A stretch of DNA of 64,000 bases from Minisyncoccota bacterium (lineage in GTDB: Bacteria > Patescibacteriota > Minisyncoccia > Phycocordibacterales > UBA9973). Position 1 is the first letter of the stretch; each line of letters begins with the position of its first letter. Shown piece after piece: positions 1 to 64,000 of the stretch. The translations under genes and the position numbers were made by a program. Where the stretch lies: assembly GCA_041659785.1 (NCBI GenBank), contig JBAZXO010000001.1, forward strand, positions 19,795 through 83,794, written 5' to 3'. The notes below the pieces were generated by a model. It was not told the DNA's origin. It did not search any database and saw only the letters and a list, made by a program, of their open reading frames with translations.

Positions 1-141
1 CATGCTAGAACCAAAGCGAAAGAAATTTTTACTAATGCCTTACTTGGGCTCATTTATGCCGTAGCCGCTTTTCTTATTATTAGGACGATATTGTCAATCT
101 TAGGTTACAGTGGAAGCTGGATTGGCTTTAATCCTTTATAG
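1..141 (+). CDS. C-terminal fragment of a TrbC/VirB2-like (T4SS-type) pilin paralog; the CDS starts upstream of the window
   Basis: Frame 1 reads ...AKEIFTNALLGLIYAVAAFLIIRTILS...* with stop at 139-141. This matches the C-terminal EAKK-hydrophobic helix pattern of the downstream paralogs. Confidence 0.5.
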   Translation, partial: HARTKAKEIFTNALLGLIYAVAAFLIIRTILSILGYSGSWIGFNPL

Positions 142-143
142 CT

Positions 144-548
144 ATGATTATTCTTAATATAAGATATAATATAATTATGAAATTTATTAATAAAAATTTG
201 CATAGATTAGTTCTATTATTTTATGTTTTTCTTGTGCCTATTGTTTCTTTTGCACAAGGTCAAAATCCTCCTGCCAGCGCAGGGGGAAGAATTGAAAATC
301 CAATACCAAGGATAACTTCAATTCCTGTTCTTATTCATGATATTTTAGTAGGCGCAATTAAAATTGGCATACCTGTTATAGCGCTTGCTGTTGTTTATTC
401 TGGTTTTCTCTTTGTTTTTGCTAGAGGTAATTCAGAAAAGCTCGGAAAGGCCAAAGAAGCACTTATGTATACTTTGATCGGTGCGGCAATATTATTAGGG
501 TCATATGCTATAGCAAATTTGATAAATGCTACTGTGCAAGCACTATAA
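144..548 (+). CDS. TrbC/VirB2-like conjugative-pilin family small membrane protein (alternative start at 177, MKFINK)
   Basis: Sec-type signal peptide (..VSFAQG) followed by two hydrophobic helices separated by a short charged loop (..RGNSEKLGKAKEALMY..). This is the architecture of the T4SS pilin-like family; the gene starts 2 nt after the upstream stop. Confidence 0.6.
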   Translation: MIILNIRYNIIMKFINKNLHRLVLLFYVFLVPIVSFAQGQNPPASAGGRIENPIPRITSIPVLIHDILVGAIKIGIPVIALAVVYSGFLFVFARGNSEKLGKAKEALMYTLIGAAILLGSYAIANLINATVQAL

Positions 549-594
549 GTTTATAAAGTTGAAAGTTATAAAGTTCATAAAGTAAACAAATAAT

Positions 595-1401
595 ATGAAA
601 AAAAAATTACTAAAATCTGTTTATAAGTTTTTATCAATATTTTCTTTTCTAGCTCTAATCCCAATTCTTACTTTTGCTGCAGGACCTTCATGTCCAGCTA
701 GTGGTATAGGTAAATTAATTTGCCAAATACAAAATATTCTTAATTCGATCATACCTGTCCTCGTATCACTTGGTGTAGTTTATTTTATATGGGGGGTGGT
801 TCAATATGTTATCGCTGACGGAGAAGAAGCAAAAAAGAAAGGCAAGGACATAATGATTTATGGAGTCATAGGTTTCACTGTCATTGTGGGCTTGTGGGGA
901 TTTGTGAATATACTTGTTAATACCTTTGGCCTTAGTGGAACAGTCGCTCCATCTCTTTCACCGGTAGCTGGTACGAGTTCTACTTGTACCATGGGAACCA
1001 ATTTTCAAGGTGTTTTGGGTTATGTAACTTGTATTATAAATAATTCTGTAATTCCTCTTATCTTTGCTTTGGCTACCGTGATGTTTATTTGGGGTGCTGT
1101 TAACTTTTTTATAATCAATGCTGACGAAGAAGCAAAGAGAGCTCAGGGCAAGCAGTTCATGATTTGGGGGATTATTGCTCTTGCTGTGATGCTTTCTGTT
1201 TGGGGGCTTGTGGGTATACTTAGTAGTACTTTTGGAGTAAATAGTTCAATTCTACCTCAAGTAAGACCTCCAGGCTCTAGCTCTTCGACGAGTGGAGGTC
1301 CTACAGATACAGGTGGAGGAAATACAGGGGGTGGTAATTTTTGCTATGATGAATTTGGGCAAATCACATCTACTATACCTATAAATGGAACTTGCCCCTA
1401 A
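595..1401 (+). CDS. tandem double-domain TrbC/VirB2-like pilin protein (two pilin modules fused, G/S/T-rich C-terminal tail)
   Basis: Signal peptide, then two internal repeats: IPVLVSLGVVYFIWGVVQYVIADGEEAKKKGKDIMIYGVIGFTVIVGLWGFVNILVNTFG and IPLIFALATVMFIWGAVNFFIINADEEAKRAQGKQFMIWGIIALAVMLSVWGLVGILSSTFG. Confidence 0.6.
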   Translation: MKKKLLKSVYKFLSIFSFLALIPILTFAAGPSCPASGIGKLICQIQNILNSIIPVLVSLGVVYFIWGVVQYVIADGEEAKKKGKDIMIYGVIGFTVIVGLWGFVNILVNTFGLSGTVAPSLSPVAGTSSTCTMGTNFQGVLGYVTCIINNSVIPLIFALATVMFIWGAVNFFIINADEEAKRAQGKQFMIWGIIALAVMLSVWGLVGILSSTFGVNSSILPQVRPPGSSSSTSGGPTDTGGGNTGGGNFCYDEFGQITSTIPINGTCP

Positions 1402-1452
1402 AATTTGTAAGATGTATAATTAAAAGATATTATTAGTATTATAAGGTCGCGT

Positions 1453-1515
1453 TTCCGCCAAAGGCGGATAAAATTATTAGAAGATTATTATTAGCTTGCC
1501 CGTCCTTTGGCGGGG
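1453..1515. repeat. two GC-rich mini-palindromes (ccgccaaaggcgg at 1456-1468; cttgcccgtcctttggcgggg at 1494-1515) immediately upstream of ATG 1523
   Basis: Both are read directly. The second is near-identical to copies in grpE (33126-33147) and pepN (55987-56008). The first resembles 30787-30808. Confidence 0.7.
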
Positions 1516-1522
1516 AAAAAAT

Positions 1523-1912
1523 ATGAAAAAGAAATTAATTGTGTTGTCAGGTTTTGCTTTGAGTTTAGCTCCGGTTGCTGCATTCGCACAAGTTAGTGCT
1601 GTAAGTGGGAACAGTTGCCCTCCTGGTTTAGCAGTTACAGATTTGCCAAGTTTGTTGTGTAAAATTGGCTCACTTCTTAATGCTGTCGTTCCTGTTTTAA
1701 TTGCTTTGGGTGTAGTTTATTTCGTATGGGGAGTTATCACTTATGTTATATCAAGTGATGAGGAAGCAAAGAAAGCTGGTAGAGATAGAATAATCTACGG
1801 TATCATTGGCTTGGCTGTCATTATTGCTATGTGGGGACTTGTAGGTATTTTGACTAAAACATTCAACGTAAGTAACTCTGGTACAATTACTCTACCAACA
1901 TTGAATCAATAG
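1523..1912 (+). CDS. TrbC/VirB2-like pilin paralog (the ORF track starts at TTG 1496; ATG 1523 is the likely true start)
   Basis: MKKKLIVLSGFALSLAPVAAFA signal peptide. Conserved VPVLIALGVVYFVWGVITYVISSDEEAKKAGRDRIIYGIIGLAVIIAMWGLVGIL block. Confidence 0.6.
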   Translation: MKKKLIVLSGFALSLAPVAAFAQVSAVSGNSCPPGLAVTDLPSLLCKIGSLLNAVVPVLIALGVVYFVWGVITYVISSDEEAKKAGRDRIIYGIIGLAVIIAMWGLVGILTKTFNVSNSGTITLPTLNQ

Positions 1913-1929
1913 ACTGTTAATTTTTTAAA

Positions 1930-2253
1930 ATGGATTTATTTTCTACAAAAATAGCTTTTGCTGCTTCGACTACCTTTGATGGATTCATCGGGAATGTTGA
2001 TACGATGATTGTAAATCCTCTTATTGATCTTTTGTTTGCTTTAGCAGTTGTGTATTTTCTTTATGGTGTATTTGAATTTCTTTCAAATCAAGAAAATGAA
2101 GAGAAAAAAACGACTGGTAAGCAACACATGATCTGGGGTATCGTCGGTATTACTATTATGTTAGGAGTCTGGACTATCCTAGGTATTGTTCTAAAAACTC
2201 TCAACATACAAGGTATAGATCCAGAAAATAGTAAAGTTCAACTTACTCCTTAA
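1930..2253 (+). CDS. TrbC/VirB2-like pilin paralog (shorter N-terminus)
   Basis: IDLLFALAVVYFLYGVFEFLSNQENEEKKTTGKQHMIWGIVGITIMLGVWTILGIV block homologous to the neighbours. Confidence 0.55.
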   Translation: MDLFSTKIAFAASTTFDGFIGNVDTMIVNPLIDLLFALAVVYFLYGVFEFLSNQENEEKKTTGKQHMIWGIVGITIMLGVWTILGIVLKTLNIQGIDPENSKVQLTP

Positions 2254-2290
2254 GTTTTATTTTGTAGATAAAAATAAATAGAAATAAAAA

Positions 2291-2336
2291 AGGCGACCCT
2301 GATGGGGTCGCCTTGTGTTTGGTGTGAACCAAACAC
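2291..2336. terminator. bidirectional intrinsic terminator pair between the convergent pilin array (+) and the SPFH operon (-)
   Basis: aggcgaccc-tgat-ggggtcgcct hairpin plus gtgtttgg-tgtgaa-ccaaacac hairpin, flanked by A- and T-runs. Confidence 0.55.
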
Positions 2337-2347
2337 GATTCTGATGT

Positions 2348-2863
2348 TTATTGCCACCAACGGAAATAGATCTTTTCTCCTCCAAGAGGGTAGACGAGAT
2401 AATTTCCCGCTGGCATTTTCCACCACACTTCCTTCTTCGCCCCGATGAAAGGGCCAGTGTCGTCAAAGTAGATTTTCTTGTTTTTAGCAAAAACGTATCG
2501 TGCTGGCTGTGGTGAATCGTTTGGATTTTCACCACTAGTTGGACGAAGGTACGTTTTCATTGGGTCGATCCACGCTTCCAGCCCCTTCTCTTTTGTTGCA
2601 TAGCCTTCTCCTGAGGTTGGGTATTCGGGTGCCACTCTTGCTGGTAGCGGTGGTATTCTGGGCGTCGTGGTCGCCTTATAACTTTTGTAGGCATAAGAGA
2701 CAAAACACGATGTCATTCCCAGAAGTAGTGCTACTACCGCAAGCTTCGTAACGATTTCCATCCAGTTGATGGAAGGGATGTTAGGTCGTGAGGGTCGCCA
2801 TCCAGTTTTCACCATGATGGCGATTCCAACAATAACGATGAAAGCGATTATGCTTAATGTCAT
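2348..2863 (-). CDS. hypothetical two-TM membrane protein with a C-terminal W/Y-rich soluble domain (possible partner of the SPFH protein)
   Basis: ORF with two N-terminal hydrophobic helices. It overlaps the upstream gene by 4 nt (ATGA), which suggests an operon. Local GC is about 48% against about 33% for the flanks. Confidence 0.4.
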   Translation of the reverse strand: MTLSIIAFIVIVGIAIMVKTGWRPSRPNIPSINWMEIVTKLAVVALLLGMTSCFVSYAYKSYKATTTPRIPPLPARVAPEYPTSGEGYATKEKGLEAWIDPMKTYLRPTSGENPNDSPQPARYVFAKNKKIYFDDTGPFIGAKKEVWWKMPAGNYLVYPLGGEKIYFRWWQ

Positions 2864-3912
2864 TTATCACCTCCAGTTTTCAGGCCGAGCATTGTGTTGG
2901 GGTTACCCAAGACTAGGGTGCCCTGTACTTTGGCAAGTTCTTTCACTGCTTCCGTTTGGACGCGAGTATTTGCATCTGGTACGAGCTCAGTAATGTTGCC
3001 TTGTTCATCAGCTTTCGCGAGACCTGTTTTTACTAGACGTTTTCTTTCAGCCTCTGCAGCGAGTTCTGTTACTTTTGCAGCACCTTCTGCGGTGTGTACA
3101 GTTGCCTTAGCTTGCTGTTCTGCCTCTTTGACTGAGGTAACGGCTTTATTAAGCTCATGAGAGAATACAATCTGTTTAATGTATGCTTCACTAAGCTTAA
3201 TACCTCCACCTCCTTCTCTTTTCTCTATCTCTTTCCTGAATTCTGTCTCGAGCGTTGCATTGGTGGTGTTGAGGTTTCGTAAAGCTTTGGCTGGAGTTAC
3301 TTTGGAGAAGTCCTCACTACAGACTCGAATTGCTCGATCGCTCATGACTTGTCTGACTTTATCGGTTGTTCCGAAAACTCTTCGGAATACCATCATGTCT
3401 TCGATTTGCCAGCTTATGACCGGCACAACCTCAGCGACCATTGGGATGTTATAAGGATCCTTCTTCTCTTCATCAGAATCTGAAGAGTCTACCGGTCCGA
3501 ATTTAATTCGAATCGGAGGGAACATGCCGTCTGGCACTTTTTCCTTGTCGTCATTGCGAAAGATTTTTTCAGGGTCGGCGGGAAGCTCGTCCTGAAAGAG
3601 ATTCGCTGTTTCTTTATAAACTTTTGAAATTCCCGCCGGGGCAAAATATAGCCCTGGTTTTAAATTGCTTACGGGTTTACCAAAAATCTCGATCATGGCA
3701 ACTTCATCAGTTTTGATTGTGCCAAAACTGAATACTAGATAGGCCGTAACTAATGCTAACAGAACTGCTCCCGTATTGACACCGTATAGATTTATCCCAC
3801 TGAGCATCAGAACGACGCTAACGATGAATAAAGCAATTAAAAGAGAACCTATAAAGAATCTCATGGTATTTCCTTTCTTGCGCACGACGGCGCGAAAAGT
3901 GCTAAAGAGCAC
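2860..3912 (-). CDS. SPFH/band-7 (stomatin/prohibitin/HflK-like) membrane protein
   Basis: N-terminal TM helix. The C-terminal region (GIKLSEAYIKQIVFSHELNKAVTSVKEAEQQAKATVHTAEGAAKVTELAAEAERKR) is typical of the SPFH domain end. GC-rich relative to the genome. Confidence 0.55.
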   Translation of the reverse strand: MLFSTFRAVVRKKGNTMRFFIGSLLIALFIVSVVLMLSGINLYGVNTGAVLLALVTAYLVFSFGTIKTDEVAMIEIFGKPVSNLKPGLYFAPAGISKVYKETANLFQDELPADPEKIFRNDDKEKVPDGMFPPIRIKFGPVDSSDSDEEKKDPYNIPMVAEVVPVISWQIEDMMVFRRVFGTTDKVRQVMSDRAIRVCSEDFSKVTPAKALRNLNTTNATLETEFRKEIEKREGGGGIKLSEAYIKQIVFSHELNKAVTSVKEAEQQAKATVHTAEGAAKVTELAAEAERKRLVKTGLAKADEQGNITELVPDANTRVQTEAVKELAKVQGTLVLGNPNTMLGLKTGGDK

Positions 3913-4060
3913 ATTTGGTTGGTTTTATTCAATTTGCAAAGAATGGAGTAGAGACTTTTAACCATACGAATTGTATCATAGAATAACAAAAAAGTCAACC
4001 CCGAACCAAAGCACAGCTTGGTACGGGGCAGGCCCCTTATGCGTTTTTAAACAATAAAAA

Positions 4061-4087
4061 ATCCCCTTAAAAGGGGATTTTTTATTT
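4061..4087. terminator. intrinsic terminator downstream of the minus-strand surface-protein gene
   Basis: aatcccctt-aa-aaggggatt hairpin flanked by an A6 run and tttttatt. Confidence 0.6.
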
Positions 4088-4094
4088 ACTTACG

Positions 4095-4865
4095 TTATGC
4101 GTGCTTCATTGGTGACTCGTCGTAGTTTTTCTTTGCACCAAAAAGTTTTCTAACCAAGATAACCAATAGCAAAATGATTATCGCAAACAAGATCCATTGT
4201 ATTAGACCAGAAGGCATAAAGCTGTTTGATCCGAAGATAGCATTGGATGCGAGGTTGCTGTAGTTTGAATTTGCATTAGTAGTTGTCGAATTTGTTGTGT
4301 TGGTTGTGTTCTTGGAAGTAGAGGTATTGGTATTTTTATTCGTATTACTTTTTGTTGCAGAAGAATTAGAGGTATTACTGTTTCCATTGCTATTAACATT
4401 ACCATTAGTGTTGTTGTTTCCTGTATTTGTATTTGCAGTAGCAACGACATTTCTTATAGTAAAGTAGGAAGCGTTAGAATATCCTCCACCTGGAGCCTCG
4501 TTGAAAACATTAACATAGAATCCATTACCATTAGAAAAATCATTTCCGTTTAATTGAACTTGGACATGAGAATAATCTATGAAAGTTGTATAACGATTGG
4601 AACCATTTACTCTAACGACGGAAGTAGGGATAAAACCACTTCCAGTAATAGTAATAGTGTTAGAAGTAATGTTTTCGTTTATAGAACTTGGACTAATTGA
4701 ATTAATTACTGGTGTTGGATTTTCAACAGAACTAGGTGTATACGCAAGCGTAGCAGAAGCCGTAGCTGGTATAACTAGTAAGCTGAATGCCAATATAGAC
4801 AATATTTTCAAGCCGAAAACTATTGAATTGTTGTTTGTTTTATTCATATGGGGATAGTATAGCAC
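4095..4865 (-). CDS. secreted/anchored surface protein with a long N/T/S-rich low-complexity region, a possible IPT/TIG-like segment and a C-terminal TM anchor
   Basis: Signal peptide (..PATASATLA). ITITGSGFIPTSVVRVNGSN motif. About 90 aa of N/T/S repeats. C-terminal IQWILFAIIILLLVILVRKLFG. Confidence 0.45.
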   Translation of the reverse strand: MLYYPHMNKTNNNSIVFGLKILSILAFSLLVIPATASATLAYTPSSVENPTPVINSISPSSINENITSNTITITGSGFIPTSVVRVNGSNRYTTFIDYSHVQVQLNGNDFSNGNGFYVNVFNEAPGGGYSNASYFTIRNVVATANTNTGNNNTNGNVNSNGNSNTSNSSATKSNTNKNTNTSTSKNTTNTTNSTTTNANSNYSNLASNAIFGSNSFMPSGLIQWILFAIIILLLVILVRKLFGAKKNYDESPMKHA

Positions 4866-4898
4866 TTATCCATATAAATGTCAAGTACCCTTATTGTT

Positions 4899-4917
4899 GT
4901 GCTGGAGGAGGGACTCG
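4899..4917. repeat. 19-nt direct repeat of the 3' end (T-arm/acceptor) of the adjacent tRNA-Leu(TAG); the second copy is at 5022-5040
   Basis: gtgctggaggagggactcg occurs at 4899-4917 and again at 5022-5040, inside and at the 3' end of the tRNA. Confidence 0.8.
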
Positions 4918-5022
4918 GTCACAAGTCATTGCTTGCTAGCAATGCTCGCGACCCCGCCTCGGCACGTCTGCCTCCGGCTTTCGAGTCCAAAAAATATACT
5001 TCGTATATTTTTGTATTTTTTG

Positions 5023-5104
5023 TGCTGGAGGAGGGACTCGAACCCTCAAGCCTTGCGGCACTAGTTCCTAAGACTAGCGCGTATACCAATTCCGCCACTC
5101 CAGC
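5023..5104 (-). tRNA. tRNA-Leu (anticodon TAG), long variable arm
   Basis: Reverse complement GCTGGAGTGGCGGAATTGGTATACGCGCTAGTCTTAGGAACTAGTGCCGCAAGGCTTGAGGGTTCGAGTCCCTCCTCCAGCA. Anticodon loop CTTAGGA. T-loop GTTCGAGTC. Confidence 0.85.
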
Positions 5105-5206
5105 AAAAAACGTTTTGTGGTCAGGCATAATTTTCTGCTGAAAATTTGCACGACCCTGGCTCGCGCCGTCGCGCTCCGCCTCGCAAAAAGTACATTAGTA
5201 CTTTTG

Positions 5207-5279
5207 TGCGCCCAGGAGGGATCGAACCTCCGACCTTATCCTTAAGAGGGATCTGCTCTACCAGCTGAGCTATGGGCGC
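5207..5279 (-). tRNA. tRNA-Lys (anticodon CTT)
   Basis: Reverse complement GCGCCCATAGCTCAGCTGGTAGAGCAGATCCCTCTTAAGGATAAGGTCGGAGGTTCGATCCCTCCTGGGCGCA. Anticodon loop CUCUUAA. Confidence 0.8.
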
Positions 5280-5401
5280 ATATATATTTACACTACTTCA
5301 ACATACCTTCATTACTTAATCTAACGACCTACCAAAACAGCTATCGGCGCATGTATATAATCTACAAAACATCTATTTAATTTACAAAAAAGAACTATCT
5401 G

Positions 5402-5483
5402 TGCCCGGAGTGGGAGTCGAACCCACATCCCTTACGAGACACGATTTTAAGTCGTGCGCGTATACCAATTCCGCCATCCGGGC
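5402..5483 (-). tRNA. tRNA-Leu (anticodon TAA), long variable arm
   Basis: Reverse complement GCCCGGATGGCGGAATTGGTATACGCGCACGACTTAAAATCGTGTCTCGTAAGGGATGTGGGTTCGACTCCCACTCCGGGCA. Confidence 0.85.
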
Positions 5484-5514
5484 AATTTCTAAAATATTCT
5501 AACATATTTTAGTG

Positions 5515-5586
5515 AGGCCTGGGGCGGAATCGAACCGCCGTATATTCCTTTTGCAGAGGAATGCCTTACCACTTGGCTACCAGGCC
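5515..5586 (-). tRNA. tRNA-Cys (anticodon GCA)
   Basis: Reverse complement GGCCTGGTAGCCAAGTGGTAAGGCATTCCTCTGCAAAAGGAATATACGGCGGTTCGATTCCGCCCCAGGCCT. Confidence 0.85.
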
Positions 5587-5608
5587 AACTATTGAAAGCA
5601 AAAGCTTT

Positions 5609-5668
5609 CCACCTAACCCTCTCCTTATGAAGGAGAGGGTGGCATCTTTAATAAGATGACGGGTGAGG
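5609..5668. repeat. GC-rich palindromic element, family C copy (ccctctcc-ttatgaa-ggagaggg stem plus gggtgagg tail), downstream of rbfA; possible terminator
   Basis: ccacctaaccctctccttatgaaggagagggtgg ... gacgggtgagg. Same architecture as the copies at 22171-22225, 24626-24664 and 25063-25099. Confidence 0.7.
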
Positions 5669-5678
5669 TGTATTAATC

Positions 5679-6011
5679 CTAACCATTTCGCAGCAGTTCG
5701 TCAATTTTTTGACGATTTTTTTCTCCTTTATCTATTTCTATATCAATAAACGGAATTACTTTTATTGGCATATTCTTTTTTAAGAAATCACGCAACTCAG
5801 CTCTTTTACGTTTTGCGAATTCTAATGCGTCATGTTCTTTTGCGGTAGGTAAGACTGTTATAAATATGGTTGCACGTTTTAGGTCAAGGGAGGCATTGGC
5901 ATACGTGACGGTTATTAGAGAAGTTCTATTGTTCTCACGTCCTAGAAACTGAGCAGAGAGCTCTTTTATTTGATTTGATACTTTTTCAATTCTGTTGCTG
6001 TTTTCAGACAT
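5679..6011 (-). CDS. rbfA: ribosome-binding factor A
   Basis: 110 aa. The ..LITVTYANASLDLKRATIFITVL.. core resembles the RbfA KH-like motif. Sits immediately downstream of infB. Confidence 0.75.
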   Translation of the reverse strand: MSENSNRIEKVSNQIKELSAQFLGRENNRTSLITVTYANASLDLKRATIFITVLPTAKEHDALEFAKRKRAELRDFLKKNMPIKVIPFIDIEIDKGEKNRQKIDELLRNG

Positions 6012-6012
6012 A

Positions 6013-7530
6013 TTACTTTTGTATTATTGAGAATGATTCGAGTACATCTCCAGCGACGACTTCTATTTTTGATTCAATCATCATTCCGAATTCAGATCCT
6101 TCTTCGACGGTGCTTGTTTTTATTTTATTTTTTTCTAAGTTAATGATTTTTGCACGACCAATTTCAAATTCTCTGCGCATTATTCTGACTGTACTGTTTA
6201 AGTTAATTTGTCCAACGGTAACTTTACCTCCCACTATTTGGCGTTCTTTTGTGCGGCTAAAAGCTCGAATAATCTTTGCGCTCCCTGTTGTCTCCATGGT
6301 TTCAATCTTGGGCCTTCTTATTTCCATTTGTTCTTCCAGCCATTCTGTCATTTTATAAATGATTTCAAAGTATGAAATAGTTATTCCTCTTTTTTCTGCT
6401 ATTTCTAGCGCGCTTTTATCTGTCTTTACATTAAATCCGATGACGAGCGCGTCTGCACCAGAAGATACTCCTTTTATATCAGATTCAGAAATGGGTCCGA
6501 TGCCTTTTACCACGATTTTAAATTCAGCATTATCGTTCTGTATTTTAGTGATTTCTTTTTCAATAGCCTCGATAGAACCTGAAACATCTGCTTTTAATAT
6601 TATAGGTATAATTTTTTTTTCTCCCCCTTGAGAAGGGGGAGTGCCCAAAGGGCGAGGGGGTAATTTTTCTTTCCAATTTTTCACACATTTTTCAGCATCG
6701 CTCTTTTTTTGAAAAGTTTTAAATTGTGCTCCAACTCTAGGCATTTTGTCGAAGCCCACAACACGCACCGGGGAAGAGAATGTAGCTTCATCGATTGATT
6801 TCCCCAGGAAATTTTCGATTATTCGAGTAGAGCACATAGTGTCTTCTACAACGACTGTCATACCTTTTTTAATTGAGCCATTTTTAATGACCAAGGTAGC
6901 CATTATTCCACGCCTAGAATCTAAATTTACTTCAATAACAAAACCAGAAGCGTCAGCGCTACTGTCACCGGTTAGATTTTCCATATCAGCTAGAATTAGA
7001 ATGAGTGATAGTAAATCATCCACGCCTGTGCCGACTTTTGCTGAAATTTCTGCAAATGGAACCTTGCCACCATAATTTTCTAGATAAATTTCATTTTCTG
7101 CTAATTCCATTTTTGTCTTTTCGACATTAGCACCTGGTTTATCTATTTTATTTATCGCGACGATATAAGGAATTTTAGATTCTGTAATAGTTTTCCAAGC
7201 TTCAATCGTCTGAGGCTTTACTCCATCTTCGGCTGACACTACTAAGATTGCGATATCAGCTATTTCTGCACCGCGTTCTCGCATTTTCGAGAAAGCTTCA
7301 TGCCCAGGTGTATCTAAGAAAGTTATCTTTCTATTTTGTCCATTTTCATCTTTATGAATAACTTCATAAGCAGAGATTCTCTGAGTTATTCCACCAGTTT
7401 CATTTTCAGTAATGTTTGTTTTTCTAATGTAGTCTAATAACGTAGACTTTCCATGGTCGATATGACCCATGACAGCCACTACTGGCGGATGTGCTATTAT
7501 TTGATTTTCTTTTTGTTTGTTTTTATCCAT
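6013..7530 (-). CDS. infB: translation initiation factor IF-2 (short form lacking N-terminal domains)
   Basis: G-domain [33 protein letters not shown], followed by the C-terminal beta-barrel domains. Confidence 0.9.
6621..6660. repeat. GC-rich palindromic element (family B) inserted in-frame inside infB; it encodes ..[18 protein letters not shown]..
   Basis: ctcccccttgagaagggggag is a perfect 7-bp-arm palindrome, followed by gcccaaagggc and gaggggg. Local GC far exceeds the rest of the gene. The reading frame is uninterrupted. Confidence 0.75.
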
Positions 7531-7534
7531 AAAT

Positions 7535-8011
7535 TTATACCCTTGCTTTCTCCAGAGCTTCTTTTTCTTCAGCGCTTAATTCGTATTCGGATTTTCCATT
7601 TTTGATAGGTTTTGCAAATATGCTCATCCTCTCGCGAGAATATAAACTCGAAATCACTAAACCATTACCTTCTTCATTTAGCATTCCGATAGCGAAGCTC
7701 TGGTTGCTGCCTTGATCTGGAAATGGGTTGAAGCGTATCGTTTCAAGTCCTCTGACACTTTTTCTTAATTTAGAATTTATTGAAACAATATTTTTTTCAA
7801 TTTCTTCTTTTGATTTATTTAATTTATTTATTTCAGTTTCTAGGAGAGCGATAGTTTCCTCTAAATCTTTTGCTTTTTTACCAAGGAAAAATTTTTTTAA
7901 GCGTTTTTCGGTAACGATTATCCAAATAGCACATAAAAGATTGCCAAGAAAAGCAATTCCACTTAAAACAAAAAAAGCCAAGAAAAACATATTGTCGAGC
8001 TTTATATTCAT
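7535..8011 (-). CDS. DUF4446-like membrane-anchored coiled-coil protein
   Basis: N-terminal TM, coiled coil, C-terminal RFNPFPDQGSNQSFAIGMLNEEGNGLVISSLYSRERMSIFAKPI motif typical of the family (recalled from memory). Confidence 0.5.
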   Translation of the reverse strand: MNIKLDNMFFLAFFVLSGIAFLGNLLCAIWIIVTEKRLKKFFLGKKAKDLEETIALLETEINKLNKSKEEIEKNIVSINSKLRKSVRGLETIRFNPFPDQGSNQSFAIGMLNEEGNGLVISSLYSRERMSIFAKPIKNGKSEYELSAEEKEALEKARV

Positions 8012-8035
8012 ATCGTTTCAATATATACTATTTTT

Positions 8036-9334
8036 ATGCTCAAATCAAACTTGTCCCGCCGTGGCGGGGTAAAAGGATCAAATAAAATATATCTAGATTA
8101 TGCTGCGAGTGTAGAAGCGAATCCTAGTTCGATACATTCATTTGGCGTAGATGCAAAAATAAAACTTCAAAATGCGCGAAAAGAAGTAGCGAGTGTTTTA
8201 GGCTCTAGACCTGAAGAAATAATTTTTACGAGCGGTGGCACAGAAAGCAACAACCTTGCGATACAAGGAGTTGTTTGGTCAATTATTGAAATGCACACAT
8301 ATTCGCCTGTTGGCGAATTGCTCTGCTCGGCTCGTCAGCCCGCGCAAGGCATTTCAAAAACTACCAAACAACTCCTTCCACACATTATAACCACAAACAT
8401 AGAACATCCCTCAGTACTTGAGACTTTTAAATTATTAGAAAAAAGAAAACTCGCACAAATTTCTATAGTAGAAGTTGAAGCAAATGGGATAGTGGATCCA
8501 AAGAAAATAAAAAAAGAAATAAAGGAAAACACAATACTTGTTTCGGTTATGTATGCAAATAATGAAATAGGCACGATTCAGCCAATTCGTGAGATAGCAA
8601 AAGAGATTAGGCATTTTAAGAAAATAAAGGAAATCAATTTTTTCTCAGGTCCTCGGAAAAAATCCCCAGACCGTTCAAAAAAATTATTCCCTTCATTTTC
8701 TTTCCCGTTATTCCACACTGATGCAGTGCAAGCAGTTAATTATTTAGACCTTAATGTAGAAAGGCTCGGTGTGGATTTGCTTTCATTATCTGGCTCAAAA
8801 ATTGAGGGAGGAGGCAAAGTAGGAGTTCTTTATAAAAGAAAAATAGTTAAACTTGCAAATGTATATGGTGGAGGGGATCAAGAAATGGGATTACGTCCAG
8901 GGACAGAAAATTTATCAGAAATTTTGAAATTTTCTAGCGCATTAAAATTAGCGCAAGATATTAAAGAAAAAGAAAGTAAACGATTAACAAAACTTCGTGA
9001 TTATTTTTTTAGAGCCGTAGCGGGTAAGGCAATAATTAACGGTGATCTAAAAAATAGATTACCAAATAATGTGAATATAACGTTTCCAAAAATTCCAAGC
9101 GACCTTTTGGTTATTGAACTTTCTGCGAAAGGTATCATGGCATCTTCGAAAAGCGCTTGCAAAAGTTCCAGCTCAGAAGGTTCATATGTCATAAAAGCAA
9201 TACACCCAGAGATAGATAGAGAGATAGGCGGACTTCGTTTTTCGATGGGCAGAAAGACTACAAAGAAAGATATCGACTATACAATTAAAGTTTTATCTCA
9301 TATTTTGACAAAACTAAAAAAATGGTATGATTAG
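8036..9334 (+). CDS. cysteine desulfurase / class-V aminotransferase (IscS/NifS-like) with lineage-specific insertions
   Basis: IYLDYAAS N-terminus, ..TTNIEHPSVLE.., the PLP-lysine motif SLSGSKI, GLRPGTEN. A GC-rich mini-palindrome sits at codons 5-12 (8049-8069). Confidence 0.8.
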   Translation: MLKSNLSRRGGVKGSNKIYLDYAASVEANPSSIHSFGVDAKIKLQNARKEVASVLGSRPEEIIFTSGGTESNNLAIQGVVWSIIEMHTYSPVGELLCSARQPAQGISKTTKQLLPHIITTNIEHPSVLETFKLLEKRKLAQISIVEVEANGIVDPKKIKKEIKENTILVSVMYANNEIGTIQPIREIAKEIRHFKKIKEINFFSGPRKKSPDRSKKLFPSFSFPLFHTDAVQAVNYLDLNVERLGVDLLSLSGSKIEGGGKVGVLYKRKIVKLANVYGGGDQEMGLRPGTENLSEILKFSSALKLAQDIKEKESKRLTKLRDYFFRAVAGKAIINGDLKNRLPNNVNITFPKIPSDLLVIELSAKGIMASSKSACKSSSSEGSYVIKAIHPEIDREIGGLRFSMGRKTTKKDIDYTIKVLSHILTKLKKWYD

Positions 9335-9339
9335 GGTAT

Positions 9340-10122
9340 ATGGATATTAAAGATTTAAATAAATCACAACTTATTCTGCTCGCAGTATTGCTTTCCTTCA
9401 TCACTTCTATTGCGACAGGAATTACGACTGTTACGTTGATGCAACAAGCGCCTGTATCTTTTACTGCGCCAATAAATCGTGTCGTTCAGCAAACAATTGA
9501 GAAAATTCAGCAAGTAGAAGGCAAGACTACGGTGCAGACAGTAGTCGTCAAAGAAGAAGACTTAGTCGTAGATGCAATTGCGAAAAATAAATCTGCTGTA
9601 TTTTCTGTAACAAAAGAAACACAAGACGTAGACGGGAAAACTATTGAAGTTTCTGCAGGACGAGGGTTTGCAGTTTCTACTGATGGAGTAATCGTTGTAG
9701 ACGCCACACTTGTACCAGATAAAGGAGTTTATTATGTAAAAAATGAAAGTGGAAAATTTAAAGCAGACTTTATGTCAGCCGATAAGAATGGATTTTCTTT
9801 TCTTAAAGTAGGAGCCTCTTTGAACGGAACAGACAAGCCAGCCTTTACTGTGCCAACTTTTGGAGATTTAAGTAAAATGAAAATAGGACAACAGGTTTTA
9901 GTTATTGGTAATTCCGTATCTTCTTTTATCTTTGAAGGATTAAATTCAAATAAAAATATAGATGTAAATGTATCAAAATCAAATGTTGGAAGTCTTGTAT
10001 TAAATCTAGACGGTGAAGCCTTAGGCATTGCACTATCTCCAGATACCTCATCATTTGCCTCAATTGAAAGCATCACAAACGCACTTAAGGGTTCTGATGC
10101 GCCAGCTCCTAAAGCTCTCTAA
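9340..10122 (+). CDS. membrane-anchored trypsin-like (HtrA/S1C-like) domain protein with apparently degenerate catalytic residues
   Basis: N-terminal TM. GRGFAVSTDGVIVVDATLV, VIGNSVSS and SNVGSLVLNLDGEALGIAL align to the HtrA TNxHV / GNSGGP regions, but the Ser/His positions are replaced. Confidence 0.4.
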   Translation: MDIKDLNKSQLILLAVLLSFITSIATGITTVTLMQQAPVSFTAPINRVVQQTIEKIQQVEGKTTVQTVVVKEEDLVVDAIAKNKSAVFSVTKETQDVDGKTIEVSAGRGFAVSTDGVIVVDATLVPDKGVYYVKNESGKFKADFMSADKNGFSFLKVGASLNGTDKPAFTVPTFGDLSKMKIGQQVLVIGNSVSSFIFEGLNSNKNIDVNVSKSNVGSLVLNLDGEALGIALSPDTSSFASIESITNALKGSDAPAPKAL

Positions 10123-10166
10123 AATTACTTTTTACTTTATAACTTTAAGAACTTTTAACTTATTTT

Positions 10167-12869
10167 ATGCCACCATTAAATAAATTTACAACTAAAGCTA
10201 AAGATGCCATTAAAAAAGCCCACGAGCTGGCTATTGAACGTGGGGTAAACCATGTTTCTTCACTGCATTTACTCGCAGCTCTTTTGCTTGCTGAAGAATC
10301 AATGGTGAATTCTATTTTAGATAAATTGGAAATCGATACAATGTTATTGACTGATTCTGTTTTAGAATTAATTGAATTACCAGAATCCCACAGTACTATC
10401 TCACCGTCTTATCAGATTTATCTCAATCCTGATTTAGCTCAAATCATCGAACAATCAGCAAAGTTAGCAGAATATATGAAAGATGATTTCGTTTCAACGG
10501 AGCACCTTTTTATTGCAATCCTCGAAGTTACGAGTGAGGCACGTGAATTGTTGGCTAAATTTAGAATTCATAAAGATCAAGTTGTAAAAGTTTTAGAAGA
10601 ACTTCGTAGCCAAAATATTACTGAAAATTCTGAACCAAAGAAATTTAAATTACTAATAAAATACACTCGCAATTTAACTAAATTGGCGAAAGAAGATAAA
10701 TTAGATCCAGTCATTGGACGTGATAATGAAATAACTCGCATCATGCAGATACTCTCACGCCGAACGAAGAACAATCCTATTTTAATAGGAGAAGCAGGCA
10801 CAGGTAAGACAGCTGTGGTGGAAGGACTCGCTCAGATGATTGCTAAAGGAAATGTTCCAGAATCATTAAAAGAAAAAGATCTCGTTTCTCTTGATTTAGG
10901 CATGCTCGTAGCCGGTACAAAGTATCGTGGAGAATTTGAAGAAAGGTTAAAAGGTATTATGAAAGAGATTGAGCGATCAGATGGTAAAATAATTCTTTTC
11001 ATTGATGAGATTCATACTATCGTCGGTGCGGGTGGTGCAGAAGGTACGATGGATGCTTCAAATATGTTGAAGCCAGCGCTTTCTCGTGGAGAATTGCGTG
11101 CTATAGGTGCGACGACTCTTCGAGAATATCAAAAACATATTGAAAAAGATCCAGCCCTTGCTCGTCGTTTCCAGCCAGTTTATATAGATGAACCTAGTAT
11201 TGAGGATGCCTTTGCAATTTTACGCGGACTCAAGGAGAGGTATGAACTTTTCCATGGCGTAAGAATTACTGACGATGCGATAATCGCAGCTGTTAACCTT
11301 TCTTCTCGTTATATCACAAATAGATTTTTGCCGGATAAAGCTGTGGACTTGATAGACGAAGCTTCTTCGTCGTTGAAAATAATGCTTGAAAACAAGCCAC
11401 CAGTTTTGGAAGACGCTCATAGGAAAATAATGCGTTTAGAAATTGAGAAAGAAGCACTCAAGAAAGAGATAACTTTTGCAAGTGGAGAGAAAAAACAAGA
11501 TAAACAAAAAATACAAGAAGATAAAAATAGAATAAAAGAAATTGATAAAGAAATAGGAAATTTGACTGAAAAAACAAAAGAACTTGAATTAAAATGGCAG
11601 AATGAAAAAAATATTGTCCTTGAAATTAGAGGTATTAAGAAAGATATGGAAAGTATCAGGTTGGAGGCAGAAGAAGCAGAGATGAAAGCGGATCTTTCTC
11701 TGGCTGCAGAAATACGTTATGGAAAGTTACCAGCATTAAAGAAAGAACTCGATACAAAACTCGCACGATTAAAGAAGTTACAGAAATCGCGCAGAATTTT
11801 AAAAGAAGAAATTACTGCTGAGGATATAGCAGAAGTAGTGGCTCGTTGGACAGGCATACCTCTCAACAAAATGCTTGAAGAAGAAAGAGAGAAGCTCGAG
11901 AAAATGGAAGATGAGTTGAGTAAGAGAGTAGTCGGTCAAGACGCTGCTATAAAAAGAGTAGCAGATGTCGTTCGTCGTTCTCGTGCAGGCATTGGAGACC
12001 CCAATAGACCCATCGGTTCATTTATTTTCCTTGGTCCGACTGGAGTAGGAAAAACAGAGCTTACTAAAGCCTTGGGCCAATTTATGTTCAATGACGACAA
12101 TGCCATCATCCGTGTAGATATGTCTGAGTACACAGAAAGGCATTCAATGTCTAAGCTTATTGGTTCTCCTCCAGGATATGTCGGCTATGATGAAGCAGGT
12201 CAATTGACTGAAGCTGTGCGTCATCGCCCATACTCAGTAATACTTTTTGATGAGATTGAGAAAGCTCATCCAGAAGTTTTTAATATGCTTCTTCAGCTTA
12301 TTGACGAGGGACGTCTTACTGATGGTAAAGGAAGGGTAGTTAACTTTAAAAATACTATTATTATCTTGACCTCGAATATCGGTTCACAATTTGTAGAAAA
12401 AATGGAATCGATTGGCTTTTCTAACAATTCAGAGAGACAGGATTATGGAAACATGAAAGAAAAAGTTATGAATGCATTGAAGGATAATTTCCGCCCAGAA
12501 TTTTTGAATCGCCTAGATGAGATAATTGTTTTCGATGTCTTGTCAGAAGAGGCCTTAAAAGAGATAGTTAATTTGCGAATAAAGGTTGTCGTTAATCGTT
12601 TAGCAAGTAAAGGAATAAAATTTGAAATTGAAAATGAGGCGCTTTCTTTGCTAGCCAAGGAGGGCTATGATCCGCATTTCGGAGCAAGGCCACTTAATCG
12701 CCTAATCCAGAACAAGATTTTGAATTCAGTTGCTTCTTATATTATTTCGAACAAAGTTTCAAAAGGGGACACAGTTTATGTTTCTGCGAAAAACAATGAA
12801 CTTGTTATCGAAACCAAAAAAGCGAAAATCAAAAGCTCGATTAGAGTAAGAAATCGTTCTTCAGTTTAG
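10167..12869 (+). CDS. clpB: ATP-dependent chaperone ClpB (two AAA+ modules with a coiled-coil middle domain)
   Basis: Clp-N repeats; [15 protein letters not shown] Walker A; long coiled coil; second [18 protein letters not shown]; sensor-2. Confidence 0.9.
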
Positions 12870-12878
12870 ATTTTATGG

Positions 12879-12961
12879 TGCGTCGGGAAGGATTCGAACC
12901 TTCGTAGCCCGAAGGCGACAGATTTACAGTCTGTTGTAATTGACCACTCTACCACCGACGC
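12879..12961 (-). tRNA. tRNA-Tyr (anticodon GTA), long variable arm
   Basis: Reverse complement GCGTCGGTGGTAGAGTGGTCAATTACAACAGACTGTAAATCTGTCGCCTTCGGGCTACGAAGGTTCGAATCCTTCCCGACGCA. Confidence 0.8.
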
Positions 12962-13133
12962 ATATATTTACTTTTCAACGTATTAGAATCTTACATCAAT
13001 ACTATAGTTTTTCCTGCACACCCTATACCGATGCATGCATATAAAATAACATAAAATTATATTTTTTGCATTCTTTTTAAGAAGAGATTTATACTTCATA
13101 AAGATTTCACCTTAAAAGTGGTATCATAAATGT

Positions 13134-13802
13134 ATGAAGATATTAGTCGTTGAGGACAATACAAAATTGGCAGAAAATTTAAAACAAGGCCTGATGCAAG
13201 AAGGTTATGCTGTTGATGTGATCGAAGATGGCTTGGTCGCAGAACGACGTATACTATTTAACCGCGACGAATATGACCTTGTGGTTTTAGATAGAATGCT
13301 CCCTGGGAAAGATGGTATCTTGGTTTGTGATAGCTGGCGAGAAAATGGTGTTATTGTTCCGATATTAATGCTTACGGCTCTTTCTACTACCGACGACAAA
13401 GTTATTGGGCTTGATGCAGGAGCAGACGATTATTTAGCTAAACCATTTGCCTTCAAGGAATTACTTGCTCGTATACATGCACTTTTGAGGCGTCCTAAAC
13501 AATCTTCGCCCGTTGTGCTTACTTCTGGTAATATTAATATGAACACAACGAGCAGGACAGTAAATTACAAGAATAAACCAGTTTCCCTTACTTTAAAAGA
13601 ATTTATGGTGCTTGAGTATTTAATGCGCAATCTAAACAAGGTGATTACCAGAGATGAACTTTATTCGCATGCATGGGATTTTGCAGACTCATCATTTAGT
13701 AATACTGTCGATGTACACATAAAAAATCTAAGAAAAAAAATTCATGATAATGGAAAAATTATACAAACAATTAGAGGAGTTGGTTACAAAATGGAAGGTT
13801 AA
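13134..13802 (+). CDS. OmpR-family response regulator (REC + winged helix)
   Basis: MKILVVEDN..DLVVLDRMLPGKDG..AKPF, and a C-terminal trans_reg_C-like domain. Confidence 0.85.
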   Translation: MKILVVEDNTKLAENLKQGLMQEGYAVDVIEDGLVAERRILFNRDEYDLVVLDRMLPGKDGILVCDSWRENGVIVPILMLTALSTTDDKVIGLDAGADDYLAKPFAFKELLARIHALLRRPKQSSPVVLTSGNINMNTTSRTVNYKNKPVSLTLKEFMVLEYLMRNLNKVITRDELYSHAWDFADSSFSNTVDVHIKNLRKKIHDNGKIIQTIRGVGYKMEG

Positions 13803-14778
13803 TCGTAAGAACGATGAATTTTTTGTAGCGCGACTCAGGCTCACTTTATATTATTCTGTTACAGCAATAGTAATTTTGGGTAGTTCAAGTATTGTGCTTT
13901 ACAACACAATTCTTTCTAATTTTACCCAATCAATTTTGGATAATATTTTTCTGGACCCTAGGACTGCCAGATTAATCATAGACAGAGCCCAAGATATATT
14001 ATTAAATCGTTTTATCACAATAGATTTGATCATAATATTTTTTGTTATTATTTTAGGATTTTTGCTTACTTATAAGACGCTGGAACCAATTAAATTTAAT
14101 ATGCAAAAGCAAAAGAGATTTATTGCTGATGCTTCTCATGAATTGCGTACCCCTATCGCAGTAGTCATCTCTGGGCTTGAGGTTAATCTTAGTAATAAGA
14201 ACTTGGATATTGTAGGAGCTAAAAAAACATTAGAAAATACCCTAGAAGAAATGAGAGAATTTTCTAAACTTAGCAATAATTTACTTGATTTGTCTAAATA
14301 CGATACGCCAAGACAGACGGAATATAAAAATGTGCATATAGATGAGCTAGTGAAATCTATTGTGGAAAAAAATAAAAATTTAGCTAAGATAAAAAATATA
14401 AATATTGAAATAAAAATAGAAATACCTGTAATCGTACGAGGTAGTGAGATCGAATTGAGTCGTGTGTTTTTTAATATCTTGGATAATGCAATCAAACATA
14501 CAAATGACGGGGGAGCCATAACCGTGTCAGAGAAAATTGTTTTAGGTAAATATATTGTAACGATTGGTGATAATGGTGTAGGAATCAGAGAGGATATTTT
14601 AAACAAAATATTCGATCCATTTTTCAGGGGAAATGAAGCACGAAATACAGAAGGTGCAGGCCTCGGGCTCACTTTATCAAAAAAGATTGTTGAGAATCAC
14701 AAAGGAACAATTTCTATAAAAAGCCAAGTAAATAAAGGCACGAACGTTATAATCTCCTTGCCAGTCTCTTCACAGTAA
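13744..14778 (+). CDS. sensor histidine kinase (TM + HisKA + HATPase_c); start uncertain, it overlaps the regulator's 3' end
   Basis: H-box ADASHELRTPI; N/G-boxes NILDNAIKHT..GDNGVGI..GAGLGL. Confidence 0.8.
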   Translation: MIMEKLYKQLEELVTKWKVNRKNDEFFVARLRLTLYYSVTAIVILGSSSIVLYNTILSNFTQSILDNIFLDPRTARLIIDRAQDILLNRFITIDLIIIFFVIILGFLLTYKTLEPIKFNMQKQKRFIADASHELRTPIAVVISGLEVNLSNKNLDIVGAKKTLENTLEEMREFSKLSNNLLDLSKYDTPRQTEYKNVHIDELVKSIVEKNKNLAKIKNINIEIKIEIPVIVRGSEIELSRVFFNILDNAIKHTNDGGAITVSEKIVLGKYIVTIGDNGVGIREDILNKIFDPFFRGNEARNTEGAGLGLTLSKKIVENHKGTISIKSQVNKGTNVIISLPVSSQ

Positions 14779-14859
14779 CTTCATTTAATAAAGATAATAT
14801 AAATATACACTATAGTCGTAGTGTAGACGATTATTAATTTATTCATTTAACTTAAATAC

Positions 14860-15288
14860 ATGAAATACAAAAAACAAATAGCCACAGGTGCACTTGCAAT
14901 ATCATTATTAGTATCAGGTTCTAGCGTTTTTGCTGCGAGCCCTCAAGATCTAGGGATCAAAAATGTACACTCAACTTATCAAAAGCAAAACAAAAATAAT
15001 AAAAATTTAAAAAACAGAAAGATGGGTAAGAATAATATTGTTGGAACCATCGGAGCATTGACTGCTACAGGCTTTACGGTAGATGTAAGGAATATGAAAA
15101 CTAAAATCGCCTCTTCAGTAGATGTTAAAACAGATACTTCTACTATTTATAAGAAAGATGGAATTAGTGCTACATCACTCGATCTTGCCGTAGGACAAAA
15201 GGTAATTGTTGCTGGTACTTTAGATAAAACGATAAATATTTTAACAGCTAAAACAGTAAAGATAGTTACTAACAAGAAAAACTTGTAG
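14860..15288 (+). CDS. hypothetical secreted protein (signal peptide, K/N-rich)
   Basis: ORF with an ..SSVFAASPQ signal peptide; no recognisable domain. Confidence 0.35.
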   Translation: MKYKKQIATGALAISLLVSGSSVFAASPQDLGIKNVHSTYQKQNKNNKNLKNRKMGKNNIVGTIGALTATGFTVDVRNMKTKIASSVDVKTDTSTIYKKDGISATSLDLAVGQKVIVAGTLDKTINILTAKTVKIVTNKKNL

Positions 15289-15346
15289 TTTTTTAAAAAG
15301 AATGTTATTATAAAGAGAAGCTCATATATTTTTTGGGCTTTTTTTT

Positions 15347-17146
15347 ATGGAAATTAGAAATATAGCAATAATAGCTCACGTGGACCACGGCAAGACGACC
15401 TTGACTGATGCTTTAATGAAGCAAAATGGTGGATTGCAAGATGAGGGAGTATCAATGGATTCAAACGATCTTGAAAAAGAGCGTGGTATTACCATTTATT
15501 CTAAAAACACCTCGATTAATTATAAAGATACAAAGATAAACATTGTAGATACTCCTGGTCACGCAGACTTCGGTTCTGAGGTGGAACGTGTTTTGCGCGC
15601 AATTGATTCAGTTCTGTTGCTCGTGGATGCAGCTGAAGGCCCAATGCCACAGACTAGATTCGTTCTAAAGAAATCTCTAGAATTAGGATTGAAGCCAATC
15701 GTGGTTATAAACAAAATAGATAAACCAGCAGCTGATGCACACAGGGTGCATGAAGAAGTTTTAGATTTATTTTTCGAACTAGGCGCTAATGAAGAGCAAG
15801 CAAATTTCGAAACTATTTATGCAATAGGACGTGAAGGTAAAGCATTTAGACATTTAGATGATAAGTCTGAAGACCTTTCTCCTTTACTTGATTTAATATT
15901 AGAAAAAGTTGCACCAGCTTCTCTCGACGAAGAAGGAAAAATGTCTGCACAAGTTTTTAACCTAGGTTATGATAATTTCTTAGGAAGAATGGCTATCGCA
16001 CGTATTTATTCTGGAAAAATGTTATCTGGAAGTCAGGTATTCGTTAAAGGTGAAAATGGAACACGAAAAGGTAAAATCACAAAGCTTTTTTCTTTTGAAG
16101 GGATAAACAGAAAAGAGATAGAGTATGCAACTTCTGGTGACATAGTCTTACTATCTGGAATTCCAGATATTTATATTGGAGAAACATTATGTGAAGATGA
16201 GAGCATCACACCATTACCGCACATCGCTATCGATGAGCCAACCCTTTCCCTTAATTTTTTAGTTAACGATTCTCCTTTTGCTGGGAAAGAAGGTAAATTC
16301 CTTACCTCAAGACAAATTAAAGAAAGACTAGAAAAAGAATTAGAAATAAACGTTGGACTTAAGGTTGATTTTTCTCCGGACCAGGGCGACAAAATGGGTC
16401 CTTCCTTTTTTAAAGTATACGGCCGAGGTGAACTTCATATTGCAATCTTGCTTGAAAATATGCGCAGAGAAGGTTTCGAGATGCAAGTTTCTCAACCAGA
16501 AGTTATTATCAAAGAAGAAAATGGGGTAAAAACAGAGCCATATGAAGAGCTCGTGATTGATGTTCCGATGGAATCAAGCGGATCTGTAATAGAAAAAATT
16601 GGGAAAAGGCGTGGTCTCATGAGAGACATGGTAGAGAAAGAAGGTATAGCTAGAATTATTTTTGATATACCTACACGTGGTCTCTTGGGTTACCGTAGTG
16701 AATTTATTATAGACACAAAAGGAGAGGGAATAATGTCTTCTCGGGTTACTGGCTTCAGAGAATACGCTGGAGAAATCAAAAAAAGGGAGTACGGCTCTAT
16801 GGCTTCTATGGTATCTGGTAAGGCAGTAGCCTTTTCACTTGCAAATTTACAGGAACGTGGTATATTGTATGTAGATCACGGTACTGAGGTTTATGAAGGA
16901 ATGGTTGTCGGTAACGTTTTGAAAGGAGACGACATGTCTGTTAACCCCACAAAAGGTAAACAGCTCACAAACATGCGAGCTTCTGGTACAGACGAAGCTA
17001 TCACCCTTAACCCTGTTTTTACCTTGAGTATCGAACGTGGTCTTGAGGTTATGAATGGAGATGAATATTTAGAAATCACACCAAAATCTGTTCGACTTCG
17101 TAAAAAATATCTTACAGAGATTGACCGAATTAAAGCAAAGAGATAA
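15347..17146 (+). CDS. typA: translational GTPase TypA/BipA
   Basis: IAIIAHVDHGKTTLTDAL..DTPGHADF..NKIDK, then EF-G-like domains and the BipA C-terminal domain. Confidence 0.9.
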   Translation: MEIRNIAIIAHVDHGKTTLTDALMKQNGGLQDEGVSMDSNDLEKERGITIYSKNTSINYKDTKINIVDTPGHADFGSEVERVLRAIDSVLLLVDAAEGPMPQTRFVLKKSLELGLKPIVVINKIDKPAADAHRVHEEVLDLFFELGANEEQANFETIYAIGREGKAFRHLDDKSEDLSPLLDLILEKVAPASLDEEGKMSAQVFNLGYDNFLGRMAIARIYSGKMLSGSQVFVKGENGTRKGKITKLFSFEGINRKEIEYATSGDIVLLSGIPDIYIGETLCEDESITPLPHIAIDEPTLSLNFLVNDSPFAGKEGKFLTSRQIKERLEKELEINVGLKVDFSPDQGDKMGPSFFKVYGRGELHIAILLENMRREGFEMQVSQPEVIIKEENGVKTEPYEELVIDVPMESSGSVIEKIGKRRGLMRDMVEKEGIARIIFDIPTRGLLGYRSEFIIDTKGEGIMSSRVTGFREYAGEIKKREYGSMASMVSGKAVAFSLANLQERGILYVDHGTEVYEGMVVGNVLKGDDMSVNPTKGKQLTNMRASGTDEAITLNPVFTLSIERGLEVMNGDEYLEITPKSVRLRKKYLTEIDRIKAKR

Positions 17147-17167
17147 CCCACGCCACGGCGGGGCAAG
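17147..17167. repeat. family A mini-palindrome (reverse orientation) between the typA stop and the next start codon
   Basis: cccacgccacggcggggcaag, then aaaattt, then ATG at 17175. Confidence 0.7.
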
Positions 17168-17174
17168 AAAATTT

Positions 17175-18206
17175 ATGGCAACAATATCTTTTAAACCACA
17201 AAAAATAACTAAAAAAATAACCTCACATCTTCAAGATCGCGCTCTAGATGTAATCATGAATCGTTTCGGTTTGACAGCCGACGGTAAGAAGAAAACCCTT
17301 GAAGAAATTGGTAAAAAATACAACATTACACGAGAACGTGTTCGTCAGGTTGAAGAGGCAGCTCTTAGTCTTGTAAAAAAGTCCGATGCTTATAAAAACG
17401 AGCAAGCAATTTTTGATGAATTAAAACAAATAGTACATAACCTCGGATCTATCGTCGCTGAACACGAATTCTTACCTTATATTTCTAAAGATAAAAATAC
17501 TCAAAATCATATTAACTTTTTCTTAGTATTAGCTGATGTTTTCAAGAAGCATCGTGAAGATGATCATTTTCATACTCGTTACAGCGTAGATGATTCTATG
17601 GCTGATAAGGTTCATGAAACTCTTCGAAAACTTTATTCTAGTCTAAAAGATGAAGACCTCATTCCTGAGACTGAAATGATTAAAAAGTTTTTTGATCAAA
17701 TGAAAGATGTTGCTGAGGAATACAGAGATGCAGAAATGGCCAAGAGATGGCTCTCTATGTCTAAGACTATTGCAAAAAATGAACTAGGAGAATGGGGTAA
17801 AGCTTCTTCTCCCAATATTCGTACTCGTGGTGTTAAAGATTATGCTTTCCTCGTTATGAGACGTCATGGTTCTCCAATGCATTTCAAGGAAGTGGCAGAT
17901 TCTATTTCTAAAACTTTTGGTAAAAAAATACATTATGCAACATGCCACAATGAACTTATTAAAGACTCTCGTTTCGTCTTAGTGGGCCGTGGAATGTATG
18001 CTCTTGCTGAATGGGGTTATAAAGCAGGTATTGCTCGTGAGGTCATTCAAGATATACTAAAGAGGGAAGGAGCTCCATTATCTAAAGAGGATATTGTCAC
18101 GAAAGTAATGAAAGAAAGATATTTCAAGAAAAATACTATTTTAGTCAATCTTGCTAACTCAAAATATTTCAAGAAAAACTCAAAAGGGCTTTATACCCTA
18201 GCTTAA
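17175..18206 (+). CDS. DNA-binding protein with an N-terminal sigma-70 region-4-like HTH and a C-terminal HARE-HTH-like winged helix
   Basis: TLEEIGKKYNITRERVRQVEEAAL (sigma70_r4-like). ..MHFKEVADSI..DSRFVLVGRGMYALAEWGY resembles the HARE-HTH motif. The true start is probably ATG 17175 rather than 17121. Confidence 0.45.
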   Translation: MATISFKPQKITKKITSHLQDRALDVIMNRFGLTADGKKKTLEEIGKKYNITRERVRQVEEAALSLVKKSDAYKNEQAIFDELKQIVHNLGSIVAEHEFLPYISKDKNTQNHINFFLVLADVFKKHREDDHFHTRYSVDDSMADKVHETLRKLYSSLKDEDLIPETEMIKKFFDQMKDVAEEYRDAEMAKRWLSMSKTIAKNELGEWGKASSPNIRTRGVKDYAFLVMRRHGSPMHFKEVADSISKTFGKKIHYATCHNELIKDSRFVLVGRGMYALAEWGYKAGIAREVIQDILKREGAPLSKEDIVTKVMKERYFKKNTILVNLANSKYFKKNSKGLYTLA

Positions 18207-18221
18207 ACTTAACTCCCTAAA

Positions 18222-18279
18222 TCCCCCTTATCAGGGGGACTTCTAATACCACGTATTTTCTCTCCCCTGACAAGGGGAG
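18222..18279. repeat. two family B GC palindromes (tcccccttatcaggggga; ctcccctgacaaggggag) in the intergenic spacer
   Basis: Read directly; each has 6-7 bp GC arms. Confidence 0.7.
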
Positions 18280-18338
18280 GATCAGGGAGGGGTTGTGTTC
18301 TGCTTTGTTTATTTTGCTTTTTATACTAAAATAAGAGC

Positions 18339-19748
18339 ATGGCTGGTGCAGAAAAAAAATCAGGTGGATTCATAGATTCTATTGAAGAAGGAATAAAAGA
18401 ATATTGGCCTTGGATCTTGGTCATAGTTGTTGTCTATTTTATTTTTCACTTTGATTTTCAATATACTCTAATAAGAAATTTACTGCCTTTAATAGGTACG
18501 ATATTTTTGGGCTGGATAGCTTGGAAAATGTGGGTTCATTATGTACAACAAGATTTTATTTCTGGAATAGATTTTGTTTTGCTTGAGATAGTTCCTCCAC
18601 GTGAAGTGTTACGTAGCCCTAAAGCTATGGAACTTTTTTTTACTAATGCCCTTTATCATTGGAGTCAGAAAGGAGGTCGTGAGGAGTATTGGCAAGGAGC
18701 TGTGTGGTTTTGGTTCTCTTTAGAAATTGCATCTATTGATGGGCAAGTACATTTTTATATACGAACACCGACGCGTGTAAGGGGTCTAATAGAGACACAA
18801 ATATACGCACAATATCCACAAGCACAAGTGAAAGCTGTGGAAGATTATACCCTCGCAGTAGATAAAATTTCTCCTGAGGGTGAATGGAACGCTTGGGGTT
18901 GTGAGTTTGCCCTAAAAAGACCAGAAGCGTTTCCAATTAAGACATATGTGGACTTTGGTTTAGATAAAGATCCTAAAGAAGAATTTAAAGTTGACCCCAT
19001 TTCTCCTGTTATTGAGCTTTTTGGCTCACTTCAGAAAGGAGAACAAATGTGGATGCAGATTGTTGTTAGGCCTTCTAAAAAATCATATCATACTAAGGGT
19101 ACATGGTTTGGACATCATGATTGGGTACAAGAAGCCAAGAATGAATTTTTTGTATTCATGAAGGATTACATGACTATAAAGGGTGAAGGTCATACACTTG
19201 GTAAAGATGCAAGAATTGAAATTCGTTCTCAGCCACACTTAGATACAACAATTAAAGCAATGAATGCAAAAATTACTAAGATTGGCTTTGATACTGGAAT
19301 TCGAGTTTGTTATGTGGCAAAAAAAGAAGTATATGATATGAGTAATAGAAGAAATATTCGTCTTATCTTTCGTCAATATGCAAATCCGGAAAATAATGAA
19401 CTTGAACGCGTAAATTCTACTCAAGCAGATGCTTTCAATACTTCTTTTTTCCCGCTTTCTAACGAAAAAGTTATGATATTAGCTGATAGAATGGTTCACG
19501 AATTTCGTGAACGAGGTTTCTTTCATCTTCCTATGAGGCATAATCTTTTTAATAATCATACGATTACAGGATTTACTTCTTTAGTCGTTAAACAATTTTG
19601 GCTTCCATATTTTCACCCCCCAACATTTGTTTTAAATGTAGAGGAGCTTGCTACATTGTGGCATTTCCCTGGTCAGATATTGAAAGTTCCTACGCTTGAA
19701 CGTATTGAGTCTAAGGAAGCTTCTCCTCCTACAAACTTGCCTATATAA
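18339..19748 (+). CDS. hypothetical membrane protein (two N-terminal TM helices, large W/Y-rich soluble domain)
   Basis: 469-aa ORF; no domain recognised. Confidence 0.4.
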   Translation: MAGAEKKSGGFIDSIEEGIKEYWPWILVIVVVYFIFHFDFQYTLIRNLLPLIGTIFLGWIAWKMWVHYVQQDFISGIDFVLLEIVPPREVLRSPKAMELFFTNALYHWSQKGGREEYWQGAVWFWFSLEIASIDGQVHFYIRTPTRVRGLIETQIYAQYPQAQVKAVEDYTLAVDKISPEGEWNAWGCEFALKRPEAFPIKTYVDFGLDKDPKEEFKVDPISPVIELFGSLQKGEQMWMQIVVRPSKKSYHTKGTWFGHHDWVQEAKNEFFVFMKDYMTIKGEGHTLGKDARIEIRSQPHLDTTIKAMNAKITKIGFDTGIRVCYVAKKEVYDMSNRRNIRLIFRQYANPENNELERVNSTQADAFNTSFFPLSNEKVMILADRMVHEFRERGFFHLPMRHNLFNNHTITGFTSLVVKQFWLPYFHPPTFVLNVEELATLWHFPGQILKVPTLERIESKEASPPTNLPI

Positions 19749-19754
19749 TTTCTT

Positions 19755-20687
19755 ATGGAAAATATCTTAAATGAATCTGAAAAAGAACCCGAGCGTTCAA
19801 TGCTTAAGTTTAATAATAAAAATGTTTGCTTTTTAATTGGTGCAATTATCTTTTTAATTTTTTTATATTTTTTCTTTTTAAGCGCACCAAGAAATTTTCA
19901 ATCTCCCACTACAGTGAGAATAGATGCAGGCATGAGTTTACGTGGGGCATCTCTTAGACTAAAAAATGAACATATCATACGCTCTAGAGTGGCATTTGAA
20001 TCTTTTGTAATAATTCTAGGGGGAGAGAAGCACATAGTATCTGCTGATTATTTATTTGATAAAAAGTTACCGGTTTGGGAAGTTGCTTTCCGTATTGTAG
20101 GAGGTTTGCATCATACGGCACCAGTATCAGTGACGATTCCTGAAGGTTTTGATGTAAATCAAATAGCAGATGTTTTTGATGTAAAACTAAAGAATTTTGA
20201 TAAAGTTCAGTTTTTGTTATCAGCAAAAGATATGGAGGGTTACCTTTTCCCCGATACTTATTTTTTCTTGATTGATGCTAATGAGAAGAATGTATTGAAA
20301 TCAATGAATGATAATTTTGAGAAGAAAATTGCTCCCCTTAATAAAGATATCGTTTCTTCTGGGAAAAGTGAAAAAGACATTATAGTAATGGCATCAATTA
20401 TTGAAAGAGAGTCAAAAGGAGACATAGACAGAGCAATTATTTCTGGAATTTTATGGAAGAGAATTAAAATTGGTATGCCACTTCAGGTGGATGCCGCTCC
20501 AGAAACTTATCAAACAAAAGGTTTACCCAAGAGCCCCATTAGTAATCCTGGCCTTTTGGCAATTACAGCAGCATTGTATCCACAAAGCTCAACATACCTT
20601 TATTATCTTCATGATAAAAATGGAGGTATCCATTATGCAAAGACCTTCGCTGAGCATGTGCAAAATAAATTAAAATATTTAAAATAA
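19755..20687 (+). CDS. mltG: endolytic murein transglycosylase MltG/YceG
   Basis: MASIIERESKGDIDRAIISGILWKRIKIGMPLQVDAA..YQTKGLPKSPISNPG matches the YceG signature. Confidence 0.8.
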   Translation: MENILNESEKEPERSMLKFNNKNVCFLIGAIIFLIFLYFFFLSAPRNFQSPTTVRIDAGMSLRGASLRLKNEHIIRSRVAFESFVIILGGEKHIVSADYLFDKKLPVWEVAFRIVGGLHHTAPVSVTIPEGFDVNQIADVFDVKLKNFDKVQFLLSAKDMEGYLFPDTYFFLIDANEKNVLKSMNDNFEKKIAPLNKDIVSSGKSEKDIIVMASIIERESKGDIDRAIISGILWKRIKIGMPLQVDAAPETYQTKGLPKSPISNPGLLAITAALYPQSSTYLYYLHDKNGGIHYAKTFAEHVQNKLKYLK

Positions 20688-20688
20688 A

Positions 20689-21216
20689 ATGAGAAAACAT
20701 AATTTTGCTTTTATTGATATAGAAACTACGGGACTCAATTTGCTCAAACATGAGATTATTGAGATTGGTTGTGTTTTAACAACTTCAACACTTGAAGTTA
20801 TAGAAGAGTTTGAGTTAAAAATAAAACCAGAACATATAGAAGATGCAGATCCTGTCGCCTTAAAAGTAAATCATTATAATTCTGATGATTGGGAGAAAGC
20901 TTATGATTTAGAAGAAGCCATGAATATATTTTCTTCAAAAGTGACAGATTGTATTATGGTTGGGCACAATGTTGCTTTTGATGCAGGATTTCTAGAACAC
21001 ACTTTAAATAAAATGCAGATAACGAACACTATGCATTATCATAAATTGGACACTATATCTATCGCTTGGGCCAAGCTCCATAATGATCCAAACCTAGAAC
21101 ACTTTTCTTTACGTGAATTATGTATGCGTTTTGATATAAAAAACGAACGAGCACACAGTGCTTTGCCAGATGCACGTGCAACCTTTGAGCTTTACAAAAA
21201 GCTGATGAATCTGTAA
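20689..21216 (+). CDS. DEDDh 3'-5' exonuclease (DnaQ/epsilon-like)
   Basis: FAFIDIETTGL (Exo I), VGHNVAFDAGFL (Exo II), HSALPDARATFELY (Exo III). Confidence 0.8.
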   Translation: MRKHNFAFIDIETTGLNLLKHEIIEIGCVLTTSTLEVIEEFELKIKPEHIEDADPVALKVNHYNSDDWEKAYDLEEAMNIFSSKVTDCIMVGHNVAFDAGFLEHTLNKMQITNTMHYHKLDTISIAWAKLHNDPNLEHFSLRELCMRFDIKNERAHSALPDARATFELYKKLMNL

Positions 21217-21225
21217 GTTTAAATT

Positions 21226-22470
21226 ATGAAGAAGAAAGTTGTTTTTGTCGGTATATCAGGAGGCGTAGATAGCGCTGTTTCAGCCGCAATGCTTAAAAAG
21301 CAGGGTTTTGACGTGGTGGGAGTTTTTATTAAAACTTGGCATCCAGATTTTCTAGAGTGTAATGAAGAAGATGAGCGTCGTGATGCTATGCGTGTGGCAG
21401 CTTTTTTAGATATTCCTTTTCTTACTTTTGATTTTGAAGATGTTTATAAAAAAGAAGTAGCTGACTATATGATAAGTGAATATAAGCTGGGGCGAACACC
21501 AAATCCAGATGTGATGTGCAACAAGGAAGTGAAGTTCGGCGCATTTCTTAAAAAAGCTCTTTCAATGGGTGCAGACTTTGTGGCGACTGGACATTATGCG
21601 GAGAATGGCGAGGTAAAAGTTGATTTTTTGAGTGGTGACGTTGCGAAGCAGGATATTCCTGAAAAAAAACAATTTTTACATCGCCAGCAAGACAAAACAA
21701 ATCATGCTTTTCTCAACCTGCCTGCTAAAGCAACGTCGGTATTCGAAAAACATAATTTGTTTTGTCTTAAAAAAGGTGTAGATTCATCCAAAGATCAAAG
21801 TTATTTTTTATGGACACTTAGACAAGAACAATTGAAGAAAATTTTATTTCCAATAGGGCATCTCAAAAAGACAGAAGTAAGAAAACTTGCTAAGAAATTT
21901 AGTCTTCCTGTAGCAGAGAAAAAGGATAGTCAAGGTATATGTTTTTTAGGAGCAGTAGATTTGAAAGATTTTTTGAAGCACTATATTAAAGTAAAAAAAG
22001 GAAAAGTTGAGAATGAAAAAGGGGAAGTAATTGGGCATCATGATGGGGCAGTTTTTTATACTTTAGGGGAAAGGCATGGTTTTACAATCACACAAAAAAC
22101 ACCGAAAGATGGTGCATATTACATAGTGGGTAAAGATATAAATAAAAATATTTTATATGTGTCACAAAATCCTCTCCCCAACCCCTCTCCATTAGTAACT
22201 AATGGAGAGGGGCGAAGGGGTGAGGCAATTAAAATTATTAATACAAATTGGATTTCAGAAGTTCCAGAAATTCACCCCGCCGATGGCGGGGCAAGTAAAA
22301 ACTATACTGCGCAGATTCGTTACCATAGTGAATTTTTGCCTTGCAAAATTAAAGTTCTTTCTAAGAATAAAGCTGAAATAATTTTTACAAAAACAATCTT
22401 GGTTGCTTCTGGCCAATCCATCGTGGTCTACGATGGTGATATTTGCTTGGGTGGTGGAGTAGTTGTATAA
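21226..22470 (+). CDS. mnmA: tRNA-specific 2-thiouridylase MnmA, carrying lineage-specific in-frame insertions
   Basis: VFVGISGGVDSAVSAAML PP-loop; ..ATGHYA..; KDQSYFLW. 414 aa against a typical ~360. Confidence 0.85.
   Translation: MKKKVVFVGISGGVDSAVSAAMLKKQGFDVVGVFIKTWHPDFLECNEEDERRDAMRVAAFLDIPFLTFDFEDVYKKEVADYMISEYKLGRTPNPDVMCNKEVKFGAFLKKALSMGADFVATGHYAENGEVKVDFLSGDVAKQDIPEKKQFLHRQQDKTNHAFLNLPAKATSVFEKHNLFCLKKGVDSSKDQSYFLWTLRQEQLKKILFPIGHLKKTEVRKLAKKFSLPVAEKKDSQGICFLGAVDLKDFLKHYIKVKKGKVENEKGEVIGHHDGAVFYTLGERHGFTITQKTPKDGAYYIVGKDINKNILYVSQNPLPNPSPLVTNGEGRRGEAIKIINTNWISEVPEIHPADGGASKNYTAQIRYHSEFLPCKIKVLSKNKAEIIFTKTILVASGQSIVVYDGDICLGGGVVV
22171..22295. repeat. two different GC palindromic elements inserted in-frame in mnmA: family C at 22171-22225 and family A at 22275-22295
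   Basis: cccctctccattagt-a-actaatggagagggg is a perfect 15-bp inverted repeat, followed by gaaggggtgagg. Then ccccgccgatggcggggcaag. They encode NPSPLVTNGEGRRGEA and HPADGGASK. Confidence 0.8.
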
Positions 22471-22948
22471 TTATCAAATGCAACAATTTTTAACACAAAA
22501 TAGTGAACTTATTCTAAGATTATCAGTGGCAGTAGTTCTGGGTATGATTATTGGTGCCGAACGTATTTTTGTTCACAAAGAGGCTGGAATGAAGACCCAT
22601 GCACTAGTTGCGATGGGCTCAGCTGTTTTTGTATTAGTATCTGAATCAATGGCAATTAAATATATGAACTATCCAGGCTTTAACCCCACAATGATGGCTT
22701 CTCAAATCATTGTTGGTATTGGATTTTTGGGAGCAGGGTCAATTATGCTTCAAGGTTTCCACACAAGAGGCCTAACGACAGCTAGTGGTCTCTGGGTGAC
22801 AGCTGGCATCGGCATGGCATCTGGTTTTGGGCTTTACTCTTTGGCTATTGTTTCTACTCTTCTTATACTTATTGTTTTTCTTTCAATGAATATTATTGAA
22901 AAACCTATTAGAAAAATTTCTGGTGAAATAGACAATGGAATCAAATGA
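22463..22948 (+). CDS. MgtC/SapB-family membrane protein
   Basis: LRLSVAVVLGMIIGAERIFVHKEAGMKTHALVAMGSAVFVLVSE is the MgtC signature. Start possibly at 22478. Confidence 0.75.
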   Translation: MYNYQMQQFLTQNSELILRLSVAVVLGMIIGAERIFVHKEAGMKTHALVAMGSAVFVLVSESMAIKYMNYPGFNPTMMASQIIVGIGFLGAGSIMLQGFHTRGLTTASGLWVTAGIGMASGFGLYSLAIVSTLLILIVFLSMNIIEKPIRKISGEIDNGIK

Positions 22949-24596
22949 AATTAGATCAAAATTTCTAAAATTTTTTGAAAATCGAGGACATAAAATAATT
23001 CCTTCTTCTTCGTTGATACCCAATGACCCTTCAGTGCTTTTCACAACAGCTGGAATGCAGCAGTTTAAACCTTATTATACCAATCCACAAAATGCTGATA
23101 AAGATTTTGGTAATAGAAATATTACAACAGCTCAGAAATGTATTCGTACCGGTGACATAGAAGAAGTCGGTGATGCTACGCATCTGACTTTTTTTGAAAT
23201 GCTTGGGAACTTTTCTTTTGGTGGCTATGGTAGACGTGAGGCTATTACTTATGCATATGATTTTATTGTTAAAGAATTAGGTTTGGAAATTTCTTATGTA
23301 ACTGTTTATAAAGGTGAGGGGATAGTTCCCAAGGATGATGAATCGCGCGCTGTTTGGGAAGAGTTAGGAGTGAAGGATATTCGTTTAGATGGTCATGATG
23401 TTTTTTGGGGGCCGACAGGAGACTCTGGGCCATGCGGACCAACAACAGAGATTTATTGCAAAAATGCAGATGGGGTTGATGTAGAAATTTGGAATATTGT
23501 TTTTAATGAATATTTTTGTGACAATTCTCGTGAAAAATTAGATAAAGGACAAGCTAATCTAAAAAAATTAGATGTTTTAGGCATAGATACAGGTATGGGG
23601 TTAGAACGCTTGCTTGCAACTGTTCAGAAAAGGAAAAATGTTTACGAAACAGATGTTTTTAATAATGAACAAACAAAAGAAGAAAGAATAGTTGCAGATC
23701 ATATAAAAGCGTCCCTTTTCATGATTTCAGATGGAGTAGTTCCATCAAATACTGGAGCTGGATATGTATTACGAAGATTAATAAGACGAGCAGTTAGATT
23801 TTCTAAACAGCCTCTGTCACAAGAAATAGAAAAAATAAAAAAAATTTACGAAGGAGTTTATGTTCTTGATGATAAGGGAGAAATAGAAAATGAAGAAAAA
23901 AAGTTTAGACATACGCTTGAGCATGGATTAAAAGAATTTGAAAAGGGGATAGATCCATTCGTTTTGGCTACTACTTATGGTTTTCCAATAGAACTTACTC
24001 TTGAGTTAGCAAAAGAAAAAGGACAGACGATTGACCTAGAAGAATTTCATAAAAAGATGGCAGAACATCAGAAATTATCGCAGACTTCATCCGCCGGTAT
24101 GTTTAAGGGTGGGCTTGCAAATCATAATGAAAAAACAATCAGACTTCACACTGCACACCATTTATTGCTTGCTGGACTTCAGGCAGTTGTAGATAAAAAT
24201 ATAAAACAACGAGGAAGTAACATCACCGAAGAGCGTTTACGTATGGATTTCTTGTGTGATCATAAATTAACTGATGAAGAAAAACAAAAAGTGGAAATCT
24301 GGGTCAATGAAAAAATTTCTGAAGGTTTAAATGTTGTTCGCAAAGAGATGCCCTTGGTTGAGGCAGAAAAGCTCGGCGCAGAAATGGAATTTGGTGCTAA
24401 ATATCCAGATATCGTATCTTTATATTTTATAGAAGAACCCGCCAAGGACGGGTCAGGTAAAAATGTTAATGTAATATCTAAAGAATTTTGTGGTGGACCA
24501 CATGTAAATAACACTAAAGAATTGGGTAAATTTAAAATTCAAAAAGAAGAAGCTGTAGCTGCTGGCATTAGACGCATCAAGGCAGTACTGGAATAA
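22935..24596 (+). CDS. alaS: alanyl-tRNA synthetase, compact form (catalytic + editing HxxxH/CxxxH motifs; no long C-terminal extension)
   Basis: FTTAGMQQFKPYY, HLTFFEMLGNFSFGGY, GPCGPTTEIY, editing-site HTAHHLL and CGGPHV. Only 553 aa. Confidence 0.8.
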   Translation: MESNEIRSKFLKFFENRGHKIIPSSSLIPNDPSVLFTTAGMQQFKPYYTNPQNADKDFGNRNITTAQKCIRTGDIEEVGDATHLTFFEMLGNFSFGGYGRREAITYAYDFIVKELGLEISYVTVYKGEGIVPKDDESRAVWEELGVKDIRLDGHDVFWGPTGDSGPCGPTTEIYCKNADGVDVEIWNIVFNEYFCDNSREKLDKGQANLKKLDVLGIDTGMGLERLLATVQKRKNVYETDVFNNEQTKEERIVADHIKASLFMISDGVVPSNTGAGYVLRRLIRRAVRFSKQPLSQEIEKIKKIYEGVYVLDDKGEIENEEKKFRHTLEHGLKEFEKGIDPFVLATTYGFPIELTLELAKEKGQTIDLEEFHKKMAEHQKLSQTSSAGMFKGGLANHNEKTIRLHTAHHLLLAGLQAVVDKNIKQRGSNITEERLRMDFLCDHKLTDEEKQKVEIWVNEKISEGLNVVRKEMPLVEAEKLGAEMEFGAKYPDIVSLYFIEEPAKDGSGKNVNVISKEFCGGPHVNNTKELGKFKIQKEEAVAAGIRRIKAVLE

Positions 24597-24625
24597 ATTT
24601 GGAAGATAAATTATTAAATTAAAAA

Positions 24626-25099
24626 CCTCACCCCTGCCCCCTCTCCAGAATACTGGCGAGGGGTAAATGCAACATACTAAGTGTGCTATATTTTAAGTAA
24701 TGGTTATATTAAAAACAATAATTAAAGCAAGATATTTAAGGAAAGAAGAAACTAAAACAGAACAAATACTTTGGGAGAAACTTAGAAATAATAATCTTGG
24801 TATGAAATGGAGAAGACAGCATCCTTTGGATATGTTTATCCTTGATTTTTACGCACCTAAAATAAAACTCGCGATAGAATTAGACGGTTCTATTCATAAT
24901 ATAAAAGAAAATAAAGAATATGATAAAGATAGAACAGATTATTTGAAATCTAAAGATATACAAGTTCTGAGATTTTGGAATTCTGAAGTAGAAAAAGATT
25001 TAGAAAACGTTTTAAATAAAATAAAAGAAAAAACAAAAGAACTTTTATAAGTTTGTATTTTTCCCCTCTCTGGTACTCCGGAGAGGGGAAGGGGTGAGG
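24626..25099. mobile_element. candidate miniature cassette: a DUF559 gene bracketed by inverted copies of the family C GC palindromic element, with 10-bp terminal inverted repeats CCTCACCCCT / AGGGGTGAGG
   Basis: Left element 24626-24664 (cctcacccctgccccctctcc..gcgaggggt). Right element 25063-25099 (cccctctctggtactccggagaggggaaggggtgagg). The two ends are exact reverse complements. Confidence 0.5.
24700..25050 (+). CDS. DUF559 (Vsr-like PD-(D/E)xK endonuclease-fold) domain protein
   Basis: ARYLRKEETKTEQILWEKLRNNNLGMKWRRQHPLDMFILDFYAPKIKLAIELDGSIH..VLRFWNSEV matches the DUF559 consensus. Confidence 0.7.
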   Translation: MVILKTIIKARYLRKEETKTEQILWEKLRNNNLGMKWRRQHPLDMFILDFYAPKIKLAIELDGSIHNIKENKEYDKDRTDYLKSKDIQVLRFWNSEVEKDLENVLNKIKEKTKELL

Positions 25100-25145
25100 A
25101 GTATTTGGCTCAAATAGTTATCCCCATTTCACTTTCCAAAACTTC

Positions 25146-25161
25146 TGGGGGGGGGTTATAA
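25146..25161. promoter_or_regulatory. G9 homopolymer abutting a TATAAT -10 box upstream of a surface-protein gene (candidate slipped-strand phase-variation site)
   Basis: ctggggggggg ttataat at 25146-25161; ATG at 25197. Confidence 0.5.
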
Positions 25162-25196
25162 TTAAAAGAGTAATTTATTAATTTAATTTTTTACAT

Positions 25197-26282
25197 ATGA
25201 ATAAAAAAATATTAAGTGTTTTAGTTTTTTCTTTGTTCGTTTTAGGTGCCACAAAAGCTTTCGCTTCTTTAACCTTCAGCTCAGCTGCTATTACAGGAGA
25301 TGCTGCTTCTACGATAGATGTAGGTGCAGGGAATGCTTTGTCATTACAGACTACGAACAACGGAGCGATAACCACAGGAACAGGTTTAGTTACATTAGGA
25401 GGAAGTTTAAATGCTGCAGGTATTATTACTTTACCCATGACTACAAGTTCAACGACTGGTGTCATCTATAAAGGAGCAACACCTTTTATTCATAATTTTA
25501 ATTTTGGAAATAATGGAACAGTTACAACTGATGGTAAAAATACCTTCGTTGGAATAAATGCTGGTAATTTTACAATGGGGAGTACTGCGACATTAACATA
25601 TGAAAGCAGTAGTAATGTTGGTATAGGTCAAGATGTCTTAACAATTAATACTAAGGGATATGGTAATACTGCAACAGGTTGGTCTGATTTAAAACTTAAC
25701 ACTACTGGTAGTTGGAACACTGCATATGGGGTAACGGCACTTTATAATAATACAACGGGTAGTAATAATGTAGCAATTGGTGGAGAGGCATTAGGTTTTA
25801 ACACCATAGGTGGAGAAAACACTGCAGTTGGTGTTTATGCTCTTGATTTCAATACTACAGGAAGTCTTAATACCGCTAATGGTATGTACTCTCTTAGCTC
25901 TAATAGCACTGGTTCTCGCAACGTTGCATTGGGATACGCCGCGGGAGCGTACGAATTAGGGTCTAGTTCATTTTACGTAGATGCTTATGACCGAGCAAAC
26001 ACTGCAGGGGATAAAGCAGGGGCTTTGCTATACGGAACATTTAATGCGACGCCAAGTCTTCAGACTTTAACTATCAATGGAAAGATTACTGCAAGTAATG
26101 CTATGAATAAAGGCACAGTAGCTCTCTCTGCTGGCACAGCCACAGTCACAGTTGTCTCTGGTGCTGTCTGCGTAGTTAGCGAAACGACAACTGCTACAAA
26201 TGGAGTTAAGGGTGCAGTCGTCGGCACAACGCTTACAATCACGGGTACTGGTACAGATACTATTGCTTATATTTGTTTGTAA
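25197..26282 (+). CDS. secreted G/T/N-rich repeat surface protein (paralog A)
   Basis: Signal peptide MNKKILSVLVFSLFVLGATKAFA. Degenerate NTxxG..AL repeats. The N-terminal 55 aa and the promoter are duplicated at 36875. Confidence 0.5.
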   Translation: MNKKILSVLVFSLFVLGATKAFASLTFSSAAITGDAASTIDVGAGNALSLQTTNNGAITTGTGLVTLGGSLNAAGIITLPMTTSSTTGVIYKGATPFIHNFNFGNNGTVTTDGKNTFVGINAGNFTMGSTATLTYESSSNVGIGQDVLTINTKGYGNTATGWSDLKLNTTGSWNTAYGVTALYNNTTGSNNVAIGGEALGFNTIGGENTAVGVYALDFNTTGSLNTANGMYSLSSNSTGSRNVALGYAAGAYELGSSSFYVDAYDRANTAGDKAGALLYGTFNATPSLQTLTINGKITASNAMNKGTVALSAGTATVTVVSGAVCVVSETTTATNGVKGAVVGTTLTITGTGTDTIAYICL

Positions 26283-26330
26283 ATTTTTCCTTCAATTTAT
26301 TTGCGTTCATGTTTATGTTATAATTAATGC

Positions 26331-27530
26331 ATGGGTATTTTTTCTGGACACAAAAAAGAGAATGAATTGATATTAGTTTTTAATATTGGCTCGTCTTCTG
26401 TGGGCGGAGCACTTTTTGAAACACAAAGCTCCGGTATCCCTAAGATAATCTTATCTGTTCGTGAACCGATACAGCTCGAGAAGACTATAGATGTAGATCA
26501 TTTTTTACTGTTAACGATAAAATCTTTAGAAATTGTTTCTAAAAAAATTTTTAAGAAGGGGCTAGGTGCTCCAGAGCAAGTATTCTGTGTTCTTTCTTCG
26601 GCTTGGTATGCTTCACAAACAAGGATAATTAATTTTAAAAAAAATACCCCTTTTGTTTTTACTGAAAAATTAGCTGATGAGTTAGTAAAAAAAGAAATAA
26701 AAATATTTGAAGAAGAACATTTGTTGAAATATAACACCGTTGACAATAGGGTCCGCACTATCGAACTTAAAAATATCAAAACGATGTTGAATGGTTATGA
26801 GACATCCAAGCCATTAAACCAAAAGACAAAAGAATTAGAAATGACTATTTTTGTATCTATCAGTGGAGAACAAATATTAAAAAAAATAGAAGATACGATA
26901 GGGAAATATTTTCATTTCAAACAAATAAAGTTCTCTTCTTTCGTATTGTCTTTTTTTACAGTGGTACGAGACATGTTCGTAAAACAAGAGAATTTCCTTT
27001 TATTAGATATTGGAGGGGAAGTAACAGATATATCTATGATAAAGAAGAATACTCTACGAAATTCAATATCTTTTCCTCTTGGTCGTAATTTCTTAATACG
27101 AGGAGTTGCAGAAGATCTAGATTGTACTTTAGATGAAGCTTATTCCTTCATTTCTCTTTTTAAAGATGGGCACGCAGAAGAATCTATTGCAAAAAAACTT
27201 TCATTAATCCTAAATAAATTAAGAGCACAATGGCTAAAAGAGTTTCAGGATTCTTTAGCAAATTTATCAAATGATATTTCTATACCCTCGACTATTTATA
27301 TAGCTATCGACAAAGACTTGGTGGACTTTTTTACTGAAACAATTAAAACTGAACAGTTTAGTCAGTACACATTAACAGAATCAAAATTCGAAGTTATCTT
27401 TTTAAGCACTGAGTTGCTTCATGGTACTGCAGTATTTAAAGAAGATGTAATACGCGAGCAGTTTCTGATTATTGACTCTATTTATATTAATCGTTTTCTT
27501 TCTAATCCCGCTATAGCGGAGCGAGCATAA
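26331..27530 (+). CDS. actin-fold ATPase of the FtsA/PilM family
   Basis: LVFNIGSSSVGGALFE (phosphate-1-like) and LLDIGGEVTDISMI (phosphate-2-like). Confidence 0.45.
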   Translation: MGIFSGHKKENELILVFNIGSSSVGGALFETQSSGIPKIILSVREPIQLEKTIDVDHFLLLTIKSLEIVSKKIFKKGLGAPEQVFCVLSSAWYASQTRIINFKKNTPFVFTEKLADELVKKEIKIFEEEHLLKYNTVDNRVRTIELKNIKTMLNGYETSKPLNQKTKELEMTIFVSISGEQILKKIEDTIGKYFHFKQIKFSSFVLSFFTVVRDMFVKQENFLLLDIGGEVTDISMIKKNTLRNSISFPLGRNFLIRGVAEDLDCTLDEAYSFISLFKDGHAEESIAKKLSLILNKLRAQWLKEFQDSLANLSNDISIPSTIYIAIDKDLVDFFTETIKTEQFSQYTLTESKFEVIFLSTELLHGTAVFKEDVIREQFLIIDSIYINRFLSNPAIAERA

Positions 27531-27531
27531 T

Positions 27532-28782
27532 ATGGCAAAACACTTATTAGAAGACATGGTGAGGGTAAAAAATATCAAAAAAACTCCCATCAAAATAGAA
27601 CCCCCAAAGATAGAGCCTTTTAAAAATGAGCGTATACCTGAGATAGAAGTAAAATATTCTAAAAATAAATCCAGATACATGCTTTGGTTCGTAGCATTAA
27701 TTTCTGTCGTATTTTGTTTTTTTGCCATTTCTTTTTTATTTGCAAAAGCAGAAATCTCGGTAAATCTAAAAACAAAAGATGTTGTTTTAAATGAAAACTT
27801 ATCTGCTCTTATAAATTCTAATACAGACGTATTGCCTTTCGAGCTCACTCATCTTTCAGGTGATACATCGAAGACAATCGTTTTGGAAGAGAGGGATTTA
27901 AAAGAAAATGCTAAAGGCAAGATTGTTGTTTATAATAAATTTAGTTCTAGTCCTCAAACTCTCGCTATTGATACACGCTTAGAAGGATCCAATAATAAAA
28001 TTTATAAAACAAAAACAAAGGTAATCATTCCAGGAATGAGTAAAGCTGGAATTCCGGGTCAAATTGGCGTGGACATATATGCCTTAGAACAAGGAGCAGC
28101 GTATAATAGTGCTCCACTTGATTTTAAGATAGCAGCCTTTAAGGGAACGAGTAAATATGCAAAATTTTATGGCAGATCAGTGGGGGATATTACAGGTGGT
28201 ATTGTTGGTAAATCTCGCCAAATTAGTGATTTACAAAAAACTCAAACAACAGATGAGCTCAAGCCAATTTTACAAGACAAGCTTTACAATAAAATTGCGA
28301 GTCAGATTCCAGGATTTTTGTTATATAAGGATGCTATGTTTTTAAATGTTGAAGATATTACCACTGGGGCCGTAGCTCCCGATGGTTCAGCTGTTCTAAC
28401 TTTAAAAGGCACTCTTTACGGTATCATTTTTAATGAAAAAAAATTAACTGATAAAATAGCTAAAGACAATATTGAAAAATATGATAATAGTGAAGTTTAT
28501 ATACCAAACATTAAGAGTTTAAACTTTTCTCTTTCCGACAAAGGAAATATCGTATTTGATAGTGTAAAAAATATAAATTTCACTTTGTCGGGCCCTACGA
28601 AGATTGTCTGGAAACTTGATATAAATAAATTTACTACAGATTTACTTGGTAAACCTAAAAAAGACTTTAATCAACTTCTTTCAGAATATCCCAGTATTAG
28701 TTCTGCTCTTGTGAAGTTGAGCCCACCCTGGATACAATCTATTCCCAATAAAGCTAAAGATATAAAAATAACAGTAAATTAG
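27532..28782 (+). CDS. hypothetical bitopic membrane protein (cytoplasmic K/P-rich N-terminus, one TM, large extracytoplasmic domain)
   Basis: ORF directly downstream of the PilM/FtsA-like gene (1-nt gap); no domain recognised. Confidence 0.35.
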   Translation: MAKHLLEDMVRVKNIKKTPIKIEPPKIEPFKNERIPEIEVKYSKNKSRYMLWFVALISVVFCFFAISFLFAKAEISVNLKTKDVVLNENLSALINSNTDVLPFELTHLSGDTSKTIVLEERDLKENAKGKIVVYNKFSSSPQTLAIDTRLEGSNNKIYKTKTKVIIPGMSKAGIPGQIGVDIYALEQGAAYNSAPLDFKIAAFKGTSKYAKFYGRSVGDITGGIVGKSRQISDLQKTQTTDELKPILQDKLYNKIASQIPGFLLYKDAMFLNVEDITTGAVAPDGSAVLTLKGTLYGIIFNEKKLTDKIAKDNIEKYDNSEVYIPNIKSLNFSLSDKGNIVFDSVKNINFTLSGPTKIVWKLDINKFTTDLLGKPKKDFNQLLSEYPSISSALVKLSPPWIQSIPNKAKDIKITVN

Positions 28783-28793
28783 ATAATGTTTAT

Positions 28794-28822
28794 TTGACTT
28801 AATTTACTAATTTTACTATAAT
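28794..28822 (+). promoter_or_regulatory. consensus sigma-70-type promoter (TTGACT-17 nt-TATAAT) for the infA-rpmJ-rpsM-rpsK-rpsD-rpoA-rplQ cluster
   Basis: ttgact (28794-28799), 17-nt spacer, tataat (28817-28822). ATG at 28836 implies a very short leader. Confidence 0.6.
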
Positions 28823-28835
28823 ATACAATATATTC

Positions 28836-29069
28836 ATGAGTGACCTAAGAAAAGAAAAAATAGTAACAGCGAGGGGAGTTGTCACTGAGGCACTACCTTC
28901 TACTTTATTTAGAGTCAAAATGGAAGATAAGGAAGACGAAGGAAAAGAAATTCTTGCATACTTGGGAGGAAAAATGCGGATGCACAGAATTAAAGTTTTG
29001 ATAGGTGATTCAGTCGAAATAGTGCTCGATCCTTATGGCGGAAAGGGAAGAATCGTTAAAAGGTTGTAA
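28836..29069 (+). CDS. infA: translation initiation factor IF-1
   Basis: S1-like 77-aa protein ..ALPSTLFRVKMEDKEDEGKEILAYLGGKMRMHRIKVLIGDSVEIVLDPYGGKGRIVKRL. Confidence 0.9.
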   Translation: MSDLRKEKIVTARGVVTEALPSTLFRVKMEDKEDEGKEILAYLGGKMRMHRIKVLIGDSVEIVLDPYGGKGRIVKRL

Positions 29070-29180
29070 TTTTTTTAATAATAGTGTATTATACTAATTA
29101 CGGTTTTTAAAAAGTTAGAGCATTGAAAAATAAGGGTCTTTTCCTTGTTTTTCTCTTGTTTTGTTTTGAAAAAAATTTTT

Positions 29181-29291
29181 ATGAAAATAAAATCAGCAGT
29201 AAAAAAAATTTGTGATAATTGTAAAATGGTTAAAAGAGCCAGGCATTTAAGAATAATTTGTACTAACCCTAAACACAAACAAAAACAATAA
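29181..29291 (+). CDS. rpmJ: 50S ribosomal protein L36 (not in the supplied ORF track)
   Basis: Translation [36 protein letters not shown] with the CxxC..C..H zinc ribbon. Confidence 0.9.
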
Positions 29292-29294
29292 TTT

Positions 29295-29675
29295 ATGAGA
29301 ATTTTAGGAATTACAGTACCAAATGAAAAAAGACTCGAAATTGGCTTAACCTGCCTATATGGTATTGGTGTTTCATCTGCTCGTAAAATTCTAAAGCAAG
29401 TTAATATTGACTATGGTAAAAAAGCTAAAGATTTAACCCTGGACGAAGAAAATAGCATCCGTGCTATTGTCGAGAAAATATCAATTGAAGGAAACCTAAA
29501 AAGGGAAGTGGCTGCAAATATAAAGAGATTGAAAGATATAAAAAGTTACCGAGGTGTTCGCCACATGAAGAGATTACCAGTTCGCGGACAACGCACTAAA
29601 ACAAATTCCCGAACAGTTCGAGGCAACGTCAGAAAGACAATGGCTTCAGGTAAGAGAAAAGAAAGTAAAACATAG
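29295..29675 (+). CDS. rpsM: 30S ribosomal protein S13
   Basis: MRILGITVPNEKRLEIGLTCLYGIGVSSARKIL.. Confidence 0.9.
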   Translation: MRILGITVPNEKRLEIGLTCLYGIGVSSARKILKQVNIDYGKKAKDLTLDEENSIRAIVEKISIEGNLKREVAANIKRLKDIKSYRGVRHMKRLPVRGQRTKTNSRTVRGNVRKTMASGKRKESKT

Positions 29676-29693
29676 TATTAAATAAAATTTTAA

Positions 29694-30128
29694 ATGCCAA
29701 AGACAAAAACAACAACAGAAGAAGAAATAAAGCCTGAAGGAGAAGAAGTAAAAAAAGCTCCATCAAAAACAGCAAAGAAGAAAGTTAATTCTGGTGTTTT
29801 GCATGTTGAGGCCACCTTCAACAATACGAAAGTTCTTTTTTCAGATAAATTAGGCAATACATTATTTTGGTCAAGTGCTGGAAGCTTAGGCTTCAGAGGA
29901 GCAAAGAAGGGAACTCCCTTCGCAGCTTCCAAGGTTGGAGATATTATCGGTGGTAAGGCAGAAATCCTTGGAGTAAAGGATGCTGATGTTGTTATCTTGG
30001 GGGTTGGATCCGGACGTGAACCAGCAGTGAGAGCATTTATGGCTCATGGTATAGAGATCACTTCTATTCTAGACGCTACACCAGTACCTCACAATGGACC
30101 AAAAGCTAAGAAGCCCAGAAGAGTATAA
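29694..30128 (+). CDS. rpsK: 30S ribosomal protein S11
   Basis: GVLHVEATFNNTKVLFSDKLGNTLFWSSAGSLGFRGAKKGTPFAA. Confidence 0.9.
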   Translation: MPKTKTTTEEEIKPEGEEVKKAPSKTAKKKVNSGVLHVEATFNNTKVLFSDKLGNTLFWSSAGSLGFRGAKKGTPFAASKVGDIIGGKAEILGVKDADVVILGVGSGREPAVRAFMAHGIEITSILDATPVPHNGPKAKKPRRV

Positions 30129-30153
30129 GAGAGTTTAATTTTTAAAAAGATTT

Positions 30154-30756
30154 ATGATATCAAAACCAAAATTTAAAATTTGTAGAAGACTTGGTCCAGG
30201 AGTTTATGACAAATGTCAGACTGCTAAATTTTCTGCGTCTTCTACTAAAACTTTACCAGGAGGTAAACGACCCAAGGCTCCCACTGAATATGGAGTACAG
30301 CTTATCGAAAAGCAAAAAATTCGTTTTTCATATGGAATCTCAGAACGTCAGCTTTCTAATTATGTTAAAAAAGTTTCTGCCGTTAAGGGTGCTGGAACAG
30401 CAGAGAAGCTTTATGAAGGACTTGAATCTCGCCTCGATAATGTAATTTACAGAATGGGACTCGGAGCATCACGCCGTGCCACTAGACAAATGGTTTCCCA
30501 TGGACATTTCATTGTAAATAATCATAGAGTTACCATTCCGTCATATGAAGTAAAAGTTGGAGATGTAATAAAGATTCGTGAGGGAAGTAAGGTTAAGAAA
30601 ATTTTTGCAAACCTTGCAGACAGACTAAAAGATTATACCGCACCCACTTGGGTTAGTTTTGATATAAATAGTATGGAGGGACGTATTTTAGCTAAACCTA
30701 AAAATATCGAAACCTTCCTTGATATTAATGCCGTCCTTGAGTTCTATAGTCGTTAA
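30154..30756 (+). CDS. rpsD: 30S ribosomal protein S4
   Basis: N-terminal CRRLG.., S4 domain ..RLDNVIYRMGLGASRRATRQMVSHGHFIVNNHRV. Confidence 0.9.
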   Translation: MISKPKFKICRRLGPGVYDKCQTAKFSASSTKTLPGGKRPKAPTEYGVQLIEKQKIRFSYGISERQLSNYVKKVSAVKGAGTAEKLYEGLESRLDNVIYRMGLGASRRATRQMVSHGHFIVNNHRVTIPSYEVKVGDVIKIREGSKVKKIFANLADRLKDYTAPTWVSFDINSMEGRILAKPKNIETFLDINAVLEFYSR

Positions 30757-30786
30757 ATTTTTTAAATATTATTAGAGTTTAATTAA

Positions 30787-30808
30787 CTTTTCCCGCCAGG
30801 GGCGGATA
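30787..30808. repeat. GC mini-palindrome (tcccgcc-aggg-gcgga, then taaata) 13 nt upstream of the rpoA ATG
   Basis: cttttcccgccaggggcggata resembles 1453-1470 (tttccgccaaaggcggata). Confidence 0.65.
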
Positions 30809-30820
30809 AATATAAAAATT

Positions 30821-31792
30821 ATGCCTGAATATAAAATAATTATGCCTTCAAAGCCTCGTGTTGTCCTAGAAGAAGGTAATAAAGGAGTATTTGAAATAGA
30901 TGGTTTATATCCTGGATACGGCCATACATTAGGTAATAGCTTAAGAAGGATAATCCTTTCTTCTCTTCCTGGCGCCAGTGTTACTTCTGTGAAGATTGAT
31001 GGTGTTAGTCATGAATTTCAGACAATGGATGGAATCAAAGAAGATGTCATTGTGATGATTTTGAACTTAAAGAAGACTCGTTTCAAAATGCTTTCTGATG
31101 AGCCTCAGACAGTAACACTATCTATAAAAGGACCTAAAGAAGTTTTAGCTTCTGACATTAAAACTGGCGGACAAGTAGAAATATTAAATCCTGATCTACA
31201 CATCGTGGAAGTTACTGGTAAAGTAAATTTAAATATAGAAATGAAAATTGAAAAAGGCTTAGGCTTTATTTCAAAAGAAACTTTCCAAAAAGAAAAAGTT
31301 GATGTCGGTACTATTGCCGTAGATGCTATATTCTCTCCTATTCGTAGAGTTGCTTATGAAGTTGAAAACATGCGTGTCGGCGACAAGACGAACCACAATC
31401 GTCTAAGAATCTCCATCGAGACAGATGGAACCTTGACTCCTCGTGAAGCCCTATCTCGTTCTATTGAGATTATGATAAATCAATTGAAAGCCATTATTGA
31501 TTTCAAGGAGCCTGAGGAAGAAGTAAAAGTCAGTAAGAAGGCTTCAAAAGAAGAAGAAGCTGAAGGAGAAGATAAAAAAGGTGATTTTGCTGATGTTCTA
31601 AAGACTCGTACAGACAGTCTCGACCTTTCTACCAGAACATTAAATGCTCTTACTTCTGCAAATATCCGAACTCTCGGTGGTCTCGCTCGAAAGAAAAGAG
31701 AAGATTTACTTGAGATCGAAGGTATTGGAGAAAAAGGTATTACCGAGATTAAAAAGGTTTTAAACAAATTTGGCCTTAATTTAAAAGAATAA
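30821..31792 (+). CDS. rpoA: DNA-directed RNA polymerase alpha subunit
   Basis: N-terminal dimerisation domain and a C-terminal alpha-CTD HhH (..LNALTSANIRTLGGL..). Confidence 0.9.
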   Translation: MPEYKIIMPSKPRVVLEEGNKGVFEIDGLYPGYGHTLGNSLRRIILSSLPGASVTSVKIDGVSHEFQTMDGIKEDVIVMILNLKKTRFKMLSDEPQTVTLSIKGPKEVLASDIKTGGQVEILNPDLHIVEVTGKVNLNIEMKIEKGLGFISKETFQKEKVDVGTIAVDAIFSPIRRVAYEVENMRVGDKTNHNRLRISIETDGTLTPREALSRSIEIMINQLKAIIDFKEPEEEVKVSKKASKEEEAEGEDKKGDFADVLKTRTDSLDLSTRTLNALTSANIRTLGGLARKKREDLLEIEGIGEKGITEIKKVLNKFGLNLKE

Positions 31793-31817
31793 CTACGAGC
31801 TTAACGCCACTAATTAT

Positions 31818-32174
31818 ATGAGACATGGAAATAATGTAAGAAAATTTGGGAGAGATAAAACACAAAAGAGAGCGCTTTTGAATTCTTTAGCACTCAATTT
31901 AATCGTACGTGAAAAAATAAAAACGACTGAACCTAAAGCAAAAGAACTTCGACCATTTATCGAGAAGCTTGTAACTCGTGCCAAGGGAGGAAGTTTAGCA
32001 ACACGCAGACTCATCATCGCGAAGCTTTCAAACCGCAGTGCTGAAGTTAAAAAGCTTTTTGATGTAATTGCACCAAGATATACAGATAAAAAAGGTGGGT
32101 ATACGAGAGTATTAAAATTAGGAGCCCGAAAATCAGATGGTGCCAAGATGGCGATTATAGAGTTTGTAAAATAA
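31818..32174 (+). CDS. rplQ: 50S ribosomal protein L17
   Basis: MRHGNNVRKFGRDKTQKRALLNSLALNLIVREKIKTTEPKAKELRPFIEKLVT.. Confidence 0.9.
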   Translation: MRHGNNVRKFGRDKTQKRALLNSLALNLIVREKIKTTEPKAKELRPFIEKLVTRAKGGSLATRRLIIAKLSNRSAEVKKLFDVIAPRYTDKKGGYTRVLKLGARKSDGAKMAIIEFVK

Positions 32175-32208
32175 AGTTTTCTTGTGTTATTGATAAAAAT
32201 AAATTAGT

Positions 32209-32586
32209 ATGAAAAATGTAATGAAAAAAACAGACAATAGAGAAATAAAGACCATAGATGCATCAGGTAGAACACTTGGCAGAGTAGCTAGTGAAGTGGC
32301 GATGTCTTTGATGGGTAAGACCAAGGCGACTTTCGAACGCAATGTTTATTCTGGTTTTCCCGTAAAAGTAATTAATGCAAGTAAGCTACGCATTACACCA
32401 AAGAAATTAGATGAAATTTATCATACTAGATATTCAGGTATTCCAGGTGGACTACGTATTTTAAAAGGTAGTTATACTGCTTCCAATCAGGGGTTAAAGG
32501 AATTAATCAAGCTCGCAACATTTCAAATGCTTCCAGGAAATAAATTACGCCGAATTATGATGAAACATTTAACAATTGTAGATTAA
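32209..32586 (+). CDS. rplM: 50S ribosomal protein L13
   Basis: IDASGRTLGRVASEVAMSLMGK.. Confidence 0.85.
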   Translation: MKNVMKKTDNREIKTIDASGRTLGRVASEVAMSLMGKTKATFERNVYSGFPVKVINASKLRITPKKLDEIYHTRYSGIPGGLRILKGSYTASNQGLKELIKLATFQMLPGNKLRRIMMKHLTIVD

Positions 32587-32625
32587 TAATACTTGCCCCG
32601 CCATGGCGGAGTGAAGATAAAGAAA

Positions 32626-33051
32626 ATGACAACAGAAACAAAAGGAAAATACATCGAAGCCATCGGAAGAAGAAAAACTTCTACTGCTAGAGTACGTATC
32701 ACCGAAGGCTCAAAAGCTCATTTTACTGTAAATGGTATTGATGCTAAGGATTATTTTAAGACAGAAGAAGAGCGACGTTTGATATTAGATCCTATAATCA
32801 AAGGTATACCAACGGGTGGAGCTAAGTCTGATGTTAAGTGGGTTGTAGATGTTCATGTATCAGGTGGTGGAACTCATTCTCAATCAGAAGCTATTCGTCA
32901 TGGTCTTGCACGAGCTCTTACTGAATCAGATGTAACCTTACGTGGAGGTTTGAAAACATTAGGCTTCTTAAAGCGTGATCCTAGAGCAAAAGAACGCAGA
33001 AAATTCGGTCTCAAGAAAGCTCGCAAAGCTCCTCAGTGGTCCAAACGTTAA
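32626..33051 (+). CDS. rpsI: 30S ribosomal protein S9 (the ORF track's alternative start 32593 would translate the upstream palindrome)
   Basis: ..GGGTHSQSEAIRHGLARAL..LKRDPRAKERRKFGLKKARKAPQWSKR. The family A palindrome cttgccccgccatggcgg lies at 32592-32609. Confidence 0.85.
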   Translation: MTTETKGKYIEAIGRRKTSTARVRITEGSKAHFTVNGIDAKDYFKTEEERRLILDPIIKGIPTGGAKSDVKWVVDVHVSGGGTHSQSEAIRHGLARALTESDVTLRGGLKTLGFLKRDPRAKERRKFGLKKARKAPQWSKR

Positions 33052-33101
33052 TTCTAAAATACCCCTTTCTTATAGGGGTATTTTTATGTTAAGATAAATA
33101 T

Positions 33102-33740
33102 ATGGTAGATAAAGAAGAAAAGAAACTTGCCCCGTCCAAAGGCGGGGATAATGAAATTCCTACAGAGGGAGATACTTCCGAGGTTCTTGAATTTGAGTTC
33201 AACGAAGACGGGGAAGAAGATTTAAAGAAAACTCTAAAGAAATTTAGAGCGGACATAAAAGAACTCAAGAAAGAAAACTACGAGCTTAACGCCACAAGTA
33301 TTGAGTATCTTACTGGCTGGCAGAAAGAGCGAGCAGAATTCGCAAATTATAGAAAACAAGAAGATGAAAGAAAAGCAATCTTTTCCGAAGCGATGCGTGA
33401 GAGAATACTTACTCGTTTTTTGACCGTCTCTGATAGCTTCAACATGGCTTTCGCAAACAAAGAGGCTTGGGAAAAAGTCGATGATAATTGGCGTAAAGGT
33501 GTGGAATATATTTATGCTCAGATGAATGGAATATTTGAAGAATATGGAGTGAAACCCGTAGGTGAAGTAGGTGAGAGTTTTGACCCCAATATTCATCAAT
33601 CTGTCGATGTTGTAGAAACAGACAAAAAAGAACTAGAACACAAGGTGGCAACTGTGATACAAAAAGGCTATAAATTAGGCGAGCGCGTCATGCGTCCAGC
33701 TAGGGTAAATGTGTACGAGTTCAAAGAAAAAGTAGTATAA
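33102..33740 (+). CDS. grpE: nucleotide exchange factor GrpE (the N-terminal tail contains an in-frame family A palindrome)
   Basis: C-terminal ..KVATVIQKGYKLGERVMRPARVNV..; the element at 33126-33147 encodes KKLAPSKGGDNE. Confidence 0.85.
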   Translation: MVDKEEKKLAPSKGGDNEIPTEGDTSEVLEFEFNEDGEEDLKKTLKKFRADIKELKKENYELNATSIEYLTGWQKERAEFANYRKQEDERKAIFSEAMRERILTRFLTVSDSFNMAFANKEAWEKVDDNWRKGVEYIYAQMNGIFEEYGVKPVGEVGESFDPNIHQSVDVVETDKKELEHKVATVIQKGYKLGERVMRPARVNVYEFKEKVV

Positions 33741-33749
33741 TAAGATAAA

Positions 33750-33818
33750 CCCCCACACCTATTTCAAGTGCACATCAAATATATACTAAGCTTAATATTT
33801 TAAAAATAGGTGTGGGGG
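33750..33818. repeat. perfect 15-bp inverted repeat (cccccacacctattt / aaataggtgtggggg) with a 39-nt AT-rich loop downstream of grpE
   Basis: Read directly. Candidate terminator or small structured RNA. Confidence 0.6.
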
Positions 33819-33853
33819 TAAAGGTCGTTTGTTGGTTATAATATCTTATTTTT

Positions 33854-34159
33854 ATGGTATTTATTTACACAACTTGCGCGGATTCTATTGAGGCACAACT
33901 TTTAGGTAAATTAATTATCGAAAAAAAGCTCGGTGTCTCTATAGACTATTGGCCAATAGACTCTATCTATAATTGGGAGGGTAATATAAAAGAAGTGTCA
34001 CAAATGATGCTAATGATTACTACTCTTGAATCTAAGCTCGAAGAAGTGAATGATTTAGTTTCTAAACATCACAGCTACTCCACACCAATAATTGCTGGTG
34101 TCGATGTTCGTAGAATTAACAGAGCTTATAAAGAGTGGATGACCAAAAATATTACCTAA
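33854..34159 (+). CDS. cutA: CutA1-like divalent-cation tolerance protein
   Basis: About 100 aa. ..IDSIYNWEGNIKEVSQMMLMITTLE..HSYSTPIIAGVDV resembles the CutA1 family. Confidence 0.55.
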   Translation: MVFIYTTCADSIEAQLLGKLIIEKKLGVSIDYWPIDSIYNWEGNIKEVSQMMLMITTLESKLEEVNDLVSKHHSYSTPIIAGVDVRRINRAYKEWMTKNIT

Positions 34160-34236
34160 ATGCATATTTACGCCATGGCGTATATATAAAATATTTCTTA
34201 AACTATCATATATGATATATTAAGAAATTAAATGTT

Positions 34237-34770
34237 TTATTTTCCGAAAGTTTTAAATAAAACTTTCTTACTCTCTTCGTCTATAAATTCGGTGACAATG
34301 ATCATCATTTCTGTAGTTAGTCCTAAATCTTTTTTAATATTCGTAAATAAATGTTCGTATGGGAAAGGGGAGATCCATGCAGAATTTTTTAAACATATGA
34401 AGCCCGCTTTTTTTAAAAGGTAGCGCAAGCTCTCGCGTTCAGATTTTCTATCTTCAGGAAGATCTAGGAGAATAATTCTCCATAAACCATCCCAAGAAGT
34501 ATTTACCAGAGTCGTATCATTGTCTAACTTTAAGCTATTCATTTTCTTTCTTCCTTCTTTTGTCAGCCTAGCATATTCGTTTTGTGGGGATGGTATTTGC
34601 TCTATGAGTCCAGCTTCCTTTAAGCCCTTTAAAGAGCGTGTAAGGGCATATTTGTCCGCCTGAGAGCAGTCCTTTTGGTTTATCCTTTCTGTTAGTTCTG
34701 ATAGTGAAATAGCTGATTTTTCCCCTAAAATCTTGAGTATTTTCTTGGAATATTTTGATTTGCTTGACAT
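34237..34770 (-). CDS. PaaX-family-like winged-helix transcriptional regulator, divergently transcribed from dnaK
   Basis: N-terminal wHTH (..SLSELTERINQ..ALTRSLKGLKEAGLIEQ). C-terminal DGLWRIILLDLPE..RESLRYLLKKAGFICLKNSAWISP resembles the PaaX C-terminal domain. Confidence 0.4.
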   Translation of the reverse strand: MSSKSKYSKKILKILGEKSAISLSELTERINQKDCSQADKYALTRSLKGLKEAGLIEQIPSPQNEYARLTKEGRKKMNSLKLDNDTTLVNTSWDGLWRIILLDLPEDRKSERESLRYLLKKAGFICLKNSAWISPFPYEHLFTNIKKDLGLTTEMMIIVTEFIDEESKKVLFKTFGK

Positions 34771-34857
34771 AGATATATACTATCATATATACTACTTTTA
34801 TACAAATAATTAGTGGTCGCGAAATATAAGTTAAATTATAAAATAATCATATAACAT

Positions 34858-36750
34858 ATGAGTAAAATAATAGGTATAGATTTGGGTACAACAAATTCGG
34901 CTGTCGCTATCATTGAAGGAGGCGCACCAAAGATTATTGAAAATGTCGAAGGAAACAGAACGACACCTTCTGTGGTTGCCACAGCAAAAAATGGTGACCG
35001 CATCGTCGGCTTACTTGCTAAGAGGCAAGCAGTTACAAATCCAGAAAATACAATTGCTGAAATCAAGCGCTTCATGGGGCATCGTTTTGATGATCCAGAA
35101 GTTCAGAAAGATCATCAGACTGCAGCATTTAAAATTGAAGCCGGAGATGGTGGTGGAGTAAAAGTAAAAATGACAGATAAGTTTTACCGACCAGAAGAAA
35201 TTTCTGCGATGATCTTACAGAAAATTAAAGCAGATGTGGAAGCAAAGTTGGGTGAAAAGATTACTGAAGCTGTCATCACTGTGCCAGCATATTTCAACGA
35301 TGCTCAAAGAAAGGCTACCAAGGATGCAGGAGCTATCGCAGGACTTGATGTGAAGCGTATCATCAATGAACCTACAGCTGCAGCACTTGCTTATGGTTTC
35401 GATAAAAAGAAAAATGAAAAAGTTGTCGTCTACGATTTCGGTGGAGGAACTTTCGATGTGTCCGTCCTTGAAATAGGTGATGATGTCATAGAAGTAAAAT
35501 CAACCGATGGAGACAGTCACATGGGTGGAGGTGATATTGATAGAAAAATAATTGCATGGATTGCTGACGAATATAAAAAGGAATCAGGTATTGATGTAAC
35601 GAAAGATCCACTTGCACACCAGAGACTAAAAGAAGCAGCAGAAAAAGCTAAACATGAACTTTCTACAACAATAGAAACTGAAATAAATATCCCATTTATA
35701 ACTTCCGATGCATCTGGACCAAAACACTTACTCTTGAAGATGACTCGTGCCATGCTCGAATCTCTTGCGAAAGAATACATTGATCGCTCTATCGAAATCA
35801 CGAAGAGAGCCCTCGCTGCTTCTCCATTTAAAATGAATGAGATAAATGAAATCATCATGGTGGGTGGTCAGACCAGAATGCCAGCTATCGTCTCTGCTGT
35901 TAAAAATCTCTTCGGCAAAGAGCCAAATATGTCTATAAATCCTGACGAAGTCGTAGCCCTCGGTGCTGCAGTGCAGGCTGGAGTCCTAGCCGGTGATGTG
36001 CGAGACGTGCTTCTTCTTGATGTTATACCTCTATCTTTAGGTATTGAGACATTGGGTGGAGTGTCTACAAAGTTAATTGAAAGAAATACAACTATTCCAT
36101 CTTCTAAATCTCAAGTATTCTCTACCGCTGCTGACAATCAGACTTCTGTAGAAATACATATCGTTCAAGGTGAACGTCCAATGGCTTCCGACAACAAATC
36201 TCTCGGACGATTTATCTTGGACGGAGTTCCACCAGCACCTCGTGGCATGCCACAAATCGAAGTCGCTTTCGACGTCGATGCGAACGGAATCTTGAATGTC
36301 ACCGCGAAGGATAAAGCTTCAGGAAAGAGCCAATCAATAAAAATTGAAGCAAGTTCTGGACTTAAAGACGAAGATATTAAAAAGATGCAAGCCGATGCTG
36401 AGCTTCATGCCGAAGAAGATAAAAAGAAGAAAGAAAATGCAGAAGTGAAAAATACTGCAGAGATGATTATCTACACTGCAGAGAAAGCATTGAAAGATAA
36501 TGAAGCAAAAATTCCTGCAGAATTAAAGGATGAAGTAAATGCTAAAATTACTGCACTCCGTGGAGTAAAAGATGGCACTGATGGTGAAGCGATAAAGAAA
36601 GCTACTGAAGAACTTTCAACAGAGATGTCTAAAATCGGTGAAGCTGTATCTAAGGCCGGCGCCGAGACTCCGGGAGCAAGTGCTCCAGAAGAGCAACCCG
36701 CAGAAGTAAAAGAAAAGACAGAAGGTGAAGAAGAAACACCAAAAGCGTAA
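34858..36750 (+). CDS. dnaK: molecular chaperone DnaK (Hsp70)
   Basis: [23 protein letters not shown], and the full Hsp70 architecture with an acidic C-terminal tail. Confidence 0.95.
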
Positions 36751-36782
36751 TTGTTCAACACTCGGTGTTAAACATTCAAAAA

Positions 36783-36809
36783 CCGCTAGGTAAGACCTAG
36801 CGGTTTTTG
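36783..36809 (+). terminator. intrinsic terminator downstream of dnaK
   Basis: ccgctagg-taaga-cctagcgg hairpin followed by ttttt. Confidence 0.65.
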
Positions 36810-36874
36810 TTGCTTTTGTCTACGGGGAGGGGTTATAATTAAAAGGTTAATTTATCAGTTTAATTTTTTAATGT

Positions 36875-37861
36875 ATGAATAAAAAAATATTAAGTTTGTT
36901 TGTTTTATTGGTATTGGTTTCGGGGGCAACTAAAACTTTTGCATCTTTAACATTTAGCTCTGCTGCCATTACAGGAGACACAGCTTCTACGATAGACGTA
37001 GGTGCAGGAAATGCGTTATCGTTACAGACTACAAATAATGGGAATATTATTACAGGAAGTGGAAATTTTGGAGTTGGTATTGGTATACCTACACAAAAAC
37101 TTGATGTTGTCGGTTTTGTTAATACTGATCTTGGTTATAAACAAGCAGGAAATACAATTCTTTTTACCAAAACTTCTAATCATTCTACTGCTGTGGGTGC
37201 TTCTTCTGCAGCTTCATGGATGGCTACTACGCCTCTTGATTATTCTGCAACTGCTGTAGGCTATGGCGCTCTTGCAACAACTCCTGTAGATGTTGGAGGT
37301 TTAGCATGGGATAATTCTGCTTTCGGAGTTAATTCTCTTGCAAGTACTACAACAGGTGGATATAACGTTGCAGTTGGTGGTTATTCTCTTTTTTCTAACA
37401 CTACAGGTTGGTTTAACACTACAATAGGTGATTCATCTCTTGGTTCAACCACTACAGGATGGGGTAATAGTGCTAATGGGAATGGGGCTCTTTTATCTAA
37501 CACCACAGGCTCATACAATACAGCACTCGGCATGAGTGCTCTTTATTATAATTCAGTGGGTTCCAATAATATTGCCTTGGGGCATAATGCTGGTAGTTAC
37601 GAAACAGGTTCAAATTCTTTTTATGTAGACAATCAAGATCGTTTAAATACTGCAGGAGATAAAGCGAATGCTATTCTTTATGGAATAATGGCACCAGCGG
37701 CAGTTAATCAGACATTGCATATCAATGCAGTAGTGATGCCAATCCAGGCTACGACAGCTGCTGCACCAGCTTATGTAAAGGGAGGAATGTATTTTGATAC
37801 AACTTTAAATAAGTTAAGAGTAGGGGGAGCGACTGGTTGGGAAACAGTTACTTCATCATAA
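36875..37861 (+). CDS. secreted G/T/N-rich repeat surface protein (paralog B of 25197)
   Basis: Upstream region plus the first ~55 aa are about 80% identical at nucleotide level to 25120-25370; the remainder is divergent. The -10 TATAAT lies at 36834-36839, preceded by GGGGAGGGG. Confidence 0.5.
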   Translation: MNKKILSLFVLLVLVSGATKTFASLTFSSAAITGDTASTIDVGAGNALSLQTTNNGNIITGSGNFGVGIGIPTQKLDVVGFVNTDLGYKQAGNTILFTKTSNHSTAVGASSAASWMATTPLDYSATAVGYGALATTPVDVGGLAWDNSAFGVNSLASTTTGGYNVAVGGYSLFSNTTGWFNTTIGDSSLGSTTTGWGNSANGNGALLSNTTGSYNTALGMSALYYNSVGSNNIALGHNAGSYETGSNSFYVDNQDRLNTAGDKANAILYGIMAPAAVNQTLHINAVVMPIQATTAAAPAYVKGGMYFDTTLNKLRVGGATGWETVTSS

Positions 37862-37930
37862 AAAGTAATTTATAAAAAGCCCCCATTGGGGGCTTTTGGT
37901 TTTAGAAGATAAATTGTATAATAGTATTAT

Positions 37931-40072
37931 ATGGACTTGCCAGAAATACCTATAAATAAAGATGTTACCTATCTGGGTCTTACTACTTTTCGTGACAAAA
38001 ATCAGCTCTTCGGCATAAAGCGCAAGGACAGACGCCAGCATGTTTATATTCTCGGAAAGTCAGGTACGGGTAAATCTGTGCTCATGTTCAACATGATTAT
38101 TCAGAACATCCAGAATGGCGAAGGTGTCTGCGTAGTTGACCCGCACGGAGAGCTCGTAGAAGGAGTCTTGTCGGCTATTCCACCGGAACGTATTAAAGAT
38201 GTAGTTTATTTCAACCCTGCTGATGCCGATCACCATATTGGTTTCAACGTTTTAGAATTAATTGATCCTCAATACAAACATCTCGTGGCTTCAGGGCTCA
38301 TGGGTATTTTCACTAAAATTTGGGCGAATGCATGGAGTGCCCGAATGGAATATATTTTAAACAATTGTATTTTAGCTTTGCTCGATACTCCAGGTACGAC
38401 ACTGCTCGGCATTCCTAGAATGCTCGTCGATAAAGATTATCGCCAGAAAATAATTGCGAATTTAAAAGACCCAGTTATTAAGGCTTTCTGGATTCACGAG
38501 TATGAAGCTTGGCAAGATAAATTTAGAAATGAAGCGATCGCTCCGATTCAAAACAAAGTCGGGCAATTTCTCTCTACATCCATCATCCGCAATGTCGTCG
38601 GTCAATCTTTAAGTACTATAAATATTTTCGACATCATGAATGATGGGAAGATTTTCCTCGTAAACGTTTCGAAAGGGCGCATCGGTGAAGATAACTCTGG
38701 CCTCCTAGGAGGAATGATCATTACCAAAATTCAGCTCGCTGCGATGGAGCGTGTTCGTATTCCGGAAGATCATCGTAAAGACTTTTACCTATATGTCGAC
38801 GAATTCCAGAATTTCGTGACGGACGCTTTTGCAGGTATTTTGTCTGAGGCTAGAAAATACAGATTGAACCTTACTGTTGCCCACCAATACACTGCCCAGC
38901 TCGTCGTGGACAAGAGTTCTGCCGTGCGAGATGCTGTCTTTGGAAACGTGGGTACGATGATTGTCTTTCGTGTTGGCTCTGATGATGCAGACTTCTTGGA
39001 AAAAGAATTTGATCCAGAATTTACTCCTTCGGACATTGTTAATTTGCCGAATTATAAAATTTATTTGAAATTAATGATAGATGGAGTTACGTCTAGACCT
39101 TTTTCTGCGAAGACACTTCCACCTATGGTTAAGTCCGGTGATAAAAAAGTAGAAGAAGCAGTTATCAAATCTTCTCGTGAACTTTATTGTAGACCCAAGG
39201 AATTAGTAGAAAGAGAAATTAATGACTGGAGCGGAATGTCACTTGGGAATTATAGTGAATCAGGAGGGGGAGCGGGTATGGAGAAATTCCCAGTTATCTG
39301 TTCACTTTGTAAACTAGAAAAGACTGTACCTTTCAAGCCAGAGCCAGGCAGAGCTGTTTATTGTAAGGAATGTATTGCAAAAATAAAATCCGGAGAGGTA
39401 AAGGTAGAGAAAAAAGGACAAGATCAAATAAATTACGATGAATCTAAATTTTTTAAACCGTTAGCTGATTTAGGTATAGAATTTCAACCAAAGAATGTAA
39501 AAGTTGAAGAAGAAAACAGATATCCTGAGAGAGTAGAGAAACATACTTCAGCACCAACAAAACCTTCTTCTGTGCCAAAACCATATATTTCTGCAAATAA
39601 ACCCTCCTCTTCGGCGGGCAGGCCAGGAATTATGGGGGCAATTAAAAAAGTTTTTGTTCCCACTCCAAAGGTAAACCAAAATAAAGCTGAGGCTCCTAAA
39701 AAAATAGATAATTCAGCACTTAGGGAAGTTTTAAATAAAACTTTACATAGTGAACAGGCGAGCCCGGTGATTCCAACTCCAGCACCAGTCAAGACTCCTG
39801 TGCCAGAGCCTGTTTCTCTTGATTCCTTAAAAGATAAAATAAAAGAAGAAGATAAAAAACTTGCCCGTCCATCTGGTGGAAATTTTTCATCATACAATGA
39901 TCGTTCTGCTGGCGCAGATGAGATGAATAAATTGAAAAATTTGATTTCAGAAAAAATTGAAACTAAAAAAGAAGAAGTAGCTCCAGCTCCAGCTCCAACA
40001 CCAATTCCGATACCTCAAAAACCAGCAACAAAAGAAGTACCTGAAGATGTTTTAAGAAAAGTTTTAGAATAA
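37931..40072 (+). CDS. VirD4/TraD/TraG-family type IV coupling-protein-like P-loop ATPase with a C-terminal CxxC..CxxC zinc ribbon and a P/K/A-rich low-complexity tail
   Basis: Walker A YILGKSGTGKS, VVDPHGE, Walker B FYLYVDEFQNF, ARKYRLNLTVAHQYTAQL and FGNVGTMIVFRVG (TraG-D_C-like). CSLCKLEK...CKECI ribbon. Confidence 0.6.
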   Translation: MDLPEIPINKDVTYLGLTTFRDKNQLFGIKRKDRRQHVYILGKSGTGKSVLMFNMIIQNIQNGEGVCVVDPHGELVEGVLSAIPPERIKDVVYFNPADADHHIGFNVLELIDPQYKHLVASGLMGIFTKIWANAWSARMEYILNNCILALLDTPGTTLLGIPRMLVDKDYRQKIIANLKDPVIKAFWIHEYEAWQDKFRNEAIAPIQNKVGQFLSTSIIRNVVGQSLSTINIFDIMNDGKIFLVNVSKGRIGEDNSGLLGGMIITKIQLAAMERVRIPEDHRKDFYLYVDEFQNFVTDAFAGILSEARKYRLNLTVAHQYTAQLVVDKSSAVRDAVFGNVGTMIVFRVGSDDADFLEKEFDPEFTPSDIVNLPNYKIYLKLMIDGVTSRPFSAKTLPPMVKSGDKKVEEAVIKSSRELYCRPKELVEREINDWSGMSLGNYSESGGGAGMEKFPVICSLCKLEKTVPFKPEPGRAVYCKECIAKIKSGEVKVEKKGQDQINYDESKFFKPLADLGIEFQPKNVKVEEENRYPERVEKHTSAPTKPSSVPKPYISANKPSSSAGRPGIMGAIKKVFVPTPKVNQNKAEAPKKIDNSALREVLNKTLHSEQASPVIPTPAPVKTPVPEPVSLDSLKDKIKEEDKKLARPSGGNFSSYNDRSAGADEMNKLKNLISEKIETKKEEVAPAPAPTPIPIPQKPATKEVPEDVLRKVLE

Positions 40073-40075
40073 TAT

Positions 40076-41539
40076 ATGGCAAAGTCTAATAGAGTACAGA
40101 TAATAAAATATGCTCCGCCACCACCAGAATTACCAGTCTTCGGAAAGGTAAAGCCAGAAGATGTGTCTTTTATTGGGCGGACAAATTATGTAGCTTCTCT
40201 AGAAGAAAAGAAGTTTGTTTTCGGCATCAAGAGAGTAGACCGCCGAAGACATCTTTATATTATCGGAAAGTCCGGAGTCGGTAAGACGAAATTGCTCGAG
40301 CTTTTTATACGTCAAGATGTTTCTTATAATCATGGATTGTGTTTGATCGATCCACACGGAGACGTCATAGATTCCATGCTTGATTATATTCCTAAAGATC
40401 GTATCGAAGATGTTTGCATTATAGATCCTTCTGATATTGATTTTCCGGCTTCTTTCAACCCACTAGCGAACGTGGACCCAATGTTTAAGTTTCAGCTCAC
40501 TCAAGGCCTCATTGAAGTTTTCCAGAAACAATTCGGAGCAAATTGGACGCCTCGTCTAGAACACGTTTTTCGTTTTACTTGTTTAGCACTCCTAGATTAT
40601 CCTCATGCCACGATGCGTGGAATGATTTCAATGCTTACTGACAGAAATTACAGACAGAAAGTCGTGGAATACATTACAGACGACATGGTGAAGAGATTCT
40701 TCGCTATTGAGTTCGCAGACTGGTCTGAGAAATTCGATACAGACGCTATCATTCCACTTGTAAACAAACTCGGTCAATTCCTCTCAGACCCACTTCTCCG
40801 AAATATTTTCGGACAGAAGCAAAACAAAATAGATATCACTAAATTAATGAATGAAGGGAAAATAATCCTTATCAATCTTTCTAAAGGGCGCCTTGGTGAA
40901 GAAAATTCTTCTTTTCTTGGTTCTATATTTTTAACAAAAATAAAACAAGCTGGTATGGAGCGTGCTGCTATTCCTGAACAAGATCGTAACGACTTTTATC
41001 TCTATGTGGATGAGTTCCAAAACGTCGTGACACAGACCTTCGAAAATATTTTATCAGAAGCTAGAAAATATGGCTTGAATTTAACAATTGCCCATCAGTA
41101 TGTGGGACAGATTTTACCTAAAGTGCATCAGGCCGTGCTCGGAAATGTCGGAAGTGTAATTTGTTTCCGTGTCGGCGGTGAAGATGCTGTAAAACTAAAG
41201 CCAGAATTCGCACCCGTTTTCGACGTAAAGGATATGATCAACCTTGCTGTAGCAGAATTTTATATAAAAATGACGATTGATGGGGAGTCTTATGACCCAT
41301 TTTCTGCAGAGACTCTACGTGTATTACCACCAACTCATCCTTCATACAGGCAAGAGATTATAGACGCATCTCGCAGAAAATATTCGATACCCAAGGATGA
41401 TGCAGCGACGCTTATAGCTGAAGAAGAAGCTACAATTATTCGAAGTGTAGAAGAAAAAGCGATAATTGAAGGTAAGACAAAAAGAAAAGATAGAGAAGAT
41501 AATTCAGAAACTTCCCAAGAAGGGGAGCCTATGATATAG
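40076..41539 (+). CDS. second VirD4/TraD-family coupling-protein-like ATPase (shorter tandem paralog)
   Basis: YIIGKSGVGKT, LIDPHGD, FYLYVDEFQNV, ARKYGLNLTIAHQYVGQI. Roughly 40% identical to the upstream paralog. Confidence 0.6.
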   Translation: MAKSNRVQIIKYAPPPPELPVFGKVKPEDVSFIGRTNYVASLEEKKFVFGIKRVDRRRHLYIIGKSGVGKTKLLELFIRQDVSYNHGLCLIDPHGDVIDSMLDYIPKDRIEDVCIIDPSDIDFPASFNPLANVDPMFKFQLTQGLIEVFQKQFGANWTPRLEHVFRFTCLALLDYPHATMRGMISMLTDRNYRQKVVEYITDDMVKRFFAIEFADWSEKFDTDAIIPLVNKLGQFLSDPLLRNIFGQKQNKIDITKLMNEGKIILINLSKGRLGEENSSFLGSIFLTKIKQAGMERAAIPEQDRNDFYLYVDEFQNVVTQTFENILSEARKYGLNLTIAHQYVGQILPKVHQAVLGNVGSVICFRVGGEDAVKLKPEFAPVFDVKDMINLAVAEFYIKMTIDGESYDPFSAETLRVLPPTHPSYRQEIIDASRRKYSIPKDDAATLIAEEEATIIRSVEEKAIIEGKTKRKDREDNSETSQEGEPMI

Positions 41540-41554
41540 TTTTCAAACGTAATT

Positions 41555-42424
41555 ATGTCAAAAGATTATTATGAAATTTTAGGCGTTAATAAAGGTGCGT
41601 CAAAGGACGAAATTAAAAAGGCTTTTTATAAGTTGGCGCACAAATATCATCCTGATAAAAAGGGTGGGAATGAAGAGCAGTTTAAAAAGGTAAACGAAGC
41701 CTATCAAGTTCTCTCTGATGATGCGAAACGCGCAAAATATGATCAATATGGCTCAGGCTTTGAGAGTGCGGGAGCGGGAGGGTATGGAGGAGGTCAGGGC
41801 TTTGGAGGGTTTGATTTCAATGGAGGTTTTCAAGGAAGTGGTGCCGATTTTGATTTCGGAAACCTAAATGACATATTTAGTGATTTTTTTGGTGGCGGGG
41901 GTGGAATGGGTGGAGGTAGACCTCAGTCTCGTCGTGGACGCGATATTTCTACTGAGATACAGATTTCTCTCACTGACTCTATGTTGGGTTTAAATAAAAA
42001 GATTTTACTCACAAAGATGTCGACTTGTCTTACTTGTAATGGTTCTGGCGCGAAGGCTGGATCAAAGATGGAAACCTGTAAGCATTGTAATGGCCAAGGT
42101 AAAATTCACGAACAAAAGAGAACAATCTTTGGGAACATTGGGAGCACAAGAGCTTGTGAAGTTTGTTTCGGTACAGGAGAAGTTCCAAAAGAAAAATGCG
42201 AAACATGTAAAGGTAAAGGTGTACTCCGTCGTGAAGAAGAAGTCTCAATCAATATTCCTGTCGGCATACGTGATGGGCAGACATTAAAAATGTCAGGTTA
42301 TGGAGAAGCAGTTTCGAGAGGTACTACAGGAGATCTCCTCATACAAATAAAAGTAAAAATACCTAATAAAATTTCTAAAAAAGCCCGTGAGCTTTTAGAA
42401 GAGCTTAAAAAAGAAGGAATTTAG
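41555..42424 (+). CDS. dnaJ: chaperone DnaJ, short form (J domain, G/F region, four CxxCxGxG zinc-finger repeats, truncated C-terminal domain)
   Basis: [13 protein letters not shown] domain; G/F-rich linker; [32 protein letters not shown]. Confidence 0.85.
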
Positions 42425-42429
42425 TGTTT

Positions 42430-42450
42430 CCCGGACACCAGGTGTCCGGG
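42430..42450. repeat. perfect palindrome cccggacacc-a-ggtgtccggg, followed by tggggaaaaattt and ATG 42464
   Basis: Read directly. Same layout (GC hairpin, then G-run, A-run, ATG) as 1494-1522. Confidence 0.7.
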
Positions 42451-42463
42451 TGGGGAAAAATTT

Positions 42464-43054
42464 ATGATTCCAGAAAATATAATTTATATTACGATTCTTA
42501 TAAGCCTACTCGGATACTTTTTTTATTTAAAGGATATGCTTTTTGGGCAGACTAGACCTAATTTAGTCTCCTGGTTTATTTGGATGCTGGCTCCATTTAT
42601 TGGAGTTTTCTTTCAGTTAAAAGCTGGGGCAGGACTTTCGGTGTTACCTATATTTATGGCAGGGTTTGGCCCTCTTGTGGTAATAATCGTTTCCTTTTGG
42701 AAAAAAAATGCTTATTTTAAAATTAATAACTTAGATATAGTTTGTGGAATATTTGCGTTGCTAGCTTTAGTACTTTATGTACTCACTCACAATTTAGGTA
42801 TATCTATTCTTTTTGCGATTTTGAGTGATGGTTTAGCAGCAATACCAACAATTATAAAATCTTGGAAGTTTCCAGAGACCGAAACAGTGTCGGTTTATTT
42901 ACCGGGTGTTATAAATAATGTTTTAGCCTTGTTTATAATTAAAGATTGGAGTTTTACTATTTATAGTTTTAGTCTTTATTTGGTTATAGTAAATGTAATT
43001 ATAATTTTTATCTTATATCGTAAAAAGATTTTTAGAACACAGACTATTTCTTAA
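42464..43054 (+). CDS. hypothetical polytopic membrane protein (about 6 TM)
   Basis: Hydrophobic 196-aa ORF; no domain recognised. Confidence 0.4.
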   Translation: MIPENIIYITILISLLGYFFYLKDMLFGQTRPNLVSWFIWMLAPFIGVFFQLKAGAGLSVLPIFMAGFGPLVVIIVSFWKKNAYFKINNLDIVCGIFALLALVLYVLTHNLGISILFAILSDGLAAIPTIIKSWKFPETETVSVYLPGVINNVLALFIIKDWSFTIYSFSLYLVIVNVIIIFILYRKKIFRTQTIS

Positions 43055-43934
43055 ATCTCTTTTGAAATTTATTTGCGATGATAGTGTAGGCTAGTTGCGC
43101 TGCTCCATATTCAGTGAGTACAGAATCAGGTATGGGGGAGACTTCTACGATGTCTGCGCCAATTAGCTCGGATTTCTTTATAGCTTTTTCAATAAGATCT
43201 ATTCCATACCACCACTCGAGTCCTCCTTGGACAGACGTACCAGTACCTGGCATATGTGCAGGGTCGAAACCATCTACGTCTATAGTGATATAAAGATATT
43301 TTGTTTTTATTGCTTTTAGGATTTCAGCTACGGTCGGAATTTTTTTATTTCCCCATTCGAAAACAGTAACTTTATTTTTTTTATTACTGAAATATTCGTA
43401 TTCATCTTTTGAATAAGTTCTTATCCCGACTTGTACGAGGGGGTAGCCGAGGGAGCTCGCATGGCGCATAACAGTAGAGTGTGCGAGAGGTGAAGGGTTA
43501 TCACTATAATCACTATCATCTTTCCTTAAATCACAATGCGCATCTATTTGCATAATTGTGACATCCTTGGGATTATATTTTTTAGCTAAAGCTTGGAATA
43601 CACCAATAGAGACAGAGTGTTCACCACCTAAAAGGAAAATAAATTTATTCTTTTCTACGAGTTTCTGAGCATTACTTCTTATCTTCTCTAATGTTTGAGT
43701 GGGGGATAGATTTTCCAAGTTGTCGAGATATAAATGTGAGATTTTTACAAAATCCCGTACTTCTACCTTAAATTTTCTATCAAAAAATTCAATTTGAGAA
43801 TCCAAGCATTCGATTACCTTTTCTGGACCGTAGACAGTTCCCTTGTGTGATGAAGCTGTTTTTTCATATCCTGCAGACATTAATACTACATCTGCTTTAT
43901 CTAAATTTTTCTCATTTATTATTGTTTTTACCAT
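43044..43934 (-). CDS. arginase/agmatinase/formiminoglutamase-family ureohydrolase
   Basis: LGGEHSVSIG, DAHCDL, ITIDVDGFDPAHMPGTGT metal-binding motifs. Confidence 0.75.
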   Translation of the reverse strand: MVKTIINEKNLDKADVVLMSAGYEKTASSHKGTVYGPEKVIECLDSQIEFFDRKFKVEVRDFVKISHLYLDNLENLSPTQTLEKIRSNAQKLVEKNKFIFLLGGEHSVSIGVFQALAKKYNPKDVTIMQIDAHCDLRKDDSDYSDNPSPLAHSTVMRHASSLGYPLVQVGIRTYSKDEYEYFSNKKNKVTVFEWGNKKIPTVAEILKAIKTKYLYITIDVDGFDPAHMPGTGTSVQGGLEWWYGIDLIEKAIKKSELIGADIVEVSPIPDSVLTEYGAAQLAYTIIANKFQKRFKK

Positions 43935-43972
43935 ATATATTTAACCTAACATTCTATACTTATAATGCAAAT

Positions 43973-45409
43973 TTAAATCTTAGAAATCTTTTGCCCCATG
44001 TTTGTATCCTTAACTTCATAACCCAGAGAATTTATTTTTTCTCGAAGCTCATCGGACTTTTTAAAATCTTTATCCTTGCGAGCTTGTTCGCGTTCTTCGG
44101 CTAGCTTTTTTACTTCTTCAGGAATTACGTCTTCCTTTAAGTGTTCGAAGCCTAACCCTAACACTTTATCGAAGTCTAAAATTGTAGCTTTCTTGTCGGC
44201 GTCTGACATGTTTTCATCTTTAAAAACATCCCACAATAATGCTAAAGCCCTAGGGGTGTCTAGGTCGTCTTCTATGTATTCTTTAAACTTATTTTGGTAT
44301 TCCTTATGTACATGGCCCACTTGCCCCGTCCTTGGCGGGGACTCATTTGCCCCCGCCTCAGGCGGGACAAGAAGCCCTAAATAAAGGCCATAAAGGCGTT
44401 TTAAGGCTGTTTCAGCGCCCTCGAGTGCTTCCCATACAAAGTTGACTTTAGTACGATAGCTAGCCATTAAAAGCCAAAAACGATAGGTTATAGGGTTTAT
44501 GTTTTTTTCAATTAAACTTTCCAATCTTAAAAAATTATTTGCTGATTTAGACATTTTCTCGTTACCTGTATCAACAAATTCACTATGCATCCAGAATTTA
44601 ACAAAAGGCTTTTTACCAGTAGCGCATTCTGATTGAGCTATTTCATTTGTGTGATGTGTAGGTATAAGATCAATGCCCCCTGTGTGAATATCAAATTGTT
44701 CACCAAGAAATTTTAGACCCATAGCAGAACATTCAATGTGCCATCCCGGAAAACCAATTCCGAAAGGGGATTCAAAACCAATTTTATTATCAGTCTTCCA
44801 CAATGCGAAATCTTCAGGATTTATTTTTTCAGAATTTTCTGTTACCCTAGCTCCTTCTTTGTTCCAGTCCCTTTTACCACTCCAAAGTGCTCCATAGTCA
44901 GGCATTTTAGAAACATTGAAATATATTCCATCACTTGTTTTATATGTGTATCCTTTTTCTGTTAGTTTTTGGATTAATTCAATGTCTTCTTTAACATAAT
45001 CGCTTGCAAAATATAAACCTGAAGGCATTTCGATATTAAGGGCTTGTAAATCTTTTTTAAAACTTTCAGTATAAAATTCTGCAAGCTCACGCATGTTTTT
45101 TAGCGTTAATTCTTTTCCTTCTCGCAAAAGTCCCTTGGTCATTTTATCTTCACCAGAATCAGCATCACTTGAAAGATGCCCGATGTCAGTGATGTTCATG
45201 ACTTGCTTTACTATAAATCCTTCATATTGAAGAGTGCGATGTACCAAGTCGGCAAAAAAGAAAGAACGCAAATTACCTATATGGGTATAGTTATAAACTG
45301 TTGGGCCACAGGTATACATTCGTACCTCCTTCGGATCTATGGGGGTAAAAATGTCTTTTTCTTTAGTTAGAGTGTTGTAAAATTTTAAAGCCATTTTATT
45401 TAAATTCAC
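43973..45409 (-). CDS. cysS: cysteinyl-tRNA synthetase carrying an in-frame double GC-palindrome insertion
   Basis: MYTCGPTVYNYTHIGNLR (HIGH), KMSKS, zinc-binding Cys/His residues. The insertion encodes ..VPPEAGANESPPRTGQVGH. Confidence 0.9.
   Translation of the reverse strand: MNLNKMALKFYNTLTKEKDIFTPIDPKEVRMYTCGPTVYNYTHIGNLRSFFFADLVHRTLQYEGFIVKQVMNITDIGHLSSDADSGEDKMTKGLLREGKELTLKNMRELAEFYTESFKKDLQALNIEMPSGLYFASDYVKEDIELIQKLTEKGYTYKTSDGIYFNVSKMPDYGALWSGKRDWNKEGARVTENSEKINPEDFALWKTDNKIGFESPFGIGFPGWHIECSAMGLKFLGEQFDIHTGGIDLIPTHHTNEIAQSECATGKKPFVKFWMHSEFVDTGNEKMSKSANNFLRLESLIEKNINPITYRFWLLMASYRTKVNFVWEALEGAETALKRLYGLYLGLLVPPEAGANESPPRTGQVGHVHKEYQNKFKEYIEDDLDTPRALALLWDVFKDENMSDADKKATILDFDKVLGLGFEHLKEDVIPEEVKKLAEEREQARKDKDFKKSDELREKINSLGYEVKDTNMGQKISKI
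44320..44371. repeat. composite of two adjacent family A palindromes inside cysS
   Basis: cttgccccgtccttggcgggg + actcatttg + cccccgcctcaggcgggacaag. The outer ends cttgcccc.../...gggacaag are themselves inverted. Confidence 0.75.
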
Positions 45410-46403
45410 TCTGGTATATATCAGTAAGGGTGTAGAGCAAAGAGACTGTTAGGGGACCAATTAAAATACCGACAGGGCCAAGTAGAGCGATACCTCCTAA
45501 TACAGAAAAGAGAATCAAGAATGGAGGGATGTTTATTTTATGTCCCACGATATACGGATTTAATAGATTGTCACCCATTCCTACGATAAGTATTGCCCAT
45601 GTAAGGAGACCTACAGCGAAACCCGTGTGTCCAGTAGCAAAAAGGAAAATAACTGCAGGTACGGATACGACGGCTGTGCCAAGTGGCGGCACGATAGAAG
45701 CAAGACCTGCAATCACTGCCCAGATGGCAGGATTTGGAACATGAAAGATAGTAAGACCGATGCCCATAAGTGTACCTTGAATTAAAGCAATTAAAAGATA
45801 ACCCTTTATCACACCATTTATCGTTTGGCTAAATCTATTGATTATTTTTTCGTCAGCAGTTTTTGAGAGAGGGCTCAATTGAAGAATAGTTTCTCTCCAT
45901 TTTTCTCCATCTTTTAAGAAATAGAAAATAGTTAAAAGTAATAATATGAATGAGAACAGTGTGGTGACAGTACTACTAAATATGTCTGCGATATTGTTTG
46001 TCAAAAAAGAAATGAGGATAGAAACCTTTTCATTTATGTCGAAAGATACACCATTTGGTAATATTTGAGTGATTTTATTTCCGATAGAGTCAATAAAAGG
46101 GATAGCATTTCCACTGCTAACGACAGAATGATAAAGATTTTGAGATTGATTGAAAACGATAGATCCAATCCCTAAAAGGGGGATACACAATACAATAATA
46201 AAGAAAAATAAAGTTAAAAATGAAGCAAACCAATTTGGCAGGCCTTTTTTATTGAGCCATGTATATACCGGGTAGAGTATTACAGAGATAGAAATCCCGA
46301 GCACGAGTACAATCCAAAAAGGACGAAAAATCAAAAAAGCGAAGATAAAAGTGGCAAATAAGAGCCCAAAGAAAAAGTACTTTTCTATAATTTTTGGTTG
46401 CAT
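45396..46403 (-). CDS. AI-2E family (PerM/YhhT, UPF0118) transporter; start taken at ATG 46403 rather than the longer ORF
   Basis: Eight TM helices. ..FYFLKDGEKWRE.. and the C-terminal ..LLGPVGILIGPLTVSLL motif. Confidence 0.7.
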   Translation of the reverse strand: MQPKIIEKYFFFGLLFATFIFAFLIFRPFWIVLVLGISISVILYPVYTWLNKKGLPNWFASFLTLFFFIIVLCIPLLGIGSIVFNQSQNLYHSVVSSGNAIPFIDSIGNKITQILPNGVSFDINEKVSILISFLTNNIADIFSSTVTTLFSFILLLLTIFYFLKDGEKWRETILQLSPLSKTADEKIINRFSQTINGVIKGYLLIALIQGTLMGIGLTIFHVPNPAIWAVIAGLASIVPPLGTAVVSVPAVIFLFATGHTGFAVGLLTWAILIVGMGDNLLNPYIVGHKINIPPFLILFSVLGGIALLGPVGILIGPLTVSLLYTLTDIYQSEFK

Positions 46404-46417
46404 CTGTATATTATAGC

Positions 46418-46495
46418 TTGCCCGCACACTTACATGCAAGATATTGAGTACAATGCGCAAGGCGCGTCTTACAAGTAAGTGTGCGGACTTGCCTT
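46418..46495 (+). promoter_or_regulatory. inverted repeat (cttgcccgcacacttac ... gtaagtgtgcggacttgcc) in the rplU leader; candidate ribosomal-protein leader structure
   Basis: Arms of about 17 bp enclose about 35 nt. A TATAAT-like hexamer lies at 46509-46514, just upstream of the ATG. Confidence 0.4.
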
Positions 46496-46515
46496 TTTGT
46501 GAAATATCGTATAAT

Positions 46516-46842
46516 ATGAAACTTATGGAATTCGCAGTTATAACAACAGGTGGTAAGCAATATAAAGTCTCTGAAGGAGGCCTTGTTTCTATCGAAAAAA
46601 TAAAGGGAGAGTACAAGAAAGGGGACAAGTTGTCTTTCGATAAAGTCATGCTTGTAGATGATGGTAAAGATACCACTATCGGTACGCCTTATATTAAGGG
46701 TGCGAAAGTTGATGCTGAAATCGTAGAAATCGGCCGTTCTCGAAAAGTTATGGTTATAAAATATAAACAAAAGTCTCGTTATTTAAAGAGAAACGGTCAT
46801 CGTCAGCCATTCTTTAAAGTAAAGATTACCTCAATAAAATAA
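46516..46842 (+). CDS. rplU: 50S ribosomal protein L21
   Basis: MKLMEFAVITTGGKQYKVSEGGLVSIEKI...; the ORF track's longer N-terminus is unlikely. Confidence 0.85.
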   Translation: MKLMEFAVITTGGKQYKVSEGGLVSIEKIKGEYKKGDKLSFDKVMLVDDGKDTTIGTPYIKGAKVDAEIVEIGRSRKVMVIKYKQKSRYLKRNGHRQPFFKVKITSIK

Positions 46843-46846
46843 AAAA

Positions 46847-46871
46847 ACGAAGGACAGACCTTCGTTTTTTT
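46847..46871. terminator. bidirectional intrinsic terminator between rplU (+) and recR (-)
   Basis: A7, then cgaagg-acaga-ccttcg, then T8. Confidence 0.7.
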
Positions 46872-47478
46872 ATTGTCTATTTTTTAGGGCGTTTTTGAGT
46901 GTGTCGTTGTCAGAATATTCTAGTTCTGTGCCAGTAGAGAGGCCTTTGCCTAGAGAGGATATTTTTATATTATTTTTTTCAGCTATGTCTTTAATTTGTT
47001 CGCGGACATATTGATCAGTGTGGTCACCCTGGGGGCTTATTGAAAATGCTAAAATTATTTCTTTTATATCATTACTGGATGAAATTTTCTTTTTTAATTC
47101 TTCAATGCGAACGCGGCTCTTGGTAGTTTTCTCGACGATAGGCACGAGTCCACCTAGGATAAAATATTTTCCATGATAGATGCCACTTTTCCTAATGCTT
47201 TCAAAATCAGAATCTTTTTCTACGATCATGAGGGTGGACGGGTCAGTATTTACCCCAGAACAAATCTCACAAATCTTCTCATCCTTTTTCAATATGAAAA
47301 ATCTAAAGCATTCTTTACATTGAGCCACATCCTTTTTTAATTCTAAAATAAATTTAGATAAATTTTCACTATAAGCAGGATTTCGAGACATTAAGAAATA
47401 AACAAAGCGCCTTGCTTGGCGTTCACCAATACCAGGGAATTCTTTAAAAACTTCAGTTAATTTTTCTATGATGTCCAT
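46870..47478 (-). CDS. recR: recombination protein RecR
   Basis: HhH N-terminus, CxxC...CxxC zinc finger, Toprim domain. Confidence 0.85.
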   Translation of the reverse strand: MDIIEKLTEVFKEFPGIGERQARRFVYFLMSRNPAYSENLSKFILELKKDVAQCKECFRFFILKKDEKICEICSGVNTDPSTLMIVEKDSDFESIRKSGIYHGKYFILGGLVPIVEKTTKSRVRIEELKKKISSSNDIKEIILAFSISPQGDHTDQYVREQIKDIAEKNNIKISSLGKGLSTGTELEYSDNDTLKNALKNRQ

Positions 47479-47495
47479 GTTTGGTTATTATATAC

Positions 47496-47545
47496 CCCCT
47501 CCGCCTTTGGCACCTCCCCCTTATTAAGGGGGAGGAAGGGTGGGG
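47496..47545. repeat. perfect 23-nt palindrome cctcccccttattaagggggagg (family B), flanked by ccgcctttgg and an aagggtgggggtga tail, between recR and dnaB
   Basis: Read directly. Confidence 0.75.
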
Positions 47546-47550
47546 GTGAC

Positions 47551-48945
47551 TTAGAACTCATCTAAGTCACCACTAATCTTCGAAGGGGCAAATTCACTCA
47601 AGCTGCTCTTTTCGAGGTTTAAGAAGGTTGTAGTTTTTTCATCGAAGTAGAGGTCTACTTTTCCAGTTGGTCCATTTCTATGTTTCTCGATTAATATTTC
47701 TGCAATGTTTGTCTTTTCGGATTCATCTTTTCCTTTATCTTCTCGGTGAATAAACATCACGACGTCCGCGTCTTGTTCGATAGATCCTGAATCTCGAAGG
47801 TCGGAGAGTCTAGGTTTGCCACCACGAGACTCCACAGCACGAGAGAGCTGAGAAAGCGCAAGGACGGGGACATCTAATTCTTTTGCTAAAGACTTAAGAG
47901 ATCTAGAAATTTCTGTGACTTGGTTTACCATTGAGTCATAATTTTTCGAAGTAGTCATGAGCTGTAAGTAGTCGACGACGATAAGATCAAGCCCTTTTTC
48001 AGCCTTTAGTCTGCGAGAGAGAGCTTTCATTTTAACGATTGAGTTTCCAGGTTGATCGTCGATAAAGATTTGAGCTTTTGCGAGTTTGTCCAATGAATCT
48101 CGAAGTTGTGAAAATTCATGGTCTGATGATAAGCGTCCGGTACGTAAGTTCCATGCATTCACGCGTGACTCAGCAGAGAGCATTCTGTCTACGAGTTGCT
48201 GTGAAGACATTTCTAGAGAAAATATTAATATGGATTTCTCATGAAGTACTCCAGACATGCGGGCGATGTCTAGGGCGAGAGTAGTCTTACCCATACTTGG
48301 CCTTGCCGCTAAGATAATTAAGTCGGACTTTTGCAGACCAGAGAGCATCGTGTCTAATTCTTTGAAGCCAGTAGCGAGTCCGCGAAGCATGCCTTTCGTC
48401 TCGTGTAATTTTTCTAGACGTTCATAGGCTTCAGGCAGAGCATCTTTCAAGTTTACGTATTTTTGATTTTTAGGACTGGAGACCACACTAAAAATTTTCT
48501 TTTCTGCCATGTCTAAAATATCGTCCATGTGATCATCACCTTCTTCGAAAGCGAGTTCTGAGACATAGTCCGCTGCTTCGATCAAACTTCTGAGGACATA
48601 TTTTTTCTGTACTATATCTGCATAGTGTTTTATGTTTGTGGAAGAGGGGACGACGTTTACAATCTCCGCCAAATATTGATTCCCACCGACAGCTTCGAGG
48701 AGCTTCTGTTCACTTAATTTTGTAGAGAGTGAAAGCATATCTATCGGTTCATTCTTTACGGAGAGGTCAAGCATCGCTTGGAAAATTTTCTTGTGTTTTT
48801 CTACATAGAAAGAGTCTGAAGTTATCATGTCTTCAACTTCATGCATTGCATCTTTACGAAGCATGATAGAACCTAGGACAGCTTGTTCGGAGGGAATACT
48901 TTGTGGAGGGATACGTAAATTACTATTTTTTATAACTTTTACCAT
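47551..48945 (-). CDS. dnaB: replicative DNA helicase DnaB
   Basis: N-terminal DnaB domain; Walker A ARPSMGKTTLALD; H2-H4 motifs; no intein. Confidence 0.9.
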   Translation of the reverse strand: MVKVIKNSNLRIPPQSIPSEQAVLGSIMLRKDAMHEVEDMITSDSFYVEKHKKIFQAMLDLSVKNEPIDMLSLSTKLSEQKLLEAVGGNQYLAEIVNVVPSSTNIKHYADIVQKKYVLRSLIEAADYVSELAFEEGDDHMDDILDMAEKKIFSVVSSPKNQKYVNLKDALPEAYERLEKLHETKGMLRGLATGFKELDTMLSGLQKSDLIILAARPSMGKTTLALDIARMSGVLHEKSILIFSLEMSSQQLVDRMLSAESRVNAWNLRTGRLSSDHEFSQLRDSLDKLAKAQIFIDDQPGNSIVKMKALSRRLKAEKGLDLIVVDYLQLMTTSKNYDSMVNQVTEISRSLKSLAKELDVPVLALSQLSRAVESRGGKPRLSDLRDSGSIEQDADVVMFIHREDKGKDESEKTNIAEILIEKHRNGPTGKVDLYFDEKTTTFLNLEKSSLSEFAPSKISGDLDEF

Positions 48946-49036
48946 GAAGCCATTCTAGCACGGCAGAATAATTGTCAAAGTCGAAAAGTGGGCAAAGATG
49001 TTACTAAAATGTGGACAATTATGATAATATATAAAT

Positions 49037-49987
49037 ATGTCTAAAAAAGTCTTTTTGTCGGGTGTTCAGCCATCTGGAAAACCCCATATTGGTAATTATT
49101 TTGGAGCAATGAAGCAGTTTGTCGATTTGCAAAATGAGCATGAAGGTTATGTTTTTATTGCAGATTATCATGCTATGCATTCGTTGCGGAATCCAAAGGA
49201 GATGAATGAAAATATAAAAAGCGTTTTGCTTGATTATTTAGCTATTGGACTCGATCCTGAAAAAGTAACATTTTTTAAACAAAGTGATATTTCTGAACAC
49301 ACTGAACTCGCTTGGATTTTCGATACTATTACAACTATGCCATTTTTAATGCGAGCTCACGCTTTCAAAGATGCGCAAGCAAAAAATAAAGAAATTGATG
49401 TGGGTACTTTCAATTATCCAGTATTAATGGCTGCGGATATTTTGATGTATGGTCCAGACATGGTGCCAGTAGGAGCCGATCAAAAACAACACGTAGAAAT
49501 TGCTCGTGACATAGCAGAAAAATTTAACAATGTTTATGGAGATACCTTCAAGCTTCCTGAGCCAATGATATTGAAAGATGTCGCAATTGTGCCAGGTACT
49601 GATGGACGAAAGATGAGTAAGAGCTACAACAACACTATTCCACTCTTTGCAGAATATGAAGAAATAAAAAAGTGTGTGATGAGTATTGTCACAGACTCTA
49701 GTGGGGAGCTTCCAGTGAATGTATATGCTATCCACAAGCTTGTCCGTCCTGAAAGTGAATTAAAGAAAATTTATGAAGAGAAGGCTGGTAAGTACAAAGA
49801 GCTTAAAGAAATTTTAATAGAAGATTTAGAGAAATTTATCGCACCACTCCGCGAAAAAAGAAAAGAATTTGAAAAAGATATTCCTAAAGCACTTGCAATC
49901 CTAAAAGCTGGTGGTGAAAAAGCAAAAAAAGTCGCCTCCACAAAGATGGAAGAAGTCCGTGAAAAGGTTGGAGTAAACGTTTACTAA
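49037..49987 (+). CDS. trpS: tryptophanyl-tRNA synthetase
   Basis: GVQPSGKPHIGNYFGA (HIGH-like), KMSKS, 316 aa. Confidence 0.9.
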   Translation: MSKKVFLSGVQPSGKPHIGNYFGAMKQFVDLQNEHEGYVFIADYHAMHSLRNPKEMNENIKSVLLDYLAIGLDPEKVTFFKQSDISEHTELAWIFDTITTMPFLMRAHAFKDAQAKNKEIDVGTFNYPVLMAADILMYGPDMVPVGADQKQHVEIARDIAEKFNNVYGDTFKLPEPMILKDVAIVPGTDGRKMSKSYNNTIPLFAEYEEIKKCVMSIVTDSSGELPVNVYAIHKLVRPESELKKIYEEKAGKYKELKEILIEDLEKFIAPLREKRKEFEKDIPKALAILKAGGEKAKKVASTKMEEVREKVGVNVY

Positions 49988-50111
49988 GGCTTGTTTTTTC
50001 TTGAATATATGACATAATAATGTATTCCTAGATGGAATGATTTTTGCCCTTCGTCAACTAAATATTAACTGATCCGGCAGCCCCGGAAACACATAAAAAA
50101 GGAGAAGTCCT

Positions 50112-50300
50112 ATGAATCAGCAACCTTGGCAAACCTGTAAAGTTTTAATAGTGCCCTCTGGAATGGCCTTATTTGATCTTCCTTTGTGTATCATTGAGCC
50201 TTTCGGTCACGAAGAACTTAATGATAAAGGACCCCCTATTCTTATTAAAGAAAGTTGTGATGGGTTGTGGCATTATTATCCACCCCCAAATTTCGTTTAA
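50112..50300 (+). CDS. small hypothetical protein (62 aa) in a GC-richer islet, preceded by an SD and a conserved leader motif
   Basis: aaggag, 7 nt, ATG. The upstream tccggcagccccggaaacac motif is repeated before the next ORF. Confidence 0.4.
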   Translation: MNQQPWQTCKVLIVPSGMALFDLPLCIIEPFGHEELNDKGPPILIKESCDGLWHYYPPPNFV

Positions 50301-50345
50301 TAAAACTGCTCCGGCAGTCCCCGGACACAAGAAAGAAGGTGTGTC

Positions 50346-50693
50346 ATGAAGGTAAATCCAAAGAAAAGACAAAAAAATATATTGGATTTTTGGTGGTGGA
50401 TAAGCATGTGGTTAAATACGGCAGATTGTGTACCCAACATGGGTGAGCTAACTGTACCCTCTCGTATTTTTTATCTCCCATGCGGATGCATGAGGAGGTA
50501 CAGGAGCGATCCAAGCTTCCGCCTTTTCTACCAGAATGGGCAATGGGTACATTATTGCCCTCACAATAATGAGATTCCCAACAAGGGTCGCGGAACTCCA
50601 ATGATTCCACCAGAGAAGGCTCCTCAAGCAGAGATCAGGAATCCCTATCCTCGTATCCTTGATCATCTCGATCTTCCCATCGATGACATCTAA
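50346..50693 (+). CDS. small hypothetical Cys/His-containing protein (115 aa)
   Basis: gaaggtg SD, then ATG. Upstream motif tccggcagtccccggacacaag. Cys residues in CVP, CGC and HYCPH contexts. Confidence 0.4.
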   Translation: MKVNPKKRQKNILDFWWWISMWLNTADCVPNMGELTVPSRIFYLPCGCMRRYRSDPSFRLFYQNGQWVHYCPHNNEIPNKGRGTPMIPPEKAPQAEIRNPYPRILDHLDLPIDDI

Positions 50694-50695
50694 AC

Positions 50696-51088
50696 GTGTT
50701 CGGCGTTTTCCGAATAATGGGAAGAGAGCCCAGCAACTCTCACGAACAAGAGGTTCCAATGCAAGAGAAACCTTTTACTCCTTTAACCCCAGTTGAATCC
50801 GAGAATTGGCTCAAAGAACATGCCGGTTCATGGAGGAGATTCCTGACAGTACCGCGAGGATTCGTTTTCTCGTGTTGTGGAGAGGTAAAGGGGGTTGGCA
50901 ACAACCACGAAGAGGACATCATCAAAGCCAAAGATGGATGGGTTCACAAAACTTCCAAATGTCGGGAAATTATCCTAATGGGATATCCGGCAGTGATGGA
51001 CAAAGAGTCCAATTTCCGTCGTTGGCAGATTGAAGAAGTAAGAAAAAAAATTCGTCGAGAAGAAAGGCGCCCTTATTTTGGCGGATAA
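50696..51088 (+). CDS. small hypothetical protein (130 aa), basic C-terminus; the start could be GTG 50696 or ATG 50717
   Basis: Directly follows the previous stop and is followed by a strong terminator; about 47% GC. Confidence 0.35.
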   Translation: MFGVFRIMGREPSNSHEQEVPMQEKPFTPLTPVESENWLKEHAGSWRRFLTVPRGFVFSCCGEVKGVGNNHEEDIIKAKDGWVHKTSKCREIILMGYPAVMDKESNFRRWQIEEVRKKIRREERRPYFGG

Positions 51089-51108
51089 CCTTCTAGAAAT
51101 TGATCACA

Positions 51109-51143
51109 AGCGGACGTTCCCAGGAACGCCCGCTTATTTTTTT
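51109..51143 (+). terminator. strong rho-independent terminator closing the three-ORF islet
   Basis: aagcggacgttcc-cagg-aacgcccgctt hairpin, then a T7 run. Confidence 0.75.
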
Positions 51144-51186
51144 CTCTATTTTTATTTTTTGTTTTATGTTAAAATATTTCAGTACT

Positions 51187-51252
51187 TGTCCCGTTAGAAA
51201 TTCAACGGACATGTCATAATAAATGGGTTTATTAGTTTAAATTTCTAATGGG
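51187..51252 (+). promoter_or_regulatory. structured leader: cccgttagaaatt (51190-51202) pairs with aatttctaatggg (51240-51252) right up to the aspS ATG; a competing local hairpin is gtcccgtt/aacggac
   Basis: Read directly. The same cccgttagaa / ttctaacggg-ATG arrangement occurs before murG (63558-63672). Confidence 0.55.
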
Positions 51253-52593
51253 ATGAAAAATCGTATTTATATTAAGGACTTGAAGGACAATGTCGGCAAG
51301 GAAATCATCATAGCTGGATGGGTAGACGTCAGGCGTGATCAGGGTAAAATGGTATTTTTTGATATGCGAGACATGACGGGTAGGGTTCAGTGTGTTGTAT
51401 TACCTAGCCATATAGAAGCTATTGAAAAAGCAAAAGAAGTAAGGCTCGAATGGGTTCTCAAAATGACAGGAGTAGTAAACAAACGCCCAGAGAAAAATAT
51501 TAAACAAGGTGTATTAAATGGCGACATTGAACTCGAAGTTTTAAATATAGAAATTCTAGGAGAAGCTGCACCACTTCCTTTTGATATGTCTTTAGATGGA
51601 TACAATCTGGACTTGGTCACAGAGTTAGATAATCGCGCGCTCGTTTTACGTCATCCGAAAGTTCAAGCAGTTTTCAAGGTTCAAGAAACGATTATAGATT
51701 CTTTTAGAGAATTTATGAAACAAAATTTATTTTTTGAATTTCAAGCTCCATCCATTACGCCCGCAGTGGCCGAAGGTGGAAGTGAAGTTTTCCAAATTGA
51801 TTATTTTGATAAAAAGGCATATTTGACTCAATCTCCTCAGCTTTACAAGCAAATCGTGATGACTGCTTTTGAGAGAGTTTTTTCTGTTAATAAAATTTTC
51901 CGCGCTGAACCAAGCGCTACTACGAGACATTTGACGGAAGTTGTCTCTCTAGATGCCGAGATGGCATTTATCGATGGATGGGAAGATGTTCGCGATATGG
52001 CAGAAGGAACTGTGAGGTTTATTTTAGAAAAAGTAAAAGAGAAAAATTCTGAACACTTAAAACTCTTAAAAGCAGAACTTCCAGTGATGATAGAAAAGAC
52101 ACCGACACTTTCTTTAGTGGAGGCACAACAAAAAATATTTGAGAACTTTAATCGTGATGTAAGGGGAGAAAAAGACCTAAATGCACAAGATGAGAGGGAA
52201 ATCTGTGAAATTATAAAAAAAGAAACAGGTTCTGATTTTGTTTTCGTTTACGGTTATCCAACAATGAAAAAGCCTTTTTATGTTTATCCAAATCCAGAAA
52301 ATCCAGAATTCAACGAAGGAGTGGACTTACTCTGTCGTGGACTAGAATGGCTCTCTGGTGGACGCAGAATAAATAAATATGATCAGCTGATGGAACATGT
52401 GAAGTTATGGAAGATGGATCCAAATAAAATTAAAATGTTTTTAGAAGCATTTAAATACGGTGTTCCACCTGAAGGTGGTTTTGCTTTTGGATCTGAGCGT
52501 ATTACTATGCAGCTTTTAGGACTTAAAAACGTTCGCGAAGCTTCAATGTTCCCCAGAGACATGGAGAGAATAGATGAAAGATTTTCAATTTAA
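51253..52593 (+). CDS. aspS: class IIb aspartyl-tRNA synthetase (archaeal/eukaryal-type; possibly non-discriminating)
   Basis: N-terminal OB fold; motif-2 FRAEPSATTRHLTEVVSLDAEMAF; QSPQLYKQ; motif-3 GFAFGSERITMQLLGL..FPRD; 446 aa. Confidence 0.75.
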   Translation: MKNRIYIKDLKDNVGKEIIIAGWVDVRRDQGKMVFFDMRDMTGRVQCVVLPSHIEAIEKAKEVRLEWVLKMTGVVNKRPEKNIKQGVLNGDIELEVLNIEILGEAAPLPFDMSLDGYNLDLVTELDNRALVLRHPKVQAVFKVQETIIDSFREFMKQNLFFEFQAPSITPAVAEGGSEVFQIDYFDKKAYLTQSPQLYKQIVMTAFERVFSVNKIFRAEPSATTRHLTEVVSLDAEMAFIDGWEDVRDMAEGTVRFILEKVKEKNSEHLKLLKAELPVMIEKTPTLSLVEAQQKIFENFNRDVRGEKDLNAQDEREICEIIKKETGSDFVFVYGYPTMKKPFYVYPNPENPEFNEGVDLLCRGLEWLSGGRRINKYDQLMEHVKLWKMDPNKIKMFLEAFKYGVPPEGGFAFGSERITMQLLGLKNVREASMFPRDMERIDERFSI

Positions 52594-52923
52594 ATGAACT
52601 ATATAATTAGGGGTATCGTTGTGCACGGAGATGGATATGGTAAAAAGATTGGTTTTCCAACGACGAATTTAGAAGTAAAAGATCAAGTAATTCCTAAGTC
52701 TGGAGTGTACGCAGGCGAGGCCATTTTAGAGGATAAGAAATATCGAGCTGGGATTGTAATAGGACCAGGAGATAAAGTTGAAGCTCATTTGATAGGTTAT
52801 GCTGGGGATGCATATGGAAAATCTGTAACTCTAGAGATTGAAAAATTTATTAGAGAATTCAAAAAGTTTGAAACAGAAGAGGAGTTAATATTACAAATTA
52901 AAAAAGATATAGATTTATGTTAA
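52594..52923 (+). CDS. stand-alone riboflavin kinase (flavokinase) domain protein
   Basis: GIVVHGDGYGKKIGFPTTNLE matches the RFK signature G.V..G.g.Gr.lGfPTaN. Confidence 0.65.
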   Translation: MNYIIRGIVVHGDGYGKKIGFPTTNLEVKDQVIPKSGVYAGEAILEDKKYRAGIVIGPGDKVEAHLIGYAGDAYGKSVTLEIEKFIREFKKFETEEELILQIKKDIDLC

Positions 52924-53837
52924 AAAATTATTCAGGACCAATGTTTATTATTATCGCAGCGTTACTCTGGGCCTTCGATGGGCTTATACGCCAGCATTTG
53001 TACACACTTCCACCAATTACCATAATTTTCTTTGAGCATTTGATTGGTTTGATTGTTTTGTCTCCATTTGTTTTTAAATATGTTTTAAGTACAAAGCTTA
53101 CCAAGAGAGATTGGTGGCTCGCTATACTCATAGCTATCTTGAGTGGGCTTTTCGGGACATTATGGTTTACAACGGCGCTTGGCAAGGTTCATTTTATTTC
53201 TATATCAGTAGTATTTCTCTTACAAAAACTTCAGCCAATATTTGCCATAACTACTGCCAGAATATTTTTGAAAGAAAAGTTCGACAAGAGATATATCAAA
53301 TGGGCGCTCCTCGCAATACTCTCAGCATATTTCGTAACTTTTCCAAATGGTGTAGTAAATTTAAAAACAGGTGAGGGGACTATCGTGGCAGCATTGTATG
53401 CTCTCGGTGCAGCATTTGCTTGGGGATCTTCGACTACATTTTCTAAAATGCTTCTAGGGAAAGTAGATTTTAAAGTCGGTACTTTTTATAGATTCTTGTT
53501 TACCGTAATCATCGCTTTACCTCTTTTACTTTTATTCGGGGGCTCTGTCGGAGCAGGTGTAGCAATGCCCTCCATGTCTCAATTTGGCTTCTTGTTACTT
53601 ATTGCTGTTTCTACTGGTATGCTGGCGCTTCTTATTTATTACAAAGGTCTTTCAAAAACACCCGTACATATCTCAACCATCTTGGAGCTCACATTTCCTT
53701 TCGTAGCTATTTTGTTAGACTTCATTGTAAACCATACAATACTTTCGACTTCTCAATGGATAGCTGCCTTAGTTCTCGTATTTAGTATTTACAAGATTGC
53801 ACAGTTACGAGAAGACCAAAATAATTTAGTAGATTAA
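52917..53837 (+). CDS. EamA/DMT-family transporter (10 TM)
   Basis: Two internally repeated 5-TM halves, and hydrophobicity. Confidence 0.65.
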   Translation: MLKNYSGPMFIIIAALLWAFDGLIRQHLYTLPPITIIFFEHLIGLIVLSPFVFKYVLSTKLTKRDWWLAILIAILSGLFGTLWFTTALGKVHFISISVVFLLQKLQPIFAITTARIFLKEKFDKRYIKWALLAILSAYFVTFPNGVVNLKTGEGTIVAALYALGAAFAWGSSTTFSKMLLGKVDFKVGTFYRFLFTVIIALPLLLLFGGSVGAGVAMPSMSQFGFLLLIAVSTGMLALLIYYKGLSKTPVHISTILELTFPFVAILLDFIVNHTILSTSQWIAALVLVFSIYKIAQLREDQNNLVD

Positions 53838-53839
53838 TT

Positions 53840-54169
53840 ATGTCAGATTTATTAAAGAAAAAATGTGTACCATGCGAAGGAGGAATGATGCCTTTAAGTC
53901 GTGCTGATATGCAAGATTACTTAGATGAAGTTTCTGGATGGACCTTGGACGGTGATGCTAAAAAAATTTTTAAAGAATTTAAATTTCAGGACTTTATTGG
54001 AGCAATAAATTTTGTAGAGCGCGTGGCTGATGTGGCAGAAATGGAAGAACACCATCCAGATATACAAATACACTACAATAAAGTATTACTTGAGCTCACT
54101 ACCCATGCGATAGGTGGTCTTTCTGAGAATGACTTTATCCTCGCAGCTAAAATCGACGCACATAATTAA
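53840..54169 (+). CDS. pterin-4a-carbinolamine dehydratase (PCD/DCoH)
   Basis: ..CVPCEGG..GW.. and EEHHPDIQIHYNKVLLELTTHAIGGLSENDFILAAKID. Confidence 0.75.
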   Translation: MSDLLKKKCVPCEGGMMPLSRADMQDYLDEVSGWTLDGDAKKIFKEFKFQDFIGAINFVERVADVAEMEEHHPDIQIHYNKVLLELTTHAIGGLSENDFILAAKIDAHN

Positions 54170-54253
54170 AATAAAAATGGCGAGCCGTATAACGACCCAC
54201 CATTTTTTTTGCGCTTACTAGACGCGATGTTAGTAACCGTACTCTAGGTATCT

Positions 54254-54574
54254 TTAGTGTTCGTAAGGAATCCCAATAACAAACCATGCTACTCCCTCAG
54301 ATAAAAATTGGAGTTGGCATTTTGTTCGGTCTTCCTCATCAAACCATGAAGAATTACATTGCTGGATTTGGTTGATGTTGGTGAAAATCCATAATTCTTC
54401 ATAATCAGCTAGCCATTGAATATATTCTTCGAAGCGAGAGAAAACTTCATTTCCAAGTATTTCTCTTAAATCATTGAATATCTGCATGTTGACAATTTCT
54501 CCCGTTTTTTTCCACATACTTAGTGTTTGTTCTTTTGTGAGTTCCATCGAACTTCTCCCATTTTTAAAAAACAA
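54254..54574 (-). CDS. hypothetical protein
   Basis: ORF only. Confidence 0.3.
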   Translation of the reverse strand: MFFKNGRSSMELTKEQTLSMWKKTGEIVNMQIFNDLREILGNEVFSRFEEYIQWLADYEELWIFTNINQIQQCNSSWFDEEDRTKCQLQFLSEGVAWFVIGIPYEH

Positions 54575-54660
54575 TTAAACACTACATTAAAATGGTAAGT
54601 GTATTACCATAGCGTTTCAAAGGTAGAACGCAAAACCTTTATTTATCCCACAGATGTATT

Positions 54661-54861
54661 TTAGTGTCCATCGACTGGCCAATCACCATACGGTCCCAGT
54701 TTTTTATTTTCTTTTATTAGAGCCCTTCTTGATATTTCGTCCATGATAATTTTTTGAATGATTGCTCTCCAATAGTGTTCCCAACCATTAATTAGTTTAA
54801 AAAGTTCTGCAACTTTTTCTTTCGTTAGACACACATCATTATTTTTTGGATTTAGCATCAT
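54661..54861 (-). CDS. hypothetical small protein
   Basis: ORF only. Confidence 0.25.
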   Translation of the reverse strand: MMLNPKNNDVCLTKEKVAELFKLINGWEHYWRAIIQKIIMDEISRRALIKENKKLGPYGDWPVDGH

Positions 54862-54990
54862 GGACTCCTTTTTTAAAGAACAATTTTACTCTGATGACGA
54901 GTAGTCATGTGTTGTGGGGGACAACACAAAACCCCTTCCAGCTTAGGAAGGGGTTAGTTTCAAAAAATAATTTTCAAAATAATTATCGAC

Positions 54991-55317
54991 TCAAAGTAAC
55001 CCTTTCCTAAGTTGGGAAGAGCTATGGTGCTTTGATAATTTATTTAAGATTAAACGATATCCGCCGATTGGACCTTTTAGCCATTTTGCTATACGAGCAA
55101 TCGTAGTAGAAGATAATCCAGTTTTCTCAATAATTGCATTATATTGCACATCTTTGGAAAGAAGTGTTGCCGCTTCTAGCCTGTTAGAAAGTTCCTTGAT
55201 TTCTTTTTCAGTCATAATATCACGAAGAAATCGTTTAGTTTCATCGATGTTTTCTAGGATCAAAAATGCTTGAATTAGTCTTTTGTTTTCATTTGTACCC
55301 CAATCAATTTCTTTCAT
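54991..55317 (-). CDS. TrpR-family (YerC/YecD-like) DNA-binding protein
   Basis: ..EIKELSNRLEAATLLSKDVQYNAIIEKTGLSSTTIARIAKWLKGPIGGY resembles Trp_repressor-family YerC. Confidence 0.55.
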   Translation of the reverse strand: MKEIDWGTNENKRLIQAFLILENIDETKRFLRDIMTEKEIKELSNRLEAATLLSKDVQYNAIIEKTGLSSTTIARIAKWLKGPIGGYRLILNKLSKHHSSSQLRKGLL

Positions 55318-55344
55318 ATATCAACTTTAGCAAAGTAAAGTTCT

Positions 55345-57867
55345 TTAGTCAAGTAAAGTGGAAAGGAAACTGTGGATAACTTTTTTATCTCTTTTGAGCC
55401 AAGCGATATTGCCCTCTAGTCGTTCAATAATTTGTTCAATTGCGCGCTTGGCACCTGGGGCTTCGTGGTTGGCGAAGAATTTCTTGAAATTTTTTAGATG
55501 TTTTTCCTCGCTACTGCCAGAAATTGCTTTTACGGCTCTACCCAATGTGAGCCCTCCTTCACCATATCGTGATACAAGAGTCTTCCAATTCTTTTGAATA
55601 AAATTCCACCATATATCACGGCCATGTGGGTTAGCTCCGACACCTGAAAGAATGCCCACAGTGTCTTGGATGCGGACATTTTTAGACAATGCAAATTCAC
55701 AAGCCATTTTTAGAATCTTTGGATTAGAAAAATCTCCCAGGGCATTGCCTATGCGATTTTTCTCTTCATGCAGTGTTTCTTTTTTGTATTGTTTTATTAA
55801 TATGTTGTATTCTTTTATTCCACCATGAGTGGCTACTATCGAATATACAGCACCACGGATATCTGGAGATACTTGGTGGTTTTTTTGTATTTGTGAGAAT
55901 TTCTTTCTAGCTTCAGAAATTATTTTCTTGTCTCCAGAGACACCAGCGCGAGAAAGTGCAAGTGAACGAAGAAGTGTGTCTGCATGGGTTTCATTTTCCC
56001 CGCCTTTGGACGGGGCAAGCTTTTTATCCCAGCCGAGACGCAGAGCAACAGGGGAGAATAAATCTAATACAAGTTTATCCAAATTTTCTTTTGCGGGAGT
56101 TTTTGCTATAATCTGTCCTAGTCTAGAGAGGCCTGAAGCAATTTCAACCCAGACGGTATAATTATCTTCATTTTTAAAAGCCTTTAAAAATTCTAATGCA
56201 TCTGTGGTAGGTATTGTACCAGCTTCCGCTAAAGCGAAAAGATCTCGAACGATACCAAGCCTATCTCGAGGGGAGAGTAATTTTTTAGATACTGGTTCTA
56301 TGAGTTTTTCTAAAAGCTCTTTACTATATGCTGTTCTATAAAATCCTGTTTCACAAAAATTAATTTTTAGGTAGGCTTCGCTTGAAACTACTTTTATTGG
56401 CACCTGCCAAATAGTTTTATCTTTTGCTAGAGCTTTAGACTTTGGACTTGCAAAAAACCTTTCTTGAGTTAAGGAAAGTTTATTTTTTACCATACTTGCT
56501 TTGATAACAGGGTAGCCTGGTTTAGATGTCCAATTATGCATCATTTTGGCGACTGATTTTTTAGAAACTTTTTCAAAAGCTCTCCAGAGGTCTAGTGTCT
56601 CTGTATTTTTATAGCTGTGTTTTTTTAAATAATAACGAAGTCCATCACGAAAATCTTTTTCTCCTAGGTAGTCTGCGAGCATTCGGATTATCGATGCTCC
56701 TTTTGAATAAGATACTTCGTCGAATATTTCTCCTATCTCATCTGGATGATGAACTTCCACTTCTATTGGGTGAGTACTCTTGAGTGCGTCGAGCCGCAGA
56801 GCTACACCAAGATCGCTCGTAGAGAATTGTGTCCAAATATCCCATTTTGGGAAAAGTTTATCTACTGCTAGATATTCTATATATGAAGCAAAACCTTCGT
56901 TCAGCCATAAATGTGTCCACCATTCCATCGTTACTAAATTACCGAACCATTGATGCGCTAGTTCATGTGCTACGACGAGTGCTACCCATTGTTTATTTGA
57001 TGAAGAAGAATAATTTTCATCTACCAAGAGTGCACTTTCTCTATAAGTTACGGCACCCCAATTCTCCATTGCACCTGAGGCAAAGTCTGGAATAGCTATC
57101 ATGTCTAGTCCTGGTAATGGGTAAACAATATCAAAATATTTTTCATAAAATTCGAGAGTTTTAACTGCGCATTCGAGAGCAAATTTTGCTTGATGTTTTT
57201 TACCAGGAGTTGTATACACCCGAACTTGTACACCTCTTTTTGTTTTAGATTCTAGGTATTCAAAATCACCAATAATGAATGCTAAAAGGTAAGTGGACAT
57301 TTTAGGCGTAGGGGAAAATTTAACAATTTCATATTGAGCTTCATGTTCCAATACAGATATGGGCAATGTGTTAGAAATAGCAGTTTTTCCTTTTGGAATG
57401 ACGAGAGACACATGGAAAACTGCTTTGTGTGCAGGCTCGTCGAAGCAGGGGAAAGCACGTCGTGCGTCCGTAGCTTCGAATTGTGTTGTCGCCATATGAT
57501 GCGTCTTACCATTTACTTGATATTGACTGCGATAAAAACCACGCATTTTATCATTTAATATTCCCTTAAAAACAAGGTTTAACCTTGTTTTTCTTACAGT
57601 GATTAATTGGGGAAATAAAAAAGTAGCTGTTTCTTGTTTTTTATTGTAAGTAATTTTTGCAAAAATTTTCTCTCCTCCCATCAATACATCTGCCGTATCT
57701 ATCTCAATTTCCTTTGAGTGTAGAGTTAGTGTTTTTGTATTTTTTAAAATTAAGAGATTTATTGTTTCAACACCACTAAAAGTAAAGTTCTCTAAATCTG
57801 GTTTCAGTTGGATATCATATTTTATGGGAGTAACATTTTTTGAAAGACGAACCTCTTTTTTTATCAT
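55345..57867 (-). CDS. pepN: M1-family aminopeptidase N carrying an in-frame family A palindrome
   Basis: GAMENWG; HELAHQWFGNLVTMEWWTHLWLNEGFASY (HExxH...E). The insertion encodes KKLAPSKGGENE. Confidence 0.9.
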   Translation of the reverse strand: MIKKEVRLSKNVTPIKYDIQLKPDLENFTFSGVETINLLILKNTKTLTLHSKEIEIDTADVLMGGEKIFAKITYNKKQETATFLFPQLITVRKTRLNLVFKGILNDKMRGFYRSQYQVNGKTHHMATTQFEATDARRAFPCFDEPAHKAVFHVSLVIPKGKTAISNTLPISVLEHEAQYEIVKFSPTPKMSTYLLAFIIGDFEYLESKTKRGVQVRVYTTPGKKHQAKFALECAVKTLEFYEKYFDIVYPLPGLDMIAIPDFASGAMENWGAVTYRESALLVDENYSSSSNKQWVALVVAHELAHQWFGNLVTMEWWTHLWLNEGFASYIEYLAVDKLFPKWDIWTQFSTSDLGVALRLDALKSTHPIEVEVHHPDEIGEIFDEVSYSKGASIIRMLADYLGEKDFRDGLRYYLKKHSYKNTETLDLWRAFEKVSKKSVAKMMHNWTSKPGYPVIKASMVKNKLSLTQERFFASPKSKALAKDKTIWQVPIKVVSSEAYLKINFCETGFYRTAYSKELLEKLIEPVSKKLLSPRDRLGIVRDLFALAEAGTIPTTDALEFLKAFKNEDNYTVWVEIASGLSRLGQIIAKTPAKENLDKLVLDLFSPVALRLGWDKKLAPSKGGENETHADTLLRSLALSRAGVSGDKKIISEARKKFSQIQKNHQVSPDIRGAVYSIVATHGGIKEYNILIKQYKKETLHEEKNRIGNALGDFSNPKILKMACEFALSKNVRIQDTVGILSGVGANPHGRDIWWNFIQKNWKTLVSRYGEGGLTLGRAVKAISGSSEEKHLKNFKKFFANHEAPGAKRAIEQIIERLEGNIAWLKRDKKVIHSFLSTLLD
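55987..56008. repeat. family A palindrome (reverse orientation) inside pepN, near-identical (with flanks, about 33 nt) to the grpE copy
   Basis: Reverse complement aagcttgccccgtccaaaggcggggaaaatgaa, against grpE aaacttgccccgtccaaaggcggggataatgaa. Confidence 0.8.
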
Positions 57868-57886
57868 TTTAATTAATTAAATTTTA

Positions 57887-59107
57887 TTAAACTACTTCTA
57901 CAGGTTCAATGTCTATATGCTCTTTTGGTTTTATATGTTTGTAAGTATTAAATATAAAAATGAAAGTAATAAATAAAATTATTCCCGCTAGTAGAAAAGG
58001 AAAATTATTGCCAATAACATAAACAGTACCTCCTATAATTGGCCCTAGAATCATAGAGAGAGACATCAATGAAGATAGAATACCCATCATTTCGCCTTGC
58101 TCTTTTTTATCTGAGAATCCAATTATTTGGCTATTCATAATAACTCTGAGTGTAGATTGACCAAAGGCAGTGATAATTAATCCAAATAGGAAAGCAAGCT
58201 TAAATGGTATAGCCATTATAAAATAACCCAGAGCAAAAGGAATTAACATCCAGATCATCAAATATGATTCTTTGAAATAATGTAGCCAGACTTTTCGGAT
58301 CATAAAAGCTTGGTTGAATGAAATGATTATCCCAACCAATGCCATGACGAATCCAGAGGCTACTACTGTCCAAGAGAATACCTTCGCGATATATAAAGCA
58401 AAGATTGATTGATTGAGTGATATTGCTATGCCGAAGAATAACCAAGCGAGATAAAGTGGTAGAATATTTTTATTTTTATAAGCTTTGATTATTGGAGAAA
58501 AAGGGTTTAAAGAAATTTTATTTGGGTTTCTGTCATGATGCGTCTCTGGTAAAAAGTAAAAAGCTAATATTGTATTTATCGTAGCCATAACTCCAACAAC
58601 AATGAAAGGCAATTTCATGCTAACACTCGATAGAACTCCTCCGACTAGGGGGCCGATGATGAAAGCTATACCAAAGATTGCACCGATTAATCCTAGATTT
58701 TTTGTTCGTTCTTTTTGATCCTTCGCTATGTCTATAAGATAATTTTGAGCAGTTGAAATATTTCCTGCAGCTGAACCGTCTATTATTCTTCCTAAAAATA
58801 GACCGAAAAGTGTTTTTGAAAAAGTAAAAATTAACCAACCAACAGCTGATGATGCCAAACTTAAGAGCAATACTGGCCTTCTACCTTTTCGGTCAGAAAT
58901 TGCTCCGAGTATTGGTGCACTAAAAAAAGCGCAAAGAGAAAAAACAGCAAAAAGCAGAGTCACTACAATATCTGGAACATTGAATGATTCTACGTAATAC
59001 GGAAGAATAGGCACGATAAGCCCTATCCCTAGTACATCTAAAAATACAGTAGAGAGTATTATGATTTTGGGTGAGAATTTAAACTTATTTTGGATTTTTT
59101 CTTGCAT
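57887..59107 (-). CDS. MFS transporter
   Basis: 12 TM; GAISDRKGRRPVLL signature loop. Confidence 0.8.
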   Translation of the reverse strand: MQEKIQNKFKFSPKIIILSTVFLDVLGIGLIVPILPYYVESFNVPDIVVTLLFAVFSLCAFFSAPILGAISDRKGRRPVLLLSLASSAVGWLIFTFSKTLFGLFLGRIIDGSAAGNISTAQNYLIDIAKDQKERTKNLGLIGAIFGIAFIIGPLVGGVLSSVSMKLPFIVVGVMATINTILAFYFLPETHHDRNPNKISLNPFSPIIKAYKNKNILPLYLAWLFFGIAISLNQSIFALYIAKVFSWTVVASGFVMALVGIIISFNQAFMIRKVWLHYFKESYLMIWMLIPFALGYFIMAIPFKLAFLFGLIITAFGQSTLRVIMNSQIIGFSDKKEQGEMMGILSSLMSLSMILGPIIGGTVYVIGNNFPFLLAGIILFITFIFIFNTYKHIKPKEHIDIEPVEVV

Positions 59108-59149
59108 CTATTCAATCTATCATAAAATATCAAAAAGGTATATAATCCA

Positions 59150-59938
59150 ATGATGGAAAGAGATATTTTCCAAATAAAGACTGCTAGTTTCGAAGGGCCC
59201 TTTGGGCTACTTCTTAGTTTAGTGGAAAAAAGAAAGCTTTTTATAAATGATGTATCTCTCGCTCAGGTTACAGAGGATTATTTAGCATACATAAATAAAT
59301 TAGGCGGGCTACCTCCAGCTGAAATTTCTAGCTTTATCCTAGTAGCCTCTACATTACTTCTCATTAAATCGAAATCATTACTACCCAACCTAGACCTTAC
59401 AAATGAAGAAGAAGGAGATATTCGTAATCTGGAAGAAAGGTTACGTCTATATGAGATGTTTACAAAATTATCTGTAAATATTAAAAGTAATTTTGGAAAG
59501 AAAATAATCTTTGCACCTTTGGAGCGTAAGGGTAGTGTTTTAGTATTTTTGCCAGACGATCAGATTACAAAAGAATCCATGATGACTTTTGCGCAGAATG
59601 TCCTCGGAGCGATGCCGAAAAAAGTATTTTTACCTAAAGTAGAGGTGAAAGTCGTCATCAGTATCGAGGAAATGATAGACAAGTTAACTGAGAGGATAAA
59701 AAATTCACTCAAAATAAATTTTAAAGATTTTCATGGACAAGGTGGTACGACCGCCACACGCGAAGAAAAGATAGTTGTAATTGTGGGATTTCTTGCTATG
59801 CTAGAGCTTGTCAGACAAGGAATGATTGATGCTACGCAGGAGGCTGATTCTGCTGATATTTTTATTGAAAAGACTGAAATTCTAGACGTCGGACATCAAG
59901 ATTCCCAGATGTCCGACGTCTCAGAGATTATAAATTAA
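59150..59938 (+). CDS. scpA: segregation and condensation protein A
   Basis: ..FEGPFGLLLSLVEKRKLFINDVSLAQVTEDYLAYI.. Confidence 0.8.
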   Translation: MMERDIFQIKTASFEGPFGLLLSLVEKRKLFINDVSLAQVTEDYLAYINKLGGLPPAEISSFILVASTLLLIKSKSLLPNLDLTNEEEGDIRNLEERLRLYEMFTKLSVNIKSNFGKKIIFAPLERKGSVLVFLPDDQITKESMMTFAQNVLGAMPKKVFLPKVEVKVVISIEEMIDKLTERIKNSLKINFKDFHGQGGTTATREEKIVVIVGFLAMLELVRQGMIDATQEADSADIFIEKTEILDVGHQDSQMSDVSEIIN

Positions 59939-59944
59939 AAAATT

Positions 59945-60502
59945 ATGAATTTAGAAAATAAAATTGAAGCGATACTTTTCTTTAAAGGTGAACCAGTTTC
60001 TTTCAAAAAATTGGAAGATGTTTTAAAAGTTTCAAAAGATGAAATAGTAGAAGCAGTTTCAAGTTTGAAAAATAATCTTGCAAATAGGGGAGTAGTGCTA
60101 CTCCAAAATAATAACGAGCTTACACTCGGCACTGCCCCAGAATTAAGTAAACTCATTGAAGATTTACAAAAAGAAGAATTAAATAAAGACCTCTCAAAAG
60201 CAGCCCTCGAGACACTATCTATCGTACTTTATAAAAATGGTGTGAGCCGTGCAGAGATTGATTATATTCGTGGAGTTAACTCCAGCTTTACCTTGAGAGC
60301 CTTATCTATCCGCGGACTCGTAGAAAAGACTGTGGACCCCAAGGACAATAGACGTTTTATCTATAAACCAAGTTTTGACATGATGTCTTATCTAGGAATA
60401 TCTTCGATAGAAGAATTGCCAGAATATAATGAAATAAATAATTCTATTCAAGTCGCAGCACAGAATCTAGTAGATGAAAATAAAGAGACAGAAGAAAATT
60501 AA
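59945..60502 (+). CDS. scpB: segregation and condensation protein B
   Basis: IEAILFFKGEPVSFKKL..; winged-helix pair ..VSRAEIDYIRGVNSSFTLRALSIRGLVEK. Confidence 0.8.
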   Translation: MNLENKIEAILFFKGEPVSFKKLEDVLKVSKDEIVEAVSSLKNNLANRGVVLLQNNNELTLGTAPELSKLIEDLQKEELNKDLSKAALETLSIVLYKNGVSRAEIDYIRGVNSSFTLRALSIRGLVEKTVDPKDNRRFIYKPSFDMMSYLGISSIEELPEYNEINNSIQVAAQNLVDENKETEEN

Positions 60503-61344
60503 ATACAATCTGGATTTATGCCGAGCACGTAGTCGTTGATTAAATCTTCGCCAGATACATTTTCATCTCCTAGAAAATTATTTATATCTTTTTCTACAAT
60601 TAAATCTTTATATTGTTCAGTAAAAGTTTTTGCAAGTGGCAAATAAGACCAGTGCCATTTTTCTTCATTGTAACCTTTTGGTCGTGCTGTACCCCTTAGG
60701 GTGTAAGGCTGGCAAAATCCGTATGATGGAGCATTTTTATTTAACCACTCATACACATCTTTACCTTTTGGAGTTTTGAAATATTCTGGAGTTGAGTCAT
60801 TTATATCTATATCTCCGCCCCAATGGTGCCTAGACGTTCCAGGCACAGCGCTGTATTCTAATATTTTCTTAAATCTTTCTAACTCGTCGGGAGTATTTTT
60901 AAATAAACTTTTTCCATCAACAAATGTAACTCCAGACCATTTGTTGTTCCAAATGTCTTTTTGATATTCAAAATTTCTAGTTGCTGAAGCTATTTTTAAA
61001 TTTATTTTATCTTTATTTGCGGCTTCTGCCATCTTGATAAAAGCAGAGAGGGCTTCTTTCCTTAAATACATATCACTCAGAGGAACAGTGGAGTATTGTT
61101 TAGGAATTAAGACGAAATCTGCTCTTTGTGTTTGATCAAACTTACCCATTAAGTAATCCTTTTCTTTCTGTATGCCGAGTTCTTTTATCCTTTTAAGTAT
61201 CAAATCTTTTTGTAGTAATCCCTGTGAGCTTGCGTCATAATAAATCGTCTCTTCGAAGTTCAAGATAAATGATGCTATTATTAATATTAATGCAAAAAAG
61301 ATTACGAATATAGGGAATTTATATTTAGAGATTGTCCTATTCAT
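60499..61344 (-). CDS. membrane-anchored D-Ala-D-Ala carboxypeptidase (VanY / peptidase M15B-like)
   Basis: SATRNFEYQ, GTSRHHWGGDIDIND metal-binding motifs; N-terminal TM. Confidence 0.65.
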   Translation of the reverse strand: MNRTISKYKFPIFVIFFALILIIASFILNFEETIYYDASSQGLLQKDLILKRIKELGIQKEKDYLMGKFDQTQRADFVLIPKQYSTVPLSDMYLRKEALSAFIKMAEAANKDKINLKIASATRNFEYQKDIWNNKWSGVTFVDGKSLFKNTPDELERFKKILEYSAVPGTSRHHWGGDIDINDSTPEYFKTPKGKDVYEWLNKNAPSYGFCQPYTLRGTARPKGYNEEKWHWSYLPLAKTFTEQYKDLIVEKDINNFLGDENVSGEDLINDYVLGINPDCI

Positions 61345-61403
61345 ATATAAATAATAACATTTTGGGGTGTTTTAATCAAAAAAATTAAGTGCTATAATCT
61401 AGT

Positions 61404-62456
61404 ATGCTTTTAAATTTAGTTAAAATTTCTATACCGACAGCATTTGCCTTTTTTTTGGCTCTTTTGCTCACTCCAGTCGCTACACATTTCTTTTATAAAT
61501 ATAAAATGTGGAAAAAATACTCCAGAAATGAAGATAAAATTACTGAATTTAAAAAGATTCATAATGAACAAGAAGAATTAAGGACTCCGCGCGTGGGAGG
61601 GATAATAGTTTGGTTTTCAATTCTTTTAACGACTTTAATTTTTTATTTAGTTGCAATATTGTTTCCTTCTATCAACACAGAAAAAATAAATTTTTTAAGT
61701 CATAACCAAACTTTGATTCCATTACTGACTCTTCTCCTTGGTTCACTTATTGGGCTCTCGGATGACCTTATTCAAATTTATGGTACCGGTAAAATTGCAC
61801 GCGATGATAAATCTTGGCGTAAGTGGAAAGCATTGCTAGTTACTCTGGTCGCTTTTTTGATTGGTCTTTGGTTTTTCTATAAATTAGGAATGACCGGAAT
61901 TCATATTCCGTTTGGAGGAGAAATCTATGTAGGGATTTTTATTATCCCTATTTTCATGATAGTGGCCTTGGCGACATTTTCTGGGGGAGTAATAGATGGC
62001 ATTGATGGTCTTTCTGGGGGAGTTCTCGCTTCAATATTTGCAGCATATTCTGTCATAGCTCTTGCAAATAATCAGATAGACATAGCTACTTTTTGTGGAG
62101 TTACGACTGGTGCAATTCTTGCTTTTCTCTGGTTCAATATTCCGCCTGCTAGATTTTATATGGGAGAGACTGGCATCATGGGCCTTACTATTATGCTCGC
62201 GACGATTGCTTTCTTAACGGATTCTGTTTTTATTCTGCCAATCGTTGCATTTCCACTCGTCATTTCTTCAGGTTCAGTTATTTTACAACTTCTTTCTAAA
62301 AAGTTTAGAAATGGTAAAAGATTGTTTAAGCTCGCACCTATACATCATCACTTCGAAGCCATAGGTTGGTCATCTTATAAAGTCACGATGCGTTACTGGG
62401 TTCTTTCAATTATCTTTGCAATTATTGGTATTATTTTAGCAATCATTAGTCGGTAA
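61404..62456 (+). CDS. mraY: phospho-N-acetylmuramoyl-pentapeptide transferase
   Basis: ..GLSDDLIQI.., PARFYMGETGIMGL, APIHHHFE. Confidence 0.85.
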   Translation: MLLNLVKISIPTAFAFFLALLLTPVATHFFYKYKMWKKYSRNEDKITEFKKIHNEQEELRTPRVGGIIVWFSILLTTLIFYLVAILFPSINTEKINFLSHNQTLIPLLTLLLGSLIGLSDDLIQIYGTGKIARDDKSWRKWKALLVTLVAFLIGLWFFYKLGMTGIHIPFGGEIYVGIFIIPIFMIVALATFSGGVIDGIDGLSGGVLASIFAAYSVIALANNQIDIATFCGVTTGAILAFLWFNIPPARFYMGETGIMGLTIMLATIAFLTDSVFILPIVAFPLVISSGSVILQLLSKKFRNGKRLFKLAPIHHHFEAIGWSSYKVTMRYWVLSIIFAIIGIILAIISR

Positions 62457-62457
62457 T

Positions 62458-63555
62458 ATGAAGGAAAAAAAAGTAGATAGATTTTTTCTAATAATTGTAC
62501 TTATATTACTTTTTTTTGGTGTTGCTATGTTTGTCTCAGCATCACTTGGGGTCTTGGCGAAGAATCCAGCCATTTTTTATCAAGTGATTTTTAGCCAGTT
62601 AGTCCTCGGCCTCGGCCTCGGCCTCGTTGGTATGTATTTTTGTTTTAAAATTGATTACAAACTTTTACGTAATTATTCCTTTTTAATTTTTGTGGGTTCG
62701 ATACTTTTGACTGCGGCAGTTTTCATACCATTTTTAGGATGGAGTCATGGGGGAGCGGAGAGATGGATACAAATAGGGAGATTCAATTTTCAGCCGGTAG
62801 AATTTTTAAAATTTGGTTTTGTTATTTATTTTGCAGCATGGCTGTCTTGGACAAGAAATAAAGTGCAAGATTTTAGATTTAAAATTTTGCCATTTATGGT
62901 GATGATTGTGGTCATCGCTGTTGTCTTACTCAAACAGCCAGACACAAAAAGTTTTATTTTAATTACAGTCACTGGTGTATCGATGCTTTTTTTATCGAGT
63001 GTTCCTGTTAAATATATTCTAGGCACACTATTGGGAGTGATAATATTACTCGGAACTCTCGTATTTGTTACTCCTTATTTACAACAACGTGTGAAAACTT
63101 TTATTAATCCGAGCGGGGATGCACAAGGCTCTTCTTATCAAATTCAGCAATCACTCATCGCTCTCGGATCTGGCGGAATGTTTGGTAGAGGTTTCGGCCA
63201 AAGTGTACAGAAATTTAGTTATTTGCCAGAACCACAAGGCGACTCTATTTTCGCTGTTTTAGGTGAAGAATTAGGTTTTATCGGTTCAACATTAACGATA
63301 TTTCTTTATATTCTTTTTATCTTACGCGGGTTTCGTATTGCTAGTCGTTCACCGGATTCTTTTAGTGGACTTTTGGTATATGGAATTGTTATACTTATTA
63401 CAGCACAGTCTTTTATGCACATTGCTTCTGTTACTGGAGTCTTTCCGTTGACCGGAGTTCCGCTTGTTTTTATGAGTCAGGGAGGTACTTCACTTATGGT
63501 GTATCTTATGGCAATAGGTATTGTGCTTAATATATCGAGATTTCAGCGGATATGA
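62458..63555 (+). CDS. ftsW: SEDS-family peptidoglycan glycosyltransferase FtsW/RodA
   Basis: ..GGAERWIQIGRFNFQPVEFLKFG.., 10 TM; gene order mraY-ftsW-murG. Confidence 0.8.
   Translation: MKEKKVDRFFLIIVLILLFFGVAMFVSASLGVLAKNPAIFYQVIFSQLVLGLGLGLVGMYFCFKIDYKLLRNYSFLIFVGSILLTAAVFIPFLGWSHGGAERWIQIGRFNFQPVEFLKFGFVIYFAAWLSWTRNKVQDFRFKILPFMVMIVVIAVVLLKQPDTKSFILITVTGVSMLFLSSVPVKYILGTLLGVIILLGTLVFVTPYLQQRVKTFINPSGDAQGSSYQIQQSLIALGSGGMFGRGFGQSVQKFSYLPEPQGDSIFAVLGEELGFIGSTLTIFLYILFILRGFRIASRSPDSFSGLLVYGIVILITAQSFMHIASVTGVFPLTGVPLVFMSQGGTSLMVYLMAIGIVLNISRFQRI
62604..62626. repeat. hexanucleotide SSR (cctcgg) x about 3.8 inside ftsW (encodes GLGLGLG)
   Basis: gtcctcggcctcggcctcggcctcg read directly. Confidence 0.8.
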
Positions 63556-63557
63556 AT

Positions 63558-63672
63558 CCCGTTAGAAGCCGCGGTCGCAAAATTACATTTTTATATAATA
63601 TAAATATGCAAAAAATAAATTATAAAATAATTTTAAGTAGTAACGGTCTGACCGCGACCTGCTTCTAACGGG
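63558..63672 (+). promoter_or_regulatory. long-range inverted repeat between ftsW and murG: cccgttagaagc-cgcggtcgc ... gaccgcg-acct-gcttctaacggg, with its 3' arm abutting the murG ATG
   Basis: Perfect 12-bp outer and 7-bp inner arms around a 70-nt AT-rich loop. Outer arm identical to the aspS leader (51190/51240). Confidence 0.6.
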
Positions 63673-64000
63673 ATGAAAATAGTCTTTACAGGTGGTGGAA
63701 CAGGGGGGCATTTTTATCCAATCATAGCTGTCGCCCAAAAAGTTAATCAAATAATAGATCATGAGCACATAATAGGAGCGCAACTCTATTATCTTTCTGA
63801 TAGTCCTTATGATAAAGAATTGCTCGTAGAAAATGGGCTTTTGTATGAGGAGATAGGCGCTGGGAAAATGCGCACACATTTTTCTGTAAATAGTTTTTTC
63901 TTAAATTTTTTAGATATCTTTAAAATTTTTTTTGGTACGATAAATGCAATTTACAAATTGTTTTCAATTTATCCAGATGTTGTTTTTGGTAAAGGAGGCT
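63673..64000 (+). CDS. murG: MurG (N-terminal part; the gene continues past the window end; not in the ORF track)
   Basis: MKIVFTGGGTGGHFYPIIAVAQKV.. is the MurG G-loop N-terminus. Confidence 0.8.
   Translation, partial: MKIVFTGGGTGGHFYPIIAVAQKVNQIIDHEHIIGAQLYYLSDSPYDKELLVENGLLYEEIGAGKMRTHFSVNSFFLNFLDIFKIFFGTINAIYKLFSIYPDVVFGKGG

What the first reader, a model, noticed from the sequence alone, without database searches (positions are those of the whole stretch)
50051..51143. Compositionally distinct cassette of three small Cys-containing ORFs with a duplicated 5' leader motif, canonical SD sites and a strong terminator
Between trpS and aspS the GC content rises to about 45%. Every frame is open, which is the hallmark of GC-rich DNA. 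Only the plus strand has SD-ATG starts. ORF1 and ORF2 are each preceded by tccggcag(t)ccccgga(a/c)aca...aaggag-like sequence (50070-50108 and 50312-50345). The unit ends in a 12-bp-stem/T7 terminator. The products (62, 115 and 130 aa) have no domain I recognise but contain CxC / HYCPH / SCC Cys clusters. Unlike most genes in the window, these use strong SD sequences. This is a candidate novel accessory module: a small metal-binding protein set, a toxin-immunity pair, or a peptide precursor with partners.
Basis: partly seen in the sequence, partly recalled or inferred. Interest (0 to 1): 0.7.

Follow-up and report, generated by a model that had tools for sequence, protein, structure and literature searches.

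The report
Shuffled small cysteine-protein operon, Nomurabacteria
Between two tRNA-synthetase genes of an uncultured Nomurabacteria (CPR) bacterium lies a real three-gene operon for small, cysteine- and tryptophan-rich proteins of undescribed families; conserved RNA hairpins frame its gene modules, which are swapped between close strains, and what the proteins do is still unknown.

Summary
Window 49991-51143 is a self-contained plus-strand operon: promoter, three Shine-Dalgarno-led small ORFs and a strong terminator, between trpS and aspS of a Candidatus Nomurabacteria genome. It matches no known RNA. All three ORFs evolve as coding sequence: substitutions pile up at third codon positions and dN/dS is 0.07-0.35. 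ORF3 starts at 50759 (109 aa), not at 50696.

ORF2 and ORF3 are paralogues. They belong to an undescribed family of about 100 aa with the pattern W..LTVP..PCGC..GWVH..C followed by a basic C-terminal helix. About 20 relatives turned up among 1.8 billion proteins. Wherever a flanking gene is visible they lie in the trpS neighbourhood, with one exception. The family has no match in Pfam, NCBIfam, PHROGs or PADLOC, no PDB sequence match and no fold match.

The duplicated leader is a conserved 5' UTR hairpin. A second conserved element, with compensatory changes, follows ORF2. Module order differs between near-identical strains, and the breakpoints fall on these elements.

The cassette looks foreign to its genome: GC3 is 0.42-0.46 against 0.28, and it uses Shine-Dalgarno sites where 54 of 63 host genes have none.

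In relatives, but not in the window, the same family sits behind a well-supported Phe-codon leader-peptide attenuator.

Protein function is unproven. My best guess is zinc-dependent nucleic-acid binding.

The parts
49991..50018 (+). Putative promoter: -35 TTGTTT (49991-49996), 16-nt spacer, extended -10 TGaCATAAT (50010-50018). Predicted transcription start near 50025.
   Evidence: Read. The block CTTGAATATATGACATAAT is identical in L002 and L029 and nearly so in L001 and L086. The consensus scan did not flag it because the -35 matches only 3 of 6. No transcript data.
50067..50102 (+). Leader repeat copy 1. Hairpin TCCGG-CAGCC-CCGGA at 50073-50087, then an A-rich tract and the Shine-Dalgarno site AAGGAG (50099-50104).
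   Evidence: Repeat family D3. The motif is unique to this region in the window. Fold energy -10.5 kcal/mol, z = -2.3. The same motif precedes small ORFs in L001, L002, L029, L055 and L086.
50112..50300 (+). ORF1, 62 aa. It belongs to its own small family (conserved C9, C49, W53-H54-Y55).
   Evidence: Homologues in L029 (81% aa) and L002 (41% aa). dN/dS 0.07-0.35, with substitutions concentrated at third codon positions. Not significantly related to ORF2/ORF3 (hhalign E = 0.06).
50304..50339 (+). Leader repeat copy 2. Hairpin TCCGG-CAGTCC-CCGGA at 50310-50325, then GACACA...UGUGUC, which can enclose the Shine-Dalgarno site AAGGTG (50336-50341).
   Evidence: The 3' 30 nt are identical to the L001 ORF2-homologue leader, although the coding sequences are only 48% identical at the protein level. 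Homology with L029 ends exactly at 50325.
50346..50693 (+). ORF2, 115 aa. Member of the new family, in the subfamily with an N-terminal FWWW/FWxW helix and the motifs LTVP, LPCGC and QWVHYC.
   Evidence: Homologues: L001 (48%), P0005/L086 (52%), L004 variant (52%), P0007, P0010, P0014. dN/dS 0.23-0.26. GC3 0.457 against a host value of 0.277 +/- 0.05.
50697..50747 (+). Conserved 3'/intercistronic RNA element. Hairpin TTCGG-CGTTTT-CCGAA (50699-50714). Helix GAGAG (50724-50728) with CTCTC (50737-50741). A possible pseudoknot partner TGGG (50718-50721) with CCCA (50729-50732). Followed by the ORF3 Shine-Dalgarno site AAGAGG (50748-50753).
   Evidence: Conserved after family genes in L001, L004, L086 and L090/91; its second helix (GAGAG/CTCTC) recurs in L087 and L126. 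The first hairpin recurs after unrelated small ORFs in L006 and L066. Stem variants TTCGG/CCGAA, CTCGG/CCGAG and CTTGG/CCAAG are compensatory. G.U variants of the second helix fit RNA on the plus strand. Single-sequence folding is not significant (z = -1.2).
50759..51088 (+). ORF3, 109 aa (corrected start). Paralogue of ORF2 with the motifs NWL, LTVP, CCGE, GWVH, C and a basic C-terminal helix.
   Evidence: Homologues P0003 (70%), P0004 (67%), P0006, P0008. Paralogy with ORF2 shown by BLASTP clustering and by HMM. dN/dS 0.14-0.20. AlphaFold2 mean pLDDT 78.6.
51108..51143 (+). Intrinsic terminator: 11-pair stem with one mismatch, then T7.
   Evidence: -16.4 kcal/mol, z = -4.4, 0 of 200 shuffles fold as well. 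Conserved in L001 and L004.

Best explanation
Window 49991-51143 is an independently transcribed, Shine-Dalgarno-dependent operon of three small cytoplasmic proteins. It sits in a recombination hotspot downstream of trpS in a Candidatus Nomurabacteria (Patescibacteria/CPR) genome.

Shown:
(1) The three ORFs are real genes under purifying selection.
(2) ORF2 and ORF3 are paralogues of an undescribed, clade-restricted family of about 100 aa. Its most conserved features are an N-terminal W-containing helix, LTVP, a (P/C)CG(C) knuckle, GWVH, a distal Cys and an Arg/Lys-rich C-terminal helix. ORF1 belongs to a separate small family.
(3) The gene modules are framed by conserved untranslated elements. 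One is a 5' hairpin, TCCGG-loop-CCGGA, placed 12-20 nt before the Shine-Dalgarno site. The other is a 3' hairpin plus helix after ORF2.
(4) Module content and order differ between strains whose flanking genes are 92-100% identical, and the breakpoints fall on these elements.
(5) ORF2 and ORF3 differ from the host genes in GC3, and all three ORFs differ in translation-initiation signals.

Inferred:
- The conserved UTR blocks act at the RNA level, in mRNA stability, processing or translation control.
- Because they are the only conserved sequence between otherwise unrelated modules, they also serve as the homology patches at which modules are deleted, duplicated and exchanged.
- The ORF2/ORF3 family binds one zinc ion through CxC...H...C and binds nucleic acid through its basic C-terminal helix.
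- In many relatives the family gene lies directly behind a Phe-codon (sometimes Ile-codon) leader-peptide attenuator. Its role is therefore most likely tied to amino-acid or translation stress. In the window that control has been replaced by a plain promoter plus the hairpin leader.
For: Not an RNA family: no Rfam hit at gathering score or at E <= 10 apart from terminator look-alikes.

Coding: third-position excess (for example 22/18/45 for ORF3) and dN/dS 0.07-0.35 for all three ORFs, against 0.05-0.09 for trpS.

Organism and synteny: 80 loci recovered with TrpS are Nomurabacteria/Paceibacterota, and the trpS-aspS gap ranges from 4 bp to 4.9 kb.

Paralogy and family: one BLASTP cluster; HMM hits at 1e-17 to 1e-34 only in this locus type; 18 hits at E <= 1e-3 among 1.84 billion representatives; C40, G41, W61 and H63 are invariant in 18 sequences.

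Location: the family gene lies between trpS and aspS in L002, L014, L020, L029, L038, L043, L087 and L088, and in the same neighbourhood in L125 and L126.

Leader: the motif is unique in the window. It is present before different gene families in L001, L002, L029, L055 and L086. Hairpins of the form YYCGG-loop-CCGRR are 6.4 times denser in the gaps than in the flanks.

3' element: compensatory stem variants.

Breakpoints: at 50325, 50103/50305 and about 50679. L004 carries a 52%-identical ORF2 next to a 100%-identical ORF3.

Foreign composition and Shine-Dalgarno use.

Fold: ORF3 model has mean pLDDT 78.6, with an N-terminal helix, a small sheet and a long C-terminal helix.

Attenuator in relatives.
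Against: - No experiment or transcript data. The promoter is a reading and was not called by the consensus scan.
- The 5' hairpin shows almost no covariation: the stem is nearly invariant. Its structure is therefore conserved but not proven, and copy 2 can fold differently.
- Zinc binding is a motif inference. One family member (L020) lacks the cysteines, and no zinc-finger profile reaches threshold.
- The link to amino-acid stress comes from relatives. The window itself has no attenuator.
- One family member lies next to gyrB rather than trpS.
Confidence: 0.55

Rival explanations
1. Conflict module: the small proteins are a toxin-antitoxin or immunity set, or a phage-defence or anti-defence set, and an arms race keeps them variable.
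For: Strain-level cassette turnover and a mosaic ORF2. Nonsynonymous rates 4-6 times that of trpS. Foreign GC3 and Shine-Dalgarno usage. The location is a hotspot with variable cargo.
Against: No PADLOC or PHROG hit and no relatives on viral contigs. ORF2 and ORF3 are paralogues, not a complementary pair. No fixed partner gene exists: single family genes stand alone in L088, L043 and L014. dN/dS stays well below 1. The family has held the same chromosomal neighbourhood across TrpS divergence down to about 78%.
Confidence: 0.15
2. Passive cargo: a remnant of a mobile element or phage that landed in a permissive intergenic hotspot. The repeated leader is only a by-product of tandem duplication, and the module has no host function.
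For: GC3 of 0.42-0.46 against 0.28, and Shine-Dalgarno-led starts in a genome that mostly lacks them. The gap is empty in many relatives, at 4-50 bp. The family is very rare in 5.8 billion proteins.
Against: Purifying selection acts on all three ORFs. The leader is identical over 30 nt between orthologues whose synonymous sites are saturated. The 3' element shows compensatory changes. No integrase, transposase or phage gene lies next to it, and there is no viral match. In relatives the family is wired to a conserved attenuator.
Confidence: 0.15
3. The region is a large structured non-coding RNA and the ORFs are accidental. The fact that all frames are relatively open would then come from GC-rich structured RNA.
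For: The region has the fewest stop codons over six frames in the window. Local hairpins are present. Gene callers disagree in relatives: a minus-strand call was made in L001.
Against: Substitutions between relatives concentrate at third codon positions of the plus-strand ORFs, reading frames are kept, and protein-level similarity survives saturated synonymous change. There is no Rfam match. The protein family is detectable by HMM in distant genomes.
Confidence: 0.03
4. Integron-like cassette array or RiPP precursor cluster.
For: An array of short orphan ORFs behind one promoter with a repeated structured element at module borders. The products are Cys-rich.
Against: The borders lack attC features: there is no GTTRRRY/RYYYAAC core, and the repeat is a 15-16 nt hairpin inside a 5' UTR. 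No recombinase or modifying enzyme is adjacent. The proteins are about 100 aa with a conserved, confidently predicted fold, not a leader-core peptide.
Confidence: 0.03

Closest known systems
Integron / super-integron gene-cassette arrays
   Same: A row of short, mostly orphan ORFs read from one upstream promoter. Cassette content differs between close strains. A repeated element able to form a hairpin sits at the cassette borders.
   Different: There is no attC architecture or core sites, and no integrase was seen. The repeat is a 15-16 nt hairpin that is part of the 5' UTR, directly before the Shine-Dalgarno site. Exchange looks like homologous recombination at short conserved blocks. The array is anchored beside trpS.
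Small zinc-ribbon / zinc-finger 'micro-proteins' of bacteria and archaea (for example Pfam HVO_2753_ZBP, Zn_Ribbon_TF, Cas12f1-like TNB)
   Same: Size under 120 aa. Paired Cys/His knuckles (CxC ... H x3-4 C; CxxC in sister families of relatives). A basic tail that suggests nucleic-acid binding.
   Different: No profile reaches its cut-off; the best is E = 0.0018 for a relative's 66-aa protein, which is not in the window. The ligand spacing and the flanking helices are unlike any PDB or BFVD structure. One member lacks the cysteines.
Leader-peptide transcription attenuators (pheL/pheST, trpL, ilv leaders). This applies to the relatives' element only.
   Same: Own promoter. A 24-31 codon ORF with a run of 2-6 Phe codons (Ile in two copies). 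Four segments with mutually exclusive 2:3 and 3:4 pairing, and a U-run terminator. The stop codon falls about 10 nt after segment 2.
   Different: No Rfam leader family matches. It occurs in a CPR lineage. It precedes small orphan proteins rather than biosynthetic or synthetase genes. The peptide C-terminus RRLIFAL is itself conserved. It is absent from the window.
Intercistronic mRNA stabiliser and processing hairpins (REP-like stem-loops, 5' stabiliser hairpins)
   Same: Short GC-rich hairpins placed between cistrons and at 5' ends of an operon mRNA.
   Different: Here the loop sequence (GGCAG) and the distance to the Shine-Dalgarno site are conserved across unrelated genes, and the motif is confined to this one locus type.

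Membership tests
Known structured RNA (any Rfam 15 family, including RNase P, tmRNA, riboswitches, leaders) | Covariance-model score at or above the family's gathering score | tested here: not met
   Whole window at gathering score gave only five tRNAs elsewhere. For 49900-51300 at E <= 10, only terminator look-alikes far below threshold.
Protein-coding gene (each of ORF1-3) | Substitutions between relatives biased to third codon positions, reading frame kept, dN/dS below 1 | tested here: met
   differences by codon position are 8/6/26 (ORF1), 25/23/53 (ORF2) and 22/18/45 (ORF3); dN/dS 0.07-0.35.
Zinc-ribbon / zinc-finger domain families (Pfam) | Profile match above the gathering score | tested here: not met
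   best E-values 0.08-0.2, all below the cut-offs.
Zinc-ribbon / zinc-finger domain families (Pfam) | Four conserved metal ligands | tested here: inconclusive
   C40 and H63 are invariant, and the neighbouring Cys and distal Cys are near-invariant in 18 sequences. The L020 member has none. Metal content is not testable here.
Integron cassette array | attC sites (57-141 nt imperfect palindrome with RYYYAAC / GTTRRRY cores) at cassette 3' ends | tested here: not met
   Borders 50301-50345 and 50694-50758, read, carry no such cores. The repeat is a 36-nt unit with a 15-16 nt hairpin.
Integron cassette array | Adjacent IntI tyrosine recombinase | not tested
   The neighbours are dnaB, trpS and aspS. 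The other ORFs of the 64-kb window were not profiled.
Toxin-antitoxin / anti-phage defence systems (PADLOC-DB) | Profile match to a known component, and a fixed gene partnership | tested here: not met
   No PADLOC hit at E <= 1. Partners vary between strains. ORF2 and ORF3 are paralogues.
RiPP precursor cluster | Short precursor with conserved leader and variable core, plus a linked modifying enzyme | tested here: not met
   No enzyme gene in the unit. Conservation spans the whole proteins. ORF3 has a confidently predicted folded domain.
Leader-peptide attenuator (relatives' element) | Short ORF with a run of regulatory codons, alternative antiterminator/terminator pairing supported by covariation, and presence in the window | tested here: not met
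   In relatives the first two features are met. The peptide is ...NSYFFFFSP..RRLIFAL*. The 2:3 helix is 92.6% paired, 7 of 11 pairs have compensatory changes, and 0 of 500 shuffles reach this. In the window no copy was found, so the window feature is not a member.

The most novel reading that the evidence does not exclude
The locus is a self-contained RNA-protein regulatory cassette system particular to Nomurabacteria. In this reading, the small CxC...H...C proteins recognise the conserved 5' (TCCGG-CAGNCC-CCGGA) and 3' (hairpin/pseudoknot) elements of their own and sister cassette mRNAs. The same elements act as portable recombination joints that let modules shuffle without an integrase. The whole set is an output of ribosome-mediated, Phe/Ile-sensing attenuation. 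That would be the first such attenuator described in the Candidate Phyla Radiation, and it would tie an orphan protein family to aminoacyl-tRNA supply next to trpS and aspS.
Probability: 0.15. Interest if true: 0.75.

Novelty: new variant of a known kind. Interest (0 to 1): 0.5.

Why it matters
CPR bacteria carry many orphan genes; about 7.7% of a Patescibacteria gene set belongs to novel families (PMC10849945). Almost nothing is known about how these genes are regulated.

This locus gives a concrete, testable case:
- an undescribed small-protein family with a probable metal site and no detectable fold relative;
- conserved untranslated RNA elements at which gene modules are exchanged between strains;
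- in relatives, a leader-peptide attenuator with strong covariation support, in a lineage with few known regulators.

It also shows Shine-Dalgarno-led genes in a genome whose genes mostly lack such sites, which is useful for gene calling in these genomes. Gene callers miscalled this region in at least one relative.

If the proteins bind the hairpins, this would be a compact new post-transcriptional module. If not, it remains a well-documented orphan accessory operon.

Tried and rejected
- Known RNA: Rfam at gathering score and at E <= 10 found nothing.
- tmRNA or tRNA: none in the region.
- Whole-region folding of either strand was uninformative: similar energies and no shuffle control above 1 kb.
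- Protein profiles: Pfam, PHROGs, NCBIfam and PADLOC gave nothing above threshold.
- PDB by sequence: nothing.
- AlphaFold2 of ORF2 with a 5-row alignment gave pLDDT 46.6 and was unusable.
- Phage origin: tblastn against INPHARED and three IMG/VR protein scans were negative.
- Two longer DNA motifs were absent from IMG/VR. The 33 hits to the short hairpin motif lie in unrelated, mostly GC-rich phage contigs (GC 0.43-0.68 in all but one), lack the leader context and are chance matches.
- ORF3 family in GTDB species genomes by peptide pattern: none. The metagenome scan returned only the window's own contig.
- ORF1 as a third paralogue of the ORF2/ORF3 family: hhalign E = 0.06, probability 0.9%; rejected.
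- The window's leader as a decayed copy of the relatives' attenuator: nhmmer score 0.4 bits, E = 0.06 in an 815-nt search; not supported.
- Integron attC cores at module borders: absent on reading.
- Literature searches on Patescibacteria leader peptides and small zinc-ribbon proteins returned nothing relevant.
Full report
**What is in the sequence**

The stretch between trpS (49037-49987) and aspS (51253-52593) holds three plus-strand ORFs. GC content is 44.2% over 50112-51088, peaking at 48%, against 36.5% for the window. Only 0.6% of equal-sized windows are as GC-rich.

The claim that every frame is open is an overstatement, since each frame has 11-19 stops. The underlying signal is real, though. 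The region has the fewest stop codons over six frames in all 64 kb: 84 against 122 +/- 13.

The duplicated leader is confirmed. Units 50067-50102 and 50304-50339 are 72% identical. Their core, CCGGCAG(N)CCCCGG, occurs nowhere else in the window, against 0 expected.

Each ORF has a 5-6 nt match to AAGGAGGTG at the right distance.

The terminator (51108-51135 plus T7) folds at -16.4 kcal/mol with z = -4.4.

**RNA or protein?**

No Rfam family matches at gathering score, or even at E <= 10 apart from terminator look-alikes. There is no tmRNA or tRNA here.

Relatives settle the question. Homologous ORFs were found on contigs L001, L002, L004, L029, L086 and L090/91. Against them, substitutions concentrate at third codon positions (ORF1 8/6/26, ORF2 25/23/53, ORF3 22/18/45). 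dN/dS is 0.07-0.35 while synonymous sites are near saturation; trpS gives 0.05-0.09 on the same contigs. All three ORFs are therefore genes under purifying selection, evolving 4-6 times faster than trpS at nonsynonymous sites.

Homologues begin at MQEKPF, so ORF3 starts at ATG 50759 (109 aa) with its own Shine-Dalgarno site AAGAGG. The 130-aa reading from GTG 50696 runs through a conserved non-coding element.

**Organism and locus**

Eighty loci recovered with the window's TrpS come from Candidatus Nomurabacteria / Paceibacterota MAGs. The arrangement of dnaB (minus strand), trpS, then a class IIb synthetase is widely kept. The trpS-aspS distance, however, ranges from 4 bp to 4.9 kb.

The gap is a hotspot with variable cargo. 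It holds a TrpR/YerC-like gene in 12 loci, PRPP synthetase in 10, anthranilate-synthase-like genes, ABC transporters and many small ORFs.

**The proteins**

ORF2 and ORF3 fall into one BLASTP cluster with small ORFs from the same gap in L014, L020, L029 and L043. HMMs built from them find members only in this type of locus, and none elsewhere in the window.

The word-indexed search of 5.8 billion proteins found only five sequences. An exhaustive profile search of 1.84 billion representatives found 18 at E <= 1e-3, of which 14 are small proteins of 82-150 aa. One carries an NCBI name from Candidatus Nomurabacteria.

The family pattern runs as follows: an N-terminal helix with a conserved Trp, then LTVP, (P/C)CG(C), about 16-20 residues, GW(V/I)H, 3-4 residues, Cys, a Pro, and an Arg/Lys-rich tail that often ends in FF or YF. 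C40, G41, W61 and H63 are invariant in 18 sequences. One member (L020) lacks the cysteines.

Where context is visible, the gene lies between trpS and aspS (L002, L014, L020, L029, L038, L043, L087, L088) or close by (L125, L126). One lies next to gyrB (L127).

Nothing reaches threshold in Pfam, NCBIfam, PHROGs or PADLOC, or in PDB by sequence.

ORF1 has its own three-member family (81% identity in L029, 41% in L002). It is not significantly related to ORF2/ORF3.

The cassette proteins hold 3.5% Cys, 3.8% Trp and 10.1% Pro, against 0.5%, 0.9% and 3.6% in the host genes.

**Untranslated elements**

*The 5' motif.* The sequence (CTG-N-TCCGG-CAG-N-CC-CCGGA, an A-rich tract, Shine-Dalgarno site, ATG) precedes ORF1-type, ORF2-type and two other small-ORF families in L001, L002, L029 and L086 (alignment A6). 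A more distant relative (L055, TrpS 75%) has it with other loops.

Its 3' 30 nt are identical between the window and L001 ORF2 leaders, although those proteins are only 48% identical and their synonymous sites are saturated. The leader is therefore under strong constraint.

The stem itself hardly varies, so the structure is conserved rather than proven. Copy 2 can also fold as ACUGC/GCAGU plus a hairpin that encloses the Shine-Dalgarno site.

*The 3' element.* This second element (50697-50747) follows ORF2-type genes in the window, L001, L004, L086 and L090/91; its second helix and possible pseudoknot recur after family genes in L087 and L126. Its first hairpin also follows unrelated small ORFs in L006 and L066.
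- The first stem occurs as TTCGG/CCGAA, CTCGG/CCGAG and CTTGG/CCAAG, with compensatory changes at two pairs.
- The second helix, GAGAG/CTCTC, has G.U variants (GAGGG, CTTTC, CTCTT). These fit an RNA on the plus strand.
- TGGG/CCCA changing to TAGG/CCTA would fit an H-type pseudoknot. This rests on few sequences and on my own reading, not on a formal test.
- Hairpins of the form YYCGG-loop-CCGRR are 6.4 times denser in the gaps than in the flanking DNA of the loci.

**Module shuffling**

| Contig | Module order |
|---|---|
| window | P-[hp]ORF1-[hp]ORF2-IGR-ORF3-T |
| L029 | P-[hp]ORF1-[hp]59aa-64aa-T |
| L002 | P-[hp]ORF1-ORF3-[hp]59aa-88aa-T |
| L001 | P-[hp]ORF2-IGR-[hp']102aa-ORF3-T |

P is the promoter, hp the 5' hairpin, IGR the 3'/intercistronic element and T the terminator.

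BLASTN places the breakpoints on the conserved elements:
- Homology with L029 stops at 50325, the last base of hairpin 2, and resumes at 51128.
- The ORF1 module (50103-50305) is exactly the unit missing in L001.
- L004 is 99-100% identical from 50679 onward, but its ORF2 is only 52% identical.

The flanking AspS proteins are 96-100% identical in the relatives where aspS is visible (L001, L004, L029); in L002, DnaB is 96.5% and TrpS 93.6% identical. The turnover is therefore recent.

**Foreign character**

ORF2 and ORF3 have GC3 of 0.457 and 0.418, against 0.277 +/- 0.050 for 63 host genes. ORF1 is host-like at 0.302. Together with the Shine-Dalgarno usage, this suggests either exchange with a different gene pool or a special expression regime. 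No phage or viral-contig relative was found.

**Side finding in relatives, not in the window**

A unit of about 130-180 nt, with its own promoter and terminator, occurs in about 25 copies. All are on the plus strand and nearly all are in the trpS gap (more in L126 and L127).

It encodes a conserved 24-31 codon peptide, (M/V)NKNIQaNsYFFFF..SP..R(R/G)LIFAL*, with a run of 2-6 Phe codons. The L014 copy and one L126 copy are Ile-rich instead.

Segment 2 (GAAGGCUG) can pair with segment 3 (CAGCCCUCUAA), which is also the 5' arm of the terminator. On 22 sequences this 11-pair helix is 92.6% paired. Seven pairs carry compensatory changes (26 cells), and 0 of 500 shuffles reach this.

This is the anatomy of a ribosome-mediated attenuator. 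No Rfam family matches it, and I found no paper on such attenuators in Patescibacteria.

Within 30-140 nt downstream lie small ORFs of several families, including the ORF2/ORF3 family (L014, L020, L087, L088, L127). In L055 the attenuator is followed by the TCCGG...CCGGA hairpin, a Shine-Dalgarno site and an ORF. The window has no copy, and its leader is not detectably derived from one.

**Mechanism**

*Shown:*
- The unit is a terminator-bounded set of three conserved small genes.
- ORF2 and ORF3 are paralogues.
- Conserved 5' and 3' untranslated elements frame the modules.
- Module exchange happens at those elements.
- Composition and translation-initiation signals are atypical.

*Inferred:*
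- The elements work in the mRNA, in stability, processing or translation. As the only shared sequence between unrelated modules, they also provide the homology for recombination.
- The family binds zinc through CxC...H...C and binds nucleic acid through its basic helix.
- Its role is linked to amino-acid or translation stress, because relatives place it behind a Phe/Ile attenuator beside two synthetase genes.

I put 0.55 on this package. The descriptive part is about 0.85 likely and the functional part about 0.3.

*Rivals:*
- A conflict module (0.15): no profile hit, no fixed partner and dN/dS below 1 argue against it.
- Passive mobile cargo (0.15): argued against by purifying selection, constrained UTRs and attenuator wiring.
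- A large ncRNA (0.03): contradicted by the codon-position pattern.
- An integron or RiPP cluster (0.03): defining features absent.

**Comparison and novelty**

The unit works somewhat like an integron cassette array. It has one promoter, short orphan ORFs, repeated structured borders and strain-level turnover. It fails the attC test, and no integrase was seen.

The proteins resemble small zinc-ribbon micro-proteins, but they match no profile or structure.

I rate it a new variant of a known kind: an orphan accessory operon with an unusual UTR-framed modular build and an undescribed protein family. Interest is 0.5. It is solidly real and new at the family level, and the attenuator in relatives adds value. 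Function is unproven, however, and orphan small proteins are common in CPR genomes (PMC10849945).

**Limits**

- Most relatives are short metagenomic contigs.
- The metagenome and GTDB scans were capped.
- The afdb50 fold library was unavailable.
- The 5' hairpin and the pseudoknot lack formal covariation support.
- There is no expression data.

Noticed in passing
L002 3099-3281; L029 6951-7133; L088 4752-4959; L087 4792-4955; L020 3109-3295 and 3829-3924; L055 5780-5939 and 6266-6433; L126 1169-1294 and 1677-1856; L127 105-282 and 742-888; others: Relatives carry a conserved attenuator-like leader that the window lacks. It has its own promoter and a 24-31 codon ORF...NSYFFFF(FF)SP..RRLIFAL*, with a run of 2-6 Phe codons (Ile-rich in L014 and one L126 copy). 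Its antiterminator helix has 7 of 11 compensatory pairs (92.6% paired, 0 of 500 shuffles), and it ends in a U-run terminator. Small orphan ORFs follow it. No Rfam match and no paper found.
   Followed up: yes
window, all genes: 54 of 63 long ORFs in the window have no match of 4 nt or more to AAGGAGGTG in -18..-4, including trpS and aspS. The genome seems to initiate translation mostly without Shine-Dalgarno pairing, which makes the Shine-Dalgarno-led cassette genes stand out.
   Followed up: partly
window 51185-51252: A 68-nt stretch between the aspS promoter-like TGTTAAAAT and the aspS start is present in the window and L029 but absent in L001 and L004 (the window-L002 alignment also breaks here, with only ~8 nt in L002). 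It contains an imperfect hairpin, GTCCCGTT...AACGGAC. It could be an insertion or an aspS leader element.
   Followed up: no
L029 6001-6948 compared with window 49037-49987: L029 has DnaB 96% and AspS 98% identical to the window, but TrpS only 80%. The C-terminal third of TrpS is nearly identical and the rest divergent. The recombination breakpoint therefore lies inside trpS, and the hotspot extends into the synthetase gene.
   Followed up: no
L008, L016, L024-L026, L034, L044-L048, L057; L087 4359-4646: Twelve relatives encode a TrpR/YerC-YecD-like protein (PF01371 in L087) in the gap downstream of trpS, directly after trpS in most. Others carry PRPP synthetase or anthranilate-synthase-like genes in the same gap. 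This suggests an aromatic-amino-acid theme for the hotspot.
   Followed up: partly
L002 4730-4996; L006 7144-7344; L026 7977-8135; L029 8299-8493; L086 160-378: A second small-protein family occupies the same cassettes, with the pattern C..H...F.C..CG......AN.LS...C. It gives weak, sub-threshold matches to zinc ribbons including the Cas12f1-like TNB domain (E = 0.0018). A third family of 59 aa (CC...CxxC) is in L002 and L029.
   Followed up: partly
L001 387-683 (minus strand call) against L001 248-529 (plus strand): The public gene call on this relative picked a minus-strand ORF across the ORF2 homologue. Because stops are depleted in all frames, gene callers miscall this region. Protein databases therefore under-represent the family.
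   Followed up: partly
L004 2-193 against window 50346-50693: Contig L004 (GCA_900218215.1) carries an ORF2 variant only 52% identical at the protein level. It sits directly next to an intergenic element, ORF3, terminator and aspS that are 99-100% identical to the window. This is a sharp mosaic boundary near 50679.
   Followed up: yes

Follow-up and report, generated by a model that had tools for sequence, protein, structure and literature searches.

A palindromic element family at start codons of Patescibacteria, with a GIY-YIG nuclease in its full-length members and two MITE-like copies at aspS and murG

Introduction

Bacterial miniature inverted-repeat elements (MITEs) that are cotranscribed with genes include Correia/NEMIS in Neisseria, ERIC and RUP/BOX. 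These elements measure around 100–150 bp, derive from or depend on insertion sequences (IS) with a DDE transposase, and insert into intergenic DNA at TA or similar sites. The Rickettsia palindromic elements (RPE) lie in frame inside protein-coding genes and are translated as part of the protein. piggyBac and IS1380-type elements use a 4-nt target (TTAA for piggyBac), possess CCC...GGG ends and are excised precisely with 4-nt overhangs. GIY-YIG enzymes are known as homing or repair nucleases and not as transposases, and are not known to catalyze transposition. Homing endonucleases comprise around 200–250 aa with a DNA-binding domain, have a long site and rely on homology-directed repair, with neither inverted repeats nor target duplication. 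SLX1 is a structure-specific nuclease for which a partner is required.

Here, we analyzed a window of 64,000 nucleotides from a Minisyncoccota bacterium (contig JBAZXO010000001.1), in which the start codons of aspS and murG each close a hairpin. The original prediction had read these hairpins either as a MITE-like family or as a conserved cis-regulatory switch for two unrelated genes. We found that both belong, as non-autonomous and MITE-like copies, to a large palindromic mobile-element family, which is very widespread and abundant across the Patescibacteria/CPR.

Results

Hairpins at the two start codons

Both predicted hairpins are present, and in each, as had been predicted, the 3′ arm reaches into the start codon, its last base being the A of the ATG (51253 and 63673). 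The aspS site (site A) contains the following features:

51167–51175, + strand: TGtTAAAAT, putative extended −10-like box 5′ of aspS, picked out by eye
51184, + strand: A, presumed first base of the aspS start codon before insertion and presumed leaderless transcription start
51185–51188, + strand: CTTG, constant 4-mer at the left junction of copy A, not a target duplication
51188–51210, + strand: alternative local hairpin gtcccgtt/aacggac, visible in the sequence
51189–51253, + strand: element copy A, 65 nt, non-autonomous (5′ arm 51189–51202, 3′ arm 51240–51253)
51223–51240, + strand: five-codon mini-ORF ATG GGT TTA TTA GTT TAA, in frame with aspS
51253–52593, + strand: aspS coding sequence, non-discriminating aspartyl-tRNA synthetase, confirmed by Pfam

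The arms of copy A, TCCCGTTAGAAATT and AATTTCTAATGGGA, form 14 pairs including one G·T (51193/51249), and the fold deviates from shuffled sequences with z = −3.4. The copy contains mini-ORFs only; the five-codon one stops 12 nt 5′ of the aspS ATG and has a homolog, ATG AGT TTA TTA TTT TAA, at the equivalent position in relative L001. The element is present at aspS in L001 (AspS 98% identical) and absent in L002 (88% identical). In the orthologous L001 copy, two compensatory arm changes were observed: C-G at 51192/51250 is replaced by T-A, and T-A at 51201/51241 by A-T. Deleting 51185–51253 in silico restores cagtATGAAAAATCG, where the empty site of L002 reads ttacATGAAAAATCG. L002 also carries TGaTAAAAT at the identical 8-nt spacing to its ATG, and a two-hexamer promoter scan, which requires a −35 hexamer, made no call at aspS.

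No target duplication was found for copy A, whose left flank is occupied by the constant CTTG. The flank (A)CTTG is also present on 8 other short copies before unrelated genes, among the matches listed, and L001 shows the variant ACCTG. This led us to drop a parse in which the element entered a TTG start codon and duplicated 2 nt (TG), in favor of one into A, CTTG plus element, and TG, which better fits the empty site of L002. Copy A is probably an older, shortened copy, whose arrival would have given a once-leaderless aspS mRNA a hairpin leader of 69 nt and an upstream ORF of five codons.

The competing local hairpin proposed at this site is present, with 7 pairs between 51188–51195 and 51204–51210 if a bulged C is allowed, and its related interior motif GGGA recurs in the family (sense strand of 44 of the 128 short copies versus 6 on the antisense strand, among the matches listed). 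It does not form part of the predicted minimum-energy fold.

The murG site (site B) contains the following features:

62458–63555, + strand: ftsW coding sequence, confirmed by Pfam; its TGA stop (63553–63555) overlaps the displaced ATG
63552–63556, + strand: ATGAA, displaced murG start codon plus the left TGAA (63553–63556)
63552–63668, + strand: 38-codon mini-ORF encoding MNPVRSRGRKITFLYNINMQKINYKIILSSNGLTATCF and a stop, which begins at the displaced ATG and closes with the TAA (63666–63668) inside the 3′ arm
63557–63673, + strand: element copy B, 117 nt, non-autonomous (5′ arm 63557–63569, 3′ arm 63661–63673)
63673–64000, + strand: murG coding sequence, partial, confirmed by Pfam; its ATG is rebuilt from the last A of the element and the right TGAA (63674–63677)

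At site B, a 14-nt perfect inverted repeat (63556–63569/63661–63674) encloses an inner 7-bp stem (CGCGGTC, 63570–63576, paired with GACCGCG, 63650–63656) and a 4-nt bulge, ACCT, on the 3′ strand (63657–63660). This end architecture recurs in many family members, and the fold of copy B yields z = −5.7 against shuffles. The label "AT-cored" given to both hairpins suits copy B and does not suit copy A. Copy B wholly occupies the spacer between ftsW and murG and is flanked by a target-site duplication, TGAA, at 63553–63556 and 63674–63677. A ribosome could encounter the ftsW stop (TGA), the overlapping displaced ATG, the 38-codon mini-ORF, its UAA and finally the murG AUG. The mini-ORF contains a further in-frame ATG at 63606.

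The murG element is absent in relatives L124, L125 and L126 (FtsW 98, 91 and 86% identical, respectively), in which the MurG N-terminus ATGAAAATAG is identical. L001, L125 and L126 were all recovered from JGI sample 3300037810. Because the window also lacks a 38–50-nt spacer found in these relatives, murG is not a clean pair of filled and empty sites. Elsewhere, the murG ATG carries a different copy in L050 and a long, nuclease-encoding copy in L218. Pfam also confirmed mraY in the window.

Abundance and host range of the family

The conserved family ends, (T/C)CCCGTTAGA(A/G) ... (T/C)TCTAACGGG(A/G), correspond to the cccgttagaa terminal inverted repeats originally proposed. A scan of species-representative genomes (genome_contigs) for exact arm pairs, which had been suggested as a check, returned at least 120 loci, nearly all in CPR phyla, versus around 4 expected by chance (our own estimate for 6e11 bases searched with a 42-bit pattern at 31 gap lengths). 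Metagenome contigs (metagenome_contigs) gave at least 120 loci with a long form, while 2.9 million viral contigs gave zero matches, which speaks against carriage by phages. The lineages among the matches listed comprise Saccharibacteria, which account for many of them, the Nomura-, Kaiser-, Jorgensen-, Doudna-, Levyi- and Kazan-group, and other CPR. The arms found in the window (13–14 nt) recur in more than 250 further copies. Both the short and the long set were selected by exact arms, and all counts are lower bounds.

As a result of this selection, arm positions 1–11 are invariant by construction. At positions 12 and 13, 121 of 128 copies show Watson-Crick pairing, with all four pair types represented, and arm mismatches on the sense strand are G·T in 18 cases versus A·C in 9 (among the matches listed). 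Covariation is seen both at these positions and in the two compensatory changes against L001. Copies A and B show several properties of MITEs: they are shorter than about 600 bp, carry no transposase gene, end in terminal inverted repeats, belong to a multi-copy set and are polymorphic for presence or absence. Together with the target-site duplication at copy B and at 80 of the 128 listed copies, and with the spread over many phyla, this bears out the MITE-like reading of the original prediction.

Insertion within start codons

The insertion point lies between the A and the TG of the host start codon. Usually, a displaced ATGNN is left upstream, and the terminal A of the element together with the downstream TGNN rebuilds the ATG. 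Among the matches listed, the terminal A and the flanking TG give an ATG in 128 of 136 copies, and in 108 of those 128 this rebuilt ATG opens an ORF of at least 100 codons. The left-flank consensus is A-T-G-R-R (A in 106, T in 97 and G in 92 of 128 copies listed). An exact direct repeat of 4 nt flanks 80 of the 128 listed copies, and repeats of 3 and 5 nt flank 10 and 5 copies, respectively; the 4-nt repeat is TGNN, mostly TGAA, with an A before the left copy. This target preference and duplication (A/TGAA) explain the ATGAAAA shared by aspS and murG, which does not reflect a common regulatory signal.

About 20 long copies among the matches listed possess constant TTTA or CTTG left flanks. Inversion between copies was considered as the cause of such mismatched flanks (TTTA...TGAA) and set aside, since no reciprocal product was noticed on reading the listed matches. 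The element precedes around 180 unrelated host genes, and 16 host-gene families have been struck more than once, often by different subfamilies (both among the matches listed).

Among the matches listed, the element length is divisible by 3 in 65 of 128 copies, and the displaced ATG is in frame with the host gene in 18 copies, none of which is open (0/18). This rules out translation of the element as an N-terminal extension of the host protein and indicates that host proteins begin at the rebuilt ATG.

The long form and its GIY-YIG nuclease

Long elements of 277–286 nt share the arms, flanks and orientation of the short copies, and their single gene encodes a stand-alone GIY-YIG (UPF0213-like) nuclease of 83–87 aa. 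Similarity to GIY-YIG was detected in 93 of 119 long elements, in the same gene orientation, and the gene is intact in 18 of them, all 18 of which stop at the TAA of the 3′ arm (among the matches listed). This TAA is followed by 4 nt and the rebuilt ATG, so that the junction reads ...UUC UAA CGGG AUG(host). The nuclease gene is co-oriented with the host gene: when listed long copies are oriented by the nuclease, a host ORF starts at the downstream junction in 53 and at the opposite end in 1. Some copies have a nuclease ORF that lacks its own ATG or that shares its frame with the displaced start codon of the host. For example, the left side of the L256 copy shows TAAAAT, 8 nt and ATG GA/TCC CGT... 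in frame with the nuclease (slash, junction), and its right side shows TAA CGGG ATG GAC, which begins a VirD4-like host gene.

Pfam matched the nuclease to GIY-YIG with E-values of 1e-14 to 1e-17, and Y, Y-G, R, H, E and N are invariant residues of its motifs. Among solved structures, its nearest matches by sequence are two UPF0213 proteins, BH0048 of B. halodurans (PDB ID: 1ZG2, E = 4.5e-10) and EF2693 of E. faecalis (PDB ID: 1YWL, E = 3e-4). Similarity to homing endonucleases is weak, with E = 2.7e-8 for TIGR01453 (below the cutoff of this model) and E = 0.35 for I-TevI. At least 1579 protein clusters are related to the nuclease at E ≤ 1e-10, and the best 120 of these are 83–100% identical and carry generic names only; labels on the nuclease genes include 'excinuclease ABC subunit C' and 'putative endonuclease', and one gene was annotated as both a 92-aa and an 84-aa product. 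Neither the insertion exactly at start codons nor the GIY-YIG nuclease of the full-length relatives featured in the original prediction.

Between the arms, no ORF other than GIY-YIG was seen, and no known transposase class accompanies the family. The collection searches spanned arm separations up to around 600 nt, and separations of 0.8–3 kb were checked within ~1 Mb of loci. A conventional autonomous IS with arms 0.8–3 kb apart or unpaired was sought there, in the 120 genome loci, and only degenerate partners, tandem copies and a 280-nt element in L073 were returned. L073, in genome RAAC4_OD1_1, holds a short and a long copy less than 2 kb apart. Within this range of arm separations, no DDE, HUH, serine or tyrosine transposase, encoded or ancestral, links the family to a known IS family.

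Short copies and their mini-ORFs

The interiors of the short copies show no nucleotide similarity to the long elements at E < 1e-3. The shared ends, flanks, orientation and stop codon, together with short peptide resemblances, nevertheless suggest that short copies derive from long ones by internal deletion. An internal ATG opens an ORF of at least 15 codons ending at the arm TAA on the sense strand of 52 of 128 short copies, compared with 5 on the antisense strand and, for the two remaining sense frames, 3 and 8 (all among the matches listed); in 500 shuffles of the interiors, such ORFs numbered 9.0 ± 2.7, with a maximum of 18. Among the matches listed, 33 of 128 short copies lack an upstream ORF that has 5 codons or more and ends near the host ATG. 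The sense-strand features, namely the mini-ORF, the WCCT bulge and the interior GGGA, could have been inherited from the nuclease gene without being selected for a function; GGGA may descend from its Y-T-G codons (ACGGGA).

Discussion

We consider it probable that the two hairpins belong to a palindromic family that inserts into start codons, is mobilized by its GIY-YIG nuclease and leaves host translation to reinitiation, with copies A and B as non-autonomous members. In this mechanism, the nuclease would mobilize both the long and the short forms through staggered cuts at A/TGNN and at the element ends, and may recognize the palindrome as a hairpin or a cruciform. Its role as the mobilizing enzyme is suggested by association. 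The element would exploit the promoter and start signals of the host gene, in genomes that are almost devoid of Shine-Dalgarno sites and presumably have many leaderless mRNAs. A Shine-Dalgarno-like motif precedes 6 of 55 genes in the window, and −10-like hexamers there concentrate 5–8 nt 5′ of start codons. Ribosomes on the nuclease ORF or on a remnant mini-ORF would melt the hairpin and terminate at the UAA. Reinitiation 4 nt downstream on the rebuilt AUG would then keep an essential host gene expressed, through termination-reinitiation at UAACGGGAUG.

The best surviving alternative, which we regard as unlikely, is that another mover is at work, either an unseen conventional transposase or host recombination or repair, in which case the GIY-YIG gene would be a passenger, a module for homing or addiction, or just a small gene often invaded by the element. 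The established roles of GIY-YIG enzymes in homing and repair would fit such a secondary part, and small GIY-YIG genes also occur outside the arms, for instance between duplicated tRNA parts (L004, L121) or, in L067, adjoining the element; however, 93 of the 119 listed elements of 277–286 nt carry this one gene in constant orientation with its stop within the conserved arm. An unseen transposase is disfavored by the lack of any other ORF between the arms and of arm pairs 0.8–3 kb apart in ~1 Mb, although L173 has ends of the window-B type around a different 280-nt cargo. That short copies are numerous and no GIY-YIG gene was found in the 64-kb window would also suit an external mover, whereas the high conservation of the nuclease (83–100% identity in the best 120 of at least 1579 clusters) speaks against this alternative.

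Far less probable, and largely refuted as the main explanation, is a dedicated cis-regulatory RNA (a translational switch or leader) that would govern aspS, murG and further genes by occluding their start codons. The element is missing at aspS and murG in close relatives with identical coding starts, and the flanking direct repeats and the displaced start codon show insertion. The host genes, around 180 in number, are functionally unrelated, full-length members encode a protein, and Rfam scans (gathering and E-value thresholds) gave only sub-threshold matches, which were to models of generic hairpins (for example, miRNA precursors). The features that speak for such an RNA, i.e. AUG-containing hairpins far more stable than shuffles, the arm covariation with two compensatory changes against L001, the excess of G·T over A·C (18 versus 9 among the matches listed) and the recurring alternative 5′ hairpin motif, are set against this insertion pattern, and the switch proposed for two unrelated genes was abandoned. 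Chance inverted repeats sharing a 10-mer can be dismissed. The window alone gives a non-significant count (6 matches at ≤1 mismatch, where 3.2 are expected and 7 of 100 shuffles do as well, with 2-mismatch matches at chance level), but hundreds of copies have common arms, spacing, flanks and orientation, and none is found in viral contigs.

An integron origin was also considered and rejected. An attC site expects 5′-RYYYAAC ... GTTRRRY-3′ in that order and a nearby integron integrase. The core order here is reversed (GTTAGAA ... TTCTAAC), the sites lie before housekeeping genes, and the window ORFs examined, a partly annotated set, revealed no integron integrase.

Returning to the nuclease-mobilized, start-codon-inserting family, a bolder reading can be put forward tentatively. 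The family might represent a class of mobile element not described before in prokaryotes: a ~280-bp unit with a bare 84-aa GIY-YIG nuclease as its only gene, among the smallest autonomous mobile elements known, which would insert at A/TG in CPR start codons, borrow the host promoter and often the initiation codon, return ribosomes to the host gene through UAACGGGAUG and spawn hairpin MITEs. In the published literature, we found no description of this element family or of an inverted-repeat combination with a nuclease gene only; the nearest report describes GIY-YIG genes carried by insertions, other than introns, in CPR rRNA genes (PMC11270868).

If the nuclease is the mobilizing enzyme, nuclease-only inverted-repeat elements would add a route of bacterial DNA mobility. 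Targeting and regenerating the start codon would illustrate how a parasite multiplies in genomes that are ~90% coding with scarce intergenic DNA. The elements also allow translation initiation in CPR, nearly without Shine-Dalgarno sites and presumably with leaderless mRNAs, to be studied as a natural experiment: hundreds of essential genes tolerate a hairpin of 65–290 nt directly on the start codon. For annotation, the displaced ATG can mislead gene callers, and the copies offer strain-level markers for CPR population genomics. For biotechnology, a nuclease this small that has a short, defined target could also be of interest.

Comparison with known systems

The resemblance to piggyBac and IS1380-type elements lies in the 4-nt target and the ends beginning CCC...GGG, and the constant CTTG and TTTA flanks would follow from overhangs carried over from the donor by analogy with piggyBac. 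In contrast to these elements, the family has no DDE transposase, its target is A/TGRR and not TTAA, and, if CCC...GGG is taken as the family ends, the flanks are not direct repeats.

The nuclease equals in size the UPF0213/COG2827 proteins BH0048 and EF2693, which are SLX1-related, and shares their single domain, but these proteins have neither an assigned function nor a known mobile context. As in the phage T4 seg genes and I-TevI, a GIY-YIG domain resides in a selfish insert between or before host genes. Unlike homing endonucleases, the family combines a bare catalytic domain of 83–87 aa with inverted-repeat ends, a 4-nt duplication and many different host genes; a GIY-YIG domain with catalytic residues is found in the full-length relatives only, and the remaining hallmarks of homing endonucleases were not seen.

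Similar to RPE, the family is a small palindrome that is compatible with the reading frame and tolerated in expressed genes of reduced genomes. It differs from RPE in that its in-frame fusions are never open (0/18 among the matches listed), as the element supplies its own stop codon before the host ATG. With Correia/NEMIS, ERIC and RUP/BOX, it shares terminal inverted repeats, a long hairpin in the mRNA, a short duplication and many strain-polymorphic copies near gene starts. Unlike them, it inserts inside the start codon, rebuilds the ATG, is oriented with the gene and, in its full-length form, encodes a GIY-YIG nuclease.

Two hairpins at the start codons of aspS and murG

Inspection of both sites bore out the original prediction that paired arms precede aspS and murG. 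The two elements, named copy A and copy B, have the following arms.

51189-51202 / 51240-51253: copy A, 65 nt, before aspS; arms TCCCGTTAGAAATT / AATTTCTAATGGGA with one G.T pair; the aspS ATG takes its A from the final base
63556-63569 / 63661-63674: copy B, before murG; arms forming a perfect 14-nt repeat

Interior to its arms, copy B has a stem of 7 bp, and its 3' side bulges by 4 nt (ACCT); it fills the ftsW-murG gap completely, from the ftsW stop (63553-63555) up to the murG ATG (63673). The identities of aspS, murG, ftsW and mraY were confirmed with Pfam. RNA folding showed both regions to be far more stable than shuffled sequences (z = -3.4 for aspS and -5.7 for murG). Within the 64-kb window, 10-mer over-representation was not significant, and neither additional degenerate copies beyond these two nor a nuclease gene were found; it is the comparisons across genomes, rather than the 10-mer count, that reject a chance origin. 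A separate perfect 16-nt inverted repeat (33749-33764 / 33804-33819, ACCCCCACACCTATTT / AAATAGGTGTGGGGGT, 39 nt between arms) is intergenic and away from start codons, and therefore belongs to a different hairpin family.

A multi-copy family that rebuilds start codons

A search for paired arms of this type across genomes revealed further copies, in line with the MITE-like family that the original prediction offered as one of two identities. When one genome per species was scanned with the exact arms TCCCRTTAGAA-N(80-110)-TTCTAAYGGGA, at least 120 loci matched, compared with an estimated 4 or so expected by chance. The host lineages among the matches listed are almost all CPR (Saccharibacteria, Nomura-, Kaiser-, Jorgensen-, Taylor-, Doudna-, Levyi-, Kerfeld- and Moranbacteria, Kazan). 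Typical copies also occur in MAGs labelled Omnitrophota (loci L007, L014 and L046), Planctomycetia (L027) and Gammaproteobacteria (L052), which could reflect either real spread to other ultra-small bacteria or binning contamination.

The short copies among the matches listed (n = 136, including the two window copies and the aspS locus L001 of a close relative) lie mostly at start codons. In 128 of them the terminal A of the element and the flanking TG form an ATG, and an ORF of at least 100 codons begins at this rebuilt ATG in 108 of the 128; the remaining eight lie mostly on TAA(A) or TATG. The flank consensus is A-T-G-R-R upstream and T-G-R-R downstream, and the two flanks repeat each other exactly over 4 nt in 80 of the 128 copies, over 3 nt in 10 and over 5 nt in 5. 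Since 78 of the 80 four-nucleotide repeats are preceded by A, the left repeat represents the displaced start codon of the host gene. Reading from the displaced ATG into the host gene was open in none of the 18 copies of in-frame length, so the host proteins start at the rebuilt ATG. Tandem pairs sharing a single 4-mer were observed in L013 (7673-7887), L098, L103, L167 and L073 (3874-3900), as would be expected if every insertion recreates an ATGAA target. Among 180 host genes in the matches listed, 16 orthologous groups were struck repeatedly, often by different subfamilies; murG was hit three times (copy B, L050 and L218), and a second aspS insertion was found in a Taylorbacterium (L060).

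Some left flanks deviate from this pattern. Among the matches listed, site A and nine other short copies have a constant or near-constant CTTG in place of the duplicated 4-mer:

51185-51188 in the window; L001 (CCTG), L011, L019, L020, L045, L060, L089, L091 and L093: CTTG-type left flank

About 20 of the long copies listed likewise have a constant TTTA or CTTG (e.g., L158, L183, L225 and L242), and a few copies have inverted 4-mers (CTTG...CAAG, CTCG...CGAG) that lengthen the inverted repeat. In the folded RNA, UUG of this flank pairs with AUG through G.U wobbles. One possible explanation is that the constant flanks are overhangs brought from the donor site.

Presence and absence in relatives

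A protein from a Candidatus Paceibacterota (Parcubacteria) MAG matches the window AspS at 100% identity. L001, whose AspS is 98% identical, carries the element at the same aspS position, with both partners substituted at two arm pairs (C-G to T-A and T-A to A-T), while L002 (88% identical) is free of it and shows a TGaTAAAAT box, then 8 nt, then ATGAAAAATCG. Deleting 51185-51253 in silico restores cagtATGAAAAATCG, placing the A 8 nt past the -10-like box exactly as in L002. At the murG site, L124-L126 (FtsW 98, 91 and 86% identical) lack the element and have the same ATGAAAATAG after an 8-40-nt spacer. The element is thus polymorphic at both sites. Copy A is the shorter and probably older copy, with a G.T pair in its arms and divergence from L001; it contains a 5-codon ORF (51223-51240), conserved in L001, with its stop 12 nt before the aspS AUG.

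The window ftsW has a different C-terminus (...RFQRI*), and the 38-50-nt ftsW-murG spacer of the relatives is missing (63545-63556 versus L124 2055-2106 and L126 4092-4144). This loss creates an ATGA overlap of the ftsW TGA with the displaced ATG; the deletion accompanied or followed the insertion of copy B.

Arm pairing, orientation and mini-ORFs

Because the search pattern dictated positions 1-11 of the arms, covariation is readable only further inward. Positions 12 and 13 form Watson-Crick pairs in 121 of the 128 copies listed, with all four pair types represented, so pairing is maintained beyond sequence alone. In the largest subfamily, which includes copy B, the inner stem CGCGRNC/GNYCGCG is followed by a 4-nt bulge WCCT, which, read in the direction of the host gene, lies on the 3' arm in every case; the orientation versus the gene is therefore fixed. 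Among the same 128 listed copies, sense-strand mismatches are G.T in 18 cases versus A.C in 9, and 44 copies contain an interior GGGA that complements the 5' arm, versus 6 with its complement.

The 3' arm reads TTC TAA CGGG A/TG (slash, junction). On the sense strand, 52 of the 128 copies listed hold an ATG ORF inside the element that is 15 or more codons long and stops at this TAA. The corresponding counts are 5 on the antisense strand, 3 and 8 for the two remaining sense frames, and 9.0±2.7 (maximum 18) after interior shuffling. Of these 128 copies, 65 have a length divisible by three, which places the displaced ATG in the TAA frame; for copy B, translation from it gives MNPVRSRGRKITFLYNINMQKINYKIILSSNGLTATCF*. 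These sense-strand features could be inherited remnants instead of selected functions.

Full-length elements encode a GIY-YIG nuclease

In L073 (Parcubacteria RAAC4_OD1_1), a 280-nt element with related arms lies 1.3 kb from a short copy; its ORF specifies an 84-aa GIY-YIG protein whose stop codon is the arm TAA. When metagenomes were scanned with the arms spaced 243-273 nt, at least 120 loci matched. Among the matches listed were 119 elements measuring 266-295 nt, and 93 of them show GIY-YIG similarity (277-286 nt for those bearing the nuclease); in 18 the ORF is intact, encodes 83-87 aa, begins 14-25 nt inside the 5' end and finishes with the arm TAA. The nuclease matches Pfam GIY-YIG with E down to 1e-17, its motif residues are invariant, and the nearest proteins of solved structure are BH0048 and EF2693 of UPF0213. 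At least 1579 protein clusters were retrieved at E ≤ 1e-10, the best 120 being 83-100% identical and named only 'GIY-YIG nuclease family protein', 'putative endonuclease' or 'excinuclease ABC subunit C'; the last label, borne by some public records, is wrong for the 84-aa nuclease (P0241, P0333 and others among the proteins listed). Gene callers give an 84-aa or a 92-aa product, depending on use of the displaced host ATG.

The long copies repeat the ATGNN/.../TGNN flanks of the short ones, and with elements oriented by the nuclease, a host ORF starts at the downstream junction in 53 versus 1 at the opposite end (among the matches listed). Some copies, such as L161, lack a nuclease ATG of their own, and the frame continues from the displaced host ATG. 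One locus displays the complete layout.

L256: TAAAAT, 8 nt, ATG GA/T CCC GTT ... nuclease ... TAA CGGG ATG GAC, then a VirD4-like host gene

At the nucleotide level, the interiors of short copies show no significant similarity to long copies. Descent of short copies from long ones by deletion is supported by the common ends, flanks, orientation and stop codon; the peptides MFYSHYY..., MLYYYYY... and ...NYKIILSSNG... (copy B), which by eye resemble the nuclease N-terminus, also count for it.

Several related arrangements were observed. L173 (282 nt) has ends of the copy B type (GAAGCCGCGACCGC...GATCGCAATCTGCTTC) and an interior that is not GIY-YIG and contains a long inverted repeat of its own, and may be a nested insertion or carry a different cargo. 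In L169, two identical intact nuclease elements (2131-2411 and 7872-8152) are separated by 5.7 kb; their 12-nt left flanks are the same (ggtttggcggcg), both right flanks start agcac, and neither forms an ATG junction. Duplication of a host region, possibly an rRNA-related one, is the probable cause. Other small GIY-YIG genes sit between duplicated 5' tRNA-gene parts (L004 4454-4645 and L121 5217-5432, both minus strand) and may be GIY-YIG insertions of another type, directed at tRNA genes. Viral contigs searched for the element arms gave no matches.

Translation context and proposed mechanism

Shine-Dalgarno sites are nearly missing from the source genome: motifs of this kind (GGAG/GAGG/AGGA/AAGG, -18 to -6) precede only 6 of 55 long window ORFs. 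In addition, -10-box-like hexamers lie 5-8 nt upstream of the start codons of about 15 of 55 window genes, suggesting that many mRNAs of the source genome are probably leaderless. Insertion at the start codon takes away nothing that the ribosome needs upstream, yet the new AUG sits inside a stem.

What the comparisons show is that copies A and B belong, as non-autonomous members, to a mobile family occupying and rebuilding start codons, whose full-length members carry a gene for a GIY-YIG nuclease in the orientation of the host gene. This nuclease would mobilise the family. Its kinship to structure-specific SLX1-like enzymes and the palindromic element suggest recognition as a hairpin or cruciform, and a staggered 4-nt cut at A/TGNN would yield the flank duplication. 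Expression of the element would be driven by the host promoter and host start codon; ribosomes completing the nuclease ORF or its remnant may open the stem and reinitiate on the host AUG 4 nt past the UAA. For copy B, the predicted chain runs from the ftsW stop to the overlapping displaced ATG, the 38-codon ORF and murG.

Comparison with known systems

Of the two identities offered in the original prediction, the MITE-like family stands, being multi-copy and polymorphic, and the window copies show most MITE features; the exceptions are copy A, without target duplication, and a partner element whose mobilising role we infer. The conserved regulatory switch does not stand: the window copies do not pass the tests for a regulatory RNA family, and the element is polymorphic at both sites. 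Nor do they pass those for an integron attC site or a conventional IS derivative.

No published description of a nuclease-bearing start-codon element was found in the literature, the nearest being GIY-YIG genes in non-intron insertions of CPR rRNA genes (PMC11270868). We tentatively raise the possibility of a new class of mobile element, at somewhat less than even chances. The enzyme of the full-length element is of the homing endonuclease type but without a DNA-binding domain, and the element resembles insertion sequences in its inverted-repeat ends and target duplication.
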